From: an uncultured Eubacteriales bacterium | GTDB lineage: Bacteria > Acidobacteriota > Aminicenantia > Aminicenantales > Saccharicenantaceae | NCBI GenBank assembly: GCA_964585685.1 | Contig: CAZPEP010000044.1 | Location: forward strand, 5,458 to 69,457 | Reading direction: 5' to 3' | Length of the DNA: 64,000 nt | Shown: positions 1-64,000 of the stretch, in pieces | Layout: the number at the start of each line of letters is the position of its first letter | Numbering within the stretch: the stretch's first letter is position 1 | The notes under the pieces: model-generated | What the model was told of the DNA's origin: nothing | The model's database searches: none | What the model saw: only the letters and a program-made list of their open reading frames with translations | Position numbers and translations under genes: made by a program

Positions 1-35
1 TCAGAACGTGGATTAAGAGGAAGGAAACAACTTCT

Positions 36-581
36 ATGGCCGGCCCATGGTCCTCGGACAGGGATCTCGAAGCCCTTCTGGCCCGGTTCACGAACTTCAT
101 CCGGGCCCAAATCCAGAAGTTCGAGGTCCAGAGGTTCGGGATCGATCCGGACGATATCGCTCAGGAGGTTCGGATCAAGATCTGGAAACTCATCAAGAGT
201 GAGAAAAATATCAGCAGTTATGCGGCCTATATTAAGAAGATCGTGGATACCGTGGTGATAGACCAGCTCCGGCTGCTGAAGAAGGACGAACAGCTCTATA
301 GAATGGAGAAGCAAAAACAGGTCGCAGAGCAATTGAACGGATACAGGCCCGAGGTCCTTCGGAACGCCCTGATGAAGGAGGCCGTCGGAAAGGCTGTCGA
401 ATCCCTCATCGAGAGCCGAAGGAACGTGGTCAAGCTCTACCTTTTCGAACTGAGCATCGAGGAGATCTCCCGGTTTTACGGCTGGAGTCTGCACAAGACG
501 CGCAATCTTCTGTATAGGGGCCTGGCCGACCTGAAAAGGTCCCTAAAAAGGGCGGATATCGGAAATGGGCATGAGCGATAG
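36..581 (+). CDS. ECF-type RNA polymerase sigma-70 family factor
   Basis: 181 aa. Sigma region 2 and region 4 helix-turn-helix (LYLFELSIEEISRFYGWSLHKTRNLLYRGLADLKRSL). The 3' end overlaps the downstream anti-sigma start by 17 nt, as in typical sigma/anti-sigma operons. Confidence 0.85.
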   Translation: MAGPWSSDRDLEALLARFTNFIRAQIQKFEVQRFGIDPDDIAQEVRIKIWKLIKSEKNISSYAAYIKKIVDTVVIDQLRLLKKDEQLYRMEKQKQVAEQLNGYRPEVLRNALMKEAVGKAVESLIESRRNVVKLYLFELSIEEISRFYGWSLHKTRNLLYRGLADLKRSLKRADIGNGHER

Positions 582-1248
582 CGAACTTCGTCGGATCTAT
601 CGGTCCTACGTCTCGGGAAGGACCTTGGCGGCCAGGGAAGGATGCCCTCCTATCGAGGACCTCCGGGAGGCCTTCGAGGACACGACACCGCAAGCGGCCA
701 AGTACGAGATCGTCGATCATATCTCCGCCTGTTCGGATTGCGCCCGGGAATTCGAGTTCATCCGAGAGGTTCGGGCGAGGGAAAAGGAACTTGCCGCGGG
801 GATACGGGAGCTCACCCGGCACCGCCGCCCCCCCATCCTGTTCCTTTCCCGGCCCCTCCGGGGCTATGCTTTCGGAATGCTGATGCTCGCCGTCGTGATC
901 TCGGGCGTCATCGTGTTCAAGCATGACCGCGCCCAAGACGAGGGACGGAGCGGGTCCACCACGATCCCCGAGGCCCTCTCCCCGTCCGGATTCGTCGAGG
1001 CTCCTCCCCCCCTGATATTCAGGTGGAAGCCGGTCATTCGGGCCGCCTCCTATGTCGTCGAGATCTACGATGAGTCCCTGCAGCTTATTTGGGAAAGCCC
1101 CCCGGTCTCGACCACAGTGGCGATTCTTCCCGATCCGCTAAAGGAAGCGCTTTCGAGCGACAAGAATTACTATTGGTCGGTGCTGGCGCTCGATTCGGAA
1201 GGGAAAATCGGCGAATCGAAGTTCGAAGCCTTCTCCCTCGATCGCTGA
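565..1248 (+). CDS. Anti-sigma factor: zf-HC2 zinc finger, single transmembrane helix, periplasmic C-terminal domain
   Basis: N-terminal HxxxCxxC motif (HISACSDCAREF). Hydrophobic helix LRGYAFGMLMLAVVISGVIVF. The C-terminal roughly 90 aa are paralogous to the C-terminus of the 59159..59812 product. Confidence 0.7.
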   Translation: MGMSDSELRRIYRSYVSGRTLAAREGCPPIEDLREAFEDTTPQAAKYEIVDHISACSDCAREFEFIREVRAREKELAAGIRELTRHRRPPILFLSRPLRGYAFGMLMLAVVISGVIVFKHDRAQDEGRSGSTTIPEALSPSGFVEAPPPLIFRWKPVIRAASYVVEIYDESLQLIWESPPVSTTVAILPDPLKEALSSDKNYYWSVLALDSEGKIGESKFEAFSLDR

Positions 1249-4178
1249 CCCACGGAGGCGCTTCCCCGCCCCCTCCCTTCGCGTGAGGAATCCGGGCCGA
1301 AATCCCCGTTCAAAACGAACGCGGCCCAGTGGAACGGATGGGCATATTTTGATCGCAGCATCCGGACCTTGGCAAACCTCAGGGCCGCGGCCTTGCCGTA
1401 GCCCCGCGACAGGTATTCATAGAAACCATCCATGAAATAGGCCGTAGACCTGTCCCCGATAGGCCAGAGCGTCGATACCACCGATTTTGATCCGGCATAG
1501 AAGAACATCCTTGGGAGCCCCAAAAGCCCTTCGCCTCGCTCCAGACTGCCCCGTCCCGTTTGACAGGCCGACAGGACGACGAGGTCGGCGTCCAACCTCA
1601 GGTTATAGATCTCCCGTGCCTGAAGGATCCCGTCCTCCCCGTCGTTCCGACCGACCGAGAGGATCAGGGCTGATCGAAACGGGACCTTCTCATCCAAGAG
1701 CCCATGACAAGCGAAATGGACGATCCGGTAATCCTCAAGGGCCAGCACTTTCAGGTCCTCCTCCGCGGCCCGGGTCCCAAGCAGGATGTCTTTGGACCCT
1801 TTGGGGAAATGCCCGGCGATATCCAAGACCTCTTTCTTGCTGAACGGCAACTGGGAAAGATCGAAACCCTGTCCCTTATAGATCTCACCGACCGTCCATC
1901 CCGCCGTGGCATGCCCTTCCTTATCGACCGTCCCCGCCTTTGTCAAGGCGGGAGCGCCGAGGGCCAGAAGCGTCTTGCGCCACGGCCCAGCCGCTTTCCG
2001 GGAAAGGAAAACGAGGGAAGAAGAAGAAGGGGCATAGGATATCTCGAATCGTTCGATAAGATATCCCGAGACCGGAGCGCCGGACGGACGCAGCGTCTCG
2101 AACGGAAGGTAGTAAAGGATGCCGTCAGGGACGATAATGAGTCGTTTGAGCCCCTCGACGGGAAGGCCGGCGAGGGGCGGGAGGAGCTCGTCGGCGATCC
2201 TTTCCGCCGCGAGTCTCCCAGTAAACCCCTTCCTATCGGGAATCGAGAGGGCCTTGAGATAGCCCCTCAAGGACCTTTCGATCACCTCTCTGGGAGGGAG
2301 ATCGAAGAGCCTCACGCCGTTCTTGGTGATGAAGAACATGTAGGACCGGGCATCGCCGAGGAAGTATTCGATCAGACCCGTCTTTTCGTCCAGAAATTCG
2401 TTCCGAAGTCTTTGGATCGAATAAAGATCGGACGAGACCAAGCCCACAAGTCCGGGCTGTTCGGCTTTCATTTCGGAGATGAGCCTCAGCGATTCGTCTT
2501 CGGCGCGGCCGAGCTTCTTGAGCTTCTCGCCACGCTCCGCCTGCCTCAGGGCAGGATTGGATAACTCCAGAATGAGCGCCGAGATCTCCCTGGATATCTC
2601 TTCCTCCCTCTCCTTCAGGCCCTGCGTCAACCCGACCCGAAAATCGATCCTGGCCTCTCCCAGGCACTCGAGAAAAGCGCGGGCTTTCGCCTTTTCGACG
2701 ATGACGAACATCTCCTCGAGGCGGGTCCCGGACGGGTCCTCGTGGGAGAGCCTAAACAAAAGATTCAGAAGGCTCTCGAAGATCCCGAGCTTGTTCCTGG
2801 CAAAGCCGGCCTTGAACGTTTCCAGGAAGATCCGGCTCCTGATCGTATCGATCACGTCCACGGATTTCTGATAATAATGGAGGGCGTTGACGAGGTCTCC
2901 CCGTTTTTCGAGACATTGACCGAGCCCAAAGTAGGATTCCCAGACGGTATCTTTAAATAGATGAATCGCAGGAAGATCAACCGCATTTGAAAAGAGCTTT
3001 CGAGATTCGTTCAATCTATTCATTTTAAGAAAAACATTTCCTAAATTATTATATATGTTGCCAATAGCCTCTATGTTTTTTTGCTCGTTTGCCTTTGATA
3101 GTGCTAATTTAAAAAAGCTGATTGCGGTATCATATTCATTAAGATTTATATATATCGTCCCTTTATTATTTAAAACTTCAATTTCGGTTTTGACATCTGG
3201 AGACTTGCTCAGCATGTTCAAGCATCTATTAAAATAGCCAAGAGCCTCAATAAAATCGGACCTAATGTTGCTCTGATATGCTTTCTTCTCGAGTACCACA
3301 CCAATGTTGTTGTATGTTTTACATACATCAAGTGCTCGCCCATTCTCTAAGTCAATAGACAATGAATTCTTAAAGTGAATGAGCGCGTTATCATAATCAC
3401 CAAGATTCATGCTAATAAGACCAATATTGCTAACACATTCTGCTTCGGTTTGGCTGTCATTAAGCGGCCTTAAAATAAGAAGCGCCTGCTGGAAATGTCG
3501 GAGGGCCTTTGAATAGTCCGTCGATTTCCAGAAGTAGAGGCCGAGGTTGTTCAGGCATCGCCCCTGTTCGATCTTGAGGTTGAGTCTCATTGCGATTTTC
3601 AGGGCCTCTTCATTGTTCGAGAGGAAGCTCTTCAGGTCGTTCATTTGCCAGTATGTCCCGCTCATCTGACGGAGGCACTTGGCGACGAACTCCTCGCCTT
3701 TGATCCTCCGGCCGATCGCGAGCGCTTCTGAGAACGCCTCCAGGGACCGGGGCAGGGCGTTCGAGAGACGGAGGTCCTTCCCCTGATTGTACAGCCGGAT
3801 GATGTCCAGGGCCGCCCGGCTGATGAAAAGTACTCCGTCCGAGCCGGGAGTCCCGGCCTTCCGGGAGGCCTCGGAAAAGTTCCCCTCGGCCTCGCGGATT
3901 CGCCCCAGGTTCCATTGGAGAAGTCCCAGCTTCATCAGGCACGCGGCTTCGGCCGCCGTATCGTTCGCTTGCCGCGAGATCGTCAAGGCCTCTTGGAACC
4001 GGTCGATGGAACTCTCGAAATCGCCGCGGGCCCTGGCCTCTTCCCCCTTCCGGAAAGCCAGAGTGTAGGCTCCATTGTCCCGAACCCCCGGCTTGTCGGG
4101 GAGGTCCGTCCCCGTCGCGGCCGCGAACCCGGCGAGGGCCCCCGCCAGAAGAATGATGACCCTGCTTCCCCTCCGCAT
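1170..4178 (-). CDS. Secreted TPR-repeat / CHAT-domain (caspase-like His-Cys) protein
   Basis: 1002 aa. N-terminal signal peptide. Long run of TPR-like repeats. C-terminal CHAT hallmarks HFACHG ... LSACQTG. Convergent 79-nt overlap with the anti-sigma gene. Contains an AT-rich internal segment. Confidence 0.8.
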   Translation of the reverse strand: MRRGSRVIILLAGALAGFAAATGTDLPDKPGVRDNGAYTLAFRKGEEARARGDFESSIDRFQEALTISRQANDTAAEAACLMKLGLLQWNLGRIREAEGNFSEASRKAGTPGSDGVLFISRAALDIIRLYNQGKDLRLSNALPRSLEAFSEALAIGRRIKGEEFVAKCLRQMSGTYWQMNDLKSFLSNNEEALKIAMRLNLKIEQGRCLNNLGLYFWKSTDYSKALRHFQQALLILRPLNDSQTEAECVSNIGLISMNLGDYDNALIHFKNSLSIDLENGRALDVCKTYNNIGVVLEKKAYQSNIRSDFIEALGYFNRCLNMLSKSPDVKTEIEVLNNKGTIYINLNEYDTAISFFKLALSKANEQKNIEAIGNIYNNLGNVFLKMNRLNESRKLFSNAVDLPAIHLFKDTVWESYFGLGQCLEKRGDLVNALHYYQKSVDVIDTIRSRIFLETFKAGFARNKLGIFESLLNLLFRLSHEDPSGTRLEEMFVIVEKAKARAFLECLGEARIDFRVGLTQGLKEREEEISREISALILELSNPALRQAERGEKLKKLGRAEDESLRLISEMKAEQPGLVGLVSSDLYSIQRLRNEFLDEKTGLIEYFLGDARSYMFFITKNGVRLFDLPPREVIERSLRGYLKALSIPDRKGFTGRLAAERIADELLPPLAGLPVEGLKRLIIVPDGILYYLPFETLRPSGAPVSGYLIERFEISYAPSSSSLVFLSRKAAGPWRKTLLALGAPALTKAGTVDKEGHATAGWTVGEIYKGQGFDLSQLPFSKKEVLDIAGHFPKGSKDILLGTRAAEEDLKVLALEDYRIVHFACHGLLDEKVPFRSALILSVGRNDGEDGILQAREIYNLRLDADLVVLSACQTGRGSLERGEGLLGLPRMFFYAGSKSVVSTLWPIGDRSTAYFMDGFYEYLSRGYGKAAALRFAKVRMLRSKYAHPFHWAAFVLNGDFGPDSSREGRGRGSASVGQRSREKASNFDSPIFPSESSASTDQ

Positions 4179-4195
4179 TGAAAAATTCCAAATCT

Positions 4196-4286
4196 ATATA
4201 ATATGAGACCGTCCGGGATGTCAATTTTATCTCATTCCCTGAAAACCTACCCGTTTCATTGACTTTTCTCCGTTCCGGCCTATACT
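4196..4286. promoter_or_regulatory. Divergent sigma-70-like promoters: TTGACT-16-TATACT (+, 4259..4286) and TTGACA-17-TTATAT (-, 4196..4224)
   Basis: Hexamers read directly in the AT-rich gap between the CHAT start (4178, minus) and the 4309 plus-strand gene. Confidence 0.45.
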
Positions 4287-4308
4287 TGTTTCCGGCCTGA
4301 CCCCTACA

Positions 4309-5265
4309 ATGAGACGTGCAACGATCCTGGCTGCGGCGGCGATCCTCCTGATCGTTGGACCTCTGTCCGCCCAGGCGAAAAGGACGCGGACGGCCGGGAA
4401 GCGATTGGTCGCCACCGTCCCTTTATCGTTCAAGTTCACGGGTTGGGTGTCCGGCGCACCGGCCAAAAAGCTGACGGGCAAGGCTCTTGTCGCTTATCTC
4501 GGCGGGGCCGCCGATGTGGCCCTGCAGTACGGAGTCAAGGACGTTTCCGTCCACCGCTTCAGGCCGGCGGCCCGCACGAAGAAGACCGCTGGCCGGGAAT
4601 TCACCCTCGAGCTGTTCCGGATGGATTCAGCCGCCGACGCTTTTGGCCTTTTCTCTCTCGGGCGCCGGAACGCGGACCGAGCGTCGGCCGCCGTGGCCGC
4701 GCCGAACGTAACCGGGCCGGACAGGGCCGCTTTCGTCAAAGGTTACGTCTATGTCAATATCCGGACAAAGGGGTGCGAGGAGGTCGATGTTGAGAAGATC
4801 GCGGCCGCCGCGGCCAAACGGATCGGTCTTCCCGCGGACCCGCCCCCGCCCGGAATCGCTGGACTCCCCAGGTCGAACATCGTCCCGGGAAGCGAGCGCT
4901 ACATCCGGGGGAATATCACGGCCGGGGCCGAATCTCCGCTCTTGAACAGGGATTTCTGGGGATTCCGGACGGGGACGAGCCGGGCCTTCACGGCCCGCTA
5001 CAGGCCCAAGGACAGTAAGCTCATCGTCGTGGAATTCGTCGAATTGCCTGAGGGCCTCGCCCGAAGCGCCCTCGAGCTCTTCAAGGAATATCTGGAGGAC
5101 GTCCGGGAAGAGGGCGGCGTCGTGACCGGCGCCGATGTCGCCGGAGGCGTCTGTCTCTTCGGCGTGTCCGGGAAGACCGCCGCTCTGATCATCGGAGAGC
5201 CGGACCCGGGGATCGCGCGGGCCCGCCTTTCGGAAGCTCTGGCCGAACCCGGGGACCGGAAATGA
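4309..5265 (+). CDS. Secreted hypothetical protein
   Basis: 318 aa. Signal peptide MRRATILAAAAILLIVGPLSAQA. Consistent GC3-rich codon usage. No recognisable catalytic motif. Confidence 0.5.
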   Translation: MRRATILAAAAILLIVGPLSAQAKRTRTAGKRLVATVPLSFKFTGWVSGAPAKKLTGKALVAYLGGAADVALQYGVKDVSVHRFRPAARTKKTAGREFTLELFRMDSAADAFGLFSLGRRNADRASAAVAAPNVTGPDRAAFVKGYVYVNIRTKGCEEVDVEKIAAAAAKRIGLPADPPPPGIAGLPRSNIVPGSERYIRGNITAGAESPLLNRDFWGFRTGTSRAFTARYRPKDSKLIVVEFVELPEGLARSALELFKEYLEDVREEGGVVTGADVAGGVCLFGVSGKTAALIIGEPDPGIARARLSEALAEPGDRK

Positions 5266-5287
5266 TTTTTTAGAGCGGCGCGGCCGG

Positions 5288-5752
5288 TCAAACAGGAGAT
5301 GTCAGCGCCGAGAACGTAAAGTCCCTATAGTGTTCAAGGATGTCCAGGATGAGGGCCTCCTTGGTGATCTTCATGATCTCCCCAGGGGAAAGTTCCTTCA
5401 TGAACTCCATGGCCCTCTCTTCCAAGACGGCGGACTTCGACTTTCTTCCTCTGAGAACGAGCCCAAGCTTGAGTTCGTAGGCGTTCTTCGGAAGGACGAC
5501 CCGATAGTGGAGGTTGTCCGTGTTCGAGCCGGGAAAGCTCAGTTCGAAGTTGATGGAACGGCCCTTGTCTTCGCGGAAACGGACCTTGACGCCGTAATCC
5601 CGCATCTCTTCCTTAAGGCTTTCGAAGGCCGGTTCAGCGATGAATTCGCAGAACTGGGCGAAGCTCTCCAAGGTATCGGCCTTGGCCTTCTCTATGAGCT
5701 TAAAGGCATCGAAGTGCTTTCTTAGCTCGTCCTTCCAGGTTTCTCCGGACAT
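5288..5752 (-). CDS. Hypothetical cytoplasmic protein
   Basis: 154-aa ORF with plausible composition; no recognised domain. Confidence 0.4.
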   Translation of the reverse strand: MSGETWKDELRKHFDAFKLIEKAKADTLESFAQFCEFIAEPAFESLKEEMRDYGVKVRFREDKGRSINFELSFPGSNTDNLHYRVVLPKNAYELKLGLVLRGRKSKSAVLEERAMEFMKELSPGEIMKITKEALILDILEHYRDFTFSALTSPV

Positions 5753-5971
5753 GGGCCCTTCCGTTTCCTAAGATATACGAATGATAGCACACTCCGGGAC
5801 GGAGTTTAAGGAGAAAGAACCCCCCGGGGGGGTTGGTGCCGGCTGATGTCAGCAAAAGGGGGGTGATGATTGAAAATTTGAGGGAGCCCTCTCCAGCCGG
5901 CCAAAGAGAGCCATTCCCATTATATCAGAGCCGAAGGCGAACGCAAGAAGAAACGCAGGATATTTTTGTTG

Positions 5972-6920
5972 TTAATAAATTTCGCCGCTTTCGCGGAGTG
6001 CCCCCCAAACAACTTCCGCGTCGAGGTTCGAAAGGGCGCGAGCGGCTAGCACACGGGTCCGGCCGAAAGGTTCCCAAGCGGGGATGTTCTCTTCGAGGAA
6101 GAGGGCCGTCACGCGCGCGCCGCATGCCGCCGCCAGATGGGTGATCCCCGAATCGTTTCCCAGATAAAGTGGGGCCTCAGCCAGGAGCCCCGCGAGCCCG
6201 AGGATCGACGGCCTCCGCGCCCAGGTCCAGCCGTGCGGGAGAGCCCCCCCCGCGAGGCGCCCGGCGATCGCGGGCCGTTCCTCCGCTTCCCCTGTGACGA
6301 AAACGCCGGGGATCCCTGCGTCCGCCAGCCGGCGGGCGATCTCAAGGAAATTTACGAAAGGCCAAAGCTTGGCCCTGCCCCCGCTTCCCGGATGGACGAC
6401 GGCGAACCGGCCTCCGCTAGGCAGATCGGTCCGGAGCCCGGCGCGCGCCGCGGTCATCCCTCCTTTCTTCGATCGAAGCCGGGAACACTCGTCAAAATCG
6501 GGCACGATCCCGTCCGGAAGAGGAAATCCGGATTCGGTGACCGCGAAAAATCGTCGGCTGATTGAAACGGAATGGGGAGGGGTCGGCGCGGTGAAAAGGA
6601 CCGTTCGGGCTCCCCGCGACTTCAATTCCCCTTCCATTTCGGGCGGGGGCGGCTTCTGCATCCAGCCGACGGCGAGGGACAACTCCGGCCGGGGGCCTGA
6701 CGGCGGAAAGCCCGCGTCCGCGAAAAGCGCCGAGGCCTCACGGCCCTCCACCGGGACTATCCCGTCCGTAATCCCGGCATCGAGGAACAGCCCCCCGTAC
6801 TCTCCCCTGCACAGGAGCGCAAATCGGCGCCCCGGCATAGTCCGGCGCACGTAGGTCATCGAGGGCAGGGCGACGAGAAGGTCGCCCAGGCCTCCCAGGC
6901 GGATCAGGAGAACATCCATG
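5972..6920 (-). CDS. Glycosyltransferase family 9 (LPS heptosyltransferase-like)
   Basis: MDVLLIRLGGLGDLLVALP N-terminus and LYLGNDSGITHLAAACG motif typical of GT9. The ORF-track start (7084) is over-extended; the real start is at the MDVLL methionine, about 6920. Confidence 0.75.
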
Positions 6921-7164
6921 GCGCCCTTAGATTGGGCAAAACGGCGGCCGAAGTCAATCCCTTGACTCCCCGGCATGAATGCCGGGGCCGGGCTTCCCAG
7001 TCCCGGTCCTGGCAAGGCAGGGACCGGGGCTTGTTCGGGGTTAACCCTGAGCCTCGCTACGCGCTTCGCGTTCCCGCCCTTCATGGCGGGGTAGCGTCGG
7101 CGAACGGGTCAAGAGGCCGGCCGCGTTCGTTGAACAGGCCACTTTTTGCGGTTCCCGCCGATTT

Positions 7165-8151
7165 ATGATAAGAATTGTCCCGATGAATTTACTCCCCGAA
7201 CGCAGGCCGCCGTCGCAGAGGCGCACTCTCCTCCTGGTTCTCAAAGTGTTTTTCAGCGTCTCCATCCTCTCCCTCATTCTCATTTATAAGGCACCGGTCC
7301 GGGACATCCTGGGAGTCTTATGGTCGGTCGGCCTCGGCTGGCTTGCCATGGCCTTTTCGCTCCACTCCATCGGGATCTTCGCGAGCGCTTATCGATGGCA
7401 GATCCTGGCCCGGGCCCAGGGGGACGAGATCCCCCTCGGCTACCTCATGAGATCCTACCTGGTAGGGACGTTCTTCAGCAATTTCCTTCCGTCGAGCTTC
7501 GGGGGCGATATCGTGCGCATCTGGGACGGCTCTCGGTACTCTCGGTCCCTGGTCCGGGCGTCGGCAGTCGTCGTCGTCGAACGGGCCACCGGGATCATCG
7601 TTCTGTTCCTCTTCGCTCTCATCGGCTCGCTCTTCAGGCTGGACATGGCCAATGACGTCCCGATCATATGGGCGGCGCTCGTCCTGGGGCTCGCCGGCTT
7701 GGCCCTAGCGGCCCTGTTCTTCACGCCCTTCGCGGAACGCCTCATCCGGGGGCTCCCCGGCGGAAAATTCCTCAGGGCCCCGAAAGAAAAGGTCCTCGCC
7801 TTCCGCACGATCATCCTCGATTATCGGCACCATAAAGGCCCGTTCCTCCGGGCCACTTTCTGGGCTTTGGTCCTCCAGGCCAACGTCGTGCTCTATTTCT
7901 TCCTTATCGGCAAGGCCTTCCGGCTCGATATCGGGTTCCCGGACTACTTCATTTTCGTTCCCATCGTCCTCCTCGTCCAAGCCATCCCCGTGACCATCAA
8001 CGGCCTGGGCCTCCGGGAGGGATCGACCGTCGAGATCTTCAGGTTCTACCTCATCCCCGCGGGGACGGCCGTCGCCTTCTCGCTCGTGGACGTGGGCTTC
8101 CGGCTGGTCCTGGGGGCGGTCGGCGGGATCATCTACGCTTTCAGGAAATGA
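7165..8151 (+). CDS. Flippase-like / lysyl-phosphatidylglycerol-synthase-TM-domain family integral membrane protein
   Basis: 328 aa, about 8 predicted TM helices. Conserved GGDIVRI and LGLREG motifs of the UPF0104/LPG_synthase_TM family. Confidence 0.6.
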   Translation: MIRIVPMNLLPERRPPSQRRTLLLVLKVFFSVSILSLILIYKAPVRDILGVLWSVGLGWLAMAFSLHSIGIFASAYRWQILARAQGDEIPLGYLMRSYLVGTFFSNFLPSSFGGDIVRIWDGSRYSRSLVRASAVVVVERATGIIVLFLFALIGSLFRLDMANDVPIIWAALVLGLAGLALAALFFTPFAERLIRGLPGGKFLRAPKEKVLAFRTIILDYRHHKGPFLRATFWALVLQANVVLYFFLIGKAFRLDIGFPDYFIFVPIVLLVQAIPVTINGLGLREGSTVEIFRFYLIPAGTAVAFSLVDVGFRLVLGAVGGIIYAFRK

Positions 8152-9311
8152 ACGCGCGCCTCCCCTTCCAGGCTCTCGGCCTCGGCCTCCTCGTCATCGT
8201 CGCAAACTCAGCGCCTGCTCTCCAGCGGGACGTCTCCGACTTCGAGACCCGCATCGCAAAGATAAACGCGCAGATCCGAGACCTCCAAGCAAAACTCGCA
8301 GACGAGGAGAAGAAGGAATCGTCCATCCTGTCCGCGCTCGAGCGAATCGGCCTCAGGAAGCGGCTGATCCGCGCGGAACTGGCGGCCGGCGCCGTCTCCG
8401 TCGAACGGACGGACGGCGAACTCGAGGCCCTCAGGAAGGAGATCGTGTTCCGGCGGATCGCGCTCGAGTCGGAGAGGCGTTCGGTCGAGAGAACCCTGGT
8501 GACGCTTTACAAGTTCGGGCGGTTCGACCTCCTTCAATTCATCCTGCGGTCCGATAACATCGAGGCGGTCCTTGCTGAGAGCAAGAGCTTGGCCTACCTC
8601 GCCCGCCACCGGAACGACGTCGTCGCGGGTTACTTGGCCTCCCTCTTCGAGCTGGGCGCGGCCGAAGCCAAGCTGGAAGCCAAGAAGGGCGAGATCACCG
8701 GCCTCCTCCGGACAGCAGGAGAGAAAAAGAAAGAGCTTGAGGCCGAGGAACGGAAAAACCGCGAGCTCGTTGCCGGCATCCAGCGCCACAAGAGGTCCTA
8801 CGCCCAGGCCCTCGAGGAGCTCGCGGAAAGCGGCCTTCAGCTCCAGGCCCTGATGAAGAGGATCGTTGACGAAAAGTACGAACTCCCCTACCCGTTCGTC
8901 CCCCTCTATGAGAGGATGGGGAAGCTCGCCTGGCCCGTTTCGGGAAGGATCATCACCCCCTTCGGGCCTCAGAAAAACGCCAGGTTCAACACGATCACCA
9001 CGAATAACGGCGTTGAGATCTCCCCGAAGAAGGAGAGCGCCCCCGTTCTGGCCGTCCATCCGGGCCGGGTCGTCTACGTGGACGCCTTCGAGGGGTACGG
9101 CAACCTGATCATCGTCGACCACGGCCTGACCTATTACACCCTCTACGGCCACTGTTCCGAGTTCCTGGCCGCCAAGGGGGACGCCGTCCAGGCGGGGCAA
9201 CCCATCGCCCTGTCCGGGGATTCAGGTTCCCTCAAGGGGGAATGCCTCTATTTCGAGATCCGGTTCAGGACGAAGGCCCTCGATCCCTTGAAATGGCTCA
9301 AGCGAAAGTGA
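8148..9311 (+). CDS. M23 family metallopeptidase with N-terminal coiled coil (EnvC-like murein hydrolase activator)
   Basis: Signal peptide. Long coiled-coil region. C-terminal LytM/M23 domain (HPGRVVYVDAFEGYGNLIIVDHGLTYYTLYGH). Start overlaps the preceding gene as ATGA. Confidence 0.8.
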   Translation: MNARLPFQALGLGLLVIVANSAPALQRDVSDFETRIAKINAQIRDLQAKLADEEKKESSILSALERIGLRKRLIRAELAAGAVSVERTDGELEALRKEIVFRRIALESERRSVERTLVTLYKFGRFDLLQFILRSDNIEAVLAESKSLAYLARHRNDVVAGYLASLFELGAAEAKLEAKKGEITGLLRTAGEKKKELEAEERKNRELVAGIQRHKRSYAQALEELAESGLQLQALMKRIVDEKYELPYPFVPLYERMGKLAWPVSGRIITPFGPQKNARFNTITTNNGVEISPKKESAPVLAVHPGRVVYVDAFEGYGNLIIVDHGLTYYTLYGHCSEFLAAKGDAVQAGQPIALSGDSGSLKGECLYFEIRFRTKALDPLKWLKRK

Positions 9312-9320
9312 TATAATGTA

Positions 9321-10469
9321 TTGTTTGAAACCATGAAATCCCCTCGCCTTCGACTCATCTTCCTCACGGCCTGCATCGGGCTATGCCTTTTCTTCGTCCT
9401 TGAGAGGAGTTTCCTTCCCGGCGTCCCGCAGAGGCCGTCCTTCAGGGGATTCGACCTGCTGGGCTCCGTTGCGCGTCTCGTCAAGAACGACTACCTCGAA
9501 GAGAGGGACCCGGCCCGGACGTTGGAGGGGGCTTGCCGGGGCCTCATCGATTCCCTTGACCCCGTCTCGAGCTATTTCGGCCGCGACGCCACGGCCAAGT
9601 ATCTCCGGCGGGATTCCCGCTGGGCCGATATCGGCGTCGTGCTCTTCAAGCGGTCCCACGGGCTGTTCCCTCAGGTCGCGGGGCTGGTGGAGGGCTCTCC
9701 AGCCGAAAAAGCCGGGGTCCGGCTCGACGATACCATCAGCGCCATGGACGGCCGGGGCACGCTCGACATGAGTTCCCTGGAAGCCAATCTCCACCTCAAG
9801 GATCTCGAACAGAAGCCGGTCGCCCTCAAGGTTGTCCGGGACGACAAGACCCTGGAGATCACGGTCCCGCGGGCCGTGATCTTCCCCGAGCCCTTCGCGT
9901 ACGCGGCGGAGGGCGCCTTCGCCGTCCTCGAGATCCACGGCCTTTACGCCCCATGCGTCGACGACATCGGGACCAAGGTCGTGCCGCTCCTTAAGGCCAG
10001 AAAGGCCCCTTATGTCCTTGACCTTAGGAACTGTTCCGAGGGCGAGATCGAGGAAGCGCAAAAGCTCCTTAACGTTTTCGTTCAATCGCCGAAGATCGGC
10101 GACTTCGAGAAGAAGGGCGGGATCAAAGAACCTGTCGCCTGCGCAGCCGCCCCCGACCTGGACCGGCTTCCCGTCGCTGTATGGGTCAACGGTGCAACGA
10201 TGGGGCCGGCCGAGCTCGTGGCGGCCGTCCTGCAGGAGACCCGGAAGGTCAGGGTCATCGGCGCCGCGACGCCGGGGCTCGTCTCGAGGCAGGAGCTGTT
10301 CCCTCTCGAGGACGACAGTTCCGTCCTCGTCACGTCGGGTGTTTTCACCCTCGCTTCGGGAAAGAAGCTCTGGGAGGAAGGCGTGACGCCGGACGACCGT
10401 CTCGACGCAGGAGACCAGGGCACCGCCGCCTACGTCAAGAGGACCTCGGCCCTCCTTCCCAAACGCTGA
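9321..10469 (+). CDS. S41 C-terminal processing (tail-specific) peptidase with PDZ domain
   Basis: N-terminal TM/signal segment. PDZ-like GLVEGSPAEKAGVRLDDTISAMDG. Peptidase S41 core downstream. Gene order envC-like / ctp / yibQ is a common envelope module. Confidence 0.75.
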   Translation: MFETMKSPRLRLIFLTACIGLCLFFVLERSFLPGVPQRPSFRGFDLLGSVARLVKNDYLEERDPARTLEGACRGLIDSLDPVSSYFGRDATAKYLRRDSRWADIGVVLFKRSHGLFPQVAGLVEGSPAEKAGVRLDDTISAMDGRGTLDMSSLEANLHLKDLEQKPVALKVVRDDKTLEITVPRAVIFPEPFAYAAEGAFAVLEIHGLYAPCVDDIGTKVVPLLKARKAPYVLDLRNCSEGEIEEAQKLLNVFVQSPKIGDFEKKGGIKEPVACAAAPDLDRLPVAVWVNGATMGPAELVAAVLQETRKVRVIGAATPGLVSRQELFPLEDDSSVLVTSGVFTLASGKKLWEEGVTPDDRLDAGDQGTAAYVKRTSALLPKR

Positions 10470-10472
10470 CCC

Positions 10473-11453
10473 ATGAGAAAGCGGCTCCTGCCGAAAGTGT
10501 TCTCCCATTGGCCTATCACCACGCTTGCCGCATGGGTTCTTTGCGGGCTGGCGGTCTCCGCGACGCTTATCCTCGACCATAGGAACTGGACGAGGGGCGA
10601 GAGGTCCTATGTTTTCACCGGGAGCCGCGAAAAGAAGGCCCCGGCGGCACGGCCGAAGGCCGCCCCTCTCCCCCCGATCCCCGAAAAGGCGAAACCGGAG
10701 AAGGCTCCCGAGCCAAAGGTCTCCGTGGTTCCGAAGGCGATCGCGCCCGTCAAGGAACCGCCCGCGGTCAAATCTTCCGCCCCAGCGGGCAAGGTCGCTC
10801 TGGTCGTAGATGACATGGGGAACAGCCTGGAAGCGCTGGATGAGCTCGTAGGCCTCGGCGAGCCCGTTACCGTCGCCGTCCTCCCCTACAGCCCCCATGC
10901 TCTAGAGACCGCCCGTAGGGCCCACGAGAAAGGCCTCGAGGTTCTCCTCCACCTCCCCCTGGAATCCCTGAACGGGAATGGCTCCGAAGCCGGCACGGAG
11001 GGTCTGATCCGTTCCGAGATGGGCGACGAAGAGATCCGGTCGCTCATGGCCGAGGAACTCGACCGGGTCCCGTACGTCCGGGGCGTTAACAACCACATGG
11101 GGTCCAAGGTCACGGCCGACACGGCGATGATGCGGACGATCCTGGAGCCACTCAGGGAACGGGGCCTCTTCTTCCTCGATAGCCGGACGAGCGGGAAATC
11201 CGTCGCTTATGATGTGGCCGTGGACATGGGCATGCCGGCGGTTTCCCGCCAGGTTTTCCTCGACGCCGACGGCGACGCCGGCCTGATCCGGGAGCGCCTG
11301 CTCGAGCTCTTCCGGATTGCCCGGAGGGACGGCCGGGCCGTCGGCATCTGCCATCCTTTCAAGGAGACCCTGCGGACACTCCGGGACAACTTCGGCCTGC
11401 TCCGGAGCTACCGGCTCGAAGCCGTCTTCGCGTCCGAGATGGCCCACCGTTAG
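10473..11453 (+). CDS. Divergent polysaccharide deacetylase (YibQ family)
   Basis: N-terminal TM helix, Pro/Lys-rich linker, then YibQ-type domain (VVDDMGNS ... HLPLE ... NNHMGSKVT). Confidence 0.7.
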   Translation: MRKRLLPKVFSHWPITTLAAWVLCGLAVSATLILDHRNWTRGERSYVFTGSREKKAPAARPKAAPLPPIPEKAKPEKAPEPKVSVVPKAIAPVKEPPAVKSSAPAGKVALVVDDMGNSLEALDELVGLGEPVTVAVLPYSPHALETARRAHEKGLEVLLHLPLESLNGNGSEAGTEGLIRSEMGDEEIRSLMAEELDRVPYVRGVNNHMGSKVTADTAMMRTILEPLRERGLFFLDSRTSGKSVAYDVAVDMGMPAVSRQVFLDADGDAGLIRERLLELFRIARRDGRAVGICHPFKETLRTLRDNFGLLRSYRLEAVFASEMAHR

Positions 11454-11528
11454 CCCGGGACGGACGCGCCCGGCTTGAATTCGTCCCCTCCATCCATTAT
11501 ATTAAACCTGACCGACAGGAGGCTTCCC

Positions 11529-12080
11529 ATGAAAAAGACCGCGAGCGTATGCCTGATGATGGCGAGCGTCCTCGCCGCCCTCTTCATGTATTCCTGCAGG
11601 TCCGTCCCGACCGAGGAGCTGAAAGCGTCCATCCTGGTGACGGACGTCGAGACCCAATGGGTCTCCAAATATTATCAGCCATGGCCTCCCCGGCTCATCC
11701 TCGTCCCCGTCGTATCCTTCCGGGTCAAGAACATCGGCACCTCGCCCCTCCAACACGTCAATTTCAACGCCATCTTCAAGTTCAAAGGGGACCCCGAGAA
11801 CTTGGGAGACAACTTCCTGGCCGCCATCCGCAACAAGGCCGTAAACCCGGGCGAAACGAGCGAGATCATCACCCTGAAGAGCAACTTCGGGGTCGAGGGT
11901 AAGACCGTCGCCTCCTTCAAGAACAACGTCCAGTGGAAGCCGACCGAGGTCAAGATCTTTGCCCGTTCGAGGGGGTCCCAGTTCACCCTCCTCGGTGAAT
12001 GGGACATTTCTCGGACGATCGATTTCGTCGAGCCTGCCCCCGTCGACGTCAAGAAAGGAAAACTGGGCCAGCCCGAATAA
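11529..12080 (+). CDS. Putative lipoprotein, function unknown
   Basis: Strong RBS aggagg before ATG at 11529. Signal peptide ending in a lipobox-like FMYSC. The ORF-track start at 11475 is over-extended. Confidence 0.5.
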   Translation: MKKTASVCLMMASVLAALFMYSCRSVPTEELKASILVTDVETQWVSKYYQPWPPRLILVPVVSFRVKNIGTSPLQHVNFNAIFKFKGDPENLGDNFLAAIRNKAVNPGETSEIITLKSNFGVEGKTVASFKNNVQWKPTEVKIFARSRGSQFTLLGEWDISRTIDFVEPAPVDVKKGKLGQPE

Positions 12081-12206
12081 ACGTGATCCTGCCCGCCAAG
12101 ATCTTCCTGACGCGGGGAAACGGACGACATAAGGAGAAGTTTGTCAGTTTCGAGATCGCACTGAGGGAAGCGGGGGCAATCCCCTCAACCGCCCTGGTCA
12201 CCTGAC

Positions 12207-13178
12207 CTACAGGTCCAGGGGGTTCGGCTTCAAGATCTTGATGTAGCTCTTCTCCTTGAGAGTCTTGAGGTAATCCTCGAGCTTCTTCTGCTTTTTCTCG
12301 GAGTAGAGCTTCTCCTCGACTTCCTTCTTGACCTCTTCGAACGTCCTTAGCCGGCTGTCCTTCTTCTCCTCCAGCTTGAGGATGTACCAGCCGTTTTTCG
12401 TCTGTACCCAGTCGCTCGTCTCACCCGCTTTGAGCTTGGCCGCCGATTGTTCGAGGGCCTTGTCCAATTCGCCCTTCCGGAACCGGCCGAGGTCCCCTTC
12501 GGCCTCCTTCGCCGGGCCGTCCGAGTATTCTTTGGCCAGCGCGTTGAAGGGCTCCCCGGCCTTGACCTTGCCGGAGATGAGCTTCCGCGCCTCTTCCAGG
12601 GCCTCCGGGGCCTTCCCCTCCGTGGAGAGGTAGATCGCGCGGACATGGTATTCCTCGGGCTCCGTAAACTCCTCGGGATGGAGCTTGTAATAGCCGACGA
12701 TCTCCGAATCATCAAGGACGATCGTCCGGTCCACCTCGGAATAGATGGTGGCCTGCCTCAGCATGTTGTCCTCGAGCTGTTTAACCCACTGGGCATAATC
12801 CAGCCCCTGCTGCTGGAGGCCCCTCTTCAGGTCGTCGTCGGACTCGATGTTGTTCTCCTTCTTGATGTTGTCGACGGCCATCTTGACCTGATCAGAGACG
12901 TTAAGGTTCTTCTCCTTGGCCTGCTGCATGAGGAGCAGGTCGGTGATCATCATGTTCAGCATTTCGTTCTTCAGCATCTGGTACTGCTTCTCGTACTCCT
13001 CCCCCTGAAGGGCGGACCGGAGCTGCTGGACGGTAGCATCGAACTGTTCCTTGTACTGGCTCAGGGTGATGACGTCATCGTTGACGACGGCGACGATCTC
13101 TTCGACGACCTGCCCGACGGCAGGCGCCAGGAAAACGGCGAGCCCTAAGAGGGCGAAGACGGGAATTTTTTTTCTCAT
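12207..13178 (-). CDS. SurA-like periplasmic chaperone / parvulin-type peptidyl-prolyl isomerase
   Basis: Signal peptide. SurA_N-like region. Parvulin rotamase domain (HVRAIYL ... GDLGRFRKGEL ... GWYILKLEE). Confidence 0.75.
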   Translation of the reverse strand: MRKKIPVFALLGLAVFLAPAVGQVVEEIVAVVNDDVITLSQYKEQFDATVQQLRSALQGEEYEKQYQMLKNEMLNMMITDLLLMQQAKEKNLNVSDQVKMAVDNIKKENNIESDDDLKRGLQQQGLDYAQWVKQLEDNMLRQATIYSEVDRTIVLDDSEIVGYYKLHPEEFTEPEEYHVRAIYLSTEGKAPEALEEARKLISGKVKAGEPFNALAKEYSDGPAKEAEGDLGRFRKGELDKALEQSAAKLKAGETSDWVQTKNGWYILKLEEKKDSRLRTFEEVKKEVEEKLYSEKKQKKLEDYLKTLKEKSYIKILKPNPLDL

Positions 13179-14155
13179 GGGAGGTTCCTTTGATAAGCGA
13201 AGGGTAATCTGTCGGGGTGCGAGCTCCAGGCGAGGGTCCTCTTGAGCTCTTCCAGGTGCGCGGCCAAGGCGTCTTTGACCTTGCCGGCCAGGACCTTGAG
13301 ACGGATGGCCGGGACCGCTTCCGCTTCCGGGAGGAGTTGGGGCGGGAACTTCCGGTCCACCCGGAATATATGGTAGCCGTAGGAGGATTCGACAACGGGA
13401 CTGAGGCGACCTTCCTCGAGCGGAAACACGACCTTCTCCATCTCGAAGGGTAGGTTCCCCGCCTTGAAGACCCCCATGGCGCCCCCCTTGAAGGCTTCAG
13501 GGCCGATCGATTCCTCCCGGGCGATCTTTCGGAACTCCTCTTCGGAAGCGTTCCTGAGCCTGCGGAGGACCTCCACAGCTTCATTTTCGGTCTCGAGGAG
13601 GATCTGGCTCACCCGGACCCGCTCGGAGACCAGGAAGTCCCTTTTATTCTCCTCGTAGAAAGCATGGACCTCGTCGTCCCGGACGCTGAGGCTGGCGAGG
13701 AATCGGCCGGAATATTTTTCGATAAGGGGCCTGTCAAACAGGTGCGGATCTCCCTCCGTCATGGTACCAGTTTCTCCGGGCGGGGCCTCGCCGGAAAGCT
13801 TCGCCAGATAGGTCTTCTCCTCTTCGGACGTCAGTGTCACGCCCTGCCCGCGGGCCGCCGCGAGGAGGAGCTTTTCCTCGACGAATCTGTCGTAAAGGCG
13901 GCTCAGCGAGACGGGCGAGAGCTCGCCCTTCCCGGCGTTGTCCCGGACATACCGGTCCAGGTCCGAATTGCGGAATTCCGTCCCTTCGACCTCTAGGATG
14001 ACCGTCTCCGCGGCCTTCGCGCCTCCGGAGGCCGAAGCTCTTCCGGCCTTCCCCCGGTCCCCGCAGGCGGCAGCGCAGGCGAAGCCGAGGATCGCCACGA
14101 GGGCGGCCGGCGGGAAGGTTCTGGAAAACGGGGCTCTCATCTTTTTTATATTCAA
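13175..14155 (-). CDS. Parvulin-type peptidyl-prolyl isomerase (PrsA/SurA-like), second copy
   Basis: Lipoprotein-like N-terminus (LGFACAAAC). Parvulin domain (VRVSQILL ... GGAMGVFKAGNL ... YGYHIFRVD). Translationally coupled to the upstream SurA-like gene. Confidence 0.7.
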   Translation of the reverse strand: MNIKKMRAPFSRTFPPAALVAILGFACAAACGDRGKAGRASASGGAKAAETVILEVEGTEFRNSDLDRYVRDNAGKGELSPVSLSRLYDRFVEEKLLLAAARGQGVTLTSEEEKTYLAKLSGEAPPGETGTMTEGDPHLFDRPLIEKYSGRFLASLSVRDDEVHAFYEENKRDFLVSERVRVSQILLETENEAVEVLRRLRNASEEEFRKIAREESIGPEAFKGGAMGVFKAGNLPFEMEKVVFPLEEGRLSPVVESSYGYHIFRVDRKFPPQLLPEAEAVPAIRLKVLAGKVKDALAAHLEELKRTLAWSSHPDRLPFAYQRNLP

Positions 14156-17100
14156 TTCATTGTAGTATAACCGGTCAACTCCTTCAAGATGCCGATGGTT
14201 GCCTCCAGGAAATCTGCGTCCGCCGCCGCGCCGAGGGTCAGCGCCATGACTCCCTGCGGGGTCATCGACCCGCGGTGCTTCTTGAGGAGGGCCGGGACGC
14301 GGGCGAGGTCCACGCCAGTGGTCGGCTCGAACTTGAAGACGAGTCTGTCCCCCGCCCGGTCCAACGATTCGATCCTGAGCCGGACTGCCAAGAACTTGAT
14401 CGCGCCGTAGCGCATAAGGTTCCCGACGCTCGCCGGGAGGTCCCCAAACCTGTCCCGGATCTCGCCTCGGATCCGATCGATCTCGCCCAGGTCCTCGATG
14501 GAGGACAGCCGCTTGTATAGGTTGAGCCTGAGGTTCACCTGCGGCAGGTAGTCCTCGGGCACCCGAATATCGGCCTTGAGGTTGATCTCCGTCTTGACCT
14601 CCTCGACCACCTCCCCTTTCTGTTCGCGGATGGCCTGGTCGAGCAGATGCATGAAATATTCGTAGCCGACCGCCTCGATGGTCCCGCTCTGCCGGTGGCC
14701 GAGGAGGTTGCCGGCGCCGCGGATCTCGAGGTCCTTAGCTGCCAGCCGGAACCCGGAACCCAGCTCGGAGAACTCCTTAAGGGCCTTAAGCCGCTCCCGG
14801 GCGAGCGGCGTGAGCTCCGTCAGCGGGGGCACGAGGAAATATGCGGTGGCCTGGCGGGAGGAGCGGCCCACCCGACCGCGCAATTGATAGAGCTGGGCCA
14901 GCCCAAAGAGGTCGGCCCGGTCGACGATCAGGGTATTGACCAGGGGGATGTCAATGCCGTTCTCGATGATCGTCGTGGAGACGAGGACGTTGTATTCGCG
15001 GGCGATGAAAGCCATCATCCGCTTCTCGAGTGCGGCGCCGGACATTTGGCCGTGAATCGTGACGACCCGGGCCTGCGGGACCAGTTTTTCCACGAGGCGG
15101 GCCACCCGGTCGATGTCCTCGATGCGGTTGTGGACGTAAAAGACCTGTCCCCCACGGTTGAGTTCCTGGCGGACGGCCGAAGCCACGAGCTTGGCATTCC
15201 ACGGGGTCACGACGGTGTGGACGGACAACCGGTCCCGGGGCGGCGTCTCGATCAGGCTGATGTCCCTGAGCCCGGTCAGGGACATGTTGAGGGTCCGGGG
15301 GATCGGCGTTGCCGTTAGGGTCAAGACGTCGATGTTCGCCCTGAGGCCCTTGATCCTCTCCTTGTGACTGACGCCGAACCTCTGCTCTTCGTCGACGATG
15401 AGGAGCCCGAGGTCCTTGAAAACGACATCCTTGGAAAGGATCCGATGCGTCCCGACGAGGATGTCGACGAACCCTTTTCCGACGTCCCCGAGGACGGCCT
15501 TCTGCTCGATTCGGGATTGGAGCCGGGTCAGCCCCTCGACGCTCACCGGGAAGAGAACCATCCGGGCCTTGAACGTCTTGAGGTGCTGGCTCGCCAGGAC
15601 CGTGGTCGGGCAAAGGACGGCCACCTGTTTCCCGTCCATGACGGCCTTGAAGGCGGCGCGCATCGCAACCTCGGTCTTCCCATAGCCGACATCGCCGCAG
15701 AGCAGGCGATCCATGGGAGTTTCCGACTCCATGTCCTTTATGATCTCGCGAATGGACTTAAGCTGGTCCTCCGTCTCCTCGTGCTCGAAGATCTTTTCGA
15801 ACTCCGTCCCCCACAGACCCTCGGGGCTGAAGGATATGCCCCGGACCGACTTCCTCAGGGCGTAGAGCTCGAGGAGCTCCCGGGCGATAGCTTCGACGGC
15901 CTTTCTGGTCCGGGCCTTGGTCTTCTGCCACGTGATCGTCCCCAGCTTGTCGAGGGGGGGCGCGGCGTCGCCGGCCTTGGAAAATTTCTGGACGAGGTTC
16001 AGGTCCTCGACCGGGACAAGCAGCTTGTCGCCGTCGCGGTAGAGGAGCTCGATGAACTCCCGGGACCTTCCGTCGACCTCGACCCGCCGCAGGCCGTGGA
16101 AGATGCCGACGCCGTAATCCGTATGAACGACGAGGTCGCCGCTTTCGAGGTCCTGGAACTGGGAGAAGAAAGGCTTCCGGGAAGCACGATGGACGAGGAC
16201 CTTCTCCTCGGTGAAGATGTCCCGCTCGGCAAAGATGATGACCTTGGCCCGCGGATAAGCGAACCCTTCGCCCAGGCCGCCGAGGAGGAGGCTGATCTCA
16301 CCGCTCTTCGGAACGGCGAGGGGATCGGAGGATTCGATCGCCTGGATGCCGCTTTCCTCGAGCAGGGTGGCCAGCCTCTGCCGGGTGCCCTGGTTGGAGA
16401 GATAGACATAACAAAGCTCCCGTTCCCACTGGAGCTTCTTGAGGTATTCCAGGAAGAACCCGATCTTGTTTTCGAACTTTGGGACCGGCTGGAAGGCAAA
16501 CGAGACCGTCTTCCGATCCGGCTCGGCGACCAGTTCCTGGATGACGAGGGCGTCCCGGGAAACGGCCTTCCAGAGGGAGGGCGGGTAGATCGTCCCGGGC
16601 GGGAGGGCGAAGGTCCTGCTTCCCGCCAGTTCGCCGTGATGGCTCACGAGTTCCTCCCTGGCCTTTACCCATTCCCGCTCGATCTCGTCCCGGTCGTCGA
16701 GGATGAAAACGGAGTCCCCGAGATACCGGGTGAACGGGACGAACCGATCCGCGGCGAGGAGGGACAGATAGACGAACGAGGGGAGGTATTCGCCGCCCTC
16801 AAGGAAGCGAATCTTCTCCTCGAGGTCCGCCCGGGCCTCCCCGCCGGCCTTGCGGGCGAGCCGGACCCAGTCCTCAAGGAACTCGGGCGTGCCGGGGAAC
16901 TCCCGGAGGGAGGGCACGAGAGCCCGGTCCAGGCGGCGGAGCGAGCGTTGGGTACCCGTATCGAATTCTCTGAGCGAGGCCACTGTGTCGGCGGCGAACT
17001 CGATCCGGACGGGATTCGCCTGCCAGGGCGGAAAGACGTCCACGATACCGCCGCGCCAGGCGTATTCTCCGGGCGAAGCGATGATGTCCTCACGCGAATA

Positions 17101-17589
17101 CCCGTATTCGGCGAAGGTTCGGAGGAGGATATCTCGGTCGGCATTTTCCCCGACCTCAAGCTTCATGAACGAGCGCTCAAGCTCCTCCGGGCAAGGGATG
17201 GGCTTCAAGAGCCCGAACGGGTTCGTCAGGACCAGCGAAGGCTTCCCGGGCCGGGCCTCGTGCAGGAATCGCATCCTCGAGGATACCGCCTCGAGGGAAG
17301 GGGGGATCTCCAGGTACGGGTCGTCGGAGAGCGCCGGAAGGACGCCCGTCCCGAGCGTCGAGCGGAATTGGCCCAGGAAGAACCGGCATTCCTTTTCGAG
17401 GGGAGAGAGGTCCCGGGAAGGAGGGCGGACGCATACCATCCTCCTCCCGAGCTTCAGGGCGAGACAGGCCAGGAGATAGGGTTTGGCGGCGTCCGTGATG
17501 CCGGCGATCCGGAGCCCCTTGTCTCCGCTCAGGACGGACTCGAGGATCTCCTTGAATTCCGGCGTATCGAAGAGAAAACCCAGACTCAC
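14152..17589 (-). CDS. mfd: Transcription-repair coupling factor Mfd
   Basis: 1145 aa. UvrB-homology N-terminus. RNAP-interacting domain. DEAD/DEAH superfamily 2 helicase motifs (GDVGYGKTEVAMRAAF, DEEQRFGV). TRG motif region. Confidence 0.95.
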   Translation of the reverse strand: MSLGFLFDTPEFKEILESVLSGDKGLRIAGITDAAKPYLLACLALKLGRRMVCVRPPSRDLSPLEKECRFFLGQFRSTLGTGVLPALSDDPYLEIPPSLEAVSSRMRFLHEARPGKPSLVLTNPFGLLKPIPCPEELERSFMKLEVGENADRDILLRTFAEYGYSREDIIASPGEYAWRGGIVDVFPPWQANPVRIEFAADTVASLREFDTGTQRSLRRLDRALVPSLREFPGTPEFLEDWVRLARKAGGEARADLEEKIRFLEGGEYLPSFVYLSLLAADRFVPFTRYLGDSVFILDDRDEIEREWVKAREELVSHHGELAGSRTFALPPGTIYPPSLWKAVSRDALVIQELVAEPDRKTVSFAFQPVPKFENKIGFFLEYLKKLQWERELCYVYLSNQGTRQRLATLLEESGIQAIESSDPLAVPKSGEISLLLGGLGEGFAYPRAKVIIFAERDIFTEEKVLVHRASRKPFFSQFQDLESGDLVVHTDYGVGIFHGLRRVEVDGRSREFIELLYRDGDKLLVPVEDLNLVQKFSKAGDAAPPLDKLGTITWQKTKARTRKAVEAIARELLELYALRKSVRGISFSPEGLWGTEFEKIFEHEETEDQLKSIREIIKDMESETPMDRLLCGDVGYGKTEVAMRAAFKAVMDGKQVAVLCPTTVLASQHLKTFKARMVLFPVSVEGLTRLQSRIEQKAVLGDVGKGFVDILVGTHRILSKDVVFKDLGLLIVDEEQRFGVSHKERIKGLRANIDVLTLTATPIPRTLNMSLTGLRDISLIETPPRDRLSVHTVVTPWNAKLVASAVRQELNRGGQVFYVHNRIEDIDRVARLVEKLVPQARVVTIHGQMSGAALEKRMMAFIAREYNVLVSTTIIENGIDIPLVNTLIVDRADLFGLAQLYQLRGRVGRSSRQATAYFLVPPLTELTPLARERLKALKEFSELGSGFRLAAKDLEIRGAGNLLGHRQSGTIEAVGYEYFMHLLDQAIREQKGEVVEEVKTEINLKADIRVPEDYLPQVNLRLNLYKRLSSIEDLGEIDRIRGEIRDRFGDLPASVGNLMRYGAIKFLAVRLRIESLDRAGDRLVFKFEPTTGVDLARVPALLKKHRGSMTPQGVMALTLGAAADADFLEATIGILKELTGYTTMN

Positions 17590-17632
17590 CCGGACATTCT
17601 AGACCATTCGTCCGATTCCGTCCATTTTCCCC

Positions 17633-19789
17633 CTAGATCCTCAGCCAGTAGGAGAACTTGAGATAGATGCTGTAGTTCTTCCGGTCGTACCGGCGGAAGA
17701 TGTTCCGGTCATAGTTGCTGTCGAATCCCGCGTAGATCAGCGTCCCAGGCCCGACGACGTAGCTCGCCAGGACGCTGCCGAAGATCTGCTTGTAAAAGAG
17801 ATTGTAGTCAAGGATGGCCCTGAAGGCGAGCTTCTTCGAGGCCTGGCAGGTCGTCCGTAGCCGGACGACGTTGTAGTCCCAGAGCCGGTCCCCTCCCCAT
17901 TTCCTCCAGAAGGTCTCCTTGCTGAAGTCCGTACCCACCTGGATCCGCTTGCTCGGCTTGAAATTCAGGGAGATCCCGTACCGGTTGCTGTAGCCGAGGA
18001 AGGGGTCCTCCGGGTCGTAGTTGACGGCGTTTCCCGTCATGAAGAAGAAACTGAAAGGGAGCCGGCGGATAATGCTGAACTGGGACTGAACCTCGAGGGT
18101 GGTCTTGTTGAACGCGACGCCCGCGAATCGTTCCAAGCTCGAGATCAGGACGGCCTCCAACTGGTTGAACTCCGTGAAGCGGAAGGAGATCCGGGACCTG
18201 AACCAACGGTCCTGGACCGTATCGGAGAAATAGGCCTCCCTCTGCCCCGCCTCGAGGTTCAGGTTGACGCGGTTGAGGAACCGCTTATCCGGATAGAGCG
18301 TGAAGAACACGTAGGCGCCAGCCGACCGGTAATCGACGCGGTTGACGAAGCCCGAGGAGGCTTCGAAGTCCGGATGGAGGGACTTCCAATAGGCCCCGCC
18401 TCCCCAATATTTCGAGAAGTAGTAGGCATCCGCGTAGAGGGCGGGGGCGAAGGTCGTCTCCTGGCCATCGTCCCGGCTCTTCGACCCCACGGCCTGGAAC
18501 GTGAAGAACCACTTGTCATTGAAACGGAACTGGCCGTCGAAGCCGGCGACCCTGTTCCAAGAACCGTCGATCTCCTTGTCGGCCAAGGAAAAGCCCAGGT
18601 AGGATTCCTTGAAGACGTCGGTCTTCAACCGGACGATATTGAACAGGGCCTTGTCGTCCTTCGCGGCGCTCCCGCCGTCGTGGACGTCCCAGAGGCTCTC
18701 GGAAGGATGCCGGTCGTAGGCCGAAAGGAGGGCGTAGGCGATCCGTCCTGTCTTCCCTGAGAGCTTAACCCCCCAAGCCGGGTCGATGATCCGGCGTGTG
18801 TAGACCATCTCGATCTCGGGAAACTGGAACAACTCCATCCCTTCGAGGAAGAAGGGCCTCTTTTCCTGGTACCGGAGGGCGTACCTCAGGTTGACGTCGA
18901 TCTGGGGGGCGTCGGCTTCGATATGGCTGAAGTCCGGATTGGCGGTGAGGTCCAAGGTCATGTCGGAGTTGATCCCGTACTTGAGGTTAACGCCCGGCTC
19001 GAGATCGGGCTTTTCGCCCTCCCTCTTCAGGGCGGTCAGGATGGGCATGATCTCCAGGTTCTTCCCCTTCTCGACCTTTCCCCGGACTAGGAATTGCCCG
19101 CCCTGCGAGAGGAGCCCCGGGATATCCCTCGAGACGGTCGGCCAGATGATGATCTCTCCCGTCCGGGGGAGGTTCCGGCCGAGGACGATGTTCCATAACT
19201 TGTCCTCGCTATCCGGGAAACGGAAGCTCTTGAAGGGGATGGCGGCTTCGATCGTATAGCCCAGCTCGTCGATCCGCCCGTCGGACGCGAAGACCGTGTC
19301 CCAACTGTCGTCGATGTTATCGTTGCCGCCGCCCTCGGTCCGCATGCCGTCCATCTGGATCCCGACCGGGTTCAGGATGAACGTGAACGCGCGGCGCTTC
19401 TCGTTGAACGTGTCGAGGAACAGGACGATCCAGTCATCGTCAATGATGTTATCGCGGTTGGTGATAGAACAGCGGATCTTTCCGGGCTGTACATCGAAGC
19501 AACGGAACGCGATGTAAAGGTTCTTCGCGTCGTGGCCCAGGTAGGCGATCGTCCGTTCGGTCGGTATCCCGTTCTCCTTGGGCGTGAGCTGGACGAAGTT
19601 CTCGATCTTAAGCGCCCCGGCTTCCCAGAGGGGTTCGTCCAGGACACCATCGATCTTCGGGGTCATCGTAAGCCTGGGGATCTCGAGGCGTTCCCCGGTC
19701 CCGGCGAAAGCGGCCACGGACGCCATCGACGCCAAGAGTCCGATGCCCGTCACCGAAAAAAGCCTTCGTATCGAACCTGATATGGTCAT
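17633..19789 (-). CDS. DUF5916 / CBM9-like domain outer-membrane protein
   Basis: 718 aa. Signal peptide. N-terminal carbohydrate-binding-family-9-like region (PKIDGVLDEPLWEAG). Long beta-rich C-terminal part ending in an aromatic residue pattern (YWLRI) typical of OM beta-barrels. Confidence 0.6.
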   Translation of the reverse strand: MTISGSIRRLFSVTGIGLLASMASVAAFAGTGERLEIPRLTMTPKIDGVLDEPLWEAGALKIENFVQLTPKENGIPTERTIAYLGHDAKNLYIAFRCFDVQPGKIRCSITNRDNIIDDDWIVLFLDTFNEKRRAFTFILNPVGIQMDGMRTEGGGNDNIDDSWDTVFASDGRIDELGYTIEAAIPFKSFRFPDSEDKLWNIVLGRNLPRTGEIIIWPTVSRDIPGLLSQGGQFLVRGKVEKGKNLEIMPILTALKREGEKPDLEPGVNLKYGINSDMTLDLTANPDFSHIEADAPQIDVNLRYALRYQEKRPFFLEGMELFQFPEIEMVYTRRIIDPAWGVKLSGKTGRIAYALLSAYDRHPSESLWDVHDGGSAAKDDKALFNIVRLKTDVFKESYLGFSLADKEIDGSWNRVAGFDGQFRFNDKWFFTFQAVGSKSRDDGQETTFAPALYADAYYFSKYWGGGAYWKSLHPDFEASSGFVNRVDYRSAGAYVFFTLYPDKRFLNRVNLNLEAGQREAYFSDTVQDRWFRSRISFRFTEFNQLEAVLISSLERFAGVAFNKTTLEVQSQFSIIRRLPFSFFFMTGNAVNYDPEDPFLGYSNRYGISLNFKPSKRIQVGTDFSKETFWRKWGGDRLWDYNVVRLRTTCQASKKLAFRAILDYNLFYKQIFGSVLASYVVGPGTLIYAGFDSNYDRNIFRRYDRKNYSIYLKFSYWLRI

Positions 19790-19900
19790 GCGTGCAGTTT
19801 CTTTCCCAACGTGTTAACGAAAAGCCGGCCCAAAAGGTTCGAGGGGAACACCCGGAATCTCAAGACGCGGCGCCGGAGACGGCGCGGACCGAATTTTGGA

Positions 19901-20107
19901 TCACGGCTTCGGGGCCGCCACGTCCACGACCCGGCCGTCCTCGAGACGGCATCGGAAGAGATCCGTGACCTCGCCCGTCTTCGGGTCGAGCGTCCGTTTT
20001 CTTGAAAGAACATCCCGGACTTCCAGCCGGCGGCCTTCGATGACGGTGAAGCGCGGGGTCTCGGCAGCCTTGTGGCCGGCGTAGAATTCGCCGGAAACGG
20101 TCTTCAT
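19901..20107 (-). CDS. Small hypothetical protein (68 aa)
   Basis: Has its own extended -10 promoter (TGaTATAAT, minus strand at 20138..20146) and a G-rich RBS. Non-shadow composition. Confidence 0.4.
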   Translation of the reverse strand: MKTVSGEFYAGHKAAETPRFTVIEGRRLEVRDVLSRKRTLDPKTGEVTDLFRCRLEDGRVVDVAAPKP

Positions 20108-20137
20108 GTGCGCTCCCCCGAGGTTATCGAAGATGTC

Positions 20138-20177
20138 ATTATATCATGTTGTCAAAGCCCCGCCGGGCCGATATAAT
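20138..20177. promoter_or_regulatory. Bidirectional promoter: TTGTCA-17-TATAAT on + (20149..20177) for the 20231 gene; extended -10 TGaTATAAT on - (20138..20146) for the 68-aa ORF
   Basis: Near-perfect sigma-70 consensus hexamers with exact 17-nt spacing, read directly. AGGAGGGA RBS precedes ATG 20231. Confidence 0.6.
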
Positions 20178-20230
20178 TCCAGTCCAGCGTCGGCGGAATC
20201 CCGTCCGACGAACCGAACCAGGAGGGAACG

Positions 20231-21379
20231 ATGAAACTGATCGGGCTCAAAAAAACCGCGGGCTTCGCTCTCGGCATCCTGGCCGTTTCGGCGCTCCTCG
20301 GCGCCCAAGCGCCGGAACGCTTCTTTGACACCGCGTCCGTCAAACACGAGGGCGTGCGGCTCGTCGTCTTCTATCCCTCCGTCGGATCGATCCGGGCCCT
20401 CTCGGCCCTAAGGAAGACGGGGGCCCTGGACGTTCCGGGGCTCGTCGTCGTCGGCGTCCATCACGCCCGGGAAGCGACCGAATATGAGGACGCTCGCGCC
20501 TATGTCCGGGAGAACGGCATCGACTGGTTCCGTTTCCACACCGTCTCGGCGGACATCTCCGAAGACGCTCTCTTCAGGATGAACGCCTGCACTCCCGAGT
20601 ACGAGAGGATCTTCCGGGCCTCCGACGGCATCATCTTCTTCGGCGGCCCCGATATTCCCCCCTCCATCTACAACGAAAAGACGAATCTCCTGACCGTGAT
20701 CGAGGACCCCGTTCGCCATGATTTCGAGATCTCCGCATTATTCCACCTTTTGGGCGGGCTCCAGGATCCGGCATTTAAGGCGCTCCTCGACGACAAGCCC
20801 GGCTTCCCGGTCCTGGGGATCTGTCTGGGCTGTCAGAGCCTGAACGTCGCCACGGGCGGGACCCTCATCCAGGATATCTGGTCCGAGGTCTACAACAAGC
20901 CGGACGTTGAGGATGTCCTCGCCCTCGACCCCGAGCTTTGGCACAACAATCCCTATAACCGGATTTATCCCCAGGAAAATCTGATGCCCCAAAACTTCCA
21001 CGGGATCCGGCTTGAAGAGCACGGGATCTTCTGTTCGGAAATGGGCTTCGGAACGGCCGACCATCCGCGCGTCCTCAGCTCCCACCACCAGGCGTTGGAA
21101 AAATTGGGCAAAGAGCTCAAGGTCATCGCCACTTCCATGGATGGGAAGATCGTTGAGGCCGTCGCGCATGAGAAATACCCCAACGTCCTCGGCATCCAAT
21201 TCCACCCGGAGAACCGGATGCTCTGGGAGAGCGATCCCGTCCACCGCCAGGCCCCCGGCGAAGCGCCTTTCAGCTTCAAGGGGCTCCTCGAGGAGACACC
21301 GCCGAGCACCGAATTCAACAGGGATATCTGGCGGTGGCTCGGCCAAAAGCTGATCAAGGCGTCCAGGCCGCGGGCTTAG
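20231..21379 (+). CDS. Secreted class-I glutamine amidotransferase-like hydrolase (peptidase C26 / gamma-glutamyl hydrolase-like)
   Basis: Signal peptide. Catalytic Cys motif GICLGCQ. Histidine region with IQFHPE. Confidence 0.7.
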   Translation: MKLIGLKKTAGFALGILAVSALLGAQAPERFFDTASVKHEGVRLVVFYPSVGSIRALSALRKTGALDVPGLVVVGVHHAREATEYEDARAYVRENGIDWFRFHTVSADISEDALFRMNACTPEYERIFRASDGIIFFGGPDIPPSIYNEKTNLLTVIEDPVRHDFEISALFHLLGGLQDPAFKALLDDKPGFPVLGICLGCQSLNVATGGTLIQDIWSEVYNKPDVEDVLALDPELWHNNPYNRIYPQENLMPQNFHGIRLEEHGIFCSEMGFGTADHPRVLSSHHQALEKLGKELKVIATSMDGKIVEAVAHEKYPNVLGIQFHPENRMLWESDPVHRQAPGEAPFSFKGLLEETPPSTEFNRDIWRWLGQKLIKASRPRA

Positions 21380-21468
21380 GGAACCGGATCGAGACCTCCG
21401 CGCCCCGCGCCTTGACAATACACTATTATTATTATAGGATATAGGAAGATTTAACGAAAGGAGCTCTC

Positions 21469-21543
21469 ATGAAGCGTTTCCTGATTCCGAGAGTATCGCA
21501 CTGTAAAAGCGGCTGCTTGCCGCCCTCCCGAGCAAGAGGCTAA
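21469..21543 (+). CDS. Possible 24-aa upstream ORF / leader peptide (MKRFLIPRVSHCKSGCLPPSRARG)
   Basis: Strong RBS (aaaggag) 7 nt before ATG. Sits 108 nt upstream of the parvulin lipoprotein gene. Shares the MKRF start with the downstream paralog 24203. Confidence 0.25.
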   Translation: MKRFLIPRVSHCKSGCLPPSRARG

Positions 21544-21651
21544 AAGGCTCGCCCGAGAGAGGGCCTGATCCAACCGACGCCTCGGTTGCAAACAGATCCT
21601 CAATATGGTTAACTCTCTTTCCGCCTCTAATGGGCTTAAAAGGAGATCAAG

Positions 21652-22665
21652 ATGAAGAGGATACCGGTTTTATTGCTTGTTTTCGCATTCCTTTTCCCGA
21701 GCTGTAACCGTAAGGCCGAAAAAATGGTGCTCAAGGATGGCACCCCGGCCTTCAAGCTTGCCAGGGACCTGGCGGTCAAGATCCCCATGCTTGATCCCGT
21801 GGAGAATAATGTCCTCATCCGGACCCGGAAGTTTGACATAACGACCGGCGAGACCATACAGGTCCTCCTGGGGAACTTCGGGAATCAAACCGAACAGCTC
21901 AAGGAGTTCGACTCTATTCAACTGAGGGAGTCCATCGAGACCGCCGCCGTCGAGCTCGCCGAGAAAAAACTCCTGCTCCAAGAAGCCGAGAGGGCCAAGG
22001 TGTTCGTCGACCCCGCTGTCCTGGACGAGGTCATTAAGGCTGAACACGAGCGGCTCGGCGGCAAAGAGAAGTTCCTGGAGTCTCTAAAGACGATCGAAGT
22101 CGATGCCGAAACCATCATGAAGAGCCTTGCGGAACAGGTCCGGATAGATGCCTTCTTGGAGAAGACGCTGAACAAGAACGTTACCGTCACGGCTGAAGAA
22201 GTGGCCAGGACCTACGGAGAGGACCTGACGGCTTCCGTCCGCCACATCCTCCTTCTGACACAGGGAAAGACAGGGCCGGAAAAGACTAAAATCCGGAAGC
22301 GGATGGCGGGGATCCTGGCCAGGGCCCGATCCGGGGAGGACTTCGCTGAGCTGGCGAAACAGTACTCCGAAGAGCCGGGCAGCAAGGAGAGCGGGGGCAT
22401 GTATGCGGTCCTCCGCGGGATTACGGACAAGGCCTTTGAGGATGCCGCCTTCTCCGTTCCGATCGGCCAGATTAGCGACATCGTGGAAACGACCTATGGG
22501 TATCACATCCTCCAGATCATCAGCCGGGAGAAAGAGACCCGACCGTTTGACGAGGTCAAGGGCGAGATCGAAAAGCGTATCGCCGGGAGAAAGCGAAAAG
22601 TGATCTTGGACACCTTCCTGACAAAAATAAGGGACAAAGCAGGATTCAAGACCGTGGGCTTCTGA
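21652..22665 (+). CDS. Parvulin-type PPIase lipoprotein (PrsA-like), paralog 1
   Basis: Lipobox LFPSC. Parvulin domain (SVRHILLL ... YGYHILQI). About 60% identical to the 24203..25222 product. Lower GC than paralog 2. Confidence 0.75.
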   Translation: MKRIPVLLLVFAFLFPSCNRKAEKMVLKDGTPAFKLARDLAVKIPMLDPVENNVLIRTRKFDITTGETIQVLLGNFGNQTEQLKEFDSIQLRESIETAAVELAEKKLLLQEAERAKVFVDPAVLDEVIKAEHERLGGKEKFLESLKTIEVDAETIMKSLAEQVRIDAFLEKTLNKNVTVTAEEVARTYGEDLTASVRHILLLTQGKTGPEKTKIRKRMAGILARARSGEDFAELAKQYSEEPGSKESGGMYAVLRGITDKAFEDAAFSVPIGQISDIVETTYGYHILQIISREKETRPFDEVKGEIEKRIAGRKRKVILDTFLTKIRDKAGFKTVGF

Positions 22666-22712
22666 TCCCGCACGTCCGTTCTCCATCCCGGGAAGATGAC
22701 TTCCGGACTTGA

Positions 22713-22740
22713 ACGTCCCGGCGGACGTTTATGTTTCTCT
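22713..22740 (+). terminator. Putative intrinsic terminator after PPIase paralog 1
   Basis: Stem ACGTCC (22713..22718), loop CGGC, stem GGACGT (22723..22728), followed by T-rich TTATGTTTCTCT. Confidence 0.4.
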
Positions 22741-22944
22741 GTCCCGCGGATTCGAATTGACAGCCGCGGGGCCGACCTCTACAATGACACCGTGACCACC
22801 GCTAGGTTCCGCCGCCCCCCGACATCCGAAGGCATCCACGCGCACCTCGTCGGCTACGTCAACCTCTTCAGCGGGCTGTAATCCCAATTCGGCCCATCCC
22901 CGTCCCACCAGCGGCTCACCCCCATATTCGCTGAAGGAGGCATC

Positions 22945-24087
22945 ATGAAAAAGATCGTCGTGTTAGGCTCGGGCCTGGTCGGCGGCCCGATAGCCCTCGA
23001 CCTCGCCAAGGATAAGGATTTCAAGGTCACTGTCGTCGATATCGATGCCCAAGCTCTGGCTCGGGTCAAGAAGACCAGGGGCGTCACCGCCATCCAGGAA
23101 GATCTTTCGGACGCGAAGATCGTCCGAAGGATCGTCCAGAAGCACGACATGGTCGTCAGCGCCGTACCCGGCTTCATGGGCTTCAAAACCCTCCAGACCG
23201 TTCTCGAAGCCGGCAGGACCGTGGTCGACATCGCGTTCTTCCCCGAGGACGCGTTCGAACTGGACGCCCTCGCCCGGAAGAACGACGTCACCGCCGTCGT
23301 GGACTGCGGCGTCGCCCCCGGCATGAGCAACATCCTCGCCGCCCACGCCTGCCAGAAGCTCGACGAGCCCGCAAGCATCACGATCTACGTCGGCGGCCTG
23401 CCCGAGGTCCGGGAGTGGCCCTATGAATACAAGGCTGTCTTCTCCCCGGCCGACGTCATCGAAGAATACGTCCGGCCGGCCCGCTACATAGAGAACGGGC
23501 AGATGGTGATCCGCCCCGCCCTGTCCGACCCCGAGCTCATGAACTTCCCGGTCGTCGGGACCCTCGAGGCCTTCAACACGGACGGCCTGCGCACCCTGGC
23601 CAGGACCCTTGACGTCCCCAACATGAAGGAGAAGACCCTCCGCTACCCCGGCCACATCGAGAAGATGGCCGTCCTGAGGGAGACGGGCTTCTTCGAAACC
23701 CGGGAGATCGAGATCAATGGAGCCCGCATCCGCCCGGTCGATTTCACGGCGAAGCTCCTCTTCCCGAAATGGAAGCTTCATGAAGGCGAGGTTGACCTCA
23801 CCGTCATGAGGGTCCTCGTCGAAGGCCGGAAGAAGGGCCGGTCCGTCAGCATGACCTACGACCTCTTCGACCGCTATGACGAAGCGACCGGCGTCCATTC
23901 CATGGCCCGGACGACCGGCTACACGGCCACTGTGGCGGCCCGCATGATCGCCCGCGGCCTGTTCGTCCGCAAGGGCGTCTCGGCCCCCGAATCCATCGGC
24001 CAGGTCCCCGAATGCGTGAAGTTCATGCTGGACGGGCTGAAGGAGCGCGGCATCGTCTATCACGAAACCGTCGTGACGTGCAAATGA
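22945..24087 (+). CDS. Saccharopine dehydrogenase NADP-binding family oxidoreductase
   Basis: Rossmann motif VVLGSGLVGG. Family-typical core (VVDCGVAPGMSN, YPGH). Confidence 0.8.
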   Translation: MKKIVVLGSGLVGGPIALDLAKDKDFKVTVVDIDAQALARVKKTRGVTAIQEDLSDAKIVRRIVQKHDMVVSAVPGFMGFKTLQTVLEAGRTVVDIAFFPEDAFELDALARKNDVTAVVDCGVAPGMSNILAAHACQKLDEPASITIYVGGLPEVREWPYEYKAVFSPADVIEEYVRPARYIENGQMVIRPALSDPELMNFPVVGTLEAFNTDGLRTLARTLDVPNMKEKTLRYPGHIEKMAVLRETGFFETREIEINGARIRPVDFTAKLLFPKWKLHEGEVDLTVMRVLVEGRKKGRSVSMTYDLFDRYDEATGVHSMARTTGYTATVAARMIARGLFVRKGVSAPESIGQVPECVKFMLDGLKERGIVYHETVVTCK

Positions 24088-24202
24088 CGTGTAAATAAGG
24101 AGCGAGATAGGCGAGACGAGTCGTCGGGCGGGACGGGGCATTTGAATATGGACACGCGATGTGGTTTAATATCTATCCGATTCCAGCGGCTTCAAGGAGA
24201 CA

Positions 24203-25222
24203 ATGATGAAGAGATTCGCGGCATTATCGCTCGCCTTGGCGTTCCTCCTCCCGGGTTGCGCTCGGAAGGCCGAGAACGTCGGGCTCAAGGAAGGAACGCC
24301 GGCTTTCCAGCTGGCCAAGGACCTTTCAGCCAAGGTCCCCTCGCTCGACCCGGCAGCCAACAACGTCCTCGTCAGGACTAAAAGGTTCAACGTCACCACC
24401 GGGGATGTCCTCCTGGCTCTCCGGGACAACGCGGGAACCCAGACCGCCCGGCTCAAGGACCTCGAAATCGCCCAGCTGAAATCGGTCATCGAGCGCACCG
24501 CCATTCAGTTCGCAGAGAAGGAGCTCCTGCTCAACGAGGCCATAAAGGCCAAGACCGCCGCTCCAGCCGGGTATCTGGAGAACACCCTCAAAGCCGAGTA
24601 TGAACAGGCCGGCGGGGAACAAAAGTTTCTCGACAACCTGAAGGCGAACGAGCTCGACATCGAACATATCAAGAAGAGCTTCGGTGAGCAGATCCTTATC
24701 AACGCCTTCCTTGAATCCAAGCTGTCCAAGGAAATCGCCGTCGCTCCCGAGGACGTCGCCAAGGCCTACGCGGAGGATAGGACAGCCTCCGTCCGGCACA
24801 TCCTCCTGCTGACGCAGGGGAAGACGGACACCGAGAAGACCGAGGCCCGCAAGAAGATCGAGGAGATCCTCGCCAAGGCCAAGGCCGGCGAGGATTTCGC
24901 CGCCTTGGCCAAGCAGTACTCCGAGGACCCGGGGTCCAAGGAAAACGGCGGCCTGTACGAGAATTTCGGCCGCGGGGCCATGGTCAAGCCGTTTGAGGAC
25001 GCCGCCTTCTCAGTTCCCGTCGGGGAGCTCAGCGGAATCGTGGAAACGACTTACGGCTACCACCTCCTGAAGATCGTCGACCGCAAGAAGGAGACCCGCG
25101 CGCTGGACGAGGCCAAGGGCGAGATCGAAGCGCAGCTCAAGCAGGGGAAACAGCAGGGGGCTTACACGTCCTTTATGACGAAGCTAAAGGAGAAAGCCGG
25201 CTTCAAGACCGTGGGCTTCTGA
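24203..25222 (+). CDS. Parvulin-type PPIase lipoprotein (PrsA-like), paralog 2
   Basis: Lipobox LLPGC. Parvulin domain. Same C-terminus (KAGFKTVGF) and conserved 3' flank as paralog 1. Confidence 0.75.
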   Translation: MMKRFAALSLALAFLLPGCARKAENVGLKEGTPAFQLAKDLSAKVPSLDPAANNVLVRTKRFNVTTGDVLLALRDNAGTQTARLKDLEIAQLKSVIERTAIQFAEKELLLNEAIKAKTAAPAGYLENTLKAEYEQAGGEQKFLDNLKANELDIEHIKKSFGEQILINAFLESKLSKEIAVAPEDVAKAYAEDRTASVRHILLLTQGKTDTEKTEARKKIEEILAKAKAGEDFAALAKQYSEDPGSKENGGLYENFGRGAMVKPFEDAAFSVPVGELSGIVETTYGYHLLKIVDRKKETRALDEAKGEIEAQLKQGKQQGAYTSFMTKLKEKAGFKTVGF

Positions 25223-25301
25223 TCCCGGACGTTCGTTCGTTTTCCGGCGTGAAAAATCTCCCGGCCTTGAACGGGTCCGGCGATAGGACTATCATCGGCC
25301 C

Positions 25302-26078
25302 ATGGATCTGCTGACGATTGCCTTGCTGGCCCTGATCCAAGGGATCACCGAGTTTCTGCCGGTGTCCTCGTCCGGCCACTTGGTCATCGCCCAGCATTTT
25401 CTTTCCTGGAATCGGGACAACGTCCTTCTCGACGCGACGCTCCATCTCGGGACGGCGGCCGCCATCGTCTGGGTGTTCCGGAACGACATCCGGACGCTCG
25501 TCGCGGGCCTCTTCTCGCGGGACGCAGCGAAGAAGCGGGACTCTTTCCGCACCTCGGCGTTCCTGGCCCTCGGGACGATCCCGGCCGCGGCGGCGGGACT
25601 GGCCTTCAAGGGTTTCTTCGAACGGATGTTCCTCGACCCCCGGACGACGGGAGCCCTGTTCTTCGTTACGGCGGCCTTCCTCTTCGCCTCCGCCCTGCGA
25701 AAAAGGCTGTCCGCCCCGCTCAATGCCCGGAAAGCGGCCGCGATCGGATTCGCCCAAGCCCTGGCCATCTTGCCCGGCGTGTCCCGTTCTGGTACGACGA
25801 TCAGCACCGCGCTCCTGCTCGGAACGGAAAGAAAGGAAGCCGGGCGCTTCTCCTTTCTCCTGGGGCTGCCGGTCATCTTCGGGGCCGCCCTCCTGGAGCT
25901 GCGGGGGGTGTCCGCAACGTCCCTGCCCCCCGGGTTGTTCCTCGCAGCGTTCGCCATCAGCCTCGCCGTCGGCGTCATCGCCCTGAAGCTGCTGCTTGGT
26001 TTCATCGACCGCGGCAAGCTCCATTATTTCGGATATTATCTGGTCGCGCTAGGGGTCGCCTGCCTCGTTTTCTTATGA
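25302..26078 (+). CDS. uppP: Undecaprenyl-diphosphatase
   Basis: BacA/UppP signature N-terminus (QGITEFLPVSSSGHL). 8-TM architecture. PGVSRSG motif. Confidence 0.9.
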   Translation: MDLLTIALLALIQGITEFLPVSSSGHLVIAQHFLSWNRDNVLLDATLHLGTAAAIVWVFRNDIRTLVAGLFSRDAAKKRDSFRTSAFLALGTIPAAAAGLAFKGFFERMFLDPRTTGALFFVTAAFLFASALRKRLSAPLNARKAAAIGFAQALAILPGVSRSGTTISTALLLGTERKEAGRFSFLLGLPVIFGAALLELRGVSATSLPPGLFLAAFAISLAVGVIALKLLLGFIDRGKLHYFGYYLVALGVACLVFL

Positions 26079-26102
26079 ACGGCCCCGGGGCGATGGCATG
26101 AC

Positions 26103-27155
26103 ATGAAAAGGCTATTCGGCATTCTCGCCGCCGTGATCGTCGCCACGCCCCTCGCGGCCGGAACGACCCGACCCGTCCGCGACGACGTCGGCTTCTGTTG
26201 GAACCCTGCCGGCATGGCCCGGCTCGTAGTATACCTGGACTCCCGGGACAAGGACGGCTTTCCCGGCGAGGGGCTGGTCGCGGCCATCGCGCCCCACGAC
26301 GATTACCTCTACGCGGGACGTATCTATCATCCGCTCTTCAAGACCCTCCGGGCGAAGGAAGTCGTCATCTTCGGCGTCACGCACGGCGCGGTCCGTAAGG
26401 AGATCGGCGACCCCCACGGCGTCCTCATTCTCGAAGGATACGACGCGTTTCCGGGGCTGACGAAACCGATCGGGATCTCAGGGCTCCGGGAGCGCATCAA
26501 GGCCCGTCTGGACAAGGACATGTTTTTGGTCAGCGACAGGGCCCACGAGCTCGAGCACTCCATCGAAGCGCTCCTGCCCTTCCTCCAGTACTACAACCCG
26601 GACGTGAAGATCACACCCATTATGGTCGCGCCCATGCCGTACGACAGGATGGACACGGTCGCGACAAAGCTGGCCGCCGTCATCGCGGGGTACATCAAGG
26701 AAAAGGGTCTGGTCCCCGGAAAGGACATCGCCTTCCTCATCTCCTCGGACGGCAACCATTATGGGAAGGATTTCGATAACTCCCCGTTCGGCGAGGGGGC
26801 CGAGGCCTGGGAAAAGGCGACTGCCCTCGACCGTCATCTCATCGCAAGCTACCTCACAGGTCCGATGGATGCGGCCAAGATCGAGGGGCTAACGAAAGAG
26901 CTCTGGGGCGAGACCTATATCGATTACAGGAACACCTACTGGTGCGGCAAATATTCCGTCCCCTTCGGGCTCCTCGCCGCGGAGAAGATCGTCGCCCTGG
27001 CAGCGAACAAGAAGCTCTCGGGAACGCTTTTCCGTTATTCGGACACCTACAGCGAGGGCGCCATCCCGCTCACCAAGACGGGAATGGGTACGACCGCTCC
27101 CTTCTCCCTGCGCCACTGGGTCAGTTTCTGTTCGATCGGCTATGGCGTCGAATAG
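26103..27155 (+). CDS. MEMO1-family protein (AmmeMemoRadiSam system protein B homolog) with N-terminal signal peptide
   Basis: IAPHDDY and HSIE metal-site motifs of the Memo/extradiol-dioxygenase-like fold. Hydrophobic N-terminal signal. Confidence 0.7.
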   Translation: MKRLFGILAAVIVATPLAAGTTRPVRDDVGFCWNPAGMARLVVYLDSRDKDGFPGEGLVAAIAPHDDYLYAGRIYHPLFKTLRAKEVVIFGVTHGAVRKEIGDPHGVLILEGYDAFPGLTKPIGISGLRERIKARLDKDMFLVSDRAHELEHSIEALLPFLQYYNPDVKITPIMVAPMPYDRMDTVATKLAAVIAGYIKEKGLVPGKDIAFLISSDGNHYGKDFDNSPFGEGAEAWEKATALDRHLIASYLTGPMDAAKIEGLTKELWGETYIDYRNTYWCGKYSVPFGLLAAEKIVALAANKKLSGTLFRYSDTYSEGAIPLTKTGMGTTAPFSLRHWVSFCSIGYGVE

Positions 27156-27190
27156 AGCCCCGGGAGGACGGCGGCGAGACAGGCCAGCCC

Positions 27191-27679
27191 TCAACGCCGA
27201 GACGCGGCGGCCTTGATCCTGTCGATGAGGCTCGAGCTGGAGTGCCCGTCGAGATAGGGTACGATGACGACCCTACCGCCGGCGGCCTCGACCTCGGCCC
27301 GGCCCACCACCCGGTCGGGGCCCCAATCTCCGCCCTTGACCAGGACGTCGGGCAGGAGCTCGGCGACGATCTTCCGGGGCGTCGGCTCCACGAACCATGT
27401 CACGTAGTCAACGTCCGCGAAGGCGGACAGGACCTCGAGCCTCTCGCGGAGCGGAAAAACGGGGCGCGCCCGCCCCTTGAGCCTTCGGATCGAGGCGTCC
27501 GTATTCAGGGCAACGATGAGGACGTCCCCTTTCTCCCGGGCTTTGCGAAAGAGTCGGACATGCCCGGCATGCATGAGGTCGAAACAACCGTTCGTGAAGA
27601 CAACCGTCTTCCCCTTCCTCTTGAGCGCCAACCGGATGGGGAGGAGCTCGCGACGGCTCTTGATCTTGGGGTTTCTCAC
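27191..27679 (-). CDS. hldC: D-glycero-beta-D-manno-heptose 1-phosphate adenylyltransferase (RfaE domain II, cytidylyltransferase fold)
   Basis: VVFTNGCFDLMHAGHV nucleotidyltransferase motif. About 163 aa. GTG start overlaps the wzt stop as GTGA. The ORF-track ORF 27191..28132 is over-extended into wzt. Confidence 0.8.
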   Translation of the reverse strand: MRNPKIKSRRELLPIRLALKRKGKTVVFTNGCFDLMHAGHVRLFRKAREKGDVLIVALNTDASIRRLKGRARPVFPLRERLEVLSAFADVDYVTWFVEPTPRKIVAELLPDVLVKGGDWGPDRVVGRAEVEAAGGRVVIVPYLDGHSSSSLIDRIKAAASRR

Positions 27680-28956
27680 GGCCGCTTCTTGCCCGGGGAC
27701 CCCATCTCGACCGTCGGGCTGAAGGTCCACTCGTGCGGCAGACGGGCGATGCCGACGTCCTTGGTGGGGGAGGAAACCAGGAACGAATAGAGGTTCTGAT
27801 GATAGTCGTAGGGATAGCCGTCCCTCTTGTGAACGGCCACGTCGAGGTAGTACGTCCCGTTGATCAGGTTGAGCTTCCCGATCCGGAACTCGACCCGCCC
27901 CTCGCCGCCGATGCGCACGGGCTCCAGGTCCTCGAGATGCGTGTTGGTCCCGTAGCAGGAGATGCCCTGGGAGTTGAAGATCCCGACCCCGAAGACGAAA
28001 TCCGACGCCGGGGAAGGCGCAGCGACATCCATCTCGATGACCAGGCCCTCGTCCGGAGAAAAGACGTGCTTCGGCTGGCCCTGGAGGTTCCGGAGGGTCA
28101 CCTTGCGGATCTCGATCTCGCGTCCCCCCCATCGGTTCTCGCGCCGCTCGTCACCGCTGCCCTCGGAGGTGGCCGCGCCCTCGATCTTCTTCTCGAAGGC
28201 CTTTTCCTGCTTCACGGTGACGTCCTGGAGGTAGGCGTCAACAATCCTTTTCGGCTCGCCGGCGGCCGCCACGCGGCCGTTCTTGAGCCAGACGACCCGG
28301 TCGCAGATCTTCTCCACGGTGGCCAGATCGTGGCTGACGAAGAGGATGGTCTTCTTCCGGCGGCGGAAGTCGTCGATCCGGTCGAGGCACTTGGGGATGA
28401 AGGAGGCGTCGCCGACGGCCAGGACCTCGTCGATGAGGAGGATCTCCGGATTGACGTTGATGGCCACGGAGAAGCCGAGCCGCATGTACATCCCGGAGCT
28501 ATAGGTCTTGACGGGGGCGTCGATGAAGTCCTCGAGCTCGGCGAACCGGACGATCTCATCGAACTTCTCGTTGATCTCTTTCTTGGTCAGACCCAGCATG
28601 ATGCCGTTGATGAAGACGTTCTCCCGGCCGGTGATCTCGGGGTGGAACCCGGCGCCGAGCTCGATGAGAGCCGAGACCTTGCCCACCGTGGCGACCCGGC
28701 CGGAGCTCGGCTTGGCGATCCCGGCCACGATCTTGAGCATCGTGCTTTTGCCCGAGCCGTTCTCTCCGATGAGCCCGAAGGTCCGGCCCTTTTCGACATT
28801 GAAACTGACGCCGTCAAGGGCGGTCACCAGCTCGTCCCCTTTGATGGATCCGATCAGGTCGCCCTTGACCATTGCGCTCTTGAACGTCTGGAAGCGGTGC
28901 CGGGCGGAATATTTCTGGTAGAAGCGGGAAACGTTGTCGACCTCGATGGCATACAC
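27676..28956 (-). CDS. wzt: O-antigen/polysaccharide ABC exporter ATP-binding protein with C-terminal carbohydrate-binding domain
   Basis: Walker A GENGSGKST, ABC signature and Walker B. About 170-aa C-terminal extension beyond the NBD, as in Wzt. Confidence 0.85.
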   Translation of the reverse strand: MYAIEVDNVSRFYQKYSARHRFQTFKSAMVKGDLIGSIKGDELVTALDGVSFNVEKGRTFGLIGENGSGKSTMLKIVAGIAKPSSGRVATVGKVSALIELGAGFHPEITGRENVFINGIMLGLTKKEINEKFDEIVRFAELEDFIDAPVKTYSSGMYMRLGFSVAINVNPEILLIDEVLAVGDASFIPKCLDRIDDFRRRKKTILFVSHDLATVEKICDRVVWLKNGRVAAAGEPKRIVDAYLQDVTVKQEKAFEKKIEGAATSEGSGDERRENRWGGREIEIRKVTLRNLQGQPKHVFSPDEGLVIEMDVAAPSPASDFVFGVGIFNSQGISCYGTNTHLEDLEPVRIGGEGRVEFRIGKLNLINGTYYLDVAVHKRDGYPYDYHQNLYSFLVSSPTKDVGIARLPHEWTFSPTVEMGSPGKKRP

Positions 28957-29772
28957 TCAGACCTCCTCCGAGAACGAGTCGCGCAGCCTGTCGAAGACGG
29001 TGTACCCGATCACGAACAACAGCAGGCCGGCGAGGAGGGTGACGCCGAGCTTTTTCCAATGGATCAGTTCCCCGTAGAACAGGCAGCTCTGATAGCCGCT
29101 GATGATGTGGGTCATGGGATTAAGGTTGAGGAGGACGCTAAGGAAGTGCGATTTTTTGATGGCCGGCAGGTCGAGCGAGTAGATGATCGGCGTGGAGAAG
29201 AACCAGAAGGTGAGGAGATTGGCCAGGATGTCCTTTATGTCGCGAAAATGCACGGTGAGCGATGAGATGAGCAGGCTGAGCCCCAGGCAGAAGACATACT
29301 GGACCAGGATGACGACGGGCAAGAAGAGTATCCAGAGCGTAAACGACTTTCCCATGATTGGGATGAAGATGAGCAGGATGGGCAGACCGAACAGGAAATG
29401 GACGAGATTGCTCGTCACCGTGACCACGGGCAGGATCTCAGCCGGGAAAAGGATCTTCTTGATCAGGTTGCCGTTGATCATCAGGACGTTGGCCGATTCC
29501 AGGGACGATGAGGTGAACCAGGTCCAAGGCAGGACGCCGCAGAACATATATAGGGCATAAAGCCATGGCGTATCGCCGATGCTCAGGTCTTTGGGCTTGA
29601 GGATGAAGCCGAAGACGACCGTGTAGACGGTCATGAGGAGGAGGGGGTTAAAGAAGGACCAGAGGAAGCCCAGGACGGTGCCGCGATAACGGGCCTTGAG
29701 TTCCCGGCTGACCAGATTCTGGATGAGGACCCGGTACTTCCATACTCCCTTTAGGTTCCGAAACAGGTTCAT
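28957..29772 (-). CDS. wzm: ABC-2 type polysaccharide exporter permease
   Basis: 271 aa, 6 TM helices, ABC-2 family. Immediately adjacent to wzt. Confidence 0.8.
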   Translation of the reverse strand: MNLFRNLKGVWKYRVLIQNLVSRELKARYRGTVLGFLWSFFNPLLLMTVYTVVFGFILKPKDLSIGDTPWLYALYMFCGVLPWTWFTSSSLESANVLMINGNLIKKILFPAEILPVVTVTSNLVHFLFGLPILLIFIPIMGKSFTLWILFLPVVILVQYVFCLGLSLLISSLTVHFRDIKDILANLLTFWFFSTPIIYSLDLPAIKKSHFLSVLLNLNPMTHIISGYQSCLFYGELIHWKKLGVTLLAGLLLFVIGYTVFDRLRDSFSEEV

Positions 29773-30486
29773 GGCCCCGTCCTCCCGGAAAAGACCGCCT
29801 CAGCCTCGGCGGTGTACTCCCCGTCTCTGCCGTAGAGGATGAAGTGCGGAAGGACCCGTGTCTCAGGAGACTCGCGCCCGCACTCCACCAGGAAAAGATT
29901 GGCCGCTTGGCCCTCGCGCGGGCAAATGGGCCGGATGGCCTTGAGTTTCAGGTCATGCCCGTTCACAGCGTCTTCGAAGTCCTTTCTCCGCCTTTCCGGA
30001 TAGACGAAATAGGCCCGGCCGCCTCCTTTGAGGAAGGCCCGAGTCGCCCGCATTATATCAAAAATGTCGCCGTTAATCTCATGCTTGGCGACGCTCTTCT
30101 CCTCGCTCGCACTGAGCCGGCCGGTCCGGCCGCGGATATAGGGGGGATTGGCGAAGACGACGTCGAACCTCCGGCCGGGGTCCCACGTCCGGAAATCGGC
30201 CCGGACGACCTCGATCCGGTCTTCGAGCCCGTTGAGGATGACGTTCCGCCGGGCCAGGTCGGCCAGACCTTCCTGGATTTCAATGGCCGTGATGCGCGCG
30301 AACGGCTTGATGCTGAGCAGGATGGAAATGACACCGCTCCCCGTCCCCAGCTCGAGGAGCTCGTCGGACGGACGCGTCCTCACGAAGTCCGCGAGGAGCG
30401 GGGCATCCACCGAGAACCGGTACCCCTTCCGCCCCTGGAGGATGCGGAAGCGCCCGTGGTAGAAAGGGTCCAGGGTCTCGTCCCGG

Positions 30487-30512
<26 letters not shown>
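29769..30512 (-). CDS. N6-adenine-specific methyltransferase (tRNA m6A37 TrmN6/YfiC-like)
   Basis: SAM-binding LELGTGSG and catalytic VVFANPPY motifs. Confidence 0.6.
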
Positions 30513-32195
<1,683 letters not shown>

Positions 32196-32204
32196 TCATA
32201 AAGG

Positions 32205-33068
32205 CTATTTGGCCAGCGCATCGACCGCGGTCATGATCTCCAGAAGTTCCTTGGTGATCGTCGCCTGCCGGATCTTGTTCAGCACGAGGACAAGGTCCGT
32301 GATGAGGTCCCCGGCGTTCTTGGTGGCGTTGTCCATGGCCATCATCCGGGCCGCCTGTTCAGCCGCCTGAGACTCGCCGAGAGCGTGGAGAACCTGGCTC
32401 TCCACGTAGAGGGGCAGGACCGCCGCGACCAGCCCGGCGGCCTCGGGCTCCCAGTCGGACGGGGCGGCAGGGACCCCGTCGGTGGCCGGCGGCAAGGACA
32501 CCGGCAGTAGCCGGTCGACGACGATGCGGGGGGCGACGATGGACTTGAACTCGTTGTAAACGAGGTAGATCGCGTCGGTCCTTTGAAGGGCATAGAGCCT
32601 AATCAGGAACCCGGCGAGTTCCCGGACCTCGTCCCGGCCGAGCTTGTCCGTCCGTTCGGGATACGCCCGGTCGACGCGGAGGCGGGCCCTCCGGAACTCG
32701 TTGACGGCCTTTTTGCCTAAGAGGACGAGCCCCGGCTCGGCCGTCAGGGACTTTTCCTTGAGGAAGGACCGGGCCTTCGCCAGGAGGTTGGCGTTGAAAG
32801 CCCCGGCCAGGCCCTTGTCCGAAGTCACGATCACGACCTCGGCCTTCATCTCCCTCCGCTCGGCAAGCAGGGGATGGCCCTCCGCCCCCGCCAGGGAGGC
32901 GACCCGGGCGGCGATCTCGGGGAAGACGTGCCAATACGGCCTCGATTCGAGGACGTGCCTATGGGCATTTTTATACTTGACCATTGAGACGGTCTTCATC
33001 GCCTGGGTGATCTGCTGGCTGTTCCGGACGCTCCGGATGCGTCGGCGGAGGTTGATGAGGGTGGGCAC
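32205..33068 (-). CDS. atpG: ATP synthase F1 gamma subunit
   Basis: LINLRRRIRSVRNSQQITQAMKTV conserved N-terminus. Likely GTG start near 33068, just after the atpA stop. Confidence 0.9.
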   Translation of the reverse strand: MPTLINLRRRIRSVRNSQQITQAMKTVSMVKYKNAHRHVLESRPYWHVFPEIAARVASLAGAEGHPLLAERREMKAEVVIVTSDKGLAGAFNANLLAKARSFLKEKSLTAEPGLVLLGKKAVNEFRRARLRVDRAYPERTDKLGRDEVRELAGFLIRLYALQRTDAIYLVYNEFKSIVAPRIVVDRLLPVSLPPATDGVPAAPSDWEPEAAGLVAAVLPLYVESQVLHALGESQAAEQAARMMAMDNATKNAGDLITDLVLVLNKIRQATITKELLEIMTAVDALAK

Positions 33069-33069
33069 G

Positions 33070-34596
33070 CTATTTCGCCGCCGCTTTGAACCGGACGTTG
33101 AATTCGGCGAGGGCCGCTCCGATGTCCTCGTCAAGGGACGCGTCGATCTGCTTTTTCGTGGCGATCCGGGTCAGCAAGTCAGGCCGCTCCGCCTCGACGA
33201 ACGCGAAAAGCTTCTTTTCGTATTCCCGGACCCGGTCGAGACCGAAAACGTCGAGGAACCCGCGGTTACCGGCGTAAATAATGAGGACCTGCTTCTCCAC
33301 CGGGAGCGGGACGAACTGGTCCTGCTTGAGAATCTCGGTCAGTCGCACGCCCCTGTCGAGCTGGGCCTGACTCGTCTTATCGAGCTCCGTCCCGAACTGG
33401 GCGAATGTCTGGAGCTCGCGATACTGGGTCAGATCGAGCCGGAGCCTACCGGCAACCTGCTTCATGGCCTTGATCTGGGCGTTCCCGCCGACCCGAGAGA
33501 CCGAGATGCCGACATCGATGGCGGGCCGGATGCCCGAGTTGAAAAGCTCGGGAACGAGGTAGATCTGCCCGTCGGTGATGGAAATGACGTTGGTCGGGAT
33601 GTATCCTGAGACGTCCCCGGCCTGGGTCTCGATGATCGGCACGGCCGTGAGGGATCCGCCGCCCTGCTCGTCGTTGAGCTTGGCCGCCCGCTCGAGGAGT
33701 CGGGAGTGAAGATAGAAGACGTCGCCCGGGTAGGCCTCCCGTCCCGGTGGGCGCCTCAGGAGGAGGGAGATCTCGCGGTAGGCCGCGGCGTGCTTTGACA
33801 GGTCGTCGTAGATGATGAGGGCGTGCCCACCGTTGTCCCGGAAGTACTCGCCGATGGCGCAGCCCGAATAGGGGGCCAGGTACTGGAGGGGGGACGGGTC
33901 GCTGGCCGAGGACGCGACGACGATGGTGTACTCCATAGCCCCATGGTCCTCGAGGCTCTTGACGATCTGGGCGATCGTCGAGTTCTTCTGGCCGATAGCA
34001 ACGTAGACGCAGATGACGCCGGAGCCCTTCTGATTGAGGATCGTGTCGGTGGCGATGACGGTCTTGCCGGTCTGGCGGTCGCCGATGATGAGCTCGCGCT
34101 GGCCGCGCCCGATAGGGATGATGGCGTCGATGGCCTTGATGCCCGTCTGGAGGGGCTCCCGTACCGGTTGGCGCTCCACGACGCCAGGGGCGAGCCGTTC
34201 GATGGCCATGTAGACGTCGGTCCTGATGGGGCCCTTCCCGTCCAGCGGCTTCCCCAGGGGATTGACCACGCGGCCGATGAGGGCCGGCCCGGCGGGAACC
34301 TGCATGATCTTATGGGTCCTCTTGACCACGTCGCCTTCCCTGACGAGGGAACTCTCGCCGAGGAGGACGGCCCCTACGCTTTCCTCCTCCAGGTTCAGGG
34401 CGATCCCGAAAACGCCCTGGGGGAACTCGAGCAGTTCGTTGTACATCGCGTGGTCTAGACCATGGATCCGGGCGATGCCGTCGCCGACCGAGGTCACCGT
34501 CCCGACCTCCCGGATGTCGACGTAGCTCTCGTAGCCCTCGATCTGGCGCTGGATGATTTTCGTGATCTCGTCGGCTTTGATGTCCATGGTCGTCAC
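33070..34596 (-). CDS. atpA: ATP synthase F1 alpha subunit
   Basis: GDRQTGKT P-loop and conserved alpha-subunit sequence. Confidence 0.95.
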
Positions 34597-35138
34597 TGCC
34601 CTTCCGTGATCTTTTCCTTGAGCCTGAGGAGGTCGCCCGCGACCGAGGCGTCGTAGACGATGTTCCCCTTCCGGAGGGCCAGCCCCCCGATGATCCCTGG
34701 GTCGATCCGGTAGCCCAGGCTCACCGGCCTTCCCTCCAGGCGCTCGAGGGCCGCCTCCAGGCGGACCTTCTGATCGTCCGTCAGCGGGACGACTGAAGAG
34801 ACCTCGAGTGTCGCAACCCCCCGTCTCTCGTTCCAGGCCTCGGGAGCGCCAGTCACGATCTCCGGGAGGAGCTCCAGCCGCCCGTGCTCTGCGAGGAGGA
34901 GGACGAGCCGGACGGTCTTGTCCAGGGCGCTCGCCCTTTCGAGGACCTCGCGGACGATCCCGGCCTTCTTCCGGGCGTTCATAAAGGGGTTCACCAGGGC
35001 CCGCCGGAGGTCGTCCCGGTCCCGGACCAGGCCGGCGAAGCCCTCGAGCTCCCCGAGGGCCCGGCGGAACTCGGCCCCGTCCGCTAGGGCGGCAACAAGC
35101 CCCTGGGTATACTTCTTAACCAGAATGGGATTTTTCAT
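34593..35138 (-). CDS. atpH: ATP synthase F1 delta subunit (OSCP)
   Basis: 181 aa, OSCP-like. Overlaps the atpA start by 4 nt. Confidence 0.8.
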
Positions 35139-35700
35139 TCAGCCTGGAAAGCCTTTCAATGGACTTGTCGACGAGCGCGCCCTGATCCCCCGCGGTGAGC
35201 CCTTTGCGGATCCTCTCCCGGGCGATCGAGGTCGCGGCTTCGGCGACGAAAGCTTTGAGCTCCCGGACGGCGGTCTTGGCCTGGGCGTCAATCTCCCTCC
35301 CGGCAAGGTCCCTGAGCCGAGCGCCCTCCTCGTCGGCCGCCCGCGCGATCCGTTCCTTCTCGAGCCGCCCGCGCGAAGCGGCCTCCGCCTTCATTCGCCC
35401 GATCTCGGCGGCGACGCCGTCCAGCCTCGTCCCGGCCGCCGCGCGCTTCTCCTCGGCCTCGACCCGGGAGGCATGAGCCTCGTCGAGGGAACGCCTGACG
35501 TCCGCCGATCGCTTTTCGAGGAGCGTCCGGACGGGCTTGTGGAGGAGAAAGCCCAGCCCGCCGAAGAGGATGAGGAAATTGACAACCTTCCCCAGGAAAT
35601 TCATGGGGGCTGCCGGGCGCCCGCCTTCCTCGGGGCTCGCCCCCATAAAGAGGAGCGCGAGGAGGATGATTGCGGCGGGTCCGATCTTCTTGAGCTTCAA
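35116..35700 (-). CDS. atpF: ATP synthase Fo subunit b
   Basis: N-terminal TM helix followed by a long charged helix (EAEEKRAAA ...). Confidence 0.75.
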   Translation of the reverse strand: MKLKKIGPAAIILLALLFMGASPEEGGRPAAPMNFLGKVVNFLILFGGLGFLLHKPVRTLLEKRSADVRRSLDEAHASRVEAEEKRAAAGTRLDGVAAEIGRMKAEAASRGRLEKERIARAADEEGARLRDLAGREIDAQAKTAVRELKAFVAEAATSIARERIRKGLTAGDQGALVDKSIERLSRLNEKSHSG

Positions 35701-36113
35701 TGCGCGACCTTCTTTTCGATGATGTCAGCCAAGCGCCCAGCTTCGCCCTCGAGCTGGTCCTTGAGCCGGCGGACCTGGTCCTCGATCTCGGCCTTAGCCT
35801 TCTCGATCCGGTCTCGGGCGTCCGCCTGGACCTCGGAGATGATTCGAGCCTTTTCCCCGAGGGCCTGGGCCTCGAGCTCCTCCCTGAGCCGTTCGGAGGA
35901 AGCCCGGGCCTCCTTAATCTCATCCTCGATCCGGCGGAGGTCCAGCTCGCCGGCCTCCAAGGCCTCCCGGGTCGCTTCTCTGTCCGCGGACTCGCTGGCT
36001 CGCCGTTTCTCCATGATCCGGCCCACAGGTTTGAAGAACACCCGGGTCAGGACGAGGACGAGGATCCAGACCAGGAGGAAGATGACGATGAACGTAAGAT
36101 CGATGGCCAACAT
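35697..36113 (-). CDS. ATP synthase Fo subunit b' (second b-type subunit)
   Basis: 138 aa. TM helix plus charged coiled helix. Precedes atpF with a 4-nt overlap. Confidence 0.7.
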   Translation of the reverse strand: MLAIDLTFIVIFLLVWILVLVLTRVFFKPVGRIMEKRRASESADREATREALEAGELDLRRIEDEIKEARASSERLREELEAQALGEKARIISEVQADARDRIEKAKAEIEDQVRRLKDQLEGEAGRLADIIEKKVAH

Positions 36114-36203
36114 GTCATTTTCCTGTCCGTAAGCGAAAAAAATGTAACATTTTCAGGCCGAAAAAGCAACTCGCCCCCCCGGCACCGCCCGTCCCGCCGG
36201 GGA

Positions 36204-37502
36204 TCAGGGCTCTCCGCGGGGAAGCGCCCTCTTGATTTCCCCGACGAGGAACAGGGAGCCTGCCGCCAGGATGGGCGTCCGCGCCCCGGCGAGGCGCTTG
36301 GCCAGTTCCAGGGCCTTCCCGACGTCCGGCTCGGTCAGAATATTGTCCCGGCGCCCCTTCCAGCAGCGGAGCACCTCCTCCGGTTCCGCCGCCCGGGCCA
36401 TCGGGACCCTCGTCAGGATGACCGTCCGGGCCAGGGGGAATAGGGGCGCGGCGATCGCCCGGATGTCCTTGTCCTTCATCGAGTCAAAGATCAGAATGAC
36501 CGGTTTCCGGACGATGTCGCGGACATAGGCGGCGAGCGCGGCGGCGCCCTCGGGGTTGTGGGCTCCGTCCAGGATGACCAGCGGCTTCAGGCCGATCCTC
36601 TCGAGGCGGCCTTCCCAATGGGTGCGGCCGACGGCCTCGACCGTCTTCCGTCGATCAAGCGGCCTCCAGACCCGGCCGAGGACCTCGGCCGCCCGAATGG
36701 TCACGGCCGCGTTCTCGCCCTGATGGAACCCCGGGAGGGACGGCTTGAATTCGTATCGGGTTCGTCCCGTGTTATATGCGAACTTGAAACCGCCCTTCGC
36801 CGGGCGGGAGGCGAAAGCCGTTCCGGGGCCGAAGACCTCGATGACGGGAGCCCGGAGTTCCCGGGCCCGCCGGCGGATCACCCTCAGGGCCGTTCCCTCG
36901 CGGACGCCGCAGACGAGCGGGACGCTTTCCTTGATGATCCCCGCCTTCTCGAAGGCGACCTCTCCCAGCGTGCGCCCCAGGTAATTCTGATGGTCCATGG
37001 ATACGGTCGTGATGACGGACAGAAGAGGCGTCACCGCGTTTGTGGCGTCGAACCTCCCGCCCATGCCGACCTCAAGGACCGCGAAGTCGACGGCTTCTTC
37101 TGCGAAATGGACCAGGGCCGCCGCCGTGAGGACCTCGAAGTACGTCGGCGGGTGGACGAGGCCCCCGGAGACAAGGAGCGCTTCGGCCCCTTTCCTGACG
37201 GCCGCAAGGGTGCGGCAGAAGTCCTTTTCGGGAATGATGTCGTCGCCGATCCGGATCCGCTCCTCGACGCTGACGAGATGGGGGGACGTGTACAGACCGG
37301 TCCGGAAGCCATGGTCTGACAGGATGCGGGCGAGCATGGCGGCGACCGACCCCTTTCCGTTCGTCCCTGCGATTAGGGCGGAAGGGAACCTCCGGTCGGG
37401 ATCCCCGAGGGACCCGAGAAGCGCCCGGATGTTTTCGAGGCCGAGCTTGATCCCGAACCGCTGGAGGGATTTCAGGTACTCGAGGCACCGCCCATGGGTC
37501 AT
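36204..37502 (-). CDS. folC: Folylpolyglutamate synthase / dihydrofolate synthase
   Basis: Mur-ligase P-loop AGTNGKGSV and FolC-type C-terminal domain. ATGA overlap with the accD stop. Confidence 0.85.
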   Translation of the reverse strand: MTHGRCLEYLKSLQRFGIKLGLENIRALLGSLGDPDRRFPSALIAGTNGKGSVAAMLARILSDHGFRTGLYTSPHLVSVEERIRIGDDIIPEKDFCRTLAAVRKGAEALLVSGGLVHPPTYFEVLTAAALVHFAEEAVDFAVLEVGMGGRFDATNAVTPLLSVITTVSMDHQNYLGRTLGEVAFEKAGIIKESVPLVCGVREGTALRVIRRRARELRAPVIEVFGPGTAFASRPAKGGFKFAYNTGRTRYEFKPSLPGFHQGENAAVTIRAAEVLGRVWRPLDRRKTVEAVGRTHWEGRLERIGLKPLVILDGAHNPEGAAALAAYVRDIVRKPVILIFDSMKDKDIRAIAAPLFPLARTVILTRVPMARAAEPEEVLRCWKGRRDNILTEPDVGKALELAKRLAGARTPILAAGSLFLVGEIKRALPRGEP

Positions 37503-38293
37503 TGGGCCCTGTTCAAGAAGAGGCGGAGCGCCCGGATGAGGTAGTCCCTAAGCTTCTTCCGGTCAACAACGTCGTCGACCATGCCGTGCTCGAGGAGGAA
37601 TTCCGACCTCTGAAACCCCTTGGGGAGCTTCTCCTTGATGGTCTGTTCGATGACCCTGGGGCCGGCGAAGCCGATCAAGGCCTGCGGCTCAGCGACGTTG
37701 ATGTCGCCCAGCATGGCGAAGCTCGCCGTCGTCCCGCCGGTCGTCGGGTCGGCCAGGACGGAGATGAAAGGGACCTTCGCCTCGCCCATCCGGGCGATCG
37801 CAGCGCTCGTCTTCATCATCTGCATCAGGGACATCATGCCTTCCTGCATTCTCATGCCGCCGGAACAGGAGACGATGATCACGGGGCGCCGCTCCTCGAC
37901 GGCCCTTTCGCAGGCACGGGCGATCTTCTCGCCGACGACCGACGCCACGCTGCCGCCCATGAAACCGAACTCCATGGCCAGGACGTAGACGGGGATGCCG
38001 CCCATCGTCCCCCGGGCCGTCTGAATGGCCTCGGAGAGGCCCGTGCGTGCCTGGCTGTCAGCGAGCCGCCGGGCGTATTTCTGGGTATCCTCGAAGCCCA
38101 GAAAATCGACCGGGAAGATGTTCTCGTCGAGCGTCTCGTACCGGCCGTCGTCGAACAGCATCCTGAGTCGCTCCGTCGAGGAGATCCGGAAGTGGAAATT
38201 GCAGGCGGGGCAGACGGAGAAATTGTCCAAAATATCCTGCTTATAGAGGATGCGCTGGCAGGAATTGCATCGGGTCCAGAGGCTGTCGTTCAT
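37499..38293 (-). CDS. accD: Acetyl-CoA carboxylase carboxyltransferase beta subunit
   Basis: N-terminal Zn-ribbon CNSCQ ... CPAC. Conserved carboxyltransferase core. Real start at MNDSLW (about 38293); the ORF-track start 38533 is over-extended. Confidence 0.9.
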   Translation of the reverse strand: MNDSLWTRCNSCQRILYKQDILDNFSVCPACNFHFRISSTERLRMLFDDGRYETLDENIFPVDFLGFEDTQKYARRLADSQARTGLSEAIQTARGTMGGIPVYVLAMEFGFMGGSVASVVGEKIARACERAVEERRPVIIVSCSGGMRMQEGMMSLMQMMKTSAAIARMGEAKVPFISVLADPTTGGTTASFAMLGDINVAEPQALIGFAGPRVIEQTIKEKLPKGFQRSEFLLEHGMVDDVVDRKKLRDYLIRALRLFLNRAQ

Positions 38294-38312
38294 GGTCCCT
38301 CTCTCGGCCGGC

Positions 38313-38810
38313 TCAGGCGGACACGTCTTTCTCTCGGACGGTTTTGTCCTTCGTCCGGGATGGCTTCGGCTTGATCTTCTGGGATAGGCCCTCGATGACA
38401 GCATCGGAGTCGGGGAGATCCTCTTCGATATCCTCCTCGTCGTGGAGGAGCTGCATGACCGAAGCGACGAACTTATCCGGGTCGACAGGCTTTTCAAAAT
38501 AGTCGGCGGCGCCGAAGGACGACAGGGCTTCATGCTTGTACTGGGGCCCCCTATAAAGCCCTGTGACGATGATCACCGGAACGCGCCCCCCCGACTCCTG
38601 GGAAATTTTCTTGGTCAGGTCGAAGCCGTGGATCTTGGGGAGGATGGCTTCCAAGACGACGAGGTCGGGCTTCTCGGACTTGAACTTATCGTAGGCCGCC
38701 TGCCCGTCCGCGGCCTTGATGATCTGGACCTTCTGCGTTTTCAGAAGCTTGACCATCGCCTCGAGGCTCACGCTGTCGTAATCGACGATGAGAACTTTTT
38801 TCCCGATCAT
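38313..38810 (-). CDS. Stand-alone receiver (REC) domain protein with Glu at the phospho-acceptor position
   Basis: MIGKKVLIVDYD ... KPDLVVLE(54)AILP ... VIIVTG ... FEKP. The canonical Asp of the LVVLD motif is Glu. Real start at MIGKK (about 38810). Confidence 0.7.
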   Translation of the reverse strand: MIGKKVLIVDYDSVSLEAMVKLLKTQKVQIIKAADGQAAYDKFKSEKPDLVVLEAILPKIHGFDLTKKISQESGGRVPVIIVTGLYRGPQYKHEALSSFGAADYFEKPVDPDKFVASVMQLLHDEEDIEEDLPDSDAVIEGLSQKIKPKPSRTKDKTVREKDVSA

Positions 38811-38963
38811 GGCGCACCGCGTCCGATTGTATTTAAATTGGTCACGGATGTCAACGAACCCCGGGGCCTGCGGCGGCAACATGACGGGTGCCAAGGGGCG
38901 TATGGCGGGAACGGGTGACATAGGATAAAATGGCCCTGGTAGACTCGGTATCGAGGGACAGGA

Positions 38964-40517
38964 ATGCACCAGGCTTCGCAAACGGGAGCGTATATTGAAG
39001 AGATCTATGGGAAGCTGCTCGGCCGCAAGCCCGATAAAGAAGGTCTGGCCTACTACACCGGCAGGCTGGATCGGGGCGAGCTGACCCTGCCGGAATTCGT
39101 ACGCCAACTGAAAAATTCAACGGAGTACTGGCTGCGCCGTTTCCCCGGGGATATCCCACGACGAACCCTGGAAAATACAGTACTGAACGACCGCGAGACC
39201 CGGGAAAAAAGAACCGTCCTACAGTCCCGGCCCTATATCTTTAACATCGACTTGATCGGGATCTGCAATATGATCCCGCCCTGCAGCATGTGTTACAATT
39301 GGAAAAACGGCGTGGGGCCGCGTCATCATCGCGGGCTGAAGATCAAAGAGATCAAGCGTTTCGGTGAGCACCTGGAGTTGGCCCACGAGGTGATCAACTG
39401 CGGCATCGGCGAGCCCCTTCTCAACCGCGAGTTGATCCCCATCCTGCAGCTTTTCTATAATTGGGGCAAACCCTTCGGCTTTAACACCAACGGCCTCGCC
39501 CTCAGCCCAGCCATGACCGAGCGTATGGTCCCGTATTTTGAGATTCTGACCATCCTCTTCTCCCTGGACGCCGCCACGGGGGAAACTTACGCTAAGGTCA
39601 GGGGCCGCTTTTTCGACCGCGTGGTGAAGAACATCGCCTATTATAGCGCCAGAAGGCGAGAAGTGGCGCCTGATGGGCTCGCCTCTAAGACCGGAATCGT
39701 TTTCATGCCCATGCGCTGTAACCGCCACGAGACGGCCGACTTTATCCGTTTAGGGGCTCGCCTGGGTGTCGACGTTGTAGAGCTCCGGGCTCTGAACCAG
39801 ATCAATGAAAACTGGGTCGTCCGTCGCGGCGACTTCACCTTTAACTACCAACAGGAGATTCTCACCCCGGCCGAACTCGAAGAGATCAGACAGGAGGCGG
39901 CGGAAGTCGCCGTCTCTGAAGGAGTTCGCCTGGATTGCCAGTATCAGGTATCCCCGGAGAGCACCTTTTTCTTTTTTATCCCGCCCCAATACCGGGATCT
40001 GGGCATCCGCTGCATCCTGCCCTGGCGTTTCATCCTGCCCTATCAGAACGGCAATACTGTCCCATGCTGCTTCATCTCTGACGATCTCGGCGACTGGCGC
40101 AAAACCGGCCTAGAAAAACTGTGGAACGGCCCGTTCATGCAGAAGCTGCGGGGCCAGATGGCCACGGGGAACCTGCCCGGTTTGTGCCGCCGTTTCCCCT
40201 CCTGCCCGGTGGTACAGGCCACGCTGTCCGAGGAAAAGCGCCTCCATTCCGGATCCGTTAGCCCGCCGGTCATTCCCCCGGCGATGGATATCTCCGCAAT
40301 GCAGCCGGCCTTGCGGATGAGGGCGTCGCAGAAGCAAACCTTTATGAAACATGCCGTCCATGCGTTGAGGAAACGCTTCAATTTGGAATTGAACCACAGC
40401 CTGGGCGAGCTGTTCGCACGCCAGGAGAAGATCAATCGCGACCTAGCCGAGGAGGTCGAACGCCTGAAGGCCGAGGTAGCGGAAGTGCGCCGGGAGAAGG
40501 ATAAACAGCAGGGCTGA
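38964..40517 (+). CDS. DUF4214 - radical SAM - SPASM-like domain protein with C-terminal coiled-coil module
   Basis: N-terminal DUF4214 signature (LLGRKPDKEGLAYYTGRLDRGELTLPEFVRQLKNSTEY). Cys cluster CNMIPPCSMC (CX5CX2C). C-terminal Cys-rich SPASM/twitch-like region (VPCCF ... CRRFPSCP). About 50-aa coiled-coil tail. Confidence 0.65.
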   Translation: MHQASQTGAYIEEIYGKLLGRKPDKEGLAYYTGRLDRGELTLPEFVRQLKNSTEYWLRRFPGDIPRRTLENTVLNDRETREKRTVLQSRPYIFNIDLIGICNMIPPCSMCYNWKNGVGPRHHRGLKIKEIKRFGEHLELAHEVINCGIGEPLLNRELIPILQLFYNWGKPFGFNTNGLALSPAMTERMVPYFEILTILFSLDAATGETYAKVRGRFFDRVVKNIAYYSARRREVAPDGLASKTGIVFMPMRCNRHETADFIRLGARLGVDVVELRALNQINENWVVRRGDFTFNYQQEILTPAELEEIRQEAAEVAVSEGVRLDCQYQVSPESTFFFFIPPQYRDLGIRCILPWRFILPYQNGNTVPCCFISDDLGDWRKTGLEKLWNGPFMQKLRGQMATGNLPGLCRRFPSCPVVQATLSEEKRLHSGSVSPPVIPPAMDISAMQPALRMRASQKQTFMKHAVHALRKRFNLELNHSLGELFARQEKINRDLAEEVERLKAEVAEVRREKDKQQG

Positions 40518-40556
40518 GCGATTGACTTTCCACGGGGCCTCTCATACAATCAGGCC

Positions 40557-40853
40557 ATGGAACGCCCGGAAATGCTTGCCCGCATTGCCGCGATCAAAGC
40601 CGAGGTCGACGCGGCCAACCCCGACATCATCCGCCGCCTGATCACCGGGCACCGCGTCTTCGTTCAGACATCGCACCGGGCCTCCCTTCCAGCCAGGCTG
40701 ATCAACAGCATCCGGCGGAAACTGCTCTTCGAGGTGGAGCGGGGGCTGGAGCCCGCGTTCGAGCGGCAGCGGGAGATCAACCTGCGCCTGCTCAAGGAGA
40801 TCGAGGCCCTTAAAGTGGCGCTGGAGCAAAAGGGGCATGGCGCCTGCGGCTGA
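40557..40853 (+). CDS. Small coiled-coil protein (98 aa) carrying the recurrent RQ-x2-IN ... EIE-x-LK module
   Basis: Same strand and operon context as flanking genes. C-terminal motif matches the tail of the preceding rSAM enzyme and the 43121..43648 protein. Confidence 0.45.
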   Translation: MERPEMLARIAAIKAEVDAANPDIIRRLITGHRVFVQTSHRASLPARLINSIRRKLLFEVERGLEPAFERQREINLRLLKEIEALKVALEQKGHGACG

Positions 40854-41925
40854 AGCTCGGGCCGAAGCCGGCCGCTCTCTGACCATCGCCGTCTGTGCGC
40901 CTCAGGTGCCTTTCGTCAGCGGCGGAGCCGAGGAGCACGTGGCCTCCCTGTGCCGGGAGTTGCGCGTCCGGGGTCACCGGGTGGAGCTGATCACCCTCCC
41001 TTACAAATGGTATCCCCGGGCCCAGTTATGGCGCAGCATGAAGATGTGGGAAATGGCCGACCTGAGCGAAGCGAACGGTCTCAAGATCGACCTGGTCATC
41101 GCCACCAAGTTTCCGTCCTATTTCGTTCACCACAGCCGCCAGGTGCTGTGGCTAATCCATCAATACCGTCAACTCTACGATCTCTACGGCACCCCGTATT
41201 CGGAATACACTCCGAACCGGTGGCGCGACCGTCGGCTCCACCGCCGCTTCGTGGCCCGCGATACAGCCGCGCTTGCCCGTTTTGCCAAACGTTTCACCAA
41301 TTCGGACAACACCCGGCAACGGATGTACAGATACAACGGGTTGGAGGCCGAGACCCTCTACCACCCCCCCAAGCTGGCCGATCGCCTTCAATGTCTGGAA
41401 TACGGCGATTACATTCTTTCGGTGGGCCGTTTGGACCAGCTCAAGAGGACCGAAGGCCTGATCCATGCTTTGGCGCGGACGAAGTCTGCGGTCCGGGCCG
41501 TGATCGCCGGAACCGGGCCCGAAGAGCACGGCCTCAAGCAGCTGACCCGTGACCTGGGCCTTACGGCGCGGGTGGAGTTTCCCGGATATGTCGATGACGA
41601 TCGTCTGATCGACCTTTATGGCCGCTGCCTGGCCGTTTTTTTCGCTCCGCTCGACGAGGATTACGGGTACGTCACCTTGGAGGCCTTCCTAGCCGCCAAA
41701 CCCGTTCTGACCTGCAGCGACTCCGGCGGGTCCTTGGAATTCGTGGCTCACGAACGGAACGGGTTCGTTCTGCCGCCCGGAGATTGGGCCGCGGCGGCTT
41801 CCTGCATCGACCGCCTCTACCGCGACCGTGAGCTCTGCCGGAGCCTGGGCGCAACCGGCAGGGCAGCGGTGAGCGCCCTCACGTGGGATCATGTGCTTAC
41901 CCGATTGCTGGAGGGAGCGGTATGA
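40837..41925 (+). CDS. Glycosyltransferase family 4
   Basis: GT-B fold. C-terminal EX7E-type region (TLEAFLAAKPVLTCSDSGGSLEFVAHERNGFV). Confidence 0.8.
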   Translation: MAPAAEARAEAGRSLTIAVCAPQVPFVSGGAEEHVASLCRELRVRGHRVELITLPYKWYPRAQLWRSMKMWEMADLSEANGLKIDLVIATKFPSYFVHHSRQVLWLIHQYRQLYDLYGTPYSEYTPNRWRDRRLHRRFVARDTAALARFAKRFTNSDNTRQRMYRYNGLEAETLYHPPKLADRLQCLEYGDYILSVGRLDQLKRTEGLIHALARTKSAVRAVIAGTGPEEHGLKQLTRDLGLTARVEFPGYVDDDRLIDLYGRCLAVFFAPLDEDYGYVTLEAFLAAKPVLTCSDSGGSLEFVAHERNGFVLPPGDWAAAASCIDRLYRDRELCRSLGATGRAAVSALTWDHVLTRLLEGAV

Positions 41926-43124
41926 AGATCGCCTGGTTCAGCCCGCTTTCCCCCGTACCGAGCGGTATCGCCGATTATAGCGAAGAGCTGCTGCCGAGCC
42001 TCGCCCGGCATGCGAGCATCGATATCTATATCGACCCCTCCTACACCCCGAGCAATGCCGGGATCGCCCGTTCTTTCTCCATCCGGCCGTTCGACCCGAG
42101 GGCTTTCAAGGCCGAGGATTATGACCGCATCGTGTATCATATGGGCAACGACTTCTTGGCCCACCGCTATATCCATGAAGCCATGCTGCGCTTTCCCGGG
42201 GTGGTAGTCCTCCACGATCTCGTGCTGATGGGCTTCTACGCCGCCCGCCAGGGTGCCGGCAGGGACTTCCCCGGCTTCATCCGCTTCCTGCAGCAGTTGT
42301 ACCCGGATAAAGCGGCTTGGATAGGAGAGCAGTGTGCCGGTCGCTACCCCTTTCCGCTCTGGGAAAGCAGGATGGCGCTGCAACTGCCGATGAACGAAGA
42401 GGTCTGCCGCCTGGCCGCGGGCGTCATCGCCCATTCCCATTACGTCATGGCACGGCTCTGGCTGCAGGACGGAAAACCCGCCGCCGTCATCCCCCACCAT
42501 GGCCACCCCACCCATCCCTTCGACCGGGAGGCGATTCGGGCCGGGCTCGGCGTGAAGCCAGAACAGATCTTCCTCGTCTCCACCGGATATGTCACCCGCA
42601 ATAAGCGCTATGGCCTGGTGTTGGACGTATTGAAGGAGCTGGGCCGGCCCGACCTGAGCTACCTGATCGTGGGCCGCGACGACGACGGCATTTTGCCGCG
42701 GATGCTGAACACCGGCCGGCCTGACGTGCAAACCCGGGGATTCGCGCCCTTGGCGGAGTTGGAACAGATGATCGCCGCCTGCGATATCGGCATAAACCTG
42801 CGCAATCCCACCATGGGCGAAAGCTCCGGATCTCTCCTGCGCATGATGAGCTACGGCCGGCCGGTCATCGTGAGCGACAGTGGTTCCTACAGCGAGATTC
42901 CCGATCATTGTGCCGTCAAGATCGATACCGGGATCGATGAAAAGGAAATGCTCAAAGATTTCATCGTTGCCCTGGCCGATGGCCCCGACTTGCGGGCCGC
43001 CCTGGGCCGCGAGGCGGCGCGCTATGCCGGCGAAACATGCGGCATCGACCGTTGTGCCGACATGTACGCAGCGTTTCTGCGCGACATGCAACCCGTGCGC
43101 CCGGCGCGGAGGGAACCTCGATGA
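41922..43124 (+). CDS. Glycosyltransferase family 4
   Basis: Start at MKIAWFS (41922; the ORF-track start is over-extended). GESSGSLLRMMSYGRPVIVSD donor-binding motif. Confidence 0.75.
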   Translation: MKIAWFSPLSPVPSGIADYSEELLPSLARHASIDIYIDPSYTPSNAGIARSFSIRPFDPRAFKAEDYDRIVYHMGNDFLAHRYIHEAMLRFPGVVVLHDLVLMGFYAARQGAGRDFPGFIRFLQQLYPDKAAWIGEQCAGRYPFPLWESRMALQLPMNEEVCRLAAGVIAHSHYVMARLWLQDGKPAAVIPHHGHPTHPFDREAIRAGLGVKPEQIFLVSTGYVTRNKRYGLVLDVLKELGRPDLSYLIVGRDDDGILPRMLNTGRPDVQTRGFAPLAELEQMIAACDIGINLRNPTMGESSGSLLRMMSYGRPVIVSDSGSYSEIPDHCAVKIDTGIDEKEMLKDFIVALADGPDLRAALGREAARYAGETCGIDRCADMYAAFLRDMQPVRPARREPR

Positions 43125-43648
43125 GCGAGATGAATCAGAACAAAACGGACATCAGCGGGAGGCTGCAGGGACTGCGCCGGGAATTCGCCCTCCGGGCGGA
43201 AGGGGCCGGAACCATCGAAGCCATTGCCGGCGGCCCGGTGGACCGCGATCTTCCGCCGGATTACTGGGGCTTTACCGATGAAGACTTGGAAAACGAACTT
43301 TGGAACCGCCTCCTCGAGTTGGACCGGGCCCCGCTTGACCCGGCTCAGGCCATGGATATCCCGCCCGGCAGCCTTTCACCGGCCAAGCACGGTCTATCGG
43401 GAAAGATCAAAGGCGGATTCAAGAACCTTCTGCTGCAGCTGGCCAAGCCCCTGGTGCGTATTACGCTGGCGAGGCAAGGCAATCTGAACCGCCAACTCGA
43501 ACACCTCCAATTCATCCAGTTCCTGGCGGTCAAGCAACTGCGTCAGCGCCTGCAGCGGCTGGAACGTGAGAATCGCGATCTGCGCTTCCGCTTGGCCGAA
43601 CTGGAAATCGAGAATGCCCCCGATGGAGAGACCTCCGGCCATGAGTGA
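43121..43648 (+). CDS. Coiled-coil protein (about 175 aa) with C-terminal recurrent module
   Basis: Start MSEMNQ overlaps the preceding GT4 stop as ATGA. C-terminal LARQGNLNRQLEHLQ ... RLERENRDLRFRLAELE coiled coil. Confidence 0.5.
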   Translation: MSEMNQNKTDISGRLQGLRREFALRAEGAGTIEAIAGGPVDRDLPPDYWGFTDEDLENELWNRLLELDRAPLDPAQAMDIPPGSLSPAKHGLSGKIKGGFKNLLLQLAKPLVRITLARQGNLNRQLEHLQFIQFLAVKQLRQRLQRLERENRDLRFRLAELEIENAPDGETSGHE

Positions 43649-45032
43649 GCGTTCCCCGGCCGAACGGCCGGCCCGACATGCTCCGGCAGGGCGGGTTTGG
43701 GAAAAGGCATTTCTGAAGCGGATCGCCGAACAGGGACAGGCGGGAACCTGGGAATACGCGCGGGCCATCACCGAGTGCCTGCAAACTTCGGTGGCGAGCT
43801 CCGACCTGTTGGACCGGATCGGCAACGCCATTGCCGATCGCGCAGGTCTTCGCACCGCCATCAATACCGTCGACCTCTGCCAGCTGCTGCTCGGACTGAG
43901 AAAGCCGCGCATCGCCATCTACGACCACACCTGGCAGTTCATCGGCGGGGCGCAGAAATACGGCGCCACGCTGGCCGAAGCCTTGCAGGATATGGGCGAG
44001 ATCACCTTGATCGGAAATCGCCCCTTCTCCACCGAGCAGCTGTCCGCCTGGTACCGGCTGGATCTCAAGGATTGCTCCAGCCGCCTGATAGCCCTCCCCT
44101 TTTTCGAGGAAAAGGGCGGTGATTATATCGATCCCGCCGAGATCGTCTCGCGCGCCATGGCCAATCCGTTTCATGCCGTCAGCCGGGCGACTCTGGGCTA
44201 CGACCTCTTCATCAACAATGGCATGTTGGAAATGGTCTTGCCCCTGGCCACCCGCTCTATCTTCATCACTCACTTCCCGGAACGGCGGGCGCGCAGCTAT
44301 TTCTACGTGGACCGCTACGACCGCGTTGTGTGCAACAGCCGCTATACCGCCGGCTGGATCGAAAAGCGTTGGGGGCTCGAACCCCATGTTCAAATCTATC
44401 CCCCCGTCGACATGCCGGGGCCGCGCCCTGAAAACAAGGAGCCGATCATCCTGTCGGCAGCGCGCTTCGATCCCGGGGGGAACAAGCAACAGCTCGACAT
44501 GATCCGCGTTCTTCAAGCGCTCATCCGCCGTCACGCCCGGGCCAGCCGCGGCTGGCGCTTGATCCTTGCCGGCGGCAGCCATGGCGATAACCCATATCTC
44601 CATCAGGTACAACAGTTCCTGACGGACAACCCTGGTCTGCCGGTGGAGCTGCGGGTGAACATCTCGGCGGCCGAGCTTCAGGAATTGTATCGCCGGGCCT
44701 CCCTGTTCTGGCATTTCTGCGGTCTGGGACAAAGCGACCCGGCCCTTGTGGAGCATTTCGGCATGACCGTTGCCGAGGCTATGCAGAGCGGCTGCATTCC
44801 CCTGGTCTTCGATGGCGGCGGCATGCGCGAGATCGTCCGATCCGCAGAGAATGGCTATCTTTTCTCAAGCCTCGTCGAATTGGTCGGCGTCACCGCCAGG
44901 CTGTTCGACAGGCCCGCGTTGCGTGCCAACCTGGCCGAGGCGGCCTGGAACGCCGGACGGGCTTTCGCTAAAGAGATTTTCGCCGGACGCGTGCGGGCCC
45001 TGGTCCGGGAGCTGCTGGCCCCGGCGCCATAA
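43641..45032 (+). CDS. Glycosyltransferase family 4
   Basis: Start MSERSP overlaps the previous stop as ATGA. EHFGMTVAEAMQSGCIPLVFDGGG motif. Confidence 0.75.
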   Translation: MSERSPAERPARHAPAGRVWEKAFLKRIAEQGQAGTWEYARAITECLQTSVASSDLLDRIGNAIADRAGLRTAINTVDLCQLLLGLRKPRIAIYDHTWQFIGGAQKYGATLAEALQDMGEITLIGNRPFSTEQLSAWYRLDLKDCSSRLIALPFFEEKGGDYIDPAEIVSRAMANPFHAVSRATLGYDLFINNGMLEMVLPLATRSIFITHFPERRARSYFYVDRYDRVVCNSRYTAGWIEKRWGLEPHVQIYPPVDMPGPRPENKEPIILSAARFDPGGNKQQLDMIRVLQALIRRHARASRGWRLILAGGSHGDNPYLHQVQQFLTDNPGLPVELRVNISAAELQELYRRASLFWHFCGLGQSDPALVEHFGMTVAEAMQSGCIPLVFDGGGMREIVRSAENGYLFSSLVELVGVTARLFDRPALRANLAEAAWNAGRAFAKEIFAGRVRALVRELLAPAP

Positions 45033-45114
45033 GCTACCCAAGGACACCCCTCTTTCAAGGCTCTGGCCTTTTTAGGATGGACTGGAGGCGGCTGTTTGTG
45101 CTATATTTTATAAG

Positions 45115-46083
45115 ATGAACATAACAGGACGGATAGAGATTTCCTTGGTCATCCCCGTCTATAACGAGGAGGAAAGCCTCCCCGAGCTTTATGAACAGCT
45201 CGGCCGGGTCTGCCCCGGCCTGGGGAAACATTACGAGATCATATTTGTCGACGACGGGAGCACCGATGGCTCTTTCGAGGTCCTGACGCGCCTCCGGGCG
45301 GGAGACCCGCGGGTCAAGATCATCCGGTTCCGGAGGAACTTCGGCCAGACGGCCGCCCTGGCCGCAGGGTTCGACAACGCCCGGGGGGAGGTCATCGTCA
45401 CCCTGGACGCCGACCTCCAGAACGATCCCGCCGATATCGCCGCCCTCATCGGGAAGATCGACGAAGGCTTCGACATCGTCTCGGGTTGGAGGAAAAACCG
45501 GAAGGACCGGTTCCTGTCCCGGAGACTCCCCTCCATCCTGGCGAACCGCCTCATCTCCCGATTCACGGGGGTCAAGCTTCACGATTACGGCTGCACGCTC
45601 AAGGCCTTCCGTAAGGAAGTCGTCAAGAACATCAGCCTCTACGGCGAGCTTCACCGGTTCATCCCGGCCATCGCCAGCACGATGGGCGTCTCCATCGCCG
45701 AGATCGAGGTCCGCCACCGGCCCCGCCTGAAGGGCAAGTCCAAGTACAATATCATGAGGACCCCCAAGGTCCTCCTGGACCTCCTAACGGTCAAGTTCCT
45801 CCTGAGCTATTCGACCCGCCCCCTGCAGATCTTCGGCCTGTTCGGCATGGCCGGCGGCCTGGCGGGCGGGGTCATGGGCCTCTGGCTTTCGTACGAGAGG
45901 CTCGTCCTCAAGCACAGTATCGCCAACCGGCCCCTGCTCCTCCTGGCTGTTCTGCTTGTCGTCATCGGCATCCAGTTCATCACTCTCGGCCTCCTGGCCG
46001 AGATCATGGTCCGCGCCTACCACGAATCCTCCGCTAAGAAGATCTACCACATCAAGGAAACCGTCGAATCCGACCGGCCATGA
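45115..46083 (+). CDS. GT2 polyprenyl-phosphate glycosyltransferase (ArnC/GtrB-like) with two C-terminal TM helices
   Basis: SLVIPVYNEEESL, DDGSTDGS and DADLQNDP (DXD) motifs. C-terminal membrane anchor. Preceded by an AT-rich promoter-like gap (45033..45114). Confidence 0.85.
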   Translation: MNITGRIEISLVIPVYNEEESLPELYEQLGRVCPGLGKHYEIIFVDDGSTDGSFEVLTRLRAGDPRVKIIRFRRNFGQTAALAAGFDNARGEVIVTLDADLQNDPADIAALIGKIDEGFDIVSGWRKNRKDRFLSRRLPSILANRLISRFTGVKLHDYGCTLKAFRKEVVKNISLYGELHRFIPAIASTMGVSIAEIEVRHRPRLKGKSKYNIMRTPKVLLDLLTVKFLLSYSTRPLQIFGLFGMAGGLAGGVMGLWLSYERLVLKHSIANRPLLLLAVLLVVIGIQFITLGLLAEIMVRAYHESSAKKIYHIKETVESDRP

Positions 46084-47246
46084 AGATCCTCATGCTCGCC
46101 CCCGAGCCGTTCTTCCAGCCTCGGGGAACCCCCATAAGCGTCTATTTCCGGAACGCAGCGCTCACCGCCCTCGGCCATGAAGTCGACCTCGTCACCTACC
46201 CCCTGGGCGAGGACGTAAAGATGGCCAATCTAAGGATCTTCCGCTTGCCGAACTTCCTCTGCCTCGGAAAGATCAAGATTGGCCCCTCTGCCGCCAAAGT
46301 CCCGCTCGACGTGGCCCTCACCCTGAAGGCCCTCGGCCTGATCCTCCGTTCGCGCTATGACCTCGTCTACTCCCACGAGGAAGCGGCTTTCCCCGGCATC
46401 CTCCTGAGCAAGCTCGCCCGTATTCCCCATCTCTACGACATGCACTCGAGCCTGCCCCAGCAGCTCGAAAACTTCGAGTTCACGAGATCGCCCCTGCTCA
46501 AACGGCTCTTCACCCGCATGGAGCGATTCATTCTCAGGAACTCGCACGCTGTCATCGTGATCTGCCCCGACCTCATGAACAAGGTCCGGGCCGAGGGCTT
46601 CGGAGACAAGACCATCCTCATCGAGAACGTCCTCGATTTCCCCGCCCCTGAAACCGGCCCGGGAGAGTTCGAGCTCATGAAGCGCGAACTGGCCCCCGGC
46701 GGCGAAAAGATCATCCTTTACGCCGGGAACTTCGGGCCTTATCAAGGTGTGTCGCTGCTCGTCGAAGCCGCGGCCCATATCCGGGAGAAGGCTATCCTCG
46801 TCCTTCTCGGCGGGAGCCCGGCCGAACGGGCGGAACTCGAGACCAAAGCCGCCGGGCTCGGCGTTGCGGACCGGGTCGTCGTCCTCGACAGGGTCGCCCC
46901 CACCCGCGTCCCGCTGTTCGTGAAGGCCGCCGACGTCCTCGTCTCGCCTAGGATGACGGGCACGAACACGCCCCTGAAGATTTATTCCTTCCTCAAGTCG
47001 GGCAAGCCGCTCGTCGCGACGCGGCTCTATACACACACCCAGGTCCTAGACGACACGATCTCCGTCCTGGTCGAGGCGACGCCGGAGGCCATGGCCGCAG
47101 GGTTGGATTTCGCGCTGACGGACCCGGAAGCGGGGCGGCGGGCCGCGGCGGCCGCGGCGCTCGCGAAGCGGGAATACACGTTCGCGGCCTACCGGGACAG
47201 GATCGTTCGATGTCTCGGGATGGCCATGGAGAACTTCGGGCGGTAG
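46080..47246 (+). CDS. Glycosyltransferase family 4
   Basis: GT-B fold; ILYAGNFGPYQG ... SPRMTGTNTPLKIYSFLKSGKPLVAT. Confidence 0.8.
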   Translation: MKILMLAPEPFFQPRGTPISVYFRNAALTALGHEVDLVTYPLGEDVKMANLRIFRLPNFLCLGKIKIGPSAAKVPLDVALTLKALGLILRSRYDLVYSHEEAAFPGILLSKLARIPHLYDMHSSLPQQLENFEFTRSPLLKRLFTRMERFILRNSHAVIVICPDLMNKVRAEGFGDKTILIENVLDFPAPETGPGEFELMKRELAPGGEKIILYAGNFGPYQGVSLLVEAAAHIREKAILVLLGGSPAERAELETKAAGLGVADRVVVLDRVAPTRVPLFVKAADVLVSPRMTGTNTPLKIYSFLKSGKPLVATRLYTHTQVLDDTISVLVEATPEAMAAGLDFALTDPEAGRRAAAAAALAKREYTFAAYRDRIVRCLGMAMENFGR

Positions 47247-47256
47247 GAGCCTTCGG

Positions 47257-48225
47257 ATGCAGGCATTCGTCACGGGCGCGTCCGGATTCATCGGGGCCCA
47301 TCTCGTCCGCCGCCTGGCGGCGGGCGGTTGGAAGGTCCGCGTTCTTGTCCATACGAGTCCCGTTTCTCTCGTCCCGGGCCTCGAGACCGTCTACGGCGAT
47401 ATCCGAGACCCCGGCTCCTGGAAGGAAGCCCTCGCGGGGACGAACGTCCTCTTCCATTTGGCGGCGGCCCTCGGCTCTTCCCGCCTCTCCGGGGACGAGT
47501 TCCTGAAGATCAACGCCCTGGGAACGGAAGCCCTCCTCGGGGCGGCTCAGGAAACCGGCGTCGGAAAGACCGTCCACGTCAGTTCGGCCGGCGTCATCGG
47601 TGCGGTCAAGCCCGGGGCGATCGCAGATGAAGGCATGTCTCCGAACCCCCGGAACGACTACGACCGGAGCAAGGTCGAGGCGGAACGGATCGCCATGGAC
47701 TTCGCGGGGCGCGGGATGGACCTCGTCATCGCCCGGCCCGGCTGGGTTTACGGACCCGGTGACCACCGGACCTTAAAGATCATCAAGGCCGTCGCCGACC
47801 GCCGGTTCGCCCTCGTCGCGCCGGACCACGGCCGGCAAACCCCCGTCTTCATCGGCGATCTTGTCGACGGCCTCCTGCTCGCGGCCGAAAAAGGAAAACG
47901 CGGGGAGATCTATCACCTGACGGGAGACGAGGTGCTCACGGTCCGCCGCATGGCCGCGGTCCTCGCAGACGCCTGCGGCGTCCCGGTCCCGAAGCTGCGC
48001 ATCCCCGTGCTTCCGGCGAAGCTCGCCGCCTGGGCGCTCGAAAAGGCCTTCGCGCCATTCGGGAGGGAAGCCCCGCTCAACCGGTCGAGGCTTGCCTTCT
48101 TCATCCACCCCAAAGCTCTGTCGAACGAAAAGGCCCGGCGCGAGCTCGGCTTCCGGCCGGAAGTCGATTTCCGGACGGGGATGGCCCGGGCGGTCGCCTG
48201 GTACCGGCAGCAGGGCTGGCTATAG
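47257..48225 (+). CDS. NAD-dependent epimerase/dehydratase (extended SDR)
   Basis: VTGASGFIGAHL Rossmann motif. YxxxK catalytic pair (YDRSK). Confidence 0.85.
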   Translation: MQAFVTGASGFIGAHLVRRLAAGGWKVRVLVHTSPVSLVPGLETVYGDIRDPGSWKEALAGTNVLFHLAAALGSSRLSGDEFLKINALGTEALLGAAQETGVGKTVHVSSAGVIGAVKPGAIADEGMSPNPRNDYDRSKVEAERIAMDFAGRGMDLVIARPGWVYGPGDHRTLKIIKAVADRRFALVAPDHGRQTPVFIGDLVDGLLLAAEKGKRGEIYHLTGDEVLTVRRMAAVLADACGVPVPKLRIPVLPAKLAAWALEKAFAPFGREAPLNRSRLAFFIHPKALSNEKARRELGFRPEVDFRTGMARAVAWYRQQGWL

Positions 48226-48383
48226 GCCGACCCGGTCCCGTCTCTAGTTCTTTTCACGGAAAAGAAGACCTCTTTTTCATCTGAATTTCCAATCTACCAA
48301 CCGAATCGAACAAGATATGAACACCACGGGGATTTGGGAGCATCAAACTAAAGTAAGGTTAGAGGCCTAGGATTCGGAGCTCG

Positions 48384-49139
48384 TCAGGCCCCGGGGTCGC
48401 GGCGGTCATGGATCTTGAGTTGGCGCACACCGCGGGCGAAGGAAAATTCGGGAACGGGCCCCGTGACCACCGACCCGGCTCCGACGACGCTGCTCCGGCC
48501 GACGGTGACGCCGTCGAGGACGAGGACGCCCGCCCCGAGCCAAACGTCGTCGTCGATCCGGATCCCGTTCTTCGAGAGCGACGGCTGGAACATGACGGGC
48601 TTCGCGAGGTCCGCAAAACTGTGGTTGCCGCCGGCCACGAGGTAGCAATTTCCGGCCAGGATGCAGTATTTCCCGAGGCGCACCTCGGTCTCCGAGAGGA
48701 TCGTGCAGTTGGCAGAGACGTTGCAGTAATCCCCCAAGTATATGGACCCTTCCTTGCAACTCAGGATGGCGTTCCGGCCGATGTAGGCGTTCTCCCCGAT
48801 GACGATGCCCTCGTTCGCCGAGCCCTTGGCGTCGAGGACCGCGCGGTCGTCGACGAATGTCCCAGCGCCGACACTGATCTTGTGGGGATGGCGGATAGTG
48901 ATCCCCCTGCCGAAGACGCACCCTTTCCCGACCGACTTGAAGAGGCACGGATAGAAGACCTTCCGGAGGAAATAGCCGAAGGCGCCCGGGGCGTCGGACA
49001 CGCACGACGTGACGAACTCATACTTGAGGAGGCTCCAGATTCCCTTCCGGCCAGGGAAGATCTCCATGTATTTAGCGGTCAGGGACCGGTCCCCTGCCAG
49101 GAGCTCCTTATGGATGCTGCCGCGGAATTCTTCGTTCAC
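48384..49139 (-). CDS. Hexapeptide-repeat (left-handed beta-helix) acetyltransferase, WcaF-like
   Basis: Repeated [LIV]-G-x-x-x-x hexapeptides (IGENAYIGRNAILS ...). Encoded antisense to the surrounding plus-strand GT operon. Confidence 0.8.
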   Translation of the reverse strand: MNEEFRGSIHKELLAGDRSLTAKYMEIFPGRKGIWSLLKYEFVTSCVSDAPGAFGYFLRKVFYPCLFKSVGKGCVFGRGITIRHPHKISVGAGTFVDDRAVLDAKGSANEGIVIGENAYIGRNAILSCKEGSIYLGDYCNVSANCTILSETEVRLGKYCILAGNCYLVAGGNHSFADLAKPVMFQPSLSKNGIRIDDDVWLGAGVLVLDGVTVGRSSVVGAGSVVTGPVPEFSFARGVRQLKIHDRRDPGA

Positions 49140-49191
49140 GCTCCACCTCTGTTCGTGATCCCGGCATCATTATAACACGGGGCCGAGCCGA

Positions 49192-50352
49192 TTGTCTTCG
49201 CAGGGGAAATATGGCATAAATAGGGGCGGAAACGCCGCCATGACGAGCCCCATCAACAACGACTGCGCCCATTTCCGCGGGGATAAGCCCTGCGGGTTCA
49301 AGCGTCTCTGCGGGGATTGTCCCGAATACGACCCTCTCGGCGCGCGGACGAAGGTCCTCGTCCTCAAGTGCCGGGCCCAGGGAGACGTCCTGAGGACGAC
49401 CGCCCTCCTGCCGGGTCTAAAGCGGAAGTACCCAAGGGGCCACGTCACCTGGCTCGTGGACGGCGAGAGCATCGATCTCCTGGTGGGCAATCCGCTCGTG
49501 GACGCCGTCCTCCCCTTCGGGTTGGAAGCGACCCTGCCGCTCGAGGTTCGGGAATTCGACGTCCTCGTCTGCCTCGATAAGGAACCGGGGATAGCGGCCC
49601 TCGCGACGAAGGTCCGGGCCGTACGAAAGTACGGGTTCGGGATGAACGCCCATGGGAACCTCTCGGCCTTCAACGATGCCGCGGCCTATGCCCTGCGGCT
49701 GGGGATCGACGACGACCTCAAGTACCGGACGAACCTGAAGACCTACCAGGAGATCGCGGCCGAGGCGGCGGAGGTCGAATACGCACGGGACGAATACGTC
49801 TACGAGCTCGGGGACGAAGAAAAGCGGAAGGCCCGGGAGTTCATGAAGACGCATGGCATCGACGCCTCCCGGCCGACCGTCGGGCTCAACACGGGCGCGG
49901 GAACGAAATTCGAGACCAAGCAATGGCCGGCGGAGCACTATCGGGAGCTCGTCCGCGGCCTGGCCGATGAGCTCGGCGCGAACGTATTCCTCCTTGGCGG
50001 ACCAAGGGAAGAGGCGCTTAACACGACCATCACCGCGGGGGCTCCGCCTCGGGTCTACAACACCGGAAACAGCCACTCTCTTCCCGACTTCGCCGGCTTT
50101 ATCTCCCTGATGGACGTCCTCGTCACCTCGGATACGCTGGGCATGCACCTGGCCATCGCCTTGAAAAAGAAAGTCGTTGCCCTGTTCGGCCCGACCTGCC
50201 CTCAGGAGATCGACCTCTATGATCGCGGCGTGAAGCTCTTCACGGGGGCCGCGTGCGCTCCGTGCTACAAACAGACCTGCCCGGATGCCGTCTGCATGAA
50301 GGGGATCCGGCCGGACCGGGTCCTCGAAGAGGTCGGGCGCCTTATCGCCTGA
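49192..50352 (+). CDS. Glycosyltransferase family 9 (heptosyltransferase-like) with Cys-rich N- and C-terminal extensions
   Basis: GT9 core (KVLVLKCRAQGDVLRTTALLPGLK ... TSDTLGMHLAIAL). N-terminal CX8CX5CX2C cluster. C-terminal CAPCYKQTCPDAVC. Start probably MTSPINN (about 49240). Confidence 0.75.
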   Translation: MSSQGKYGINRGGNAAMTSPINNDCAHFRGDKPCGFKRLCGDCPEYDPLGARTKVLVLKCRAQGDVLRTTALLPGLKRKYPRGHVTWLVDGESIDLLVGNPLVDAVLPFGLEATLPLEVREFDVLVCLDKEPGIAALATKVRAVRKYGFGMNAHGNLSAFNDAAAYALRLGIDDDLKYRTNLKTYQEIAAEAAEVEYARDEYVYELGDEEKRKAREFMKTHGIDASRPTVGLNTGAGTKFETKQWPAEHYRELVRGLADELGANVFLLGGPREEALNTTITAGAPPRVYNTGNSHSLPDFAGFISLMDVLVTSDTLGMHLAIALKKKVVALFGPTCPQEIDLYDRGVKLFTGAACAPCYKQTCPDAVCMKGIRPDRVLEEVGRLIA

Positions 50353-50357
50353 ACGTC

Positions 50358-51119
50358 ATGGCCGACGAACGCCGTCGCATCGTCGTGATGATCCCGACCT
50401 ACAACGAGGCGGAGAACATCGCCGGCCTCGTGCGCGAGATCCTTTCCCTACCGATGGGCGCCGACCTGAGCGTCCTTGTCGTCGACGACGACTCCCCGGA
50501 CGGGACCGGGCGCATCGCGAAAGCGCTGGGCCGGGAGGACGGCCATGTCCATGCCCTCATCCGGACGAAGCGGAGGGGCCGGGGGGCCGCCGGGATTGAC
50601 GGGTTCAAGGCCGCCCTGGCCCTCGCACCGGACTTCGTCGTCGAGATGGACGGGGACTTCTCCCACCCTCCTCGGCACATCCCGGAACTGGTCGCGGCCA
50701 TGGACCGGTATGATGTCGTCCTGGGTTCGCGCTTCGTTCCGGGAGGCCGGGATGCAGACCGGGGCCTCGTCCGCAGGTTCATCACCCTCCTTGTCCGCCT
50801 ATTCATCCGGAGGAAGTTCCGTTTCCAGGTGAAGGACGTTTCCTCGGGCTTCCGCTGTTTTCGGAGGGAGGTCCTCGAAGCCGTCGACCTCGACGACTGC
50901 ATCTCGGTCGGCCCGTCCGTCGTCCTCGAGGTCCTGTACAAGGCTTCCCTCCGGGGCTTCCGGCTCGGCGAGATTCCCATCGTCTTTGTCGACCGGAAGA
51001 AAGGGAAGACCAAGCTCGATCTCCTCACGCTCGTCGAGACCCTGGTAACGGCCCTAAGGATTGAGCGCCGCTTCCGGCCGGTCCCCGGGTCCTCCCGGGA
51101 GGGCCCTGGTCAGACATGA
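50358..51119 (+). CDS. GT2 polyprenyl-phosphate mannose/glucose synthase-like (DPM1-like, no membrane anchor)
   Basis: VVMIPTYNEAENI, DDDSPDGT and EMDGDFSHPP motifs. Start at MADERRR (50358). Confidence 0.8.
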   Translation: MADERRRIVVMIPTYNEAENIAGLVREILSLPMGADLSVLVVDDDSPDGTGRIAKALGREDGHVHALIRTKRRGRGAAGIDGFKAALALAPDFVVEMDGDFSHPPRHIPELVAAMDRYDVVLGSRFVPGGRDADRGLVRRFITLLVRLFIRRKFRFQVKDVSSGFRCFRREVLEAVDLDDCISVGPSVVLEVLYKASLRGFRLGEIPIVFVDRKKGKTKLDLLTLVETLVTALRIERRFRPVPGSSREGPGQT

Positions 51120-51943
51120 AAAGAACACGACGTCACGCCCTCGGCCAGCATTTTCTCGTCAACCGCTCCGTCCTCGACAAGATCGTCCGGACGATCGCCC
51201 CGGAGGCATCCGACGTCATCGTCGAGATCGGCCCGGGGAAGGGCGGCCTGACCTTCCTCCTCGCCGAGCGGGCGGGCCGCGTTATCGCCATCGAGAAGGA
51301 CCCGGCCTTCATCCCCCTCCTCAGGGAAAAGGCGGGCCCGAACCTGAGCGTCGTCGAGGCGGACATCCTCAAAACGGACTTCGTGAGCCTTCTCGAGGAC
51401 GCGGGCGGCGCGTTCGGACGGGCGAAGCTCGTCGGGAACCTCCCCTATTCCGTGTCCTCTCCCATCCTGTTCATGGCCCTCGCCGCCCACGCCATATTCG
51501 CGAAGTGCGTCTTCCTCATCCAGAAGGAGGTCGCCGAAAGGGTCTGCGGCCGGCCGGGCACCAAGGACCATGCGCCCATATCCATCCTCCTCCAGAATCG
51601 CTTCGAGGCTCGCATCGAATTCCGCGTCTCCCCGGGGTCCTTCTCCCCGCCGCCCAAGGTCGATTCGGCTCTCCTCTCCCTGACGCGCCGGGAAACGTCG
51701 CTCTTTCGCTTCGACGACGAGGACAGGTTCCGCGCCTTCCTCCGCGCGGCCTTCGCTCACCGCCGGAAGCTGCTCGCCAAAAACCTTGAAATGAGCGGCC
51801 TCCCCCGCGCCCGCATCGAAGCGGCCTACGGCGCCCTCGGGCTCGCCCGCAACGCCCGCGCCGAAGAGCTCCCCGCCAACCGCCTCGTCACCCTCTACCG
51901 CGCTCTTTACGAATCTCCGGACAGCGCTGTTCCAACGTCCTGA
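51116..51943 (+). CDS. rsmA: 16S rRNA (adenine1518/1519-N6)-dimethyltransferase
   Basis: LGQHFLVN and VIVEIGPGKGGLT KsgA signatures. Confidence 0.9.
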   Translation: MKRTRRHALGQHFLVNRSVLDKIVRTIAPEASDVIVEIGPGKGGLTFLLAERAGRVIAIEKDPAFIPLLREKAGPNLSVVEADILKTDFVSLLEDAGGAFGRAKLVGNLPYSVSSPILFMALAAHAIFAKCVFLIQKEVAERVCGRPGTKDHAPISILLQNRFEARIEFRVSPGSFSPPPKVDSALLSLTRRETSLFRFDDEDRFRAFLRAAFAHRRKLLAKNLEMSGLPRARIEAAYGALGLARNARAEELPANRLVTLYRALYESPDSAVPTS

Positions 51944-52025
51944 GAATGGGATCGCCTTCTCAATGGTCGATTGAATTGCGTGCCCGCTTTTTACATGTTA
52001 TAAATGACGGCGGGATATTACGTCC

Positions 52026-53003
52026 ATGACGAAGCTCGAGTACTACCGGAGGCTGTGGGCCATCTTCCGGGCCTACAGGAAGAGGGAAACGATCCTCCCC
52101 TATCTCCCCATCCGGCTCTGGATCGAACCGACGAGTTTCTGCAACCTCAAGTGCGTCATGTGCCCGAACAAGGACCTTGACCGGAGGGACAAGGGCTATA
52201 TGCCGCTCGAGCTCTTCCGGAAGATCGTCGACGAGGCCGCCGGGTTCGTCCACGAGGCCAACCTCATCCACCGAGGCGAATCCCTCCTTCACCCGGATTT
52301 CTTCGAGATGGTCCGGGCCGCGAGCGCGGCGGGGATCGTGACCAAGCTCCACACGAACGCCACACTCCTTGACGCAGACAAGGCCCATCGGCTTATCGAA
52401 GCGGGGCTCCATCAGCTGACCTTCTCCTTCGACGGCTACGACAAGGCCACCTACGAGCGCATCCGGGTCAACGGCACGTTCGAGAAGACCATCGAGAACA
52501 TCCGCAGCTTCCACCGGGTGCGGAAAGAGCTCGGGGCGAAGAGGCCGCGCACGATCCTGGAGCTCATCGATTTCCCCGATATCTACCGGAACGTCGGCCG
52601 GCAGGAAAAGCGGGCATTCCTCGAAAGATTCAAGGAATTCCCGCCGGACAGGATCCGGATCAAGGACATGCATAACTGGGCGGGCGATATCGGCGGACCG
52701 GGAAAGGGCCGGACGTACGCACCGTGCACGTTCCCCTGGGCGTCCCTCATCGTCTTCTGGGACGGCCGGGTCCTCCCGTGCACCCAGGATTTTTTCGGGG
52801 ACCTCGCGGTCGGCGACGCCGGCAAGTCGTCCTTGGCCGACATTTGGAACGGCGAGCGCATGGTCGAGATCCGAAAAAGGGCCGCCGAAGGGGATATCAA
52901 GGACCTCGCCCCGTGCTCGGCCTGCGACCGGCCCTGGCGGGAAACGTTCCTCGGGGTGCCCAGGGAATACATCTGGAAGCTCCTCCTGCGCCGGATGCCC
53001 TGA
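52026..53003 (+). CDS. Radical SAM / SPASM-domain protein
   Basis: Canonical CNLKCVMCP (CX3CX2C). C-terminal auxiliary-cluster cysteines (CTFPW ... LPCTQD ... APCSACDRP). Confidence 0.8.
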   Translation: MTKLEYYRRLWAIFRAYRKRETILPYLPIRLWIEPTSFCNLKCVMCPNKDLDRRDKGYMPLELFRKIVDEAAGFVHEANLIHRGESLLHPDFFEMVRAASAAGIVTKLHTNATLLDADKAHRLIEAGLHQLTFSFDGYDKATYERIRVNGTFEKTIENIRSFHRVRKELGAKRPRTILELIDFPDIYRNVGRQEKRAFLERFKEFPPDRIRIKDMHNWAGDIGGPGKGRTYAPCTFPWASLIVFWDGRVLPCTQDFFGDLAVGDAGKSSLADIWNGERMVEIRKRAAEGDIKDLAPCSACDRPWRETFLGVPREYIWKLLLRRMP

Positions 53004-53039
53004 TCCGGCCCTCGCCAAATTGACACCCCTTTCGCGGCC

Positions 53040-54989
53040 GTGATATATTCGGTCCGGAAAATGAAGGTTTCGAACCTCGCCTCGGTGTTCCTGGTCCTTT
53101 CGTCGAGCCTTATCCCGGCCTATCCGAGCGACAGGGCATGGTTCGCCATAAGCAGGCCAACCTCATCGCTCCCCCGCCTCAAGGAGGACCGGGCCGGAGC
53201 CCTGCGCGCCCTTTGGCTCGAAGGCGGGGAAGGCGGGAGCTCGATCGTACTCGGACGCGTCGGCGGTGACTCCGTCGAGAGGGACGGCATCGTGGCGGCA
53301 ACGAACGGGACCGCTCTTTCCCCCGATTTCGATTTCGACGCCCTCAACAGGCCCTGGGTCGCCTGGATAGACAATGCCGGGGAAACGCCCCGGGTCTGCG
53401 TCCGGGAGCCCGTCACGAACCGGACATGGAGGATCAGCCCTCCGTCCCTCCTCTCCGCCTCCAGGGTTAAGGTCCTGGCGGGAGGCCCGTCGGAGGTTTG
53501 GGTCTTCTGGACGGGGCACGACCTCGGCCGGGACGAAACGTTCTTCCGCCGCTTCAACGGAGCGGCGTGGTCGCCAACCGCGCGGCTCCACGCGGACAGC
53601 GCTTCTCCCCGGATCCTGATGGATGCGGTGTTGAGCCCGGACGGGCGCCCATGGGTCGTCTGGTCCCGTTATGACGGGGAGGATTACGAGGTCTACGGCT
53701 CCCGGTGGGAAGGGGCCGGATGGTCAGGCGAGGAAACGCTCACGGACGACACGGGTTCCGACGCCTGGCCCGGCATCGTTTGCCTCCGAGGCTCTCTCCC
53801 TGCCGTCGTCTGGGCCAACGTCCACGGACGGGCGAACTCCCTGCGCGCCCGAGTATTCGCCGCAGGCTCATGGGGGCCGACGCTCGAACTCCTCGCCACG
53901 GGAGAAGAGATCGCCGAACCCCGCGTCTCGACCCGCGAAGGAAGGCTCGTCATCGCCTGGAGGTCCGACGGGGAGATCCGCTCGATGACCCTGTCCTATG
54001 ACCAGCTGAGGACGCGGAGAAACCCCGCCCCGGAGGCGGGCGACCCTGCCCTCGCGGAGGTCGGGCGGGACGAGAACACGTACACGGCGTTCGGCGACGA
54101 GATCACGTACGGCTGGATCGACGGCGGCCCCGCCGTTGAGCTCGGCTACGTTCCGAGGCTCGAAACCCGCCTTACGGAGCGTTTCGGCTTTTCTGCGGTC
54201 GCCAACGAGGGTGTCCCCGGCGAGACCACGGTCAACGGTTTGGGCCGGATGAACGACGTCCTCGCGAGCAACCCTGGCCGCTACCTCCTTCTGATGGAGG
54301 GGACCAACGACGTCGTCACGCCGGACCTTTCGCTTGACGCGAGCGCCTTCAACCTCGAGCAGATGGTCCTGAAGTGCGTCGACGCCGGCGTCCTTCCCGT
54401 CCTCTCGACCATCATTCCGAGGAACGACTCCTATTGGAGCGACGCGCTCTTCCGGAAACGGATCGCCGGCCTCAACGACGAGGTCGCCCGGATCGCCCTG
54501 AACCTAAAACTCCCGTTCGTCGACATGTTCAACACCTTCCTGGATTTCCCCGAGGCCGACGGGGGCTGGCCCTCTCTGCTTTCCGACTACGCCCACCCCA
54601 ACGAGCGGGGATACGAGGTCATCGCCCGAACCTGGGCCGAGGCGATAGGGAGGATCCCTTTCCCCCCTTCCCCGATCACGGTCCGCCGTTCGACGGAGCG
54701 GTCCCTCCTCGCCAACCGGAAGGTCAATTACCTGACCTGGCGCCACAGCCAGAAGATCCGAAACCCGTTCCTGTTCCGAAGCTACAGGATCTTCAAGAAG
54801 GACCTGGCGGAGCCCATAGCTGAATACCGACTGATCGCCGTCCTCCCTTACTCGCCGTTCCACAACCCGCAGAAGTACAACGACCTCGATATCCTCGAGA
54901 CCCACCGCTACCGCTACGCCGTCTCCCTAGTCGCCGTCGACGGCATCGAGGGCCCCCTGTCCGACCCCGCGGACGAATTCGAACTGTGA
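53040..54989 (+). CDS. Secreted multidomain protein: W-rich tandem repeats / SGNH-fold hydrolase domain with GDE in place of GDS / C-terminal Fn3-like domain
   Basis: Signal peptide. Five spaced [VW]xW motifs. SGNH blocks AFGDEITYG (block I, Glu354 at 54099..54101), MEGTNDV (block III), DYAHPNERG (block V). Confidence 0.55.
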   Translation: MIYSVRKMKVSNLASVFLVLSSSLIPAYPSDRAWFAISRPTSSLPRLKEDRAGALRALWLEGGEGGSSIVLGRVGGDSVERDGIVAATNGTALSPDFDFDALNRPWVAWIDNAGETPRVCVREPVTNRTWRISPPSLLSASRVKVLAGGPSEVWVFWTGHDLGRDETFFRRFNGAAWSPTARLHADSASPRILMDAVLSPDGRPWVVWSRYDGEDYEVYGSRWEGAGWSGEETLTDDTGSDAWPGIVCLRGSLPAVVWANVHGRANSLRARVFAAGSWGPTLELLATGEEIAEPRVSTREGRLVIAWRSDGEIRSMTLSYDQLRTRRNPAPEAGDPALAEVGRDENTYTAFGDEITYGWIDGGPAVELGYVPRLETRLTERFGFSAVANEGVPGETTVNGLGRMNDVLASNPGRYLLLMEGTNDVVTPDLSLDASAFNLEQMVLKCVDAGVLPVLSTIIPRNDSYWSDALFRKRIAGLNDEVARIALNLKLPFVDMFNTFLDFPEADGGWPSLLSDYAHPNERGYEVIARTWAEAIGRIPFPPSPITVRRSTERSLLANRKVNYLTWRHSQKIRNPFLFRSYRIFKKDLAEPIAEYRLIAVLPYSPFHNPQKYNDLDILETHRYRYAVSLVAVDGIEGPLSDPADEFEL

Positions 54990-55002
54990 TATAATCCGGT
55001 CC

Positions 55003-57354
55003 ATGAAACGTTCCCAGGCGAAGAGGAACGGCACGTCGTCGCGCCCGGAAAAGCGCAAGCCGGGCTTGGCCGTCGAGATCGTCGCCGTCCTTATGATCTT
55101 CGTCGGCATCTTCGCTCTCCTCAGTCTGGCTAGCTACAATCACCGCGACCCGTCTTGGGCCAATTCCCTGGAGGCGGGGCACGGCGTGCACAACTACGCC
55201 GGCCGGGCGGGAGCCCATTTCGCCGAAGCCCTGCTCCAGTTCCTCGGACTCATGGCCTTTTTCATCCCCTTCGCCTTCGGGTTCGTCGGGATCAAGGCCA
55301 TTCTCCCCGACGGCCGGTCCCGGCTCGTCGCCCGGACGGTCGGAGTCGTGCTCCTGCTCCTCATCCTCTGCCCCCTGCTCTTCCTCCTTTTCGGGAGCTT
55401 CCCGTGGGGGAAGGCCGAGATCCGGGCGGGAGGGATCCTGGGGGACCTTCTGTCTTCAGCCCTCGTCGGCTACCTGAATCCCACCGGCTCGCTTATTCTG
55501 CTGGCCGCCGCACTCGTCCTCTTTCTCCTGTTCTCCACGCGCTGGTCGCTCGCCCGGACGGCGCGGCTCTCCCGCAAGGCATTCGATTCGGCGTTCCAGA
55601 ACGTCACGATCAAGGTCACCCGTTACCAGAAGACCAAAGAACGGGAGAAGCGACGGGAAAAGGTTGCCAAGAAGTGGGCCGCCGCGGCCGTAACACCCGA
55701 GGAAAAGCCGGACGCCGAGGGAACCGACCGGAAGGAAGCCCGGCAGCTGGAAAAGGAACGGGAGAAAGAGCGGAAACGCCGGGAAAAGGAGGCGAAAAAG
55801 AAGAAGGAGAGGGCTCCCGCCGGCCCGGCCCCCGCCGAGAACCTGCTTTTTCCCGACCTCGGCAAGAAGGGCGATTATAACTTCCCCCCGTTCAGCCTCC
55901 TCGAACCGGGCAAGCCCTCGGAGAAGATCGACAAGAACGAGCTCTACGAGAAGAAGCGGCGGATCGAGGATAAGCTCAAGGAGTTTGACGTGGCCGGCGA
56001 GGTTCGCGAGTACCACCCCGGCCCGGTTATCACGACCTACGAGCTGTTCCCCGACCCCGGCATCAAGGTCTCCCGGGTGGCCAGCCTCACCGAGGACCTG
56101 TCCCTCGCCCTCGAGGCCGAGTCGGTCCGCATCCAGAGGATCCCGGGCAAATCCTCTCTCGGCGTCGAGATCCCCAACAACAAGCGCGAGGTCATCAAGC
56201 TCCGGGACATCATCCAGTCGGAGAAGTTCCTGAATTCGCAATCGAAGCTGACGATCGCCCTGGGCAAGAACGTCCACGGCGAGGTCTACATCACCGACCT
56301 GGCCATCATGCCCCATCTCCTGATCGCCGGGGCCACAGGGTCGGGAAAGAGCGTCGCCCTCAACGCGATCATCGCCAGCATCCTTTACAAAGCAACGCCG
56401 GACGAGGTCAAGCTCCTCCTCATCGATCCCAAGCGGCTCGAGTTCTCGCTCTACGAGGGCATCCCCCACCTTCTGGCGCCGGTCATCAACGATCCGAAGA
56501 AAGCGGGCTTCATCCTCTTCGACGCCGTCCGGAAGATGGAGGAGAGGCTGCGTCTCCTCGGCCAGATGAAGGTCCGGGACATCACCCAGTTCAACAAGAC
56601 CGTCGAGCAGACGCTCCAGGAAAAGAAGGGGAAGCTGACCGAGGAGGAGAAGAAGATCCTCAAGCCCCTCCCCTACATCGTCATCATCATCGACGAGCTG
56701 GCCGAGCTGATGATGGTCAGCGCCCAGGAGGTCGAGAGCAGCATCACCCGCCTGGCCCAGCTGGCCCGGGCCGTCGGCATCCACCTCGTCATGGCCACCC
56801 AGCGGCCCTCGATCGACGTCATCACCGGGACGATCAAGAACAACTTTGGCTGCCGCATCGCCTTCCGCGTCCCGTCCAAGATCGACTCCCGGATTATTCT
56901 CGACGGGGGCGGCGCCGACAAGCTGCTCGGCCTCGGCGACATGCTCTTCCTGCCGCCGAACTTCCCGCGCCTGATGAGGCTCCACTGCGCCTATATCTCT
57001 ATTCCCGAGGTCAAGAGGCTCGTCAAGTTCGTCAAGGAGCAGGGCACGCCCGAATACGACGAGCGCATCGTCGAAGCCGTCAAGGGCGACATCGACCAGC
57101 TCTGGGAGGAGTTCGGGGAAAAGGACGAACTCTACGACAAGGCCCTCGAGCTCGTGCTCCTCACGGGCCAGGCCTCGGCCTCGTACCTCCAGCGACGCCT
57201 GAAGCTTGGCTACGCCCGCGCGGCGCGGATCATCGACCAGATGGAGAACGACGGGGTCATCGGCCATTCCGAGGGCAGCAAAGCCCGGGAGATCCTCGTC
57301 GACGCCAAGTCCTACCTAAAGGACAATGTGCGTCGCCAGCCCCGCAACGAATGA
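55003..57354 (+). CDS. ftsK: DNA translocase FtsK
   Basis: N-terminal TM domain. Pro/Lys/Glu-rich linker. Motor domain with Walker A GATGSGKS. C-terminal gamma (winged-helix) domain. Confidence 0.9.
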   Translation: MKRSQAKRNGTSSRPEKRKPGLAVEIVAVLMIFVGIFALLSLASYNHRDPSWANSLEAGHGVHNYAGRAGAHFAEALLQFLGLMAFFIPFAFGFVGIKAILPDGRSRLVARTVGVVLLLLILCPLLFLLFGSFPWGKAEIRAGGILGDLLSSALVGYLNPTGSLILLAAALVLFLLFSTRWSLARTARLSRKAFDSAFQNVTIKVTRYQKTKEREKRREKVAKKWAAAAVTPEEKPDAEGTDRKEARQLEKEREKERKRREKEAKKKKERAPAGPAPAENLLFPDLGKKGDYNFPPFSLLEPGKPSEKIDKNELYEKKRRIEDKLKEFDVAGEVREYHPGPVITTYELFPDPGIKVSRVASLTEDLSLALEAESVRIQRIPGKSSLGVEIPNNKREVIKLRDIIQSEKFLNSQSKLTIALGKNVHGEVYITDLAIMPHLLIAGATGSGKSVALNAIIASILYKATPDEVKLLLIDPKRLEFSLYEGIPHLLAPVINDPKKAGFILFDAVRKMEERLRLLGQMKVRDITQFNKTVEQTLQEKKGKLTEEEKKILKPLPYIVIIIDELAELMMVSAQEVESSITRLAQLARAVGIHLVMATQRPSIDVITGTIKNNFGCRIAFRVPSKIDSRIILDGGGADKLLGLGDMLFLPPNFPRLMRLHCAYISIPEVKRLVKFVKEQGTPEYDERIVEAVKGDIDQLWEEFGEKDELYDKALELVLLTGQASASYLQRRLKLGYARAARIIDQMENDGVIGHSEGSKAREILVDAKSYLKDNVRRQPRNE

Positions 57355-57381
57355 AGTGCCCTCCTGCCCTCCGCCAATCCT

Positions 57382-57524
57382 AAATCCCCATTTTTTCAAA
57401 AATCCCCCAATAGTCCCCCTTTTTCAAAGGGGGATACTGATGAGGTGTCCACCTTTTTTATAGGGGTTAGGGGGGACTTAGTAGCTACCCCCCTTTGTAA
57501 AAGGGGGGCTGGGGGGATTTAATT
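57382..57524. repeat. Nested G5/C5 palindromic element with two GC hairpins, overlapping the HD-GYP stop codon
   Basis: Hairpin 1: TCCCCC-TTTTTCAAA-GGGGGA (57414..57434). Hairpin 2: CCCCCC-TTTGTAAAA-GGGGGG (57488..57508). Outer inverted repeats AAATCCCCC (57400..57408) / GGGGGGATTT (57511..57520) and AGTCCCCC (57412..57419) / GGGGGACT (57471..57478). Confidence 0.5.
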
Positions 57525-58292
57525 GACCGAGGGGAGCAGACCGGGAAATCGGACATCGGTCCGAGCCTGGCGCCAGGAGGAGACGGGGATGGACAGGAAT
57601 ACGTCCACGACGGCGGGATCGAACTGCCTGCCGCTTGCTCTTCCGATCTCCCGGAGGGCCTCCTCGAAGCGCCACCCCTTGCGATAGGGACGGTCGGAGG
57701 TGATGGCATCCAGGGTGTCGGCCAGGGCGAAGACCCGGGCCACGAGGGGAATGCTCCGGCCGGCGAGCCCGCGCGGATAGCCCGTGCCGTCGAACCGCTC
57801 GTGGTGACAGAGAATGATCTCCCCGGCCTCCTCCAGGAAACCGAGCCCCTCGGTCATTTTGTAACCAAGGACGGGGTGCTCCCTGACAATCTCCCTCTCG
57901 ATGGCGGTCAGGGCGCCGGGTTTGTTCAGGATGGAGGCGGGCACGCCCGCCTTCCCTATGTCATGGAGGAGGGCGCCGCGTTCTATGCCCGCCAAGGTCC
58001 GGTGATCCCGGATTCCCATGGCGTCGGCCAGGATGGACGCATAGGCGGCCACGAACCGGGAATGCCCGTCGGCTTCCCCTCCTCCGGCTTCGGCCGCGAG
58101 GAGCCCGACCAAGCGGGAATTGAAGAACGTCCCGATGCCGGATGGACGGGAGGCGCGGGATCCGCTCCGGTCCCCGGATTCCCTACCGCCGGGTTCCGCC
58201 GGCGGCGCGGACGGGAACACGTAGAAATAGGTCCTGAGTCCGTTCGCGTCTTCCAAAACGAGCCGTTTTTCCCTGTCCATCATCCCGATCAT
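57519..58292 (-). CDS. HD-GYP domain c-di-GMP phosphodiesterase
   Basis: HDIGK ... GYP-type metal-dependent phosphohydrolase motifs (LLHDIGKAGVP, ILCHHERFDGTGYP). Confidence 0.85.
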   Translation of the reverse strand: MIGMMDREKRLVLEDANGLRTYFYVFPSAPPAEPGGRESGDRSGSRASRPSGIGTFFNSRLVGLLAAEAGGGEADGHSRFVAAYASILADAMGIRDHRTLAGIERGALLHDIGKAGVPASILNKPGALTAIEREIVREHPVLGYKMTEGLGFLEEAGEIILCHHERFDGTGYPRGLAGRSIPLVARVFALADTLDAITSDRPYRKGWRFEEALREIGRASGRQFDPAVVDVFLSIPVSSWRQARTDVRFPGLLPSVN

Positions 58293-58566
58293 CTCACGTT
58301 TCCCTTTTTTCTCCGGGAGCGCTCAAAAGGCTCCGGCGCTCAAGCAGGGGCCCCAGCCGGCGATCGGGCTGGTTTCGACGAGTTCGAAGCCGTCCTCCCT
58401 GAGCCGTGTCTCGATGTAAGAGCAGAATTCCTGTTCGTCCCTGATCACAACACAGTCGCGTTCCCGGGGGCCTTTCGAAAATTCACTTTCGATCATGGGC
58501 ATCCGTCCTTTCATCGAGCAATAGGTTAGTCGGGGGATAGGGCGGAAAATTGACGGAAATCCAGGC

Positions 58567-58595
58567 TTGTCAACTCATTGGGCGCCCTTTATAAT
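58567..58595 (+). promoter_or_regulatory. Sigma-70 consensus promoter TTGTCA-17-TATAAT upstream of the second ECF sigma gene
   Basis: Exact hexamers with 17-nt spacer. Lies inside the over-extended ORF-track start, so the real start codon is downstream (TTG about 58629). Confidence 0.55.
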
Positions 58596-59102
58596 ACGGG
58601 CGTGACCGAGAACAGGGCCGGGATCGACTTGGATGAGCTTGTCCTCAAGTTCAGGCCCGTCGTGGCCTTCCGGGTCCGAAAGGCCATCGGGGGGGCTACC
58701 CCAGACTGGGAGGACGTGGCCGACGGGGTCATCACCCAGGTCATTGAAAAGATCCGGAACGGGGAATTCCGCGGGGAATCCTCCATAGGGACGTTCATCT
58801 ACACCATCACGAGCCGCCGGATCATCGACCACATCCGTGAGAAGACCAAGGTCCTGAGGCACGCCCCGGAGCCCGCCCCCTTTCCGGACCCCAGCGAGGC
58901 GGTCGAGACTCAGGAACGGGCCGCCCTGATCGCCGAAGCCGTTAAGGGGCTCAAGCCGAAGTTCCGGGAAGTCCTTTACCTCTATTACTATAAGGAATTG
59001 CCCCGGGAGGAAGTGGCCAAAAGGCTGGGGATCCCGCCCCGCCGGGTCAGCGAACGCGTCAATTACGCCCTCAAGCTCATCAAAAAGGACATGAAAAAAT
59101 GA
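58578..59102 (+). CDS. ECF-type sigma-70 family factor (second copy); true start probably about 58629
   Basis: Region 2 (DWEDVADGVITQVIEKIRNGEF) and region 4 HTH (LYLYYYKELPREEVAKRLGIPPRRVSERV). Confidence 0.8.
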   Translation: MGALYNTGVTENRAGIDLDELVLKFRPVVAFRVRKAIGGATPDWEDVADGVITQVIEKIRNGEFRGESSIGTFIYTITSRRIIDHIREKTKVLRHAPEPAPFPDPSEAVETQERAALIAEAVKGLKPKFREVLYLYYYKELPREEVAKRLGIPPRRVSERVNYALKLIKKDMKK

Positions 59103-59158
59103 GCCTTTCTTCCATTTTCCCCTCTCCCGGACGACTAAAGGGTTGAAATCAAGGAAAG

Positions 59159-59812
59159 GTGGCGGAAATGAAGACATGCCGTTATGAGAGTTGGATCGAC
59201 GGCTACCTCCTCGGGAAGCTCAGCGAGAAGGAGACCGGGGAGTTCGAGAAACATTATTTCGAGTGCGCTCCCTGTTTCGCGAAGCTGGCCGAGCAGGACG
59301 AGATCATCGGCGTGCTGAAGCGCGACCGGTCTGCGTTCGTCGCCGAGGAGCGGCCTGCCATCGAGACGAGGAAGACCGCCTGGTACGATAGGGCCTTCTC
59401 ATTCTTCACCCCCCGCCAGTGGGCGTTCGCCGGAGCGGCCGCCGCCCTGCTCGTCGCCGTCCTCACCGTCACCTCCCTCTTCCGCAACGCCCCGCCCGAG
59501 TTCGTGTTGAACGGGGAGGACACGGTCCGCGGGAGCTCCCTGACCCTGATCTCCCCGGTCATCGACATCGGCTCCATACCCGCCTTTTTCGAGTGGAGGG
59601 CGCTCGGGACGGACGTGGAATACCAGGTCTCCATCTACAACGGCAAGCTCCTCTGGAAGACGACGACCAGGGACAGCCGCCTCAGTCTCCCCGACGACAT
59701 CAAGGCCCTTATGACCGCCGGCCAAAAGTACTCCTGGCAGGTCAAGGCCTTCTCCTCCCAGGGCACCCTCATTGCCGTCTCCAGCCGGGTCCAGTTCACG
59801 ATCAATCATTGA
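59159..59812 (+). CDS. Anti-sigma factor: zf-HC2, transmembrane helix, periplasmic domain paralogous to 565..1248
   Basis: HYFECAPCFAKL zinc finger. TM helix FAGAAAALLVAVLTV. C-terminal FxWR ... IY ... LxW ... LPD ... YxWxVxA pattern shared with the first anti-sigma. Confidence 0.7.
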   Translation: MAEMKTCRYESWIDGYLLGKLSEKETGEFEKHYFECAPCFAKLAEQDEIIGVLKRDRSAFVAEERPAIETRKTAWYDRAFSFFTPRQWAFAGAAAALLVAVLTVTSLFRNAPPEFVLNGEDTVRGSSLTLISPVIDIGSIPAFFEWRALGTDVEYQVSIYNGKLLWKTTTRDSRLSLPDDIKALMTAGQKYSWQVKAFSSQGTLIAVSSRVQFTINH

Positions 59813-60115
59813 GACCCAAGGCCGCCCCGTATCCGAGGTCCTCGCTCGTGCCCGCCTTCGAAGGGCTGAGAGATTCCCTGCAAGGCGTTCTCAATCGGAG
59901 AGGATTGCCGCACGAAGGACGGAGGGGATATCCTGACGGAAGCTCTCTGGAGGTAGGAGCGGGCAAGGTTCCCCGTCCGTAAGGACGGGGAGAGCGACGA
60001 CCGGAAGGGGAGCGGAATTGACACGCTGGGGCAATTCCGCGTCTTCCGGAAGGATGTCCCTGAGTCCTTCGAAGGCAATCCCACTCAGAATCAGAAGGAG
60101 CCTGCGAAGGGGATT

Positions 60116-60802
60116 CTAATCCTCGATGTTGTGGTCGTCCATGTCCTCGATGTAGAGCCGGCCCTTGGTTTGCTCCTCGAAGGCCAGACAGCACATCAGC
60201 CGCCCGCAGAGGCCGGAGATCTTCGTCGGGTTGATGACGATCTGCTGTTTTCGGGCCTTCTGGATGGTCACGGGCTCGAACGTCCTCATAAAGGTCGCGC
60301 AACAGAGCATCCGGCCGCACGTCCCCAGCCCGCCGATCATCTTGGCCTCGTCCCGGACGCCGACCTGGCGCATTTCGATCCGCATCCTCAGCTCCTTGGC
60401 CAGGTCTTTGACAAGCTGGCGGAAATCAATCCGGCCGTCCGCCGTATAATAGAAGATCCCCTTCTTTTCGTTGAAGAAGTAGCGCACCGAGACCAGCTTC
60501 ATCGGCAGATTCCGGGACGTAATCCTCTGGAGGCAGAGCTCAAAGGCCAGCCCTTCCTTTTCCTGGAGCCAGGCGAACTTCTGCCGGTCATCCTCGGTGG
60601 CCTTCCGGATGATCTGGACCGCCCCCAGGCCCGCCCGCGGGTTGCAGCAGACCGGACTGGAATCGTCGACGACGACCGCCAGGTCCCCGCCGAGCTCCGA
60701 TTCCAAGATGCAGTAGTCCCCGGCGCTCAGGGGCTCCTCGCCCTTCCGGGCGCGGACGATCTTCCCCGTCGATTCGGATAACAGACAAACGATGTCAGGC
60801 AT
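60116..60802 (-). CDS. yaaT: PSP1 C-terminal domain protein (YaaT/RicT-like)
   Basis: Conserved PSP1 core with Cys-rich C-terminal half (GTCGRMLCC ... GLCGRLMCC). Located directly downstream of holB. Confidence 0.85.
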   Translation of the reverse strand: MPDIVCLLSESTGKIVRARKGEEPLSAGDYCILESELGGDLAVVVDDSSPVCCNPRAGLGAVQIIRKATEDDRQKFAWLQEKEGLAFELCLQRITSRNLPMKLVSVRYFFNEKKGIFYYTADGRIDFRQLVKDLAKELRMRIEMRQVGVRDEAKMIGGLGTCGRMLCCATFMRTFEPVTIQKARKQQIVINPTKISGLCGRLMCCLAFEEQTKGRLYIEDMDDHNIED

Positions 60803-61817
60803 GTGGCGCTTCCCCTAAATTCGAATAGAACGCGGCCGCCAGGAGGTTGAGGTTCATGTTCCTGTCCAGGCCCGTCAGGGCCGCGTCAACGGAACCCAGG
60901 CACGACTGGAGCTGCCGGAGGTTCCAGAGCTCCGTCGCTGCCCGGATCTCTTCCTCGAGGTCGGGGTTGAGCAGGAACCGGCCCTCCCCGCCCTCCTTGA
61001 TCAAGAGGACGTCCCGGGCGAAGGAGGCGAACAGCTTCAGCGTCCGCCGGAGGTCGTCCCCCCCCATGGCGCGCGTAACAAAGGCGAACTCGTTCAGGAA
61101 ATCGGACCCCCCTCCTCCCGCGAGCAGGGCCCGGAACAGGGCCCAGGCTCCCTGCCGTCCCTCAAGGGCCTCGTCCCAGTCCCGGTCGAGGGCGTTTTCC
61201 ATGCTGCCGTTGGCCAGGAACGCGAGGAGTTTCGCCCGGTCGGCGGGGTGCCCCCCGGCAACGAGGGCCCGGGCGATCTCCTCCCTGGCGACGAGGGAGA
61301 ATTCTAGGGTTCGGCACCGGGACCGGATCGTGGGCAGGACGAGGTGCGGTTTTTCGGTGACCAGGATAAGAGTCGAGGCGGCCGGGGGCTCTTCGAGGAC
61401 CTTCAGGATGGAGTTGGAGGCTTCTTCGCTCATGACGTCCGCCCCCCGGACGATGAAGACCCGAGCCCTGCCGGACATCGGCCTGAGGTAGGCCATCTGC
61501 TTGAGCAGGCGGATCTGTTCGATCGCGATCTTCTTCTTGTTCTCTACGATCGAGACGAGCATGACGTCCGGGGCGAGGCCCTGCTTCTCAGGGTCCCGAG
61601 AGGCCGCCTCGATCACCCGGCAGGACGAGCAGGCATCGCAGGCGTCGTCCTCGAGGTTCAGGCAGTTCAAGGCCTTGGCTACGGTCACGGCCGTCGCCGT
61701 CTTGCCCACGCCCTCCGGGCCGGAGAACAGGAGCGAATTGGGGAGCCTGTGCCTCCGGAGAGCCATCTGCAGGATGTGCTTGACCCGGTCGTTGCCTGTG
61801 ATGTCTATAAACGCCAT
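60795..61817 (-). CDS. holB: DNA polymerase III delta-prime subunit
   Basis: AAA+ clamp-loader P-loop GPEGVGKT. Zn-module cysteines (CLNLEDDACDACSSC). SRC motif (TIRSRC). Confidence 0.8.
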   Translation of the reverse strand: MAFIDITGNDRVKHILQMALRRHRLPNSLLFSGPEGVGKTATAVTVAKALNCLNLEDDACDACSSCRVIEAASRDPEKQGLAPDVMLVSIVENKKKIAIEQIRLLKQMAYLRPMSGRARVFIVRGADVMSEEASNSILKVLEEPPAASTLILVTEKPHLVLPTIRSRCRTLEFSLVAREEIARALVAGGHPADRAKLLAFLANGSMENALDRDWDEALEGRQGAWALFRALLAGGGGSDFLNEFAFVTRAMGGDDLRRTLKLFASFARDVLLIKEGGEGRFLLNPDLEEEIRAATELWNLRQLQSCLGSVDAALTGLDRNMNLNLLAAAFYSNLGEAPHA

Positions 61818-61823
61818 GGTACC

Positions 61824-64000
61824 CTAGCCGTCCTTCTTTCCGGCGGGATCGACGGGGAGCGACTTCCGGAGGAAGCGGCCGGTGTGGGACCCCTCGACGG
61901 CCGCGACCTCCTCTGGAGTCCCTTGGGCGACGATCCGCCCGCCGTCCTCGCCCCCCTCGGGCCCGAGGTCAATAATATAATCGCAAAACTTGATGACATC
62001 AAGGTTGTGTTCGATGACGAGGACCGTGTTCCCCATCCCCGTGAGCTCCGCGAGAACTTCGAGGAGCTTGCGGACGTCGTCGAAGTGGAGCCCTGTCGTC
62101 GGCTCGTCCAAGAGGTAGAGAGTCCGGCCCGTGCCCTTCCGCCCCAGTTCCTTGGTCAGCTTGATGCGCTGAGCTTCGCCGCCCGAAAGGGTTGGGGCAG
62201 GCTGTCCGAGGCGGACGTATCCCAGTCCGACGCGCTTCAGGGTGGCGAGCTTCCGTTTTAGGGCGGGATCGGTCTTCAGATATTCGTAGGCCTCGTCCAC
62301 GGTCATCGCGAGGAAATCGGCGATGTTCCGGCCCTTGTAGGCAACCGCCAGAGTCTCCTTGTTGTACCGCTTCCCCCCGCAGCGGTCGCAGGTCACGAAG
62401 ACGTCGGGCAGGAAGTGCATCTCGATCTTCCGGACGCCCGCCCCCTGGCATTCTTCGCACCGGCCGGCTTTGACGTTGAAGCTGAACCGGCCCGAGCCGA
62501 ATCCCCGGGCCCTGGCCTCGGGCGTCCGCGCGAAGAGCTCGCGCAGGACCGTGAAGAGCCCCGTGTAGGTCGCCGGGTTGGAGCGCGGCGTCCTACCGAT
62601 GGGTTTCTGATCGACCGAGATGACCTTGTCGATCTGGTCCGCTCCGGTCATGCCGGCGTGGACCCCGGCCTTGTGGCCGGCCTTGTAGAGGGAGTTGACG
62701 AGGCTCTTGTACAGGATGTCGTGGACAAGGGTGCTCTTCCCCGATCCGGAGACCCCGGTAACGGCCGTCATCACGGACAGGGGGAGTCGGACGTCGATCC
62801 CCTTGAGATTGTGCTCGGTCGCCTTGTGCACGGTCAGCCAGCCCGTCGGGCGCCGCCGCGACGCGGGCACGGGGACGCATTTCTCGCCGCGCAGGTACTG
62901 GGCGGTGAGGGAATCTGAAGACTCCAGAATCTCGGCGAGCGGCCCCTCGGCCACCTTGAATCCCCCGCCTTCGCCCGCGCCGGGCCCGAGGTCCAGGATG
63001 TGGTCGGCGGCCCGGATCGTCTGCTCGTCGTGCTCCACGACGACGATGGTGTTTCCGGCGTCCCGCAGGCCCTTGAGCATGGAGATCAGGCGGCCGTTGT
63101 CTCTTTGGTGGAGCCCGATGGTCGGTTCGTCCAGAACGTAGAGGACCCCCCTCAGCCCGGCGCCGACCTGGGCGGCCAACCGGACCCGCTGGGCCTCCCC
63201 GCCCGAGAGGGAGATCGTGGGCCGACCCAGCTGGAGATAGGACATCCCCAGCCGGTCCATGATCTCGAGGCGGTCGCGGATCTCTTTGACGATCTTCTCG
63301 GCCACCTCTCTCAGGGCCGGCCGGAAGGCGAAGGCCGCCGCTTCCTCCCTCAGGCGGCCGATGGGCAGGTCGGCGAGCTCGATGATGTTCCGGCCCTGGA
63401 CCTTGACCATCAGGCTCTCTCTTTTGAGCCGGGCGCCCCCGCACAGGGGACAGACGTCCTCGGTCAGCTTGACCTCCCCCCAATCGTTCTCCGCGGTCCG
63501 GGAGCCCAGACCGTGGCATTCGGGGCAGGCCCCGTAAGGGCTGTTGAAGGAGAAATTGCGGGGCTCGGGCTCGGGAAGGCTGATCTCGCAGGCCGGGCAC
63601 CGAAGCCTCAGGGAGAAATAATGCTCCCTCCCCGTGCCGTTAACGACGAGGACCTCGCCCTCGGAAACATCGACGGCCTTGGCGACGGCCTCGGCCAGCC
63701 GGCGGCGGGAGATCTCGGAGACTCGGACCTCGTCGACGAGGACCTCGACCGTGTGCTTCCGGGTCTTTTCCAGGGGGATCGGATCGTCCAGGTCCCGTAT
63801 CGTGCCGTTGACGCGGACGCGGAGGAAGCCCTTCTTCCGCAGGCGCTCGAAGAGCCGGTGGTACTCTCCCTTCCGGCCTTTGACCACGGGGGCGAGGATC
63901 CTGACGGTCTGCCCGCGGAACGCGGCCAGGACCCTCGCGAGGATCTGGTCGGGGGTCTGGGGGACGACCTCCTTCCCGCAGCCGGGGCAGTGCGGGGTCC
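61824..64000 (-). CDS. uvrA: Excinuclease ABC subunit A (5'-truncated by window edge)
   Basis: Two ABC ATPase modules and Zn-finger motifs (CPECHGLG, CEECQGAG). The reading frame continues without a stop to position 64000. Confidence 0.95.
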   Translation of the reverse strand, partial: TPHCPGCGKEVVPQTPDQILARVLAAFRGQTVRILAPVVKGRKGEYHRLFERLRKKGFLRVRVNGTIRDLDDPIPLEKTRKHTVEVLVDEVRVSEISRRRLAEAVAKAVDVSEGEVLVVNGTGREHYFSLRLRCPACEISLPEPEPRNFSFNSPYGACPECHGLGSRTAENDWGEVKLTEDVCPLCGGARLKRESLMVKVQGRNIIELADLPIGRLREEAAAFAFRPALREVAEKIVKEIRDRLEIMDRLGMSYLQLGRPTISLSGGEAQRVRLAAQVGAGLRGVLYVLDEPTIGLHQRDNGRLISMLKGLRDAGNTIVVVEHDEQTIRAADHILDLGPGAGEGGGFKVAEGPLAEILESSDSLTAQYLRGEKCVPVPASRRRPTGWLTVHKATEHNLKGIDVRLPLSVMTAVTGVSGSGKSTLVHDILYKSLVNSLYKAGHKAGVHAGMTGADQIDKVISVDQKPIGRTPRSNPATYTGLFTVLRELFARTPEARARGFGSGRFSFNVKAGRCEECQGAGVRKIEMHFLPDVFVTCDRCGGKRYNKETLAVAYKGRNIADFLAMTVDEAYEYLKTDPALKRKLATLKRVGLGYVRLGQPAPTLSGGEAQRIKLTKELGRKGTGRTLYLLDEPTTGLHFDDVRKLLEVLAELTGMGNTVLVIEHNLDVIKFCDYIIDLGPEGGEDGGRIVAQGTPEEVAAVEGSHTGRFLRKSLPVDPAGKKDG

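Follow-up and report, generated by a model that had tools for sequence, protein, structure and literature searches.

Gene and protein architecture at the locus

The window, by which we mean the whole 64,000-nucleotide stretch of DNA analysed here, comes from an uncultured Aminicenantes bacterium and carries a gene for a protein that combines a propeller, an SGNH/GDSL-fold domain and an Fn3-like domain (Table 1), the protein family being specific to Aminicenantes. The longest open reading frame (53040..54989, + strand) is intact and runs for 649 aa from a GTG; residue numbers throughout refer to this frame from GTG 53040, so that Glu354, on which most of what follows turns, becomes Glu347 when counted from ATG 53061. 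This ATG is probably the true start, given that the closest homologs, which mostly have 642 aa or fewer and an N-terminus reading MKVS..., have 642 aa as their commonest length, and that the GTG lies inside a strong promoter-like site. The latter agrees with the consensus at 11 of 12 positions, is the sole such site in 52900..55100, where 0.1 would be expected from shuffles, and falls in the gap between the SGNH gene and its rSAM/SPASM neighbour. The original prediction had set the gene directly after a radical-SAM/SPASM gene and at the edge of a glycan locus, and both points are borne out, with the rSAM/SPASM gene at 52026..53003 and a glycosyltransferase cluster upstream. Functional coupling with this neighbour (anSME-like maturation) was considered, and no evidence for it was found: the association is partial (22 of the best 80 loci) and lies among housekeeping genes, and no equivalog model matched the rSAM/SPASM protein. 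The adjacency is conserved synteny among housekeeping genes, rather than demonstrated functional coupling.

Table 1. Features of the SGNH gene and the region immediately before it (positions in the window, residues in the 649-aa frame)
Feature	Position	Strand	Basis or remark
Promoter-like site: TTGACA, 18 nt spacer, TG-TATATT	53020..53049	+	consensus match only
Gene for the propeller-SGNH-Fn3-like protein	53061..54989	+	probable ATG start, 642 aa
N-terminal hydrophobic leader MKVSNLASVFLVLSSSLIPAYPS	53061..53130	+	presumed signal peptide or membrane anchor, read by eye
Six-bladed β-propeller, residues ~45-318	53172..53993	+	24 β-strands, pLDDT >85 (AlphaFold model)
SGNH/GDSL-fold domain, residues ~344-540	54070..54660	+	PF13472, 1yzf fold match
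Codon GAG, Glu354, at the block I nucleophile Ser position	54099..54101	+	Pfam, phmmer, MAFFT
Gly394, block II oxyanion-hole Gly (PGET, in NEGVPGETT)	54219..54221	+	retained
Asn423, block III oxyanion-hole Asn (GTND)	54306..54308	+	invariant in 92 sequences
Block V DxxH, Asp516-Tyr-Ala-His519	54585..54596	+	retained
C-terminal Fn3-like β-sandwich, residues 541-649	54660..54986	+	seven strands in model

The AlphaFold model of the protein has an overall pLDDT of 89.3 and a pTM of 0.89, with residues 1-41 below a pLDDT of 50, and the protein is presumed to be secreted. Its propeller had been described from the letters alone as a W-rich region of five repeats; the W motif does recur, as xxWVxW in successive strands, but the model contains six blades in place of the five repeats. 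Foldseek relates this domain to a pseudaminidase (2w38, E=2.8e-10), to TolB (4r40, E=7.8e-10), to a P. gingivalis sialidase (8t1y) and to Dfer_1899, and so the likeness to sialidases and pseudaminidase is equalled by that to TolB, at target TM values of only 0.4-0.6. It is a likeness of fold, without any sequence-level Pfam or PDB match to the propeller or any Pfam BNR or sialidase match in the query. The downstream domain had been called Fn3-like, and here the β-sandwich stands in the model while the Fn3 assignment is weakly supported, with every match falling short of the usual thresholds: the family profile picks up 3mpc, an 'Fn3-like protein', with E=0.0065 and an Fn3 domain of DSCAML1 (1va9) at E=0.043, and PF00041 is found at E=0.018 in one of 17 members. 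Both the propeller and the Fn3-like domain are kept in all family members.

Glutamate at the nucleophile position

The central domain is matched by PF13472 (Lipase_GDSL_2) over residues 350-527 and the full length of the model (1-178/178; E=6.5e-26, 92.4 bits against a cut-off of 32.9), and by PF00657 at E=3.2e-9. It is modelled as a flavodoxin-like α/β/α fold with pLDDT >90 throughout, which Foldseek aligns to 1yzf with a TM of 0.85 and an rmsd of 2.5 Å over 193 columns. The nearest solved structures, namely the E. faecalis lipase/acylhydrolase 1yzf and the Bacteroides GDSL-like proteins 4iyj, 4hf7 and 4ppy (profile E down to 1e-24), are themselves uncharacterised and therefore offer no pointer to the substrate. 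The domain shares its fold with the hydrolases of PF13472, and its blocks II, III and V hold their Gly, Asn, Asp and His in register; it differs from them in the Glu of block I and in being flanked by a six-bladed propeller on one side and an Fn3-like domain on the other.

The frame reads NTYTAFGDEITYGW at block I, LLMEGTNDV at block III and LSDYAHPNERGY at block V, and the GDS motif that would supply the nucleophilic Ser is absent from block I, where GDE is found instead. Searched against the PDB with phmmer, fGDEITyGw pairs with fGDSITaGy of 1yzf, which places Glu354 at the nucleophile position. Alignment to PF13472 and PF00657, which had been proposed as a check, gives matches to both with Glu354 on the nucleophile column, and a shifted register that would bring a Ser to this position is ruled out by the Pfam, phmmer and MAFFT alignments. 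The central claim of the original prediction, that Glu has replaced the nucleophilic Ser while the GxND and DxxH blocks are kept, thus holds in profile, pairwise and family alignments alike. The retained residues include Gly394, in a PGET motif which we take to be equivalent to that of Gly44 in E. coli TAP (SGDT). Across the family His519 is invariant and Asp516 is present in at least 90% of sequences, and in all of the approximately 45 sequences that lack the Ser, Asp516, His519, Asn423 and Gly394 are invariant.

The family was aligned with MAFFT (121 sequences). Column 354 is Ser in 76/76 distant family members sampled, Ser is likewise found in 134/134 of the nearest cluster representatives (clustered at 50% identity) whose sequence extends over block I, and its codon is AGC or AGT in 69/69 Ser-bearing GTDB loci. 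Ser is the ancestral state, and its loss is confined to the lineage of the window. The GAG codon occurs in 10 independent assemblies (the window and nine others) and Glu stands at the nucleophile position in 24 protein clusters drawn from JGI, ENA, NCBI and Logan, so this is not a sequencing error; an error at 54099..54101 is rejected by the agreement of 10/10 assemblies. We regard as barely conceivable the wider suggestion that GAG arose through sequencing or assembly, or that it marks a decaying pseudogene. Frameshifts do occur at the locus in some related long-read MAGs (L002-L004), but these lend no support to GAG itself being erroneous; against this suggestion, conversion of AGC to GAG takes three base changes, and the 649-aa frame is intact and evolves with a dN/dS of ~0.2. 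There is no synonymous variation among the ten Glu codons, which makes them uninformative on selection, and their invariance may come in part from shared descent.

The gene order KsgA, rSAM/SPASM, SGNH gene, FtsK, HD is identical across the forms bearing Ser, Asp and Glu, from which it follows that the Ser was replaced in place in one orthologous gene. That the Ser-less protein might be a divergent paralog beside an active copy is unsupported, since the synteny indicates orthology, no second family copy lies within the window and no second locus from Ser-less genomes was found among the best 80 GTDB loci. A compensating Ser, Thr or Cys elsewhere was also sought and none was found: among strictly conserved columns only 354 has switched in the Glu-bearing (E) clade, and the other differences fixed there are conservative (P143V, N237D, M528I and Y585F).

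Codon states and selection across the clades

Relatives of the window preserve a series of states at codon 354. A mixed sister clade alternates between AGC (Ser), GGC (Gly), AAC (Asn) and GAC (Asp), even at 92-95% protein identity, a second sister clade is fixed for GAC, and the clade of the window is fixed for GAG; in an NJ tree a D clade is sister to the E clade. Examples from the sister clades are AAC at locus L006, GGC at L035, GAC at L005 and L081, and AGC at L087-L089. On our reading the nucleophile became dispensable in the lineage of the window; the codon travelled by single-base steps, from AGC (Ser) to GGC or AAC (Gly/Asn), to GAC (Asp) and finally to GAG (Glu). Within the mixed clade, position 354 is the 13th most variable of 629 columns, parsimony places 5 changes there on a tree of length 0.84, and here the side chain at this position does not matter; neither Gly nor Asn is able to serve as a nucleophile.

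Loss of the Ser has not been accompanied by decay. Values of dN/dS for the SGNH domain are 0.17-0.21 for pairs within the E clade, or 0.19-0.21 for its clean pairs, and 0.16-0.23 in the mixed clade, compared with 0.13-0.29 for Ser-bearing pairs of similar divergence, and the domain without its Ser is therefore under unchanged purifying selection. In every clade, too, its rate of evolution is below that of the propeller. Within the set of 44 best-conserved columns, substantial changes are seen at I355, T422, E395 and F500. Of these, I355 borders catalytic block I, T422 block III and E395 block II, a distribution consistent with a lifting of the constraints of catalytic geometry. Relaxation at position 355, beside the nucleophile, and at 422, beside the oxyanion Asn, coincides exactly with the D and E clades.

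One way to account for a domain that is conserved although residue 354 varies freely in the mixed clade is that it binds nothing and serves as a folded spacer setting the geometry of the propeller and the Fn3-like domain, with function residing in the propeller. Conservation of both flanking domains in all members is in keeping with this, as is the pTM of the model, which suggests a fixed arrangement of domains. However, His519, Asp516 and Asn423 lie at the surface in the active site, where the fold has no evident need of them, and they are invariant across Ser-less sequences of only ~50% overall identity; that the SGNH domain is better conserved than the propeller also speaks against the idea, which we consider improbable.

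The D and E clades, taken together, behave differently from the mixed clade. Over a tree length of 2.67 the carboxylate is never lost and the sole change is one D-to-E step, whereas the mixed-clade rate predicts ~11 changes for the E clade (P(0) ~2e-5). This suggests that the carboxylate itself is probably selected, which would also fit a catalytic role. Glu354, or Asp in the sister clade, might act as a nucleophile through an acyl-anhydride or as a general base for water, using His519/Asp516 and the intact oxyanion hole, in a hydrolase or a transferase whose substrate has possibly altered. Such chemistry has a precedent in another fold, that of the α/β-hydrolases, where haloalkane dehalogenases and epoxide hydrolases use a carboxylate nucleophile together with a His, and the invariance of the remaining catalytic and oxyanion residues in Ser-less sequences, under unchanged purifying selection, is what it would predict. 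Yet Gly and Asn, which occur in close orthologs under the same selection, are incapable of such chemistry, and the relaxation of positions 355 and 422 is found in just those clades that hold the carboxylate. Glu is moreover two carbons longer than Ser, and its oxygen would probably lie away from the place of the Ser Oγ. Neither a full-text literature search nor the 2022 SGNH review yielded a carboxylate-nucleophile SGNH enzyme. We regard non-canonical catalysis as unlikely. Its boldest form, in which the D and E clades use their carboxylate for catalysis (Glu/Asp-His-Asp with an intact oxyanion hole, hydrolysing or transferring esters by an acyl-anhydride or by Glu-activated water), is a long shot; the SGNH fold would thereby gain its first carboxylate-based mechanism, and the mixed clade with its S, G, N and D forms would become an evolutionary bridge between two chemistries.

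The SGNH domain as a probable pseudo-esterase

On balance, we lean towards the view that the SGNH domain is a pseudo-esterase, whose ancestor was an active Ser-His-Asp esterase domain in a presumed secreted protein and which no longer performs the canonical reaction. A pseudoenzyme lacks an essential residue that its homologs keep, as is the case here given the Ser of the distant members and nearest cluster representatives, and it differs from a pseudogene in being held by purifying selection, as the dN/dS values of the domain show. Without the Ser, chemistry leaves no route to an acyl-Ser intermediate, so that no acyl-enzyme could form through its hydroxyl and canonical esterase turnover would be lost; in the SGNH lipase SrL, Ser10Ala abolishes activity (PMC10779480). 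Selection still acts normally on the other active-site residues and on the domain as a whole, which is probably a 'dead enzyme' that has been retained for a different task, most likely as a binding or structural module. The domain has been retained with its oxyanion hole (Gly394 and Asn423) and Asp516-His519 pair intact, and its likeliest present role would be non-catalytic, either binding the former acyl or acetylated ligand or keeping the three domains of the protein joined at the cell envelope. The carboxylate of Glu354 probably either forms a pair with His519, now without its Ser, or occupies the oxyanion hole. The invariance of Asp516, His519, Asn423 and Gly394 is a counterpoint to the pseudo-esterase reading, since a role that is structural and nothing more would have no need of it. 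Of the three possibilities offered by the original prediction, a pseudo-esterase, a carbohydrate-binding module and a non-canonical mechanism, the former two are the better supported, owing to the tolerance of Gly and Asn at 354 in close relatives and to the relaxed residues beside the catalytic blocks, and the third is less favoured.

Hydrolase folds put to non-catalytic use are known elsewhere. Neuroligins and gliotactin are cholinesterase-like proteins of the α/β-hydrolase fold that have lost the nucleophilic Ser and serve as extracellular binding modules; they differ from the Aminicenantes protein in fold, in kingdom and in having protein ligands. Closer in family are the plant GDSL pseudoenzymes, such as Arabidopsis At1g54030 (MVP1/GOLD36/ERMO3), which has no lipase activity and is credited with a new, non-catalytic function in the cell (PMC4757993). 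Here too a GDSL-family protein has been retained, its loss of activity being at this stage a prediction, but the plant proteins are eukaryotic and of another architecture, whereas the bacterial protein keeps every catalytic residue except the nucleophile and displays a stepwise codon path with a polymorphic stage. The SGNH active site of a CE2 enzyme (CtCE2) can bind cellulose non-catalytically, according to Montanier et al. (2009) as cited in PMC9487903. Compared at the level of the superfamily, this provides a precedent for an SGNH cleft acting as a carbohydrate-binding site, although CE2 retains both Ser and esterase activity. Our literature search found no naturally Ser-less SGNH protein from bacteria, Aminicenantes included, and the 2022 SGNH review discusses none.

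The Ser-less SGNH domain does not open a long-standing question. If the pseudo-esterase reading is right, however, it would be an unusually well-resolved natural example of the passage from enzyme to pseudoenzyme, in which orthologs at one syntenic locus still carry the starting codon, each of the single-step intermediates and the final state, with one clade still toggling the nucleophile on and off and another locked in the carboxylate. The automatic label 'lysophospholipase L1-like esterase' is probably wrong on activity for the Ser-less Aminicenantes proteins. Near-identical orthologs bearing S, G, N, D or E at a single position would offer a simple system in which to consider what use an SGNH active site may have once its nucleophile is gone.

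Glu at the nucleophile position of an SGNH domain

The Ser-less SGNH domain of the window protein is a real feature and was rightly read in the original prediction, which held that Glu replaces the nucleophile Ser of block I whilst the GxND and DxxH blocks are kept. Residues 350-527 match PF13472 (Lipase_GDSL_2) across the entire model (Pfam, E=6.5e-26), with PF00657 as a second Pfam match, and in a phmmer search against the PDB the E. faecalis acylhydrolase 1yzf sets fGDSITaGy opposite fGDEITyGw of the query. Both alignments agree in placing Glu354 on the nucleophile position with the remaining blocks intact, the motifs being AFGDEITYG, NEGVPGETT, LLMEGTNDV and LSDYAHPNERGY; in the DNA, the GAG codon stands within TTC GGC GAC GAG ATC ACG TAC GGC. 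An AlphaFold2 model built from a 92-sequence alignment (pLDDT 89.3, pTM 0.89) gave the architecture in the table. Foldseek matched its SGNH domain to 1yzf (TM 0.85) and its propeller to the pseudaminidase 2w38, TolB and sialidases; Fn3 matches of the C-terminal domain were all sub-threshold. The domain is thus SGNH superfamily by profile and fold, yet lacks the defining block I Ser, and should be labelled SGNH-fold without an esterase annotation.

Features of the SGNH gene and its surroundings (residues numbered from the longest ORF)
Feature	Window position	Strand	Residues	Basis
Hexapeptide-repeat acyltransferase (Hexapep E=5e-14)	48384..49139	-		Family profile
Radical SAM/SPASM protein	52026..53003	+	325 aa	Window sequence
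Promoter-like site, near-consensus sigma-70-type (TTGACA, 18 nt spacer, TG-TATATT; 11/12 positions)	53020..53049	+		Consensus match
ORF, propeller-SGNH-Fn3-like protein	53040..54989	+	649 aa	Window sequence
Disordered hydrophobic N-terminus			1-41	AlphaFold2 model
Six-bladed beta-propeller, 24 strands			about 45-318	AlphaFold2 model
SGNH domain			344-536	AlphaFold2 model
GAG codon	54099-54101		Glu354	Window DNA
Ile355 codon	54102..54104		355
Thr422 codon	54303..54305		422
Tyr517 codon	54588..54590		517
Beta-sandwich, seven strands			547-632	AlphaFold2 model

The promoter-like site lies in the 37-nt gap 3' of the radical SAM (rSAM)/SPASM gene and overlaps the GTG at 53040, and the nearest homologs are mostly no longer than 642 aa and begin MKVS..., so the true start is probably ATG 53061. 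This suggests that the SGNH gene has a promoter of its own. On its 5' side are glycosyltransferases (GT4, GT2, GT9), an epimerase, the acyltransferase, KsgA/RsmA and the rSAM/SPASM gene, and on its 3' side FtsK (13 nt past the stop), an HD-domain protein, PSP1, HolB and UvrA. An ORF overlapping the acyltransferase (48408..49175, plus strand) has no family match, the real gene being on the minus strand. It is pure speculation that this acyltransferase, which belongs to the adjoining glycan locus, could make an acylated glycan of the kind an SGNH esterase would use. The rSAM/SPASM protein has no NCBIfam equivalog, its best matches being partial, far below cut-off and to tungsten-cofactor/metalloenzyme maturase models; of 80 Aminicenantes loci, 22 carry an ortholog no more than about 6 kb from the propeller-SGNH-Fn3 gene.

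Loss of the nucleophile within one lineage

Among 5.8 billion proteins searched, 133 were relatives; almost all share the propeller-SGNH-Fn3 architecture, and those with a named source are labelled as Aminicenantes or Acidobacteriota MAGs. In GTDB species genomes a scan found 485 related stretches, the titled loci being nearly all Aminicenantes. The block I residue is Glu in each of the 24 nearest clusters (63-94% identity to the query), Asp in four sequences (P0032, P0034, P0037, P0039), and Gly (6), Ser (4), Asp (3) or Asn (1) in a mixed clade of 14, whilst P0040, P0041 and 76/76 more distant members carry Ser. When the SGNH domain alone was used for an exhaustive HMMER search of 1.84 billion cluster representatives, 141 new ones emerged, and Ser is present in each of the 134 that span block I. 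Together with the distant members, these confine Ser loss to one lineage.

The codons trace its path. Ser is AGC (55) or AGT (14) in 69 GTDB loci and AGC in the mixed clade (L087-L089) and P0041 (L083); Asn is AAC (L006), Gly GGC (L035), Asp GAC (L005, L081) and Glu GAG (window, L001-L004, L085, L086, L090-L092), a recurrence that excludes an artefact. Single transitions link AGC, GGC, AAC and GAC, the four purine-purine-C codons, and one transversion takes GAC to GAG, such that AGC to GAG requires three changes, with each intermediate present in living relatives. In NJ trees the D clade pairs with the E clade, which includes the window gene, and the mixed clade (with P0040/41) forms the sister group of that pair. 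KsgA, rSAM/SPASM, the SGNH gene, FtsK and HD keep the same order in S (L083), D (L081) and E (window, L001, L090) forms, and the first four are common to sampled mixed-clade S, D and N forms (L088, L005, L006). These forms are orthologs changed in place, and the nucleophile was lost in place, stepwise, in one lineage.

Several other features of the family were seen. Several Aminicenantes genomes carry two propeller-SGNH-Fn3 paralogs, all with Ser (L027/L064, L030/L068, L072/L075, L037/L045); no second copy was seen for Ser-less genomes among the best 80 GTDB loci. GNS for GDS, with Asn for the Asp preceding the nucleophile, is a tolerated block I variant in several Ser-bearing members (P0056, P0061, P0072, P0109; L009, L029, L039, L059, L078). 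Block V of the window reads DYAH where all other E-clade sequences have DPAH, the Tyr517 change, adjoining the catalytic Asp, being private to the window. In the Microflora Danica long-read MAGs of L002, L003 and L004, tblastn matches to GT9, GT2, KsgA, rSAM, the SGNH gene or FtsK come as neighbouring fragments, which points to frameshifts, themselves probably assembly errors; protein calls from these MAGs call for caution.

Selection on the domain and on position 354

The SGNH domain had a pairwise dN/dS (Nei-Gojobori) of 0.17-0.21 in clean pairs from the E clade (window/L086/L001) and of 0.16-0.23 between D, N and G forms, within the 0.13-0.29 of Ser-bearing pairs with dS 0.2-0.7, and the propeller is less conserved than the SGNH domain in all clades. 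The domain is therefore not decaying and is still under normal purifying selection. Ser-bearing members conserve 44 columns to at least 95%. Of these, the Ser-less clades changed substantially at 354, 355, 422, 395 and 500, and apart from 500 each falls inside or next to catalytic block I, II or III. Among strictly conserved columns, the E clade has switched 354 alone; 355 goes from I to T/N/S in the D and E clades, 422 (x of GxND) from T to A/S/N in the E clade only, being invariant in all others, and the mixed clade has 395 E to D and 500 F to Y. Thr422 and Ile355 belong to the second shell, and constraint on them was lifted only where a carboxylate took the place of Ser. No Ser-less clade changed at Gly352, Thr356, Gly391, Glu420, Gly421, Asn423, Asp424, Asp516, His519 or Pro520.

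Parsimony places five changes at 354 in the mixed clade (tree length 0.84), where it ranks 13th most variable of 629 columns and has about 6 times the rate of change of an average site, and none in the D (0.73) or E (1.82) clades. Had 354 changed in the E clade as fast as in the mixed one, about 11 changes should be visible, against 0 observed (P(0) about 2e-5). By these two rates, 354 is free or toggling in the mixed clade, whereas in the D and E clades it is fixed as a carboxylate, although part of the Glu constancy may be mere inheritance, since its codon shows no synonymous variation among the GAG loci. Within the mixed clade (P0023-P0031, P0033, P0036, P0038, P0042, P0043; L005, L006, L035, L087-L089), AGC, GGC, AAC and GAC toggle in otherwise near-identical orthologs, and proteins 92-95% identical differ at 354 (P0025 D vs P0033 S; P0024 S vs P0027 G). 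Either neutral drift once constraint had relaxed or selection switching esterase activity on and off could account for this.

A probable pseudo-esterase

The canonical acyl-Ser mechanism is impossible in the window domain, and we lean towards a pseudo-esterase that a secreted envelope protein retains for ligand binding or as a structural module. Gly and Asn are tolerated in orthologs under the same constraint; residues adjoining the catalytic ones appear freed from constraint, and the oxyanion hole and His/Asp are kept, as would be expected of a substrate-trap-like binder. That His, Asp and Asn are invariant also speaks against the domain being pure scaffold, which we regard as quite improbable. 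A carboxylate-based catalytic mechanism would fit the fixed carboxylate and intact triad partners, but is unlikely given the orthologs with Gly and Asn at 354 and the relaxed flanking positions. In a pseudo-esterase, the Glu carboxylate could plausibly pair with His519 or fill the oxyanion hole, and so be kept once acquired.

Plants have documented GDSL-family pseudoenzymes such as At1g54030 (PMC4757993), a bacterial SGNH lipase is inactive once its Ser is mutated (PMC10779480), and in CE2, as cited in PMC9487903, the SGNH active site also acts as a binding site. In our incomplete coverage of the literature we came across neither a description of a naturally occurring bacterial SGNH protein whose nucleophile is replaced by Glu or Asp nor any publication on this Aminicenantes propeller-SGNH-Fn3 family. 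Dead enzymes are common, which tempers the significance, and a small possibility of new chemistry remains; the Ser-less lineage probably offers a bacterial instance of a known phenomenon, the pseudoenzyme, with an unusually complete evolutionary record.

Follow-up and report, generated by a model that had tools for sequence, protein, structure and literature searches.

REP elements are recognized by a GTAG or CGTC tag and an associated RAYT gene (an IS200/IS605-like Y1 transposase) and have lineage-specific sequences, while MITEs are recognized by terminal inverted repeats, duplication of the target site, and kinship to an autonomous (parent) insertion sequence (IS). A further class of small repeats is formed by the BoxC, PIT, and TM_ECO triplex motifs of Escherichia coli and other Proteobacteria (Bergler 1992; Hoyne and Maher 2000; Holder et al. 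2015, PMC4666352). Under the ITxF criteria (Holder 2015), these motifs consist of three consecutive blocks, in which a pyrimidine arm is followed by its purine complement and then by a second purine arm that mirrors the first; the triads are G*G:C, A*A:T, and T*A:T, no more than one mismatch is tolerated, and stems measure 6–15 nt and loops 1–6 nt; the TM_ECO pattern is CCCTCNCCC-N3-6-GGGNGAGGG-N3-GGGNGAGGG. E. coli TM_ECO formed a triplex only in isolated single strands, neither in duplex DNA nor under in vivo DMS footprinting, PIT/TM_ECO elements reportedly showed no terminator or promoter activity, and instability and a "palindrome effect" were reported for TM_ECO loci (PMC4666352).

The locus described here lies in a 64-kb stretch of DNA (hereafter the window), between the stop codons of two convergent genes. 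The DNA translocase gene ftsK (55003–57354, + strand; stop TGA 57352–57354) was identified from its open reading frame and translation; its product has an exact protein match (P0001), and the Pfam domains FtsK_4TM, FtsK_alpha, FtsK_SpoIIIE, and FtsK_gamma were found by searching the 99.5%-identical contig L001. The HD-GYP-type gene (57519–58292, − strand) was identified from a translation containing HHERFDGTGYP and from Pfam HD_5/HD on the same contig. Its stop codon, TTA (57519–57521), lies within GGGGGGATTTAA at the right end of repeat unit U3, whose ATTT end runs into it, the overlap being the last 2 nt only, and the stop has the same position in the relatives L003 and L004. The repeat cluster is unchanged in the strain represented by L001 (99.5% identical overall). 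One Logan contig ends inside hairpin 3.

The cluster (57381–57524) comprises two C/G hairpins with perfect 9-bp stems, a third copy that has decayed, and AAATCCCCC/GGGGGGATTT arms over the HD-GYP stop. Much of this had been described in an earlier note on this DNA, and the description holds: the near-identical hairpins CCCCCTTTTTCAAAGGGGG (57415–57433) and CCCCCCTTTGTAAAAGGGGGG (57488–57508) each have a perfect 9-bp stem and a 3-nt loop, two further inverted-repeat pairs are 100% complementary (AAATCCCCC, 57400–57408, with GGGGGATTT, 57512–57520; AGTCCCCC, 57412–57419, with GGGGGACT, 57471–57478), an extra half-site, AAATCCCCA, occupies 57382–57390, and the structure overlaps the HD-GYP stop. 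The same note had called the structure nested; the bracketing pairs are real, but they are not the outer stems of one hairpin, each being the third arm of its own unit. Hairpin and bracket together make one 34-nt unit, in which a loop separates the pyrimidine arm from the purine arm and a short loop separates the latter from a mirror purine arm, laid out as CCCCCCTTT-gta-AAAGGGGGG-ct-GGGGGGATT. Folding, proposed as a check and run with tools that model hairpins only, showed the individual C/G hairpins to be strong as DNA (−8.9 and −9.9 kcal/mol, respectively) and the fold of the whole region to be unexceptional against shuffles (z −1.9 and −1.5). A nested hairpin of the whole element was accordingly rejected as the functional fold, its energy being ordinary and solo units being the commonest state of the family.

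Reading from the left, a decayed partial unit (57381–57399, + strand; TAAATCCCC plus ATTTTTTCAAAA; repeat families D2, D3, and I5) contains an 18-nt stretch missing from the left end of L004, which otherwise matches. Unit U1 (57400–57434, + strand), found by covariance model R1 (39.5 bits) and by a triplex finder, has its AAAT-C arm first on the + strand and is composed there of the third-arm complement AAATCCCCC (57400–57408), the AT-rich spacer AATAGT (57409–57414), and the hairpin CCCCCTTT-ttc-AAAGGGGG (57415–57433). On the minus strand, which is G-rich and could form the triplex, it reads ATCCCCCTTT-gaa-AAAGGGGGAC-ta-TTGGGGGATT (57435 to 57401), and the second loop is 2 nt long in the parse of the finder, while a visual parse gives the 6-nt spacer AATAGT. 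The decayed unit U2 (57449–57479, − strand), recognized from direct-repeat families D1 (79%) and D4 (78%), reads CCACC-TTTTTTATA-GGGGT-TA-GGGGGG-ACTT on the + strand, with the arm order of U3, folds as DNA at −3.4 kcal/mol, and has no match to model R1 at E<10; this third copy was not in the earlier note. Its loop supplies the T-run of a weak stem-loop on the + strand (GGATACTGATGAGGTGTCC then ACCTTTTTT, 57432–57459; −2.8 kcal/mol, z −0.9) picked up by a terminator scan. Unit U3 (57488–57520, − strand in the orientation of the model), found by R1 (45 bits) and by the triplex finder, reads CCCCCCTTT-gta-AAAGGGGGG-ct-GGGGGGATT(T) on the + strand, is of the short-spacer type (CT), and has nine triplex-compatible triads (six G*G:C, one A*A:T, and two T*A:T).

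Across the 64-kb window, the hairpin pattern has seven overlapping matches against 0.74 expected, six of them at the cluster, and G6 runs are depleted (62 versus 155 expected), with four of them falling within 57470–57516. Nothing similar to the cluster was found in the rest of the window, and no further units were found in ~90 kb of orthologous DNA in relatives. Members of the BoxC/PIT/TM class are expected in many copies per genome; with a single locus across the window and these ~90 kb, the element is only a putative repeat within its source genome, where its copy number may be low.

Compared with the systems above, the units are potential intrastrand-triplex motifs of the BoxC/PIT/TM class, written in different letters. 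A sequence-agnostic triplex finder, which recovered the published TM_ECO no. 9 at its exact published coordinates, returned U3 and U1 from the window and elsewhere only two weak 7-nt candidates. All nine triads of U3 obey the arm rule, and the 10-nt arms of U1, read on the minus strand, stay within the permitted mismatch; in the finder parse, arms of 9–10 nt, a first loop of 3 nt, and a second loop of 2 nt fall within the published sizes. The likeness to BoxC/PIT/TM_ECO extends to the three-block architecture with a 2–6 nt second loop and the same three triads, to a length of ~34–36 nt, to an intergenic position (here between the ftsK and HD-GYP stops), to two types distinguished by an AT-rich or G/C second loop and often set as inverted pairs (here AATAGT in U1 and the short CT in U3), to hypervariability between close strains with collapse of a pair to one stem-loop, and to the lack of terminator anatomy. 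The narrow TM_ECO/BoxC pattern is absent, however, as the window arms are C6T3, A3G6, and G6ATT, and the family letters C5-6TTT, AAAG5-6, and G5-6ATT stand against CCCTCNCCC, GGGNGAGGG, and GGGNGAGGG. Judged by its letters, the window element shares a class with TM_ECO and not a sequence family. Unlike the proteobacterial motifs, its family occurs in at least ~15 phyla, and whereas TM_ECO always pairs mixed types, pairs in this family are mixed in 19 of 30 cases (8 BB and 3 AA), a tendency and not an absolute rule.

The family was defined here as AAATC5-N-C5TTTT-NC-AAAG5. Covariance model R1, built from 147 units that all came from other phyla, with the window lineage excluded, matched the window at 57481–57526 (U3, 45 bits, E 3e-9) and 57394–57441 (U1, 39.5 bits, E 7e-8), these E-values being rough owing to a shortened calibration; beyond these two, there was no full-length match in the window below E 3.9, and the next of any kind was partial (E 2.8). 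Species-representative genomes carry the unit pattern in more than 119 stretches, where an arithmetic estimate gives fewer than one expected by chance, and other genomes carry two to five or more units per 8 kb. One 34-nt version is near-identical in at least ~15 phyla, which is unusual for small bacterial repeats. The boundary of the family is AAA|TCCCCC: the AAA lies outside the search pattern, yet A occupies these positions in 142–151 of 154 units, while position −4 and bases further out are random. Arm lengths vary together (of 187 units, 78 are 5/5/5 and 37 are 6/6/6), which may partly reflect inherited subfamilies and not structural constraint, and across subfamilies the third arm mirrors the purine arm and is not a direct copy of it. 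Solo units are the commonest arrangement (73 of 179), followed by 29 inward, 21 outward, and 6 tandem pairs. On a crude test, 47% of units versus 89% of random sites fall within open frames of at least 150 codons, so that the family may not always be intergenic; units are found in many contexts, including upstream of genes, and next to unrelated genes in many phyla. BLAST searches with the element gave no match to plasmids, and the only matches to phages were 35-nt chance matches within coding genes. A phage vector for the cross-phylum spread is not supported, given that units occur in 100 IMG/VR stretches and DUF559 relatives in only one. Literature searches by unit sequence and by encoded peptide (PPLxKGG and similar) returned only NF-kB sites and barcodes, or nothing.

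The spacer between ftsK and the HD-GYP gene is hypervariable among relatives with FtsK identities of 78%–93%, with ten distinct lengths: 15, 22, 37 (one unit), 43, 167 (window), 355, 368, 386 (L004), 397, and 572 nt. The element is missing or replaced in relatives with 88%–93% identical FtsK and the same gene order. A single stem-loop remains in L003, with the same ends as in the window, and three relatives without units (L006, L307, and L311) still have, between the two genes, a small G/C palindrome. Alleles with different interiors have their left and right ends in common, and therefore in situ turnover fits better than repeated insertion. This variability among close relatives matches the instability and "palindrome effect" of TM_ECO/BoxC loci.

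Taken together, we regard it as probable, with good confidence, that a 34-nt triplex-class repeat occurs here three times in a BIME-like cluster, most likely selfish or neutral non-coding DNA acting by structure. Two intact copies, one with a long AT-rich and one with a short spacer, stand inverted to each other beside the third, decayed copy. Each unit consists of a C5-6TTT arm, its Watson-Crick partner AAAG5-6, and, 2–6 nt on, a third arm, G5-6ATT, mirroring the purine arm, which is the arrangement required of an intrastrand triplex of the purine motif. The third strand of such a triplex accounts for the conserved AAAT end. The anatomy, the membership of the family, its spread across phyla, the hypervariable spacer, and the missing terminator anatomy are all demonstrated here. 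Located where two convergent genes end, the cluster would do little harm, and its effect would come through structure and not information. We infer that units in DNA made single-stranded by replication, repair, or transcription could fold in vivo into hairpins or triplexes, stalling polymerases and causing slippage, which would lead to local duplications, deletions, and collapse; the spacer would be hypervariable among close relatives because slippage yields such changes. The seeding of units is probably tied to DUF559 nuclease cassettes that are bracketed by the same motifs elsewhere. An incidental role in stabilizing the ftsK or HD-GYP mRNAs at their 3' ends is possible; this counts against the explanation, as do the single locus, the restriction of the TM_ECO triplex to isolated single strands, the possible inheritance of arm lengths within subfamilies, and the open-frame counts.

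The position of the element, exactly between two convergent stop codons, is what a bidirectional intrinsic terminator or 3'-end stabilizer would occupy, its G/C hairpins halting RNA polymerase or 3' exonucleases from both sides. Like Rho-independent terminators at convergent gene ends, the locus has G/C-rich stem-loops between two stops, these are strong (−9 to −10 kcal/mol as DNA), and the palindrome kept by the three relatives without units points the same way. Such terminators, however, were sought as a G/C-rich stem-loop followed within 0–2 nt by at least 5 U in 8, and the scan of the element returned only the weak 57432–57450 stem with T6, which lies on the ftsK strand, would serve ftsK, and speaks for this reading; neither strong hairpin is followed by a run of U, whichever strand is read. 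In 154 family units, purines predominate after the stem (T at +2 in 18 of 154), the opposite strand continues from stem to spacer, G-run, and ATTT, a terminator has no need of the conserved third arm and AAAT end, the E. coli relatives reportedly lack terminator and promoter activity (PMC4666352), and units also lie in many other contexts, including upstream of genes. The bidirectional terminator put forward in the earlier note is thus not supported, and we consider a terminating or stabilizing function unlikely. A locus-specific regulatory site or small RNA gene, such as an operator array for a DNA-binding protein or a cis-antisense RNA, might account for the repeated (A/G)TCCCCC half-sites, spaced ~11 nt start to start, and for the identity of the cluster in the 99.5%-identical strain. 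Yet Rfam gave nothing at gathering score across the whole window, nothing on the junction inserts of relatives, and only chance-level matches on 57300–57600 at E up to 10 (the best, U4atac, scoring 29.9 bits where the threshold is 53). The loss or replacement of the element in relatives with conserved gene order and the presence of the same unit beside unrelated genes in many phyla further make this reading very unlikely. The earlier note had also raised a G-quadruplex on the G-rich strand or an i-motif on the C-rich strand, and four G-tracts do lie at 57463–57516 on the + strand. A quadruplex, for which one strand should carry four tracts of at least 3 G joined by short loops, is nevertheless absent, as the loops would be 3, 27, and 2 nt, the long one containing the C6 arm, itself the pairing partner of one tract, and the solo unit has just two G-tracts per strand. 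The arms instead obey the mirror-repeat rules of a purine-motif triplex, which explains the mirror symmetry and the conserved TTT, AAA, and ATT, leaving the quadruplex or i-motif extremely improbable. The unsupported annotations of bidirectional terminator and G-quadruplex thereby give way to a concrete class, the intrastrand-triplex repeats.

Among the four readings in the earlier note, the REP/MITE-like dispersed palindrome came closest. As in REP, BIME, and REPIN elements, short G/C-rich imperfect palindromes occur in intergenic DNA and in clusters of alternating orientation with two subtypes, and the small size, non-coding nature, overall palindromy, and presence/absence polymorphism at the site are shared with bacterial MITEs; a cross-phylum dispersed family with alternating orientations and two spacers is indeed present. 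A strict REP/REPIN or MITE, that is, a non-autonomous element that relies on a RAYT-type HUH or IS-encoded DDE transposase to be cut and pasted, would also suit the sharp left boundary, the variable presence among close relatives, and the break of the Logan contig inside hairpin 3. The hallmarks themselves are missing, though. At the family level, the unit boundary carries neither a GTAG nor a CGTC tag (the GTAG at 57481–57484 in the window is not conserved), and no ORF cluster corresponding to a RAYT or other transposase flanked by units was found in 119 motif loci (8 kb per locus). No target-site duplication, proposed earlier as a check, surrounds the window cluster (flanks ...TTTTTTCAAAA / AAATCCCCC ... 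GGGGGGATTT / AATTGACC). Unlike MITEs, the family has no parent IS or transposase in these 119 loci, and its "terminal repeats" are self-folding three-arm units that are also found singly. In contrast to the species-specific REPs, the unit is conserved and near-identical across phyla and has a third, mirror arm, and alleles sharing their ends and differing inside fit in situ turnover better. We therefore hold a strict REP or MITE to be quite unlikely, and favor the triplex-class repeat.

All-against-all clustering of 3,522 ORFs from the 119 motif loci gave generic families (histidine kinases, ABC ATPases, and SDR), with DUF559, a Vsr-like nuclease family, as the sole exception. When DUF559 genes were picked by protein alone, ~75% were bracketed by motifs of this kind versus 0.9% of control windows (~80 times), E. 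coli ycjD being one example. As in REP/RAYT, one protein gene lies between an inverted repeat pair; unlike there, it encodes a Vsr-like PD-(D/E)XK nuclease and not a HUH tyrosine transposase. Binding of the units by a DUF559 nuclease is newly plausible, which bears on the protein-binding site that the earlier note had listed. We tentatively suggest, at somewhat less than an even chance, that BoxC/PIT-type repeats, including the window units, are cis elements of a selfish DUF559 (Vsr-like PD-(D/E)XK) system comparable to REP/RAYT or to a free-standing homing endonuclease. In such a system, the nuclease gene would lie between an inverted motif pair with the third arms facing the gene, motif letters would co-vary with nuclease lineage, and gene-less pairs and solo units, such as the window cluster, would be targets, trans-mobilized copies, or decayed cassettes. 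By tblastn, no DUF559 remnant was found in the window cluster or in the 386-nt spacer of L004. The third-arm GGGGGA was considered as a DUF559 Shine-Dalgarno sequence and rejected, the median distance from the 5-nt flank of the model to the start of the protein match being 13 nt, or ~18 nt from the ATTT, too far to be general.

DUF559, Vsr, and I-Bth0305I belong to one PD-(D/E)XK clade (PMC3424549), and Vsr-like (EDxHD) homing endonucleases such as I-Bth0305I have been described (PMC3239194). As with I-Bth0305I, a small nuclease gene is embedded in sequence that its putative DUF559 product possibly recognizes; unlike the I-Bth0305I type, the DUF559 proteins here are free-standing 120-aa predicted nucleases without NUMOD/HTH and do not lie in introns or inteins. 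This comparison concerns the DUF559 lead and not the window element. The DUF559 link is a novel lead, no DUF559-BoxC/PIT connection having been found in the searchable literature, while the window element itself belongs to a known repeat class. If true, the DUF559 system would account for how a repeat class whose function has been a puzzle since 1992 arose, spread, and became locally unstable, and, if the link is causal, one small protein and a 35-nt oligonucleotide would allow a direct test of the 30-year-old question about the nature of BoxC/PIT elements. In E. coli K-12, ycjD is the only DUF559 gene identified, and it adjoins a published BoxC/TM_ECO copy; in published tables, E. coli phylogroups with ycjD have 13–30 TM_ECO copies, versus 1–2 in B2 strains without ycjD.

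The spacer between ftsK (55003-57354, plus strand) and the convergent HD-GYP gene (57519-58292, minus strand) is 164 nt long and more AT-rich than the window overall (62% G+C). The anatomy described in the earlier note, which read the site as a nested G5/C5 palindrome, was confirmed: hairpins at 57415-57433 and 57488-57508 each have a perfect 9-bp stem and a 3-nt loop, the complementary pairs AAATCCCCC/GGGGGATTT and AGTCCCCC/GGGGGACT are both present, the half-site AAATCCCCA lies at 57382, and the right end of the element overlaps the HD-GYP stop codon. A repeat finder added a third, decayed hairpin at 57449-57467 and identified GGGGTTAGGGGGGACTTA and GGGGGCTGGGGGGATTTA as direct repeats. The hairpin signal is local and non-random, with seven matches to the pattern in the window against 0.74 expected, six of them at the element, while G6 runs are scarcer than chance across the window (62 versus 155 expected). 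Three copies of a single unit of about 34 nt describe the region better than one nested hairpin does. Starting at the sharp end, this unit comprises AAAT-C5-6, a spacer of 2-6 nt, C5-6TTT, a 3-nt loop and AAAG5-6. U1 (57400-57434) runs with its AAAT-C arm first, and both the decayed U2 (57449-57479) and U3 (57488-57520) are inverted relative to it.

No Rfam family matches the element, and literature searches by sequence strings returned no match for the unit. The 3' flank of E. coli K-12 ycjD carries CCCTCGCCCCTCTGGGGAGAGGGTTAGGGTGAGGGG, which is TM_ECO no. 9 of Holder et al. 2015 (PMC4666352), earlier called a BoxC or PIT element. TM_ECO repeats consist of a pyrimidine arm, a loop, a purine arm, a 3-nt loop and a second purine arm, making a purine-motif intrastrand triplex possible; the triplex was seen in vitro on a single strand, not in duplex DNA and not in vivo (PMC4666352). 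They are always intergenic, come as type A (TTA) or type B (CCG), every inverted pair combining one of each, and have no link to mobile elements or gene function (PMC4666352). Our own sequence-agnostic triplex finder (arms of 7-10 nt; G*G:C, A*A:T and T*A:T as allowed triads; no more than one mismatch in each interaction) recovered TM_ECO no. 9 at its exact published coordinates. In U3 it read CCCCCCTTT-gta-AAAGGGGGG-ct-GGGGGGATT; U1 was recovered on the minus strand, and elsewhere in the window there were only two weak 7-nt candidates. By this parse, the conserved AAAT end corresponds to the third strand's ATT. Where a subfamily has asymmetric arms, its third arm mirrors the purine arm and is not a direct copy of it (AAGGAGGGG to GGGGAGGTA in locus L060), which excludes a simple alternative hairpin; arm lengths also covary, being 5/5/5 or 6/6/6 in 115 of 187 units. 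Both features support, at the family level, a putative three-arm constraint. Given the finder's parse and these family-wide observations, the window element fits the definition of the intrastrand-triplex class but not the TM_ECO sequence pattern; as a new member of the known BoxC/PIT/TM class, it has new letters and a far broader host range.

That range was gauged with the composite pattern TCCCCC-N1-8-CCCCCTTTT-N1-3-AAAGGGGG, whose 23 specified bases give, by our arithmetic, a chance expectation below one in 596 Gb; it occurs in more than 119 stretches of species-representative genomes. The matches listed span about 15 phylum-level groups (taxonomy as named in the records), among them Desulfobacterota, Nitrospirota, Omnitrophota, Chloroflexota, Cyanobacteria, Patescibacteria and Deinococcota, together with Beta- and Gammaproteobacteria (isolates of Lysobacter, Pseudoxanthomonas, Iodobacter and Chromatium). 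Also among the matches listed is an Aminicenantes MAG (L080) with four units at a locus unrelated to that of the window. Two further small repeats, GTAGCCTCAGGCTTTAGCCTGAG and GACGCAGACTAAAGTCTGCGGCTACAA, lie in several copies beside these four units (300-800), and this spacer is a mosaic of repeat families. Outside the search pattern, the three bases before TCCCCC are A in 142-151 of 154 distinct units and position -4 is random; within the same 154 units the sixth stem pair covaries (TCCCCC...GGGGGA versus CCCCCC...GGGGGG), and spacer subtypes track taxonomy. A covariance model of 147 units, built with the window lineage and L080 left out and scanned unfiltered over the whole window, matched only U3 (45 bits, E 3e-9) and U1 (39.5 bits, E 7e-8), U2 being too decayed to score. 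A C6/G7 palindrome, AACCCCCCGGGGGGGTT (5818-5834), and an additional G6 run lie in another intergenic region of the window (5753-5971); this palindrome gave no match to the unit model. The 835 kb of motif-bearing loci contain 179 units, of which 73 are solo. In 29 inward pairs the AAAT ends face one another, with model ends 4-41 nt apart; of 21 outward pairs, ten form one hairpin that carries both extra arms and the others two hairpins as in the window; six pairs are tandem. AT-spacer and short-spacer types are mixed in 19 of 30 pairs. Family-wide, units show no preference for neighbouring genes. The unit pattern was also present in 100 IMG/VR viral-contig stretches (L206-L285), which may be true phage DNA or host flanks of prophage calls, with a DUF559 relative encoded in only one viral contig.

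The nearest named relatives are Acidobacteriota/Aminicenantes MAGs. Orthologous junctions were fetched via FtsK homologues; across them gene order is kept and the spacer is not. Spacer lengths compared here run about 3 nt above the pure stop-to-stop distance. A JGI contig (L001), 99.5% identical over 16.5 kb, has an element identical to that of the window (FtsK identity 100%, 167 nt, three units). Elsewhere the spacer is 15 nt in L006 (78%; CCCCGGCCGGGG), 22 nt in L307 (90%) and 43 nt in L311 (79%), both with a small G/C stem-loop, and 37 nt with one unit, ATCCCCC-GAT-CCCCCCTTTTCTCAAAGGGGGG-ATC, in L003 (89%). Unrelated inserts give 355 nt in L309 and L312 (90% and 93%), 368 nt in L308 (90%) and 397 nt in L310 (90%). 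L004 (91%, 386 nt) retains the left and right units of the window alongside extra partial units and unrelated DNA, and in L005 (88%, 572 nt) only AAATCCCCC and GGGGGATCT remain as the outermost ends, with a different insert between. The HD-GYP stop codon occupies the same position, inside GGGGGGAT(C/T)TA, in the window, L003 and L004. The junction is thus an indel hot spot in which units are patchy.

The different insert of about 350-570 nt (L005 12370-12935, L308 3862-4226, L309, L310, L312) has its own inverted repeats (e.g. GGTTCTTCTCCAGATTCCGGGG), blocks common to L005 and L308, and no Rfam match; three contigs with identical encoded FtsK differ by 13- and 42-nt indels at its internal hairpins. 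Within the L004 spacer (12620-12745), a strong Shine-Dalgarno sequence, GGAAGGAGGAG, precedes a 22-codon ORF, MVSNDHSRNQKWRLGGLVTPPL, that runs into the right-hand unit, an arrangement that may be chance. Logan contig L002, which comes from an independent short-read assembly and is identical to the window, ends at 57492, exactly inside hairpin 3, consistent with a palindrome or repeat impassable to de Bruijn assembly. Directly upstream of the HD-GYP gene lies a 57-aa ORF (58323-58496, minus strand) with no Pfam match, also called in orthologous loci with gene calls (55 aa in L006).

Among the roles proposed in the earlier note, that of a dispersed palindromic repeat is borne out by the cross-phylum unit family, and those of bidirectional terminator and G-quadruplex are not. 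Single hairpins are strong (-8.9 to -10 kcal/mol as DNA), and the whole-region fold, at z -1.9 and -1.5 relative to dinucleotide shuffles, is unexceptional. The two strong hairpins lack a trailing U-tract on both strands, purine-rich sequence follows the stem across the family, and the only terminator-like site in the element is a weak stem with T6 at 57432-57459. Promoter or terminator activity was absent from PIT elements in earlier work, and TM_ECO loci vary strongly between strains, with a "palindrome effect" that reduces pairs to a stem-loop (PMC4666352). The published lack of terminator activity, the hypervariability of the junction and the indifference to neighbouring genes make structure-prone repetitive DNA, tolerated between convergent 3' ends, the best-supported reading of the cluster. 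Such a cluster would slip, duplicate and collapse, for which we infer folding in vivo and a slippage mechanism; examples are the 18 nt at 57381-57399 that are partially duplicated when compared with L004, and the single stem-loop allele of L003.

The element alone is of moderate interest; what merits follow-up is the association of its repeat class with DUF559, a family of small Vsr-like PD-(D/E)XK proteins. When all ORFs from the motif loci were clustered, DUF559 was the sole group that was not a generic family. Four motif loci of different lineages encode a 120-aa DUF559 protein (Pfam E 1e-31 to 2e-35), each time exactly between an inward pair of units (L042 777-1216; L027 931-1419; L046 3339-3771; L060 2340-2794) whose third arms (G-run plus ATTT) face the gene. 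In a motif-independent test, 80 metagenome loci (L126-L205) were fetched by DUF559 protein similarity alone; they represent the YcjD-like subfamily seeded from the motif loci rather than DUF559 as a whole. With an HMM of the canonical unit, an inward-facing copy was placed within 100 nt of the gene on its upstream side in 45 of 76 loci, on its downstream side in 35 of 69 and on both in 26 of 65, at a median distance of 12-13 nt; wrongly oriented units numbered only 2 and 2, and the background was 0.12 units per kb. The triplex finder gave 58/76 upstream and 52/69 downstream, versus 17 of 1,868 control windows. Beside more divergent DUF559 proteins the motif letters differ (CTCCCC/GGGGAG; CCCTCTCCC/GGGAGAGGG), shifting with DUF559 lineage. 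DUF559 has been grouped with Vsr and with the homing endonuclease I-Bth0305I (PMC3424549, PMC3239194), and the nearest solved structure to these proteins is N. gonorrhoeae 3HRL. The association of triplex-type repeats with these putative nuclease genes is strong and apparently undescribed: no paper tying DUF559 or ycjD to BoxC or triplex repeats was found in the literature searchable here, although one may exist. Neither the window nor its relatives' junction loci contain a DUF559 gene.

At L060 5100-6300, tandem repeats of about 274 bp, each bounded by an inward unit pair and holding a DUF559 fragment (residues 26-72), look like decayed, amplified cassettes. In one DUF559 subfamily (L136, L142, L148, L155, L186, L195), the unit-gene-unit cassette is nested in a further inverted repeat, which suggests layered palindromes. 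Both arms of this outer repeat, GGCATAAGCGCTAACTTAA ... TTAAGTTAGCGCTTATGCC flanked by CCTCCCCC/GGGGGAGG arms, are seen in L136, L142, L148 and L186; L155 has the downstream arm only, and L195, whose contig ends 9 nt past the gene, the upstream arm only.

E. coli YcjD is 41% identical to one of the motif-locus DUF559 proteins, and its gene is accessory (3,378 of 5,426 complete E. coli genomes). We take K-12, IAI1, W, 55989, BL21 and others to belong to phylogroups A/B1/C, and CFT073, UTI89, IHE3034, S88, SE15 and JJ1886 to B2. In published tables the former strains have 13-30 TM_ECO copies, the latter 1-2, and strains placed in D/E/F 6-15 (PMC4666352); ycjD occurs in phylogroups A, B1 and C, with eefRABCD instead elsewhere (PMC12817139). 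Copy numbers by phylogroup thus fit a link with ycjD, with few independent contrasts and with O157:H7 keeping 11 copies without the gene. At the K-12 ycjD locus (L306 5041-5840; NC_000913.3 1351040-1351839), the gene finishes in a hairpin with BoxC-like letters, after which come a duplicated fragment of the ycjD 3' end and then TM_ECO no. 9, and a perfect 17-bp inverted repeat lies just upstream of ycjD, overlapping its start codon.

Follow-up and report, generated by a model that had tools for sequence, protein, structure and literature searches.

A core ECF-type sigma/anti-sigma gene pair of uncultured Aminicenantes with an FN3-fold outer domain and a conserved flanking motif

The window, which is the whole 64-kb stretch of DNA analysed, contains a sigma/anti-sigma gene pair at 58602..59812 on the plus strand (pair 2). 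The sigma gene (58602..59102, +) encodes 166 aa from a GTG; the anti-sigma gene (59168..59812, +) encodes 214 aa from an ATG. A divergent operon lies on the minus strand ahead of the sigma gene. Its first gene is a small conserved ORF (58323..58496, -) of 57 aa, which starts at ATG 58496 and is preceded by the ribosome-binding site AAAGGA. The second gene (57519..58292, -; Pfam HD_5, 4e-36) encodes an HD-GYP protein, a predicted c-di-GMP phosphodiesterase, with a partial NCBIfam match to a response-regulator c-di-GMP phosphodiesterase. On the other side, yaaT (PSP1; 60116..60802, -) and holB (60795..61817, -), both assigned by Pfam, are convergent syntenic neighbours. The gene order is HD-GYP<- ->sigma->anti-sigma <-yaaT<-holB. 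A paralogous pair is also found in the window (pair 1), with its sigma gene at 36..581 (+), its anti-sigma gene at 565..1248 (+), and a convergent TPR-CHAT gene at 1170..4178 (-).

Pair 2 was found in 182 species genomes, which apparently all belong to the Aminicenantes. The sigma and anti-sigma genes were adjacent in 85 of 85 loci. The HD-GYP gene adjoined them in 71 of these loci; yaaT was kept in 80/85 and holB in 74/85, with no hint of a functional tie between yaaT-holB and pair 2. No CHAT gene was found near pair 2 in the 85 related loci, and the window has no CHAT gene other than the one at pair 1. The original prediction had placed the pair beside yaaT-holB without a CHAT partner, and this description holds. 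Its label as the second pair was misleading: pair 2 is the older, widespread copy, and the CHAT-linked pair 1 is a narrow offshoot comprising 25 proteins. Pair 2 is a core gene pair of uncultured Aminicenantes.

The sigma protein is of the ECF type. It matched the NCBIfam sigma70-ECF model (TIGR02937) with 83.7 bits against a cut-off of 42.9. The Pfam Sigma70_r4 model gave 43.5 bits, and Sigma70_r2 gave 22.7 bits, slightly under its cut-off of 24; no Pfam match to region 3 rose above noise. The protein consists of regions 2 and 4 only, which together with its size, within the range of about 160-200 aa typical of the family, places it among the ECF (group 4) factors. The closest solved structure is RpoE of R. 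sphaeroides (2q1z, E 5e-7). Membership in the sigma-28 family (FliA/WhiG), whose members contain regions 2, 3, and 4 in about 240 aa, was rejected for this 166-aa protein without region 3; the TIGR02479 match was confined to region 4, and the WhiG match had an E value of 1.2e-5.

A sigma-70-type promoter (58567..58595, +) precedes the sigma gene, with TTGTCA (58567-58572), a 17-nt spacer, and TATAAT (58590-58595). It matches the consensus at 11 of 12 positions and overlaps the TTG at 58578, where the mechanically called sigma ORF (58578..59102, +; 174 aa) begins. TTG(T/C)CA-N17-TATAAT is retained in about 52 of 78 species, 38 of which have an in-frame GTG or ATG 6-8 nt past TATAAT. GTG 58602, which follows the end of the -10 box by 6 nt, is the only conserved start of the sigma gene, and orthologues of 165-166 aa begin at the equivalent position. 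The 5' extension of the mechanical ORF (58578..58601, +) corresponds to promoter spacer and -10 box, and is most likely non-coding. The conserved promoter inside the ORF and the conserved GTG 58602 bear out the earlier suggestion that the ORF was over-extended and its start had to be re-annotated.

Alternatively, the sigma might start at TTG 58578 (174 aa) and be transcribed from a promoter farther upstream. The frame is open from 58578, a conserved TTGACG hexamer lies at 58550, and public calls differ, with 174 aa in the NCBI record and one ENA contig and 166 aa in JGI and Logan. However, no usable -10 box follows TTGACG within the clade, and the TTG falls in the spacer of the conserved promoter. 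The eight added codons are not conserved, nor are they kept as an ORF in locus L004 or in more distant relatives, and the 38 species with a start closely past TATAAT also speak against it. This start is hardly credible. Two downstream candidates were ruled out as well: TTG 58629 is CTG in close relatives, and GTG 58662 would cut a protein segment conserved in distant orthologues.

With GTG 58602 as the start, the short distance from the -10 box implies that the sigma mRNA is probably leaderless and would be translated directly from this codon. Examples of leaderless translation from GUG have been described in actinobacteria, but are not known from the Aminicenantes. No ECF-type autoregulated promoter (AAC and CGT blocks) was found ahead of the sigma gene. 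A conserved alternative motif occurs downstream of the sigma gene, and again on the other strand, but not ahead of the gene in sense. Since no copy stands in front of the sigma gene, the usual ECF autoregulation is absent; positive autoregulation is common among ECF factors, but not obligatory. The leaderless geometry and the conserved motif on either side of the sigma gene had been missed in the original prediction.

The start of the anti-sigma gene also has to be moved, from the mechanical ORF (59159..59812, +; 217 aa) to ATG 59168. The protein has a predicted cytoplasmic zinc-finger anti-sigma domain (aa 1-55, 59168-59332, +), one membrane helix (about aa 85-106, 59420-59485, +), and a predicted extracytoplasmic FN3-like domain (aa 126-214, 59543-59809, +). 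The Pfam zf-HC2 model matched with 22.5 bits against a cut-off of 22.2. The zinc ligands C4 and H29-x3-C33-x2-C36 are invariant or nearly so among 101 orthologues. Modelled helices cover aa 5-14, 20-30, and 34-52, so that H-x3-C-x2-C with an upstream fourth ligand is set in a helical N-terminal domain, as in the ZAS factors. The protein is accordingly described as a predicted zinc-binding ZAS (class I) anti-sigma factor. A PDB sequence search with the anti-sigma profile found RslA alone (E 0.2). Taken together, the TIGR02937, Pfam, and zf-HC2 matches and the constant adjacency of the two genes confirm the claim of an ECF sigma/anti-sigma pair, and pair 2 is best explained as an ECF-type membrane-spanning signalling module.

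The outer domain had been described as a sensor domain of unknown function. Its kind can be identified: it is a seven-strand FN3-fold module from a very large repeat family, comprising 16,081 representative proteins, many of them with 7-39 copies. The best compact fold matches were accessory domains found in polysaccharide lyases and in glycosidases, together with a porphyran-binding module. The Pfam Ig_Rha78A_N model gave 15.9 and 20.4 bits on the two window anti-sigma proteins, under its cut-off of 27.4, and Pfam fn3 matched neither; relatives retrieved with the domain profile score above the cut-offs of the Ig_Rha78A_N or fn3 models. Within the anti-sigma protein, conservation is highest in the FN3 part (0.74 vs 0.68 for the sigma-binding domain), and this points to a specific function on the outside. 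That it binds a glycan is a guess.

The two anti-sigma proteins of the window are paralogues, as had been proposed. Their C-termini share the pattern F-x-W, Y-x-V-x-I-Y, L-x-W, LPD, Y-x-W-x-V-x-A, G, F. BLASTP aligned them over 126 aa with 24% identity (E 1e-8), and a tblastn search of the whole window with the second anti-sigma protein found the first as its sole relative (E 2e-6). The comparison with shuffled controls, which had been named as a possible refutation, gave a Smith-Waterman score of 91 for the last 92 aa against 25.0 +/- 4.5 for 5000 shuffles (z 14.6), and none of the 5000 scored as high. Profile-profile comparison of the two families reached a probability of 98.3% and an E value of 1.2e-14 over 189 columns. 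This span indicates homology of the whole proteins beyond the C-terminus, and both the H-x3-C-x2-C motif and the membrane helix are also present in the pair 1 protein. The proposed duplication of a sensor domain was therefore right about the C-terminal likeness, but wrong in confining it there. The C-terminal likeness might also be explained by independent capture of a common FN3 repeat, rather than by duplication of the module. The size of the repeat family would suit this explanation, as would the low similarity of the two sigma proteins (24% identity, E 1e-3). However, zinc motif, membrane helix, and FN3 domain are homologous in the same order, and each anti-sigma protein is the other's sole relative in the window. 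Independent capture is therefore quite improbable.

The conserved motif flanking the sigma gene is the new element of this analysis. It is bipartite, with the consensus TTC(C/A)ATTTT-N13-CGACTAA. One copy occupies the spacer between the two genes (59106..59139, +), with TTCCATTTT from 59110 and CGACTAA at 59132-59138. It was present in 81 of 81 non-redundant loci or species, and CGACTAA begins 36-38 nt ahead of the anti-sigma ATG in 64 of them. Scored with a position matrix, this is the top site in the 64-kb window (36.0 bits). The twin copy lies on the other side of the sigma gene (58525..58558, -), with GTCAATTTT from 58554 downwards and CGACTAA at 58532-58526, and is an exact match to TTAGTCG-N14-AAATTGA. 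It scored 15.4 bits, and no third site in the 64 kb reached 8 bits. With a matrix built solely from the other set of sites, a minus-strand twin was found at most 400 nt upstream of the sigma gene in 68/81 loci. In about 600 kb of loci, the only clearly unrelated hits that reached 10 bits were three weak ones.

The twin site faces the divergent operon. In many species the small ORF encodes a conserved protein of 53-72 aa, and public contigs list it as genes of 57-62 aa. An ORF after the twin site was found in 62 loci; in 17 of these it is long (284-374 aa), which is read as a fusion of the small ORF to HD-GYP. In a metagenome scan with a 17-base version of the motif, 39 of 121 exact matches were at the sigma locus, and seven further matches precede homologous receiver genes, among the matches listed; these matches include real sites as well as chance hits from AT-rich contigs, and are no measure of regulon size. 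Relatives of the receiver genes carry the Aminicenantes label.

An RNA element in the spacer was rejected. RNAalifold found no consensus structure in 77 distinct spacers, and folding of the window spacer had a z of -0.3 against shuffles. An Rfam search of 57300-60300 returned a lone sub-threshold U4atac match (29.9 bits vs 53), which was taken as chance. No terminator-like site was found in the 65-nt spacer. A housekeeping-promoter reading of the CGACTAA motif was rejected as well: none of its hexamers fits TAnnnT with the sixth T conserved, and 20-21 nt would separate it from TTCAAT.

The spacer motif is a candidate sigma-dependent promoter of the anti-sigma gene, and the twin may be the promoter of the divergent operon. 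The motif is linked to the sigma by its position and geometry. The TTCAAT and CGAC blocks mismatch the usual ECF consensus (AAC in the first block, CGT in the second), and resemble the flagellar sigma-28 consensus, TAAAGTTT-N11-GCCGATAA, about as well. The motif might thus be read by another sigma, such as a sigma-28/FliA-like factor, or be the operator of a DNA-binding regulator, while the sigma of pair 2 controls other, unseen genes. The lack of a sense-strand copy upstream of the sigma gene, and the occurrences at receiver genes distant from it, would also fit another reader. However, the two sites flank the sigma gene in nearly every species across the class, and one third of the exact metagenome matches listed are at the sigma locus. 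The paralogous pair 1 has a related element in register upstream of its sigma gene (ATTTCTCAAT...GTGAGA), in which the first block is similar and the second different. Moreover, two blocks with an unconserved 13-nt gap, placed 23-30 nt upstream of a ribosome-binding site with its ATG, suit a promoter better than an operator. Another reader of the motif is rather unlikely.

A membrane switch is proposed as the best explanation of pair 2, and we consider it rather likely that sensing by the FN3 domain outside leads to sigma release and switches on the CGACTAA-type promoters. The sigma would be made constitutively from a leaderless mRNA under the near-consensus housekeeping promoter, and be held at the membrane by the cytoplasmic anti-sigma domain. 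The FN3 domain would face outward and detect some ligand or partner, perhaps a glycan or a component of the envelope. By analogy with RsiW, the signal would most likely lead to removal of the anti-sigma by regulated proteolysis. The freed sigma would use the CGACTAA-type promoters and drive anti-sigma synthesis as negative feedback. It might also activate the small protein and the HD-GYP phosphodiesterase, and the single-domain receiver gene elsewhere, so that envelope sensing would be tied to c-di-GMP and phosphorelay signalling.

The release of the sigma might instead be triggered in the cytoplasm by oxidation or zinc loss at C4/H29/C33/C36, as in RsrA, with the FN3 domain as an anchor or spacer. 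The near-invariance of all four ligands, and their spacing, which is that of ChrR and RsrA, would agree with this. However, the FN3 domain is the most conserved part, many zinc-finger anti-sigma factors do not sense redox state, and membrane-anchored ones like RsiW are freed by proteolysis. A cytoplasmic trigger is unlikely, and sensing on the outside is preferred.

Several known systems share parts of this arrangement. The B. subtilis SigW/RsiW pair consists of an ECF sigma and a membrane zinc-finger anti-sigma that is released by PrsW and RasP proteolysis. The Aminicenantes pair resembles it in having a small sigma with regions 2 and 4 and, next to it, an anti-sigma of about 210 aa in which an N-terminal H-x3-C-x2-C domain is followed by one membrane helix and then by some 90-100 aa of outer domain. 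It differs in the FN3 fold of that domain, in the housekeeping-type promoter and probably leaderless mRNA of the sigma gene, which has no autoregulated promoter, and in the candidate cognate promoter ahead of the anti-sigma gene. RpoE/ChrR of R. sphaeroides (2q1z) includes the closest solved sigma by sequence, and SigL/RslA of M. tuberculosis (3hug) the weak profile match; the zinc ligand spacing is the same as in ChrR and RslA. However, ChrR is soluble with a cupin sensor domain, the outer part of RslA is different, and identity to both is low. The C. thermocellum SigI/RsgI systems, with extracellular carbohydrate-binding modules, likewise have a membrane anti-sigma with an outside β-sandwich module, but the cytoplasmic domain of RsgI is not a zinc finger and its partner is a SigI-type sigma. 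The surface-protein repeats of Pfam Ig_Rha78A_N (PF25788) and fn3 (PF00041) have the same fold and sequence signature; in pair 2, a single copy is carried by an anti-sigma factor.

The predicted feedback also has precedents. In FliA/FlgM and at P3 of E. coli rpoE-rseA, the promoter of the anti-sigma gene depends on the sigma that is inhibited, which gives negative feedback. The same wiring is suggested here by sequence. The Aminicenantes pair differs from FliA/FlgM in that FlgM is soluble and secreted and FliA possesses region 3. E. coli rpoE is also autoregulated, which the Aminicenantes sigma gene appears not to be. More tentatively, TTC(C/A)ATTTT-N13-CGACTAA could be the cognate promoter of an undescribed ECF promoter class with inverted wiring. 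In this possible but doubtful arrangement, the sigma would be constitutive, and the sigma-dependent promoters would drive only the inhibitor and a small output set (the small protein with HD-GYP, and the stand-alone receiver). It would form a class-wide core pathway of Aminicenantes, in which an envelope or glycan signal at the FN3 domain is converted into c-di-GMP turnover.

The kind of system is not conceptually new, as an ECF sigma with a zinc-finger membrane anti-sigma is textbook knowledge. Its type is ordinary, although parts of the predicted wiring are unusual. The analysis provides corrected start codons for both genes, of which the sigma is annotated discordantly in public records, a candidate promoter motif that can be tested on three or more target units, and a fold assignment for the sensor domain. 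The main text of the ECF re-classification paper mentions neither Aminicenantes, fibronectin, nor CHAT, and a literature search for Aminicenantes ECF systems or FN3 anti-sigma factors found nothing relevant.

Aminicenantes are uncultured bacteria that are abundant in sediments and subsurface sites, and to our knowledge almost nothing of their regulation has been described. The presence of pair 2 in about every sampled species genome, and its fixed chromosomal place, make a central role in stress or envelope sensing likely for these bacteria.

Two ORFs, both on the plus strand, occupy positions 58578-59812 in the ORF call and form pair 2. The first ORF contains Pfam Sigma70_r2 and r4, and exceeds the cut-off of NCBIfam's curated ECF-type sigma model (83.7 bits vs 42.9). 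Its closest solved relative by sequence is RpoE of Rhodobacter sphaeroides (E 5e-7), which pairs with the zinc-finger anti-sigma ChrR. The ORF as called starts at TTG 58578 and encodes 174 aa; this codon falls within the spacer of a plus-strand promoter, TTGTCA-17-TATAAT (58567-58595, 11/12 match in the promoter scan). The called orthologues are 165-166 aa in length and start at the codon corresponding to GTG 58602, and alignment of close relatives showed that this codon and both promoter hexamers are conserved. TTG 58629, the next candidate in frame, was rejected, being CTG in close relatives. Exact look-up found the 166-aa form in Logan and in JGI, where it is named ECF subfamily sigma; the form in NCBI has 174 aa. 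From these comparisons we conclude that GTG 58602 is the start of the sigma gene (58602..59102), in agreement with the original prediction of an over-extended ORF with the promoter inside it.

The pattern TTG(T/C)CA-17-TATAAT was found in about 52 of 78 species. An in-frame GTG or ATG follows TATAAT by 6 nt (n=11), 7 nt (n=25), or 8 nt (n=2) in 38 of the 78, which would place the start codon where transcription would begin. The sigma mRNA is probably leaderless in the clade of the window. A Saccharicenans-like clade differs: it has TTGAAA-17/18-TATTTT and then a leader of 25-56 nt that contains a ribosome-binding site. Another candidate for a leaderless gene was noted at 40522-40853, a 98-aa ORF whose ATG (40557) comes 6 nt after the end of TTGACT-17-TACAAT; it is flanked by a 517-aa ORF (38964..40517) and a 362-aa ORF (40837..41925).

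The second ORF of pair 2 has a marginal zf-HC2 match (22.5 bits vs the 22.2 cut-off), a hydrophobic segment in mid-protein, and a C-terminal part roughly 90 aa long. The start of this anti-sigma gene is likewise ATG 59168 (59168..59812, 214 aa), not GTG 59159. The C-terminal part had been described as a duplicated sensor domain of unknown function, shared with the anti-sigma protein of pair 1 at the left end of the window. The two proteins align at E 1e-8, and the pattern noted originally appears as columns (W, Y, L, W, P, W) that are invariant across both families. The last 92 residues gave a Smith-Waterman score of 91, compared with 25.0 +/- 4.5 for 5000 shuffles, none of which reached 91. 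Multiple alignment also showed a C...H-x3-C-x2-C pattern near the N-terminus of both families, and 189 columns were matched in the profile-profile comparison (E 1.2e-14). The pairwise, shuffle, multiple-alignment, and profile evidence thus confirms the paralogy, and the homology covers the whole protein, not only the C-terminal part.

The AlphaFold2 model of the pair-2 anti-sigma, built from an alignment of 101 orthologues, has three parts: the N-terminal domain is helical and confidently modelled, the linker and membrane helix are poorly defined, and residues 127-212 form a beta sandwich, again with high confidence (pLDDT >90). A domain profile made from both families matched 16,081 representative proteins among 1.84 billion (E <= 0.001). 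The top matches, 1000-6800 aa long, each contain 7-39 copies in tandem, and sampled matches pass Pfam Ig_Rha78A_N and fn3; the Ig_Rha78A_N scores of both window proteins are sub-threshold. The beta sandwich and these relatives identify the outer domain as a divergent single FN3-type module, and no new kind of domain. In the orthologue alignment, mean column identity falls from 0.74 in the FN3 part, the most conserved region, to 0.68 in the sigma-binding domain and 0.46 in the linker; this conservation argues for a specific function outside the cell.

A large protein collection contained 315 homologues of the pair-2 anti-sigma (E <= 0.001); among the matches listed, they have 46-97% identity, and nearly all are 214-217 aa. 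A relative is encoded in 182 species-representative genomes, apparently all Aminicenantes, and the names attached to the homologues point to Candidatus Aminicenantes. The G+C content of the window is 62%. Among 85 fetched loci, the sigma gene is directly upstream of the anti-sigma gene in all 85, yaaT and holB are convergent downstream in 80 and 74, respectively, and an HD-GYP gene is divergent upstream in 71. No CHAT gene was found near pair 2 in any of the 85; both the yaaT-holB setting and the missing CHAT partner had been correctly recognized.

Pair 1 (sigma 36..581 and anti-sigma 565..1248, plus strand) is convergent with a TPR-CHAT gene (1170..4178, minus strand, 1002 aa), and its anti-sigma has only 25 homologues. 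Its context, with two TPR-CHAT genes, a sigma-54 activator, and DUF6599, is kept in three relatives. The wide spread and fixed context of pair 2, against the few relatives of pair 1, lead us to conclude that pair 2 is the ancestral, core pair and the CHAT-linked pair a lineage-restricted relative. The original interpretation, in which pair 2 was the second copy, is right in outline; domain identity, extent of homology, and direction of duplication have to be corrected. In L086-L089, loci of relatives, pair 1 lies between the two TPR-CHAT genes and adjoins the activator gene, which is receiver-less, and DUF6599 genes. In the window, 79 nt (1170-1248) are shared by the CHAT gene and the 3' end of the pair-1 anti-sigma gene.

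Several features were also observed in the 303-nt spacer between the anti-sigma and yaaT stops (59813-60115). Its RNA fold is unusually stable (-146 kcal/mol, z -4.0), and near 59971-59990 it contains the perfect hairpin CCCCGTCCGTAAGGACGGGG. In the close relatives L003 and L006, a 124-nt stretch of it is 79% identical but inverted relative to the flanking genes. In Saccharicenans loci the corresponding spacer measures only about 15-25 nt.

Alignment of the upstream regions showed an invariant TTAGTCG...AAATTGA, and a search of the window with at most 2 mismatches found 2 sites against 0.17 expected: 58526-58553, upstream of the sigma gene, and 59111-59138, on the opposite strand in the 65-nt sigma/anti-sigma spacer. 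The spacer consensus, ttTTTTCCatTTTT-N12-CGACTAAA, is present in 81/81 non-redundant loci. CGACTAA starts 36-38 nt upstream of the anti-sigma ATG in 64 of the 81, so that a short leader containing the ribosome-binding site would fit in between. In the 64-kb window, a position matrix trained solely on the spacer set reached 8 bits or more at only two sites (36.0 and 15.4 bits), both flanking the sigma gene. With the same matrix, 68/81 loci showed a twin on the minus strand, ttTTCAATTTTTt-N11-gCGACTAA, no more than 400 nt upstream of sigma; only three clearly unrelated matches of at least 10 bits, all weak, occurred in about 600 kb. Neither conserved RNA structure nor a terminator-like site was found in the sigma/anti-sigma spacer. 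In some lineages (e.g. L031, L033, L041, L050, L070), a G+C-rich palindromic insert, ctcaccccacccccctc...gggagg, parts the divergent motif from the sigma promoter and shifts it from about -75 to -110 or further.

The twin motif is directed at a small conserved ORF (58323-58496, minus strand, 57 aa, ATG 58496 after AAAGGA), followed by the HD-GYP gene (57519-58292, minus strand). The small protein (53-72 aa) has the motif E..F..Y(L/I)E..L...G(Y/F).L(V/L)ET.P, and resembles the opening beta-alpha-beta unit of a receiver domain. The ORF after the twin site is long (284-374 aa) in 17 of the 62 loci with an ORF found there; these are read as fusions of the small protein to HD-GYP. In the spacer that follows the HD-GYP gene, Rfam matched U4atac below threshold (57392-57509, minus strand; 29.9 bits vs gathering 53), which was taken as chance.

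Among the matches listed in a metagenome scan with an exact 17-base version of the motif, 39 of 121 sites are at the pair-2 locus. Another seven of the listed sites (L093, L097, L110, L126, L132, L137, L162) each precede a single-domain receiver gene by 20-40 nt; these genes are homologous (137-149 aa), and their relatives carry the label Aminicenantes. A further CGACTAA(A/T) occurs within about 160 nt upstream in 4 of these seven loci.

The motif is best read as a promoter for an alternative sigma, given its two blocks with a fixed gap, its position before ribosome-binding sites, the lack of a housekeeping -10 pattern, and the strict sigma linkage; the pair-2 sigma would be the best candidate to read it. 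The blocks differ from the usual ECF AAC/CGT pattern and come about equally close to the sigma-28 consensus. The site might therefore serve a different sigma or a regulator, which we consider rather unlikely. Upstream of sigma 1 in L086, L087, L088 (4365-4398), and L089, a conserved element, ATTTCTCAAT(A/T)TTT...GTGAGA(C/A)AAA, was located as the best, sub-threshold matrix match per 10-kb locus. It is in register with the pair-2 motif, with a similar first block and a different second block, which hints at related but insulated promoter specificities.

Pair 2 is a well-known kind of system, and RsiW-type anti-sigma factors are closest in architecture. On this model, sigma would be retained in the cytoplasm by the zinc-finger domain, with the FN3 domain on the outside of the cell, until a signal caused the anti-sigma to be removed. 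By analogy, regulated proteolysis is the most likely route; the main alternative is a redox switch at the zinc site. Glycan binding by the FN3 domain, as in RsgI-type sensors, is only a lead from fold neighbours.

If the promoter reading is true, the wiring would be unusual, with a housekeeping promoter for the sigma gene, and sigma-dependent promoters for its inhibitor and a small signalling output. Sigma-dependent promoters ahead of anti-sigma genes have precedents in flgM and rseA P3. These results describe a core module of an uncultured class and correct its annotation, and the sharply conserved candidate promoter makes the regulon testable.
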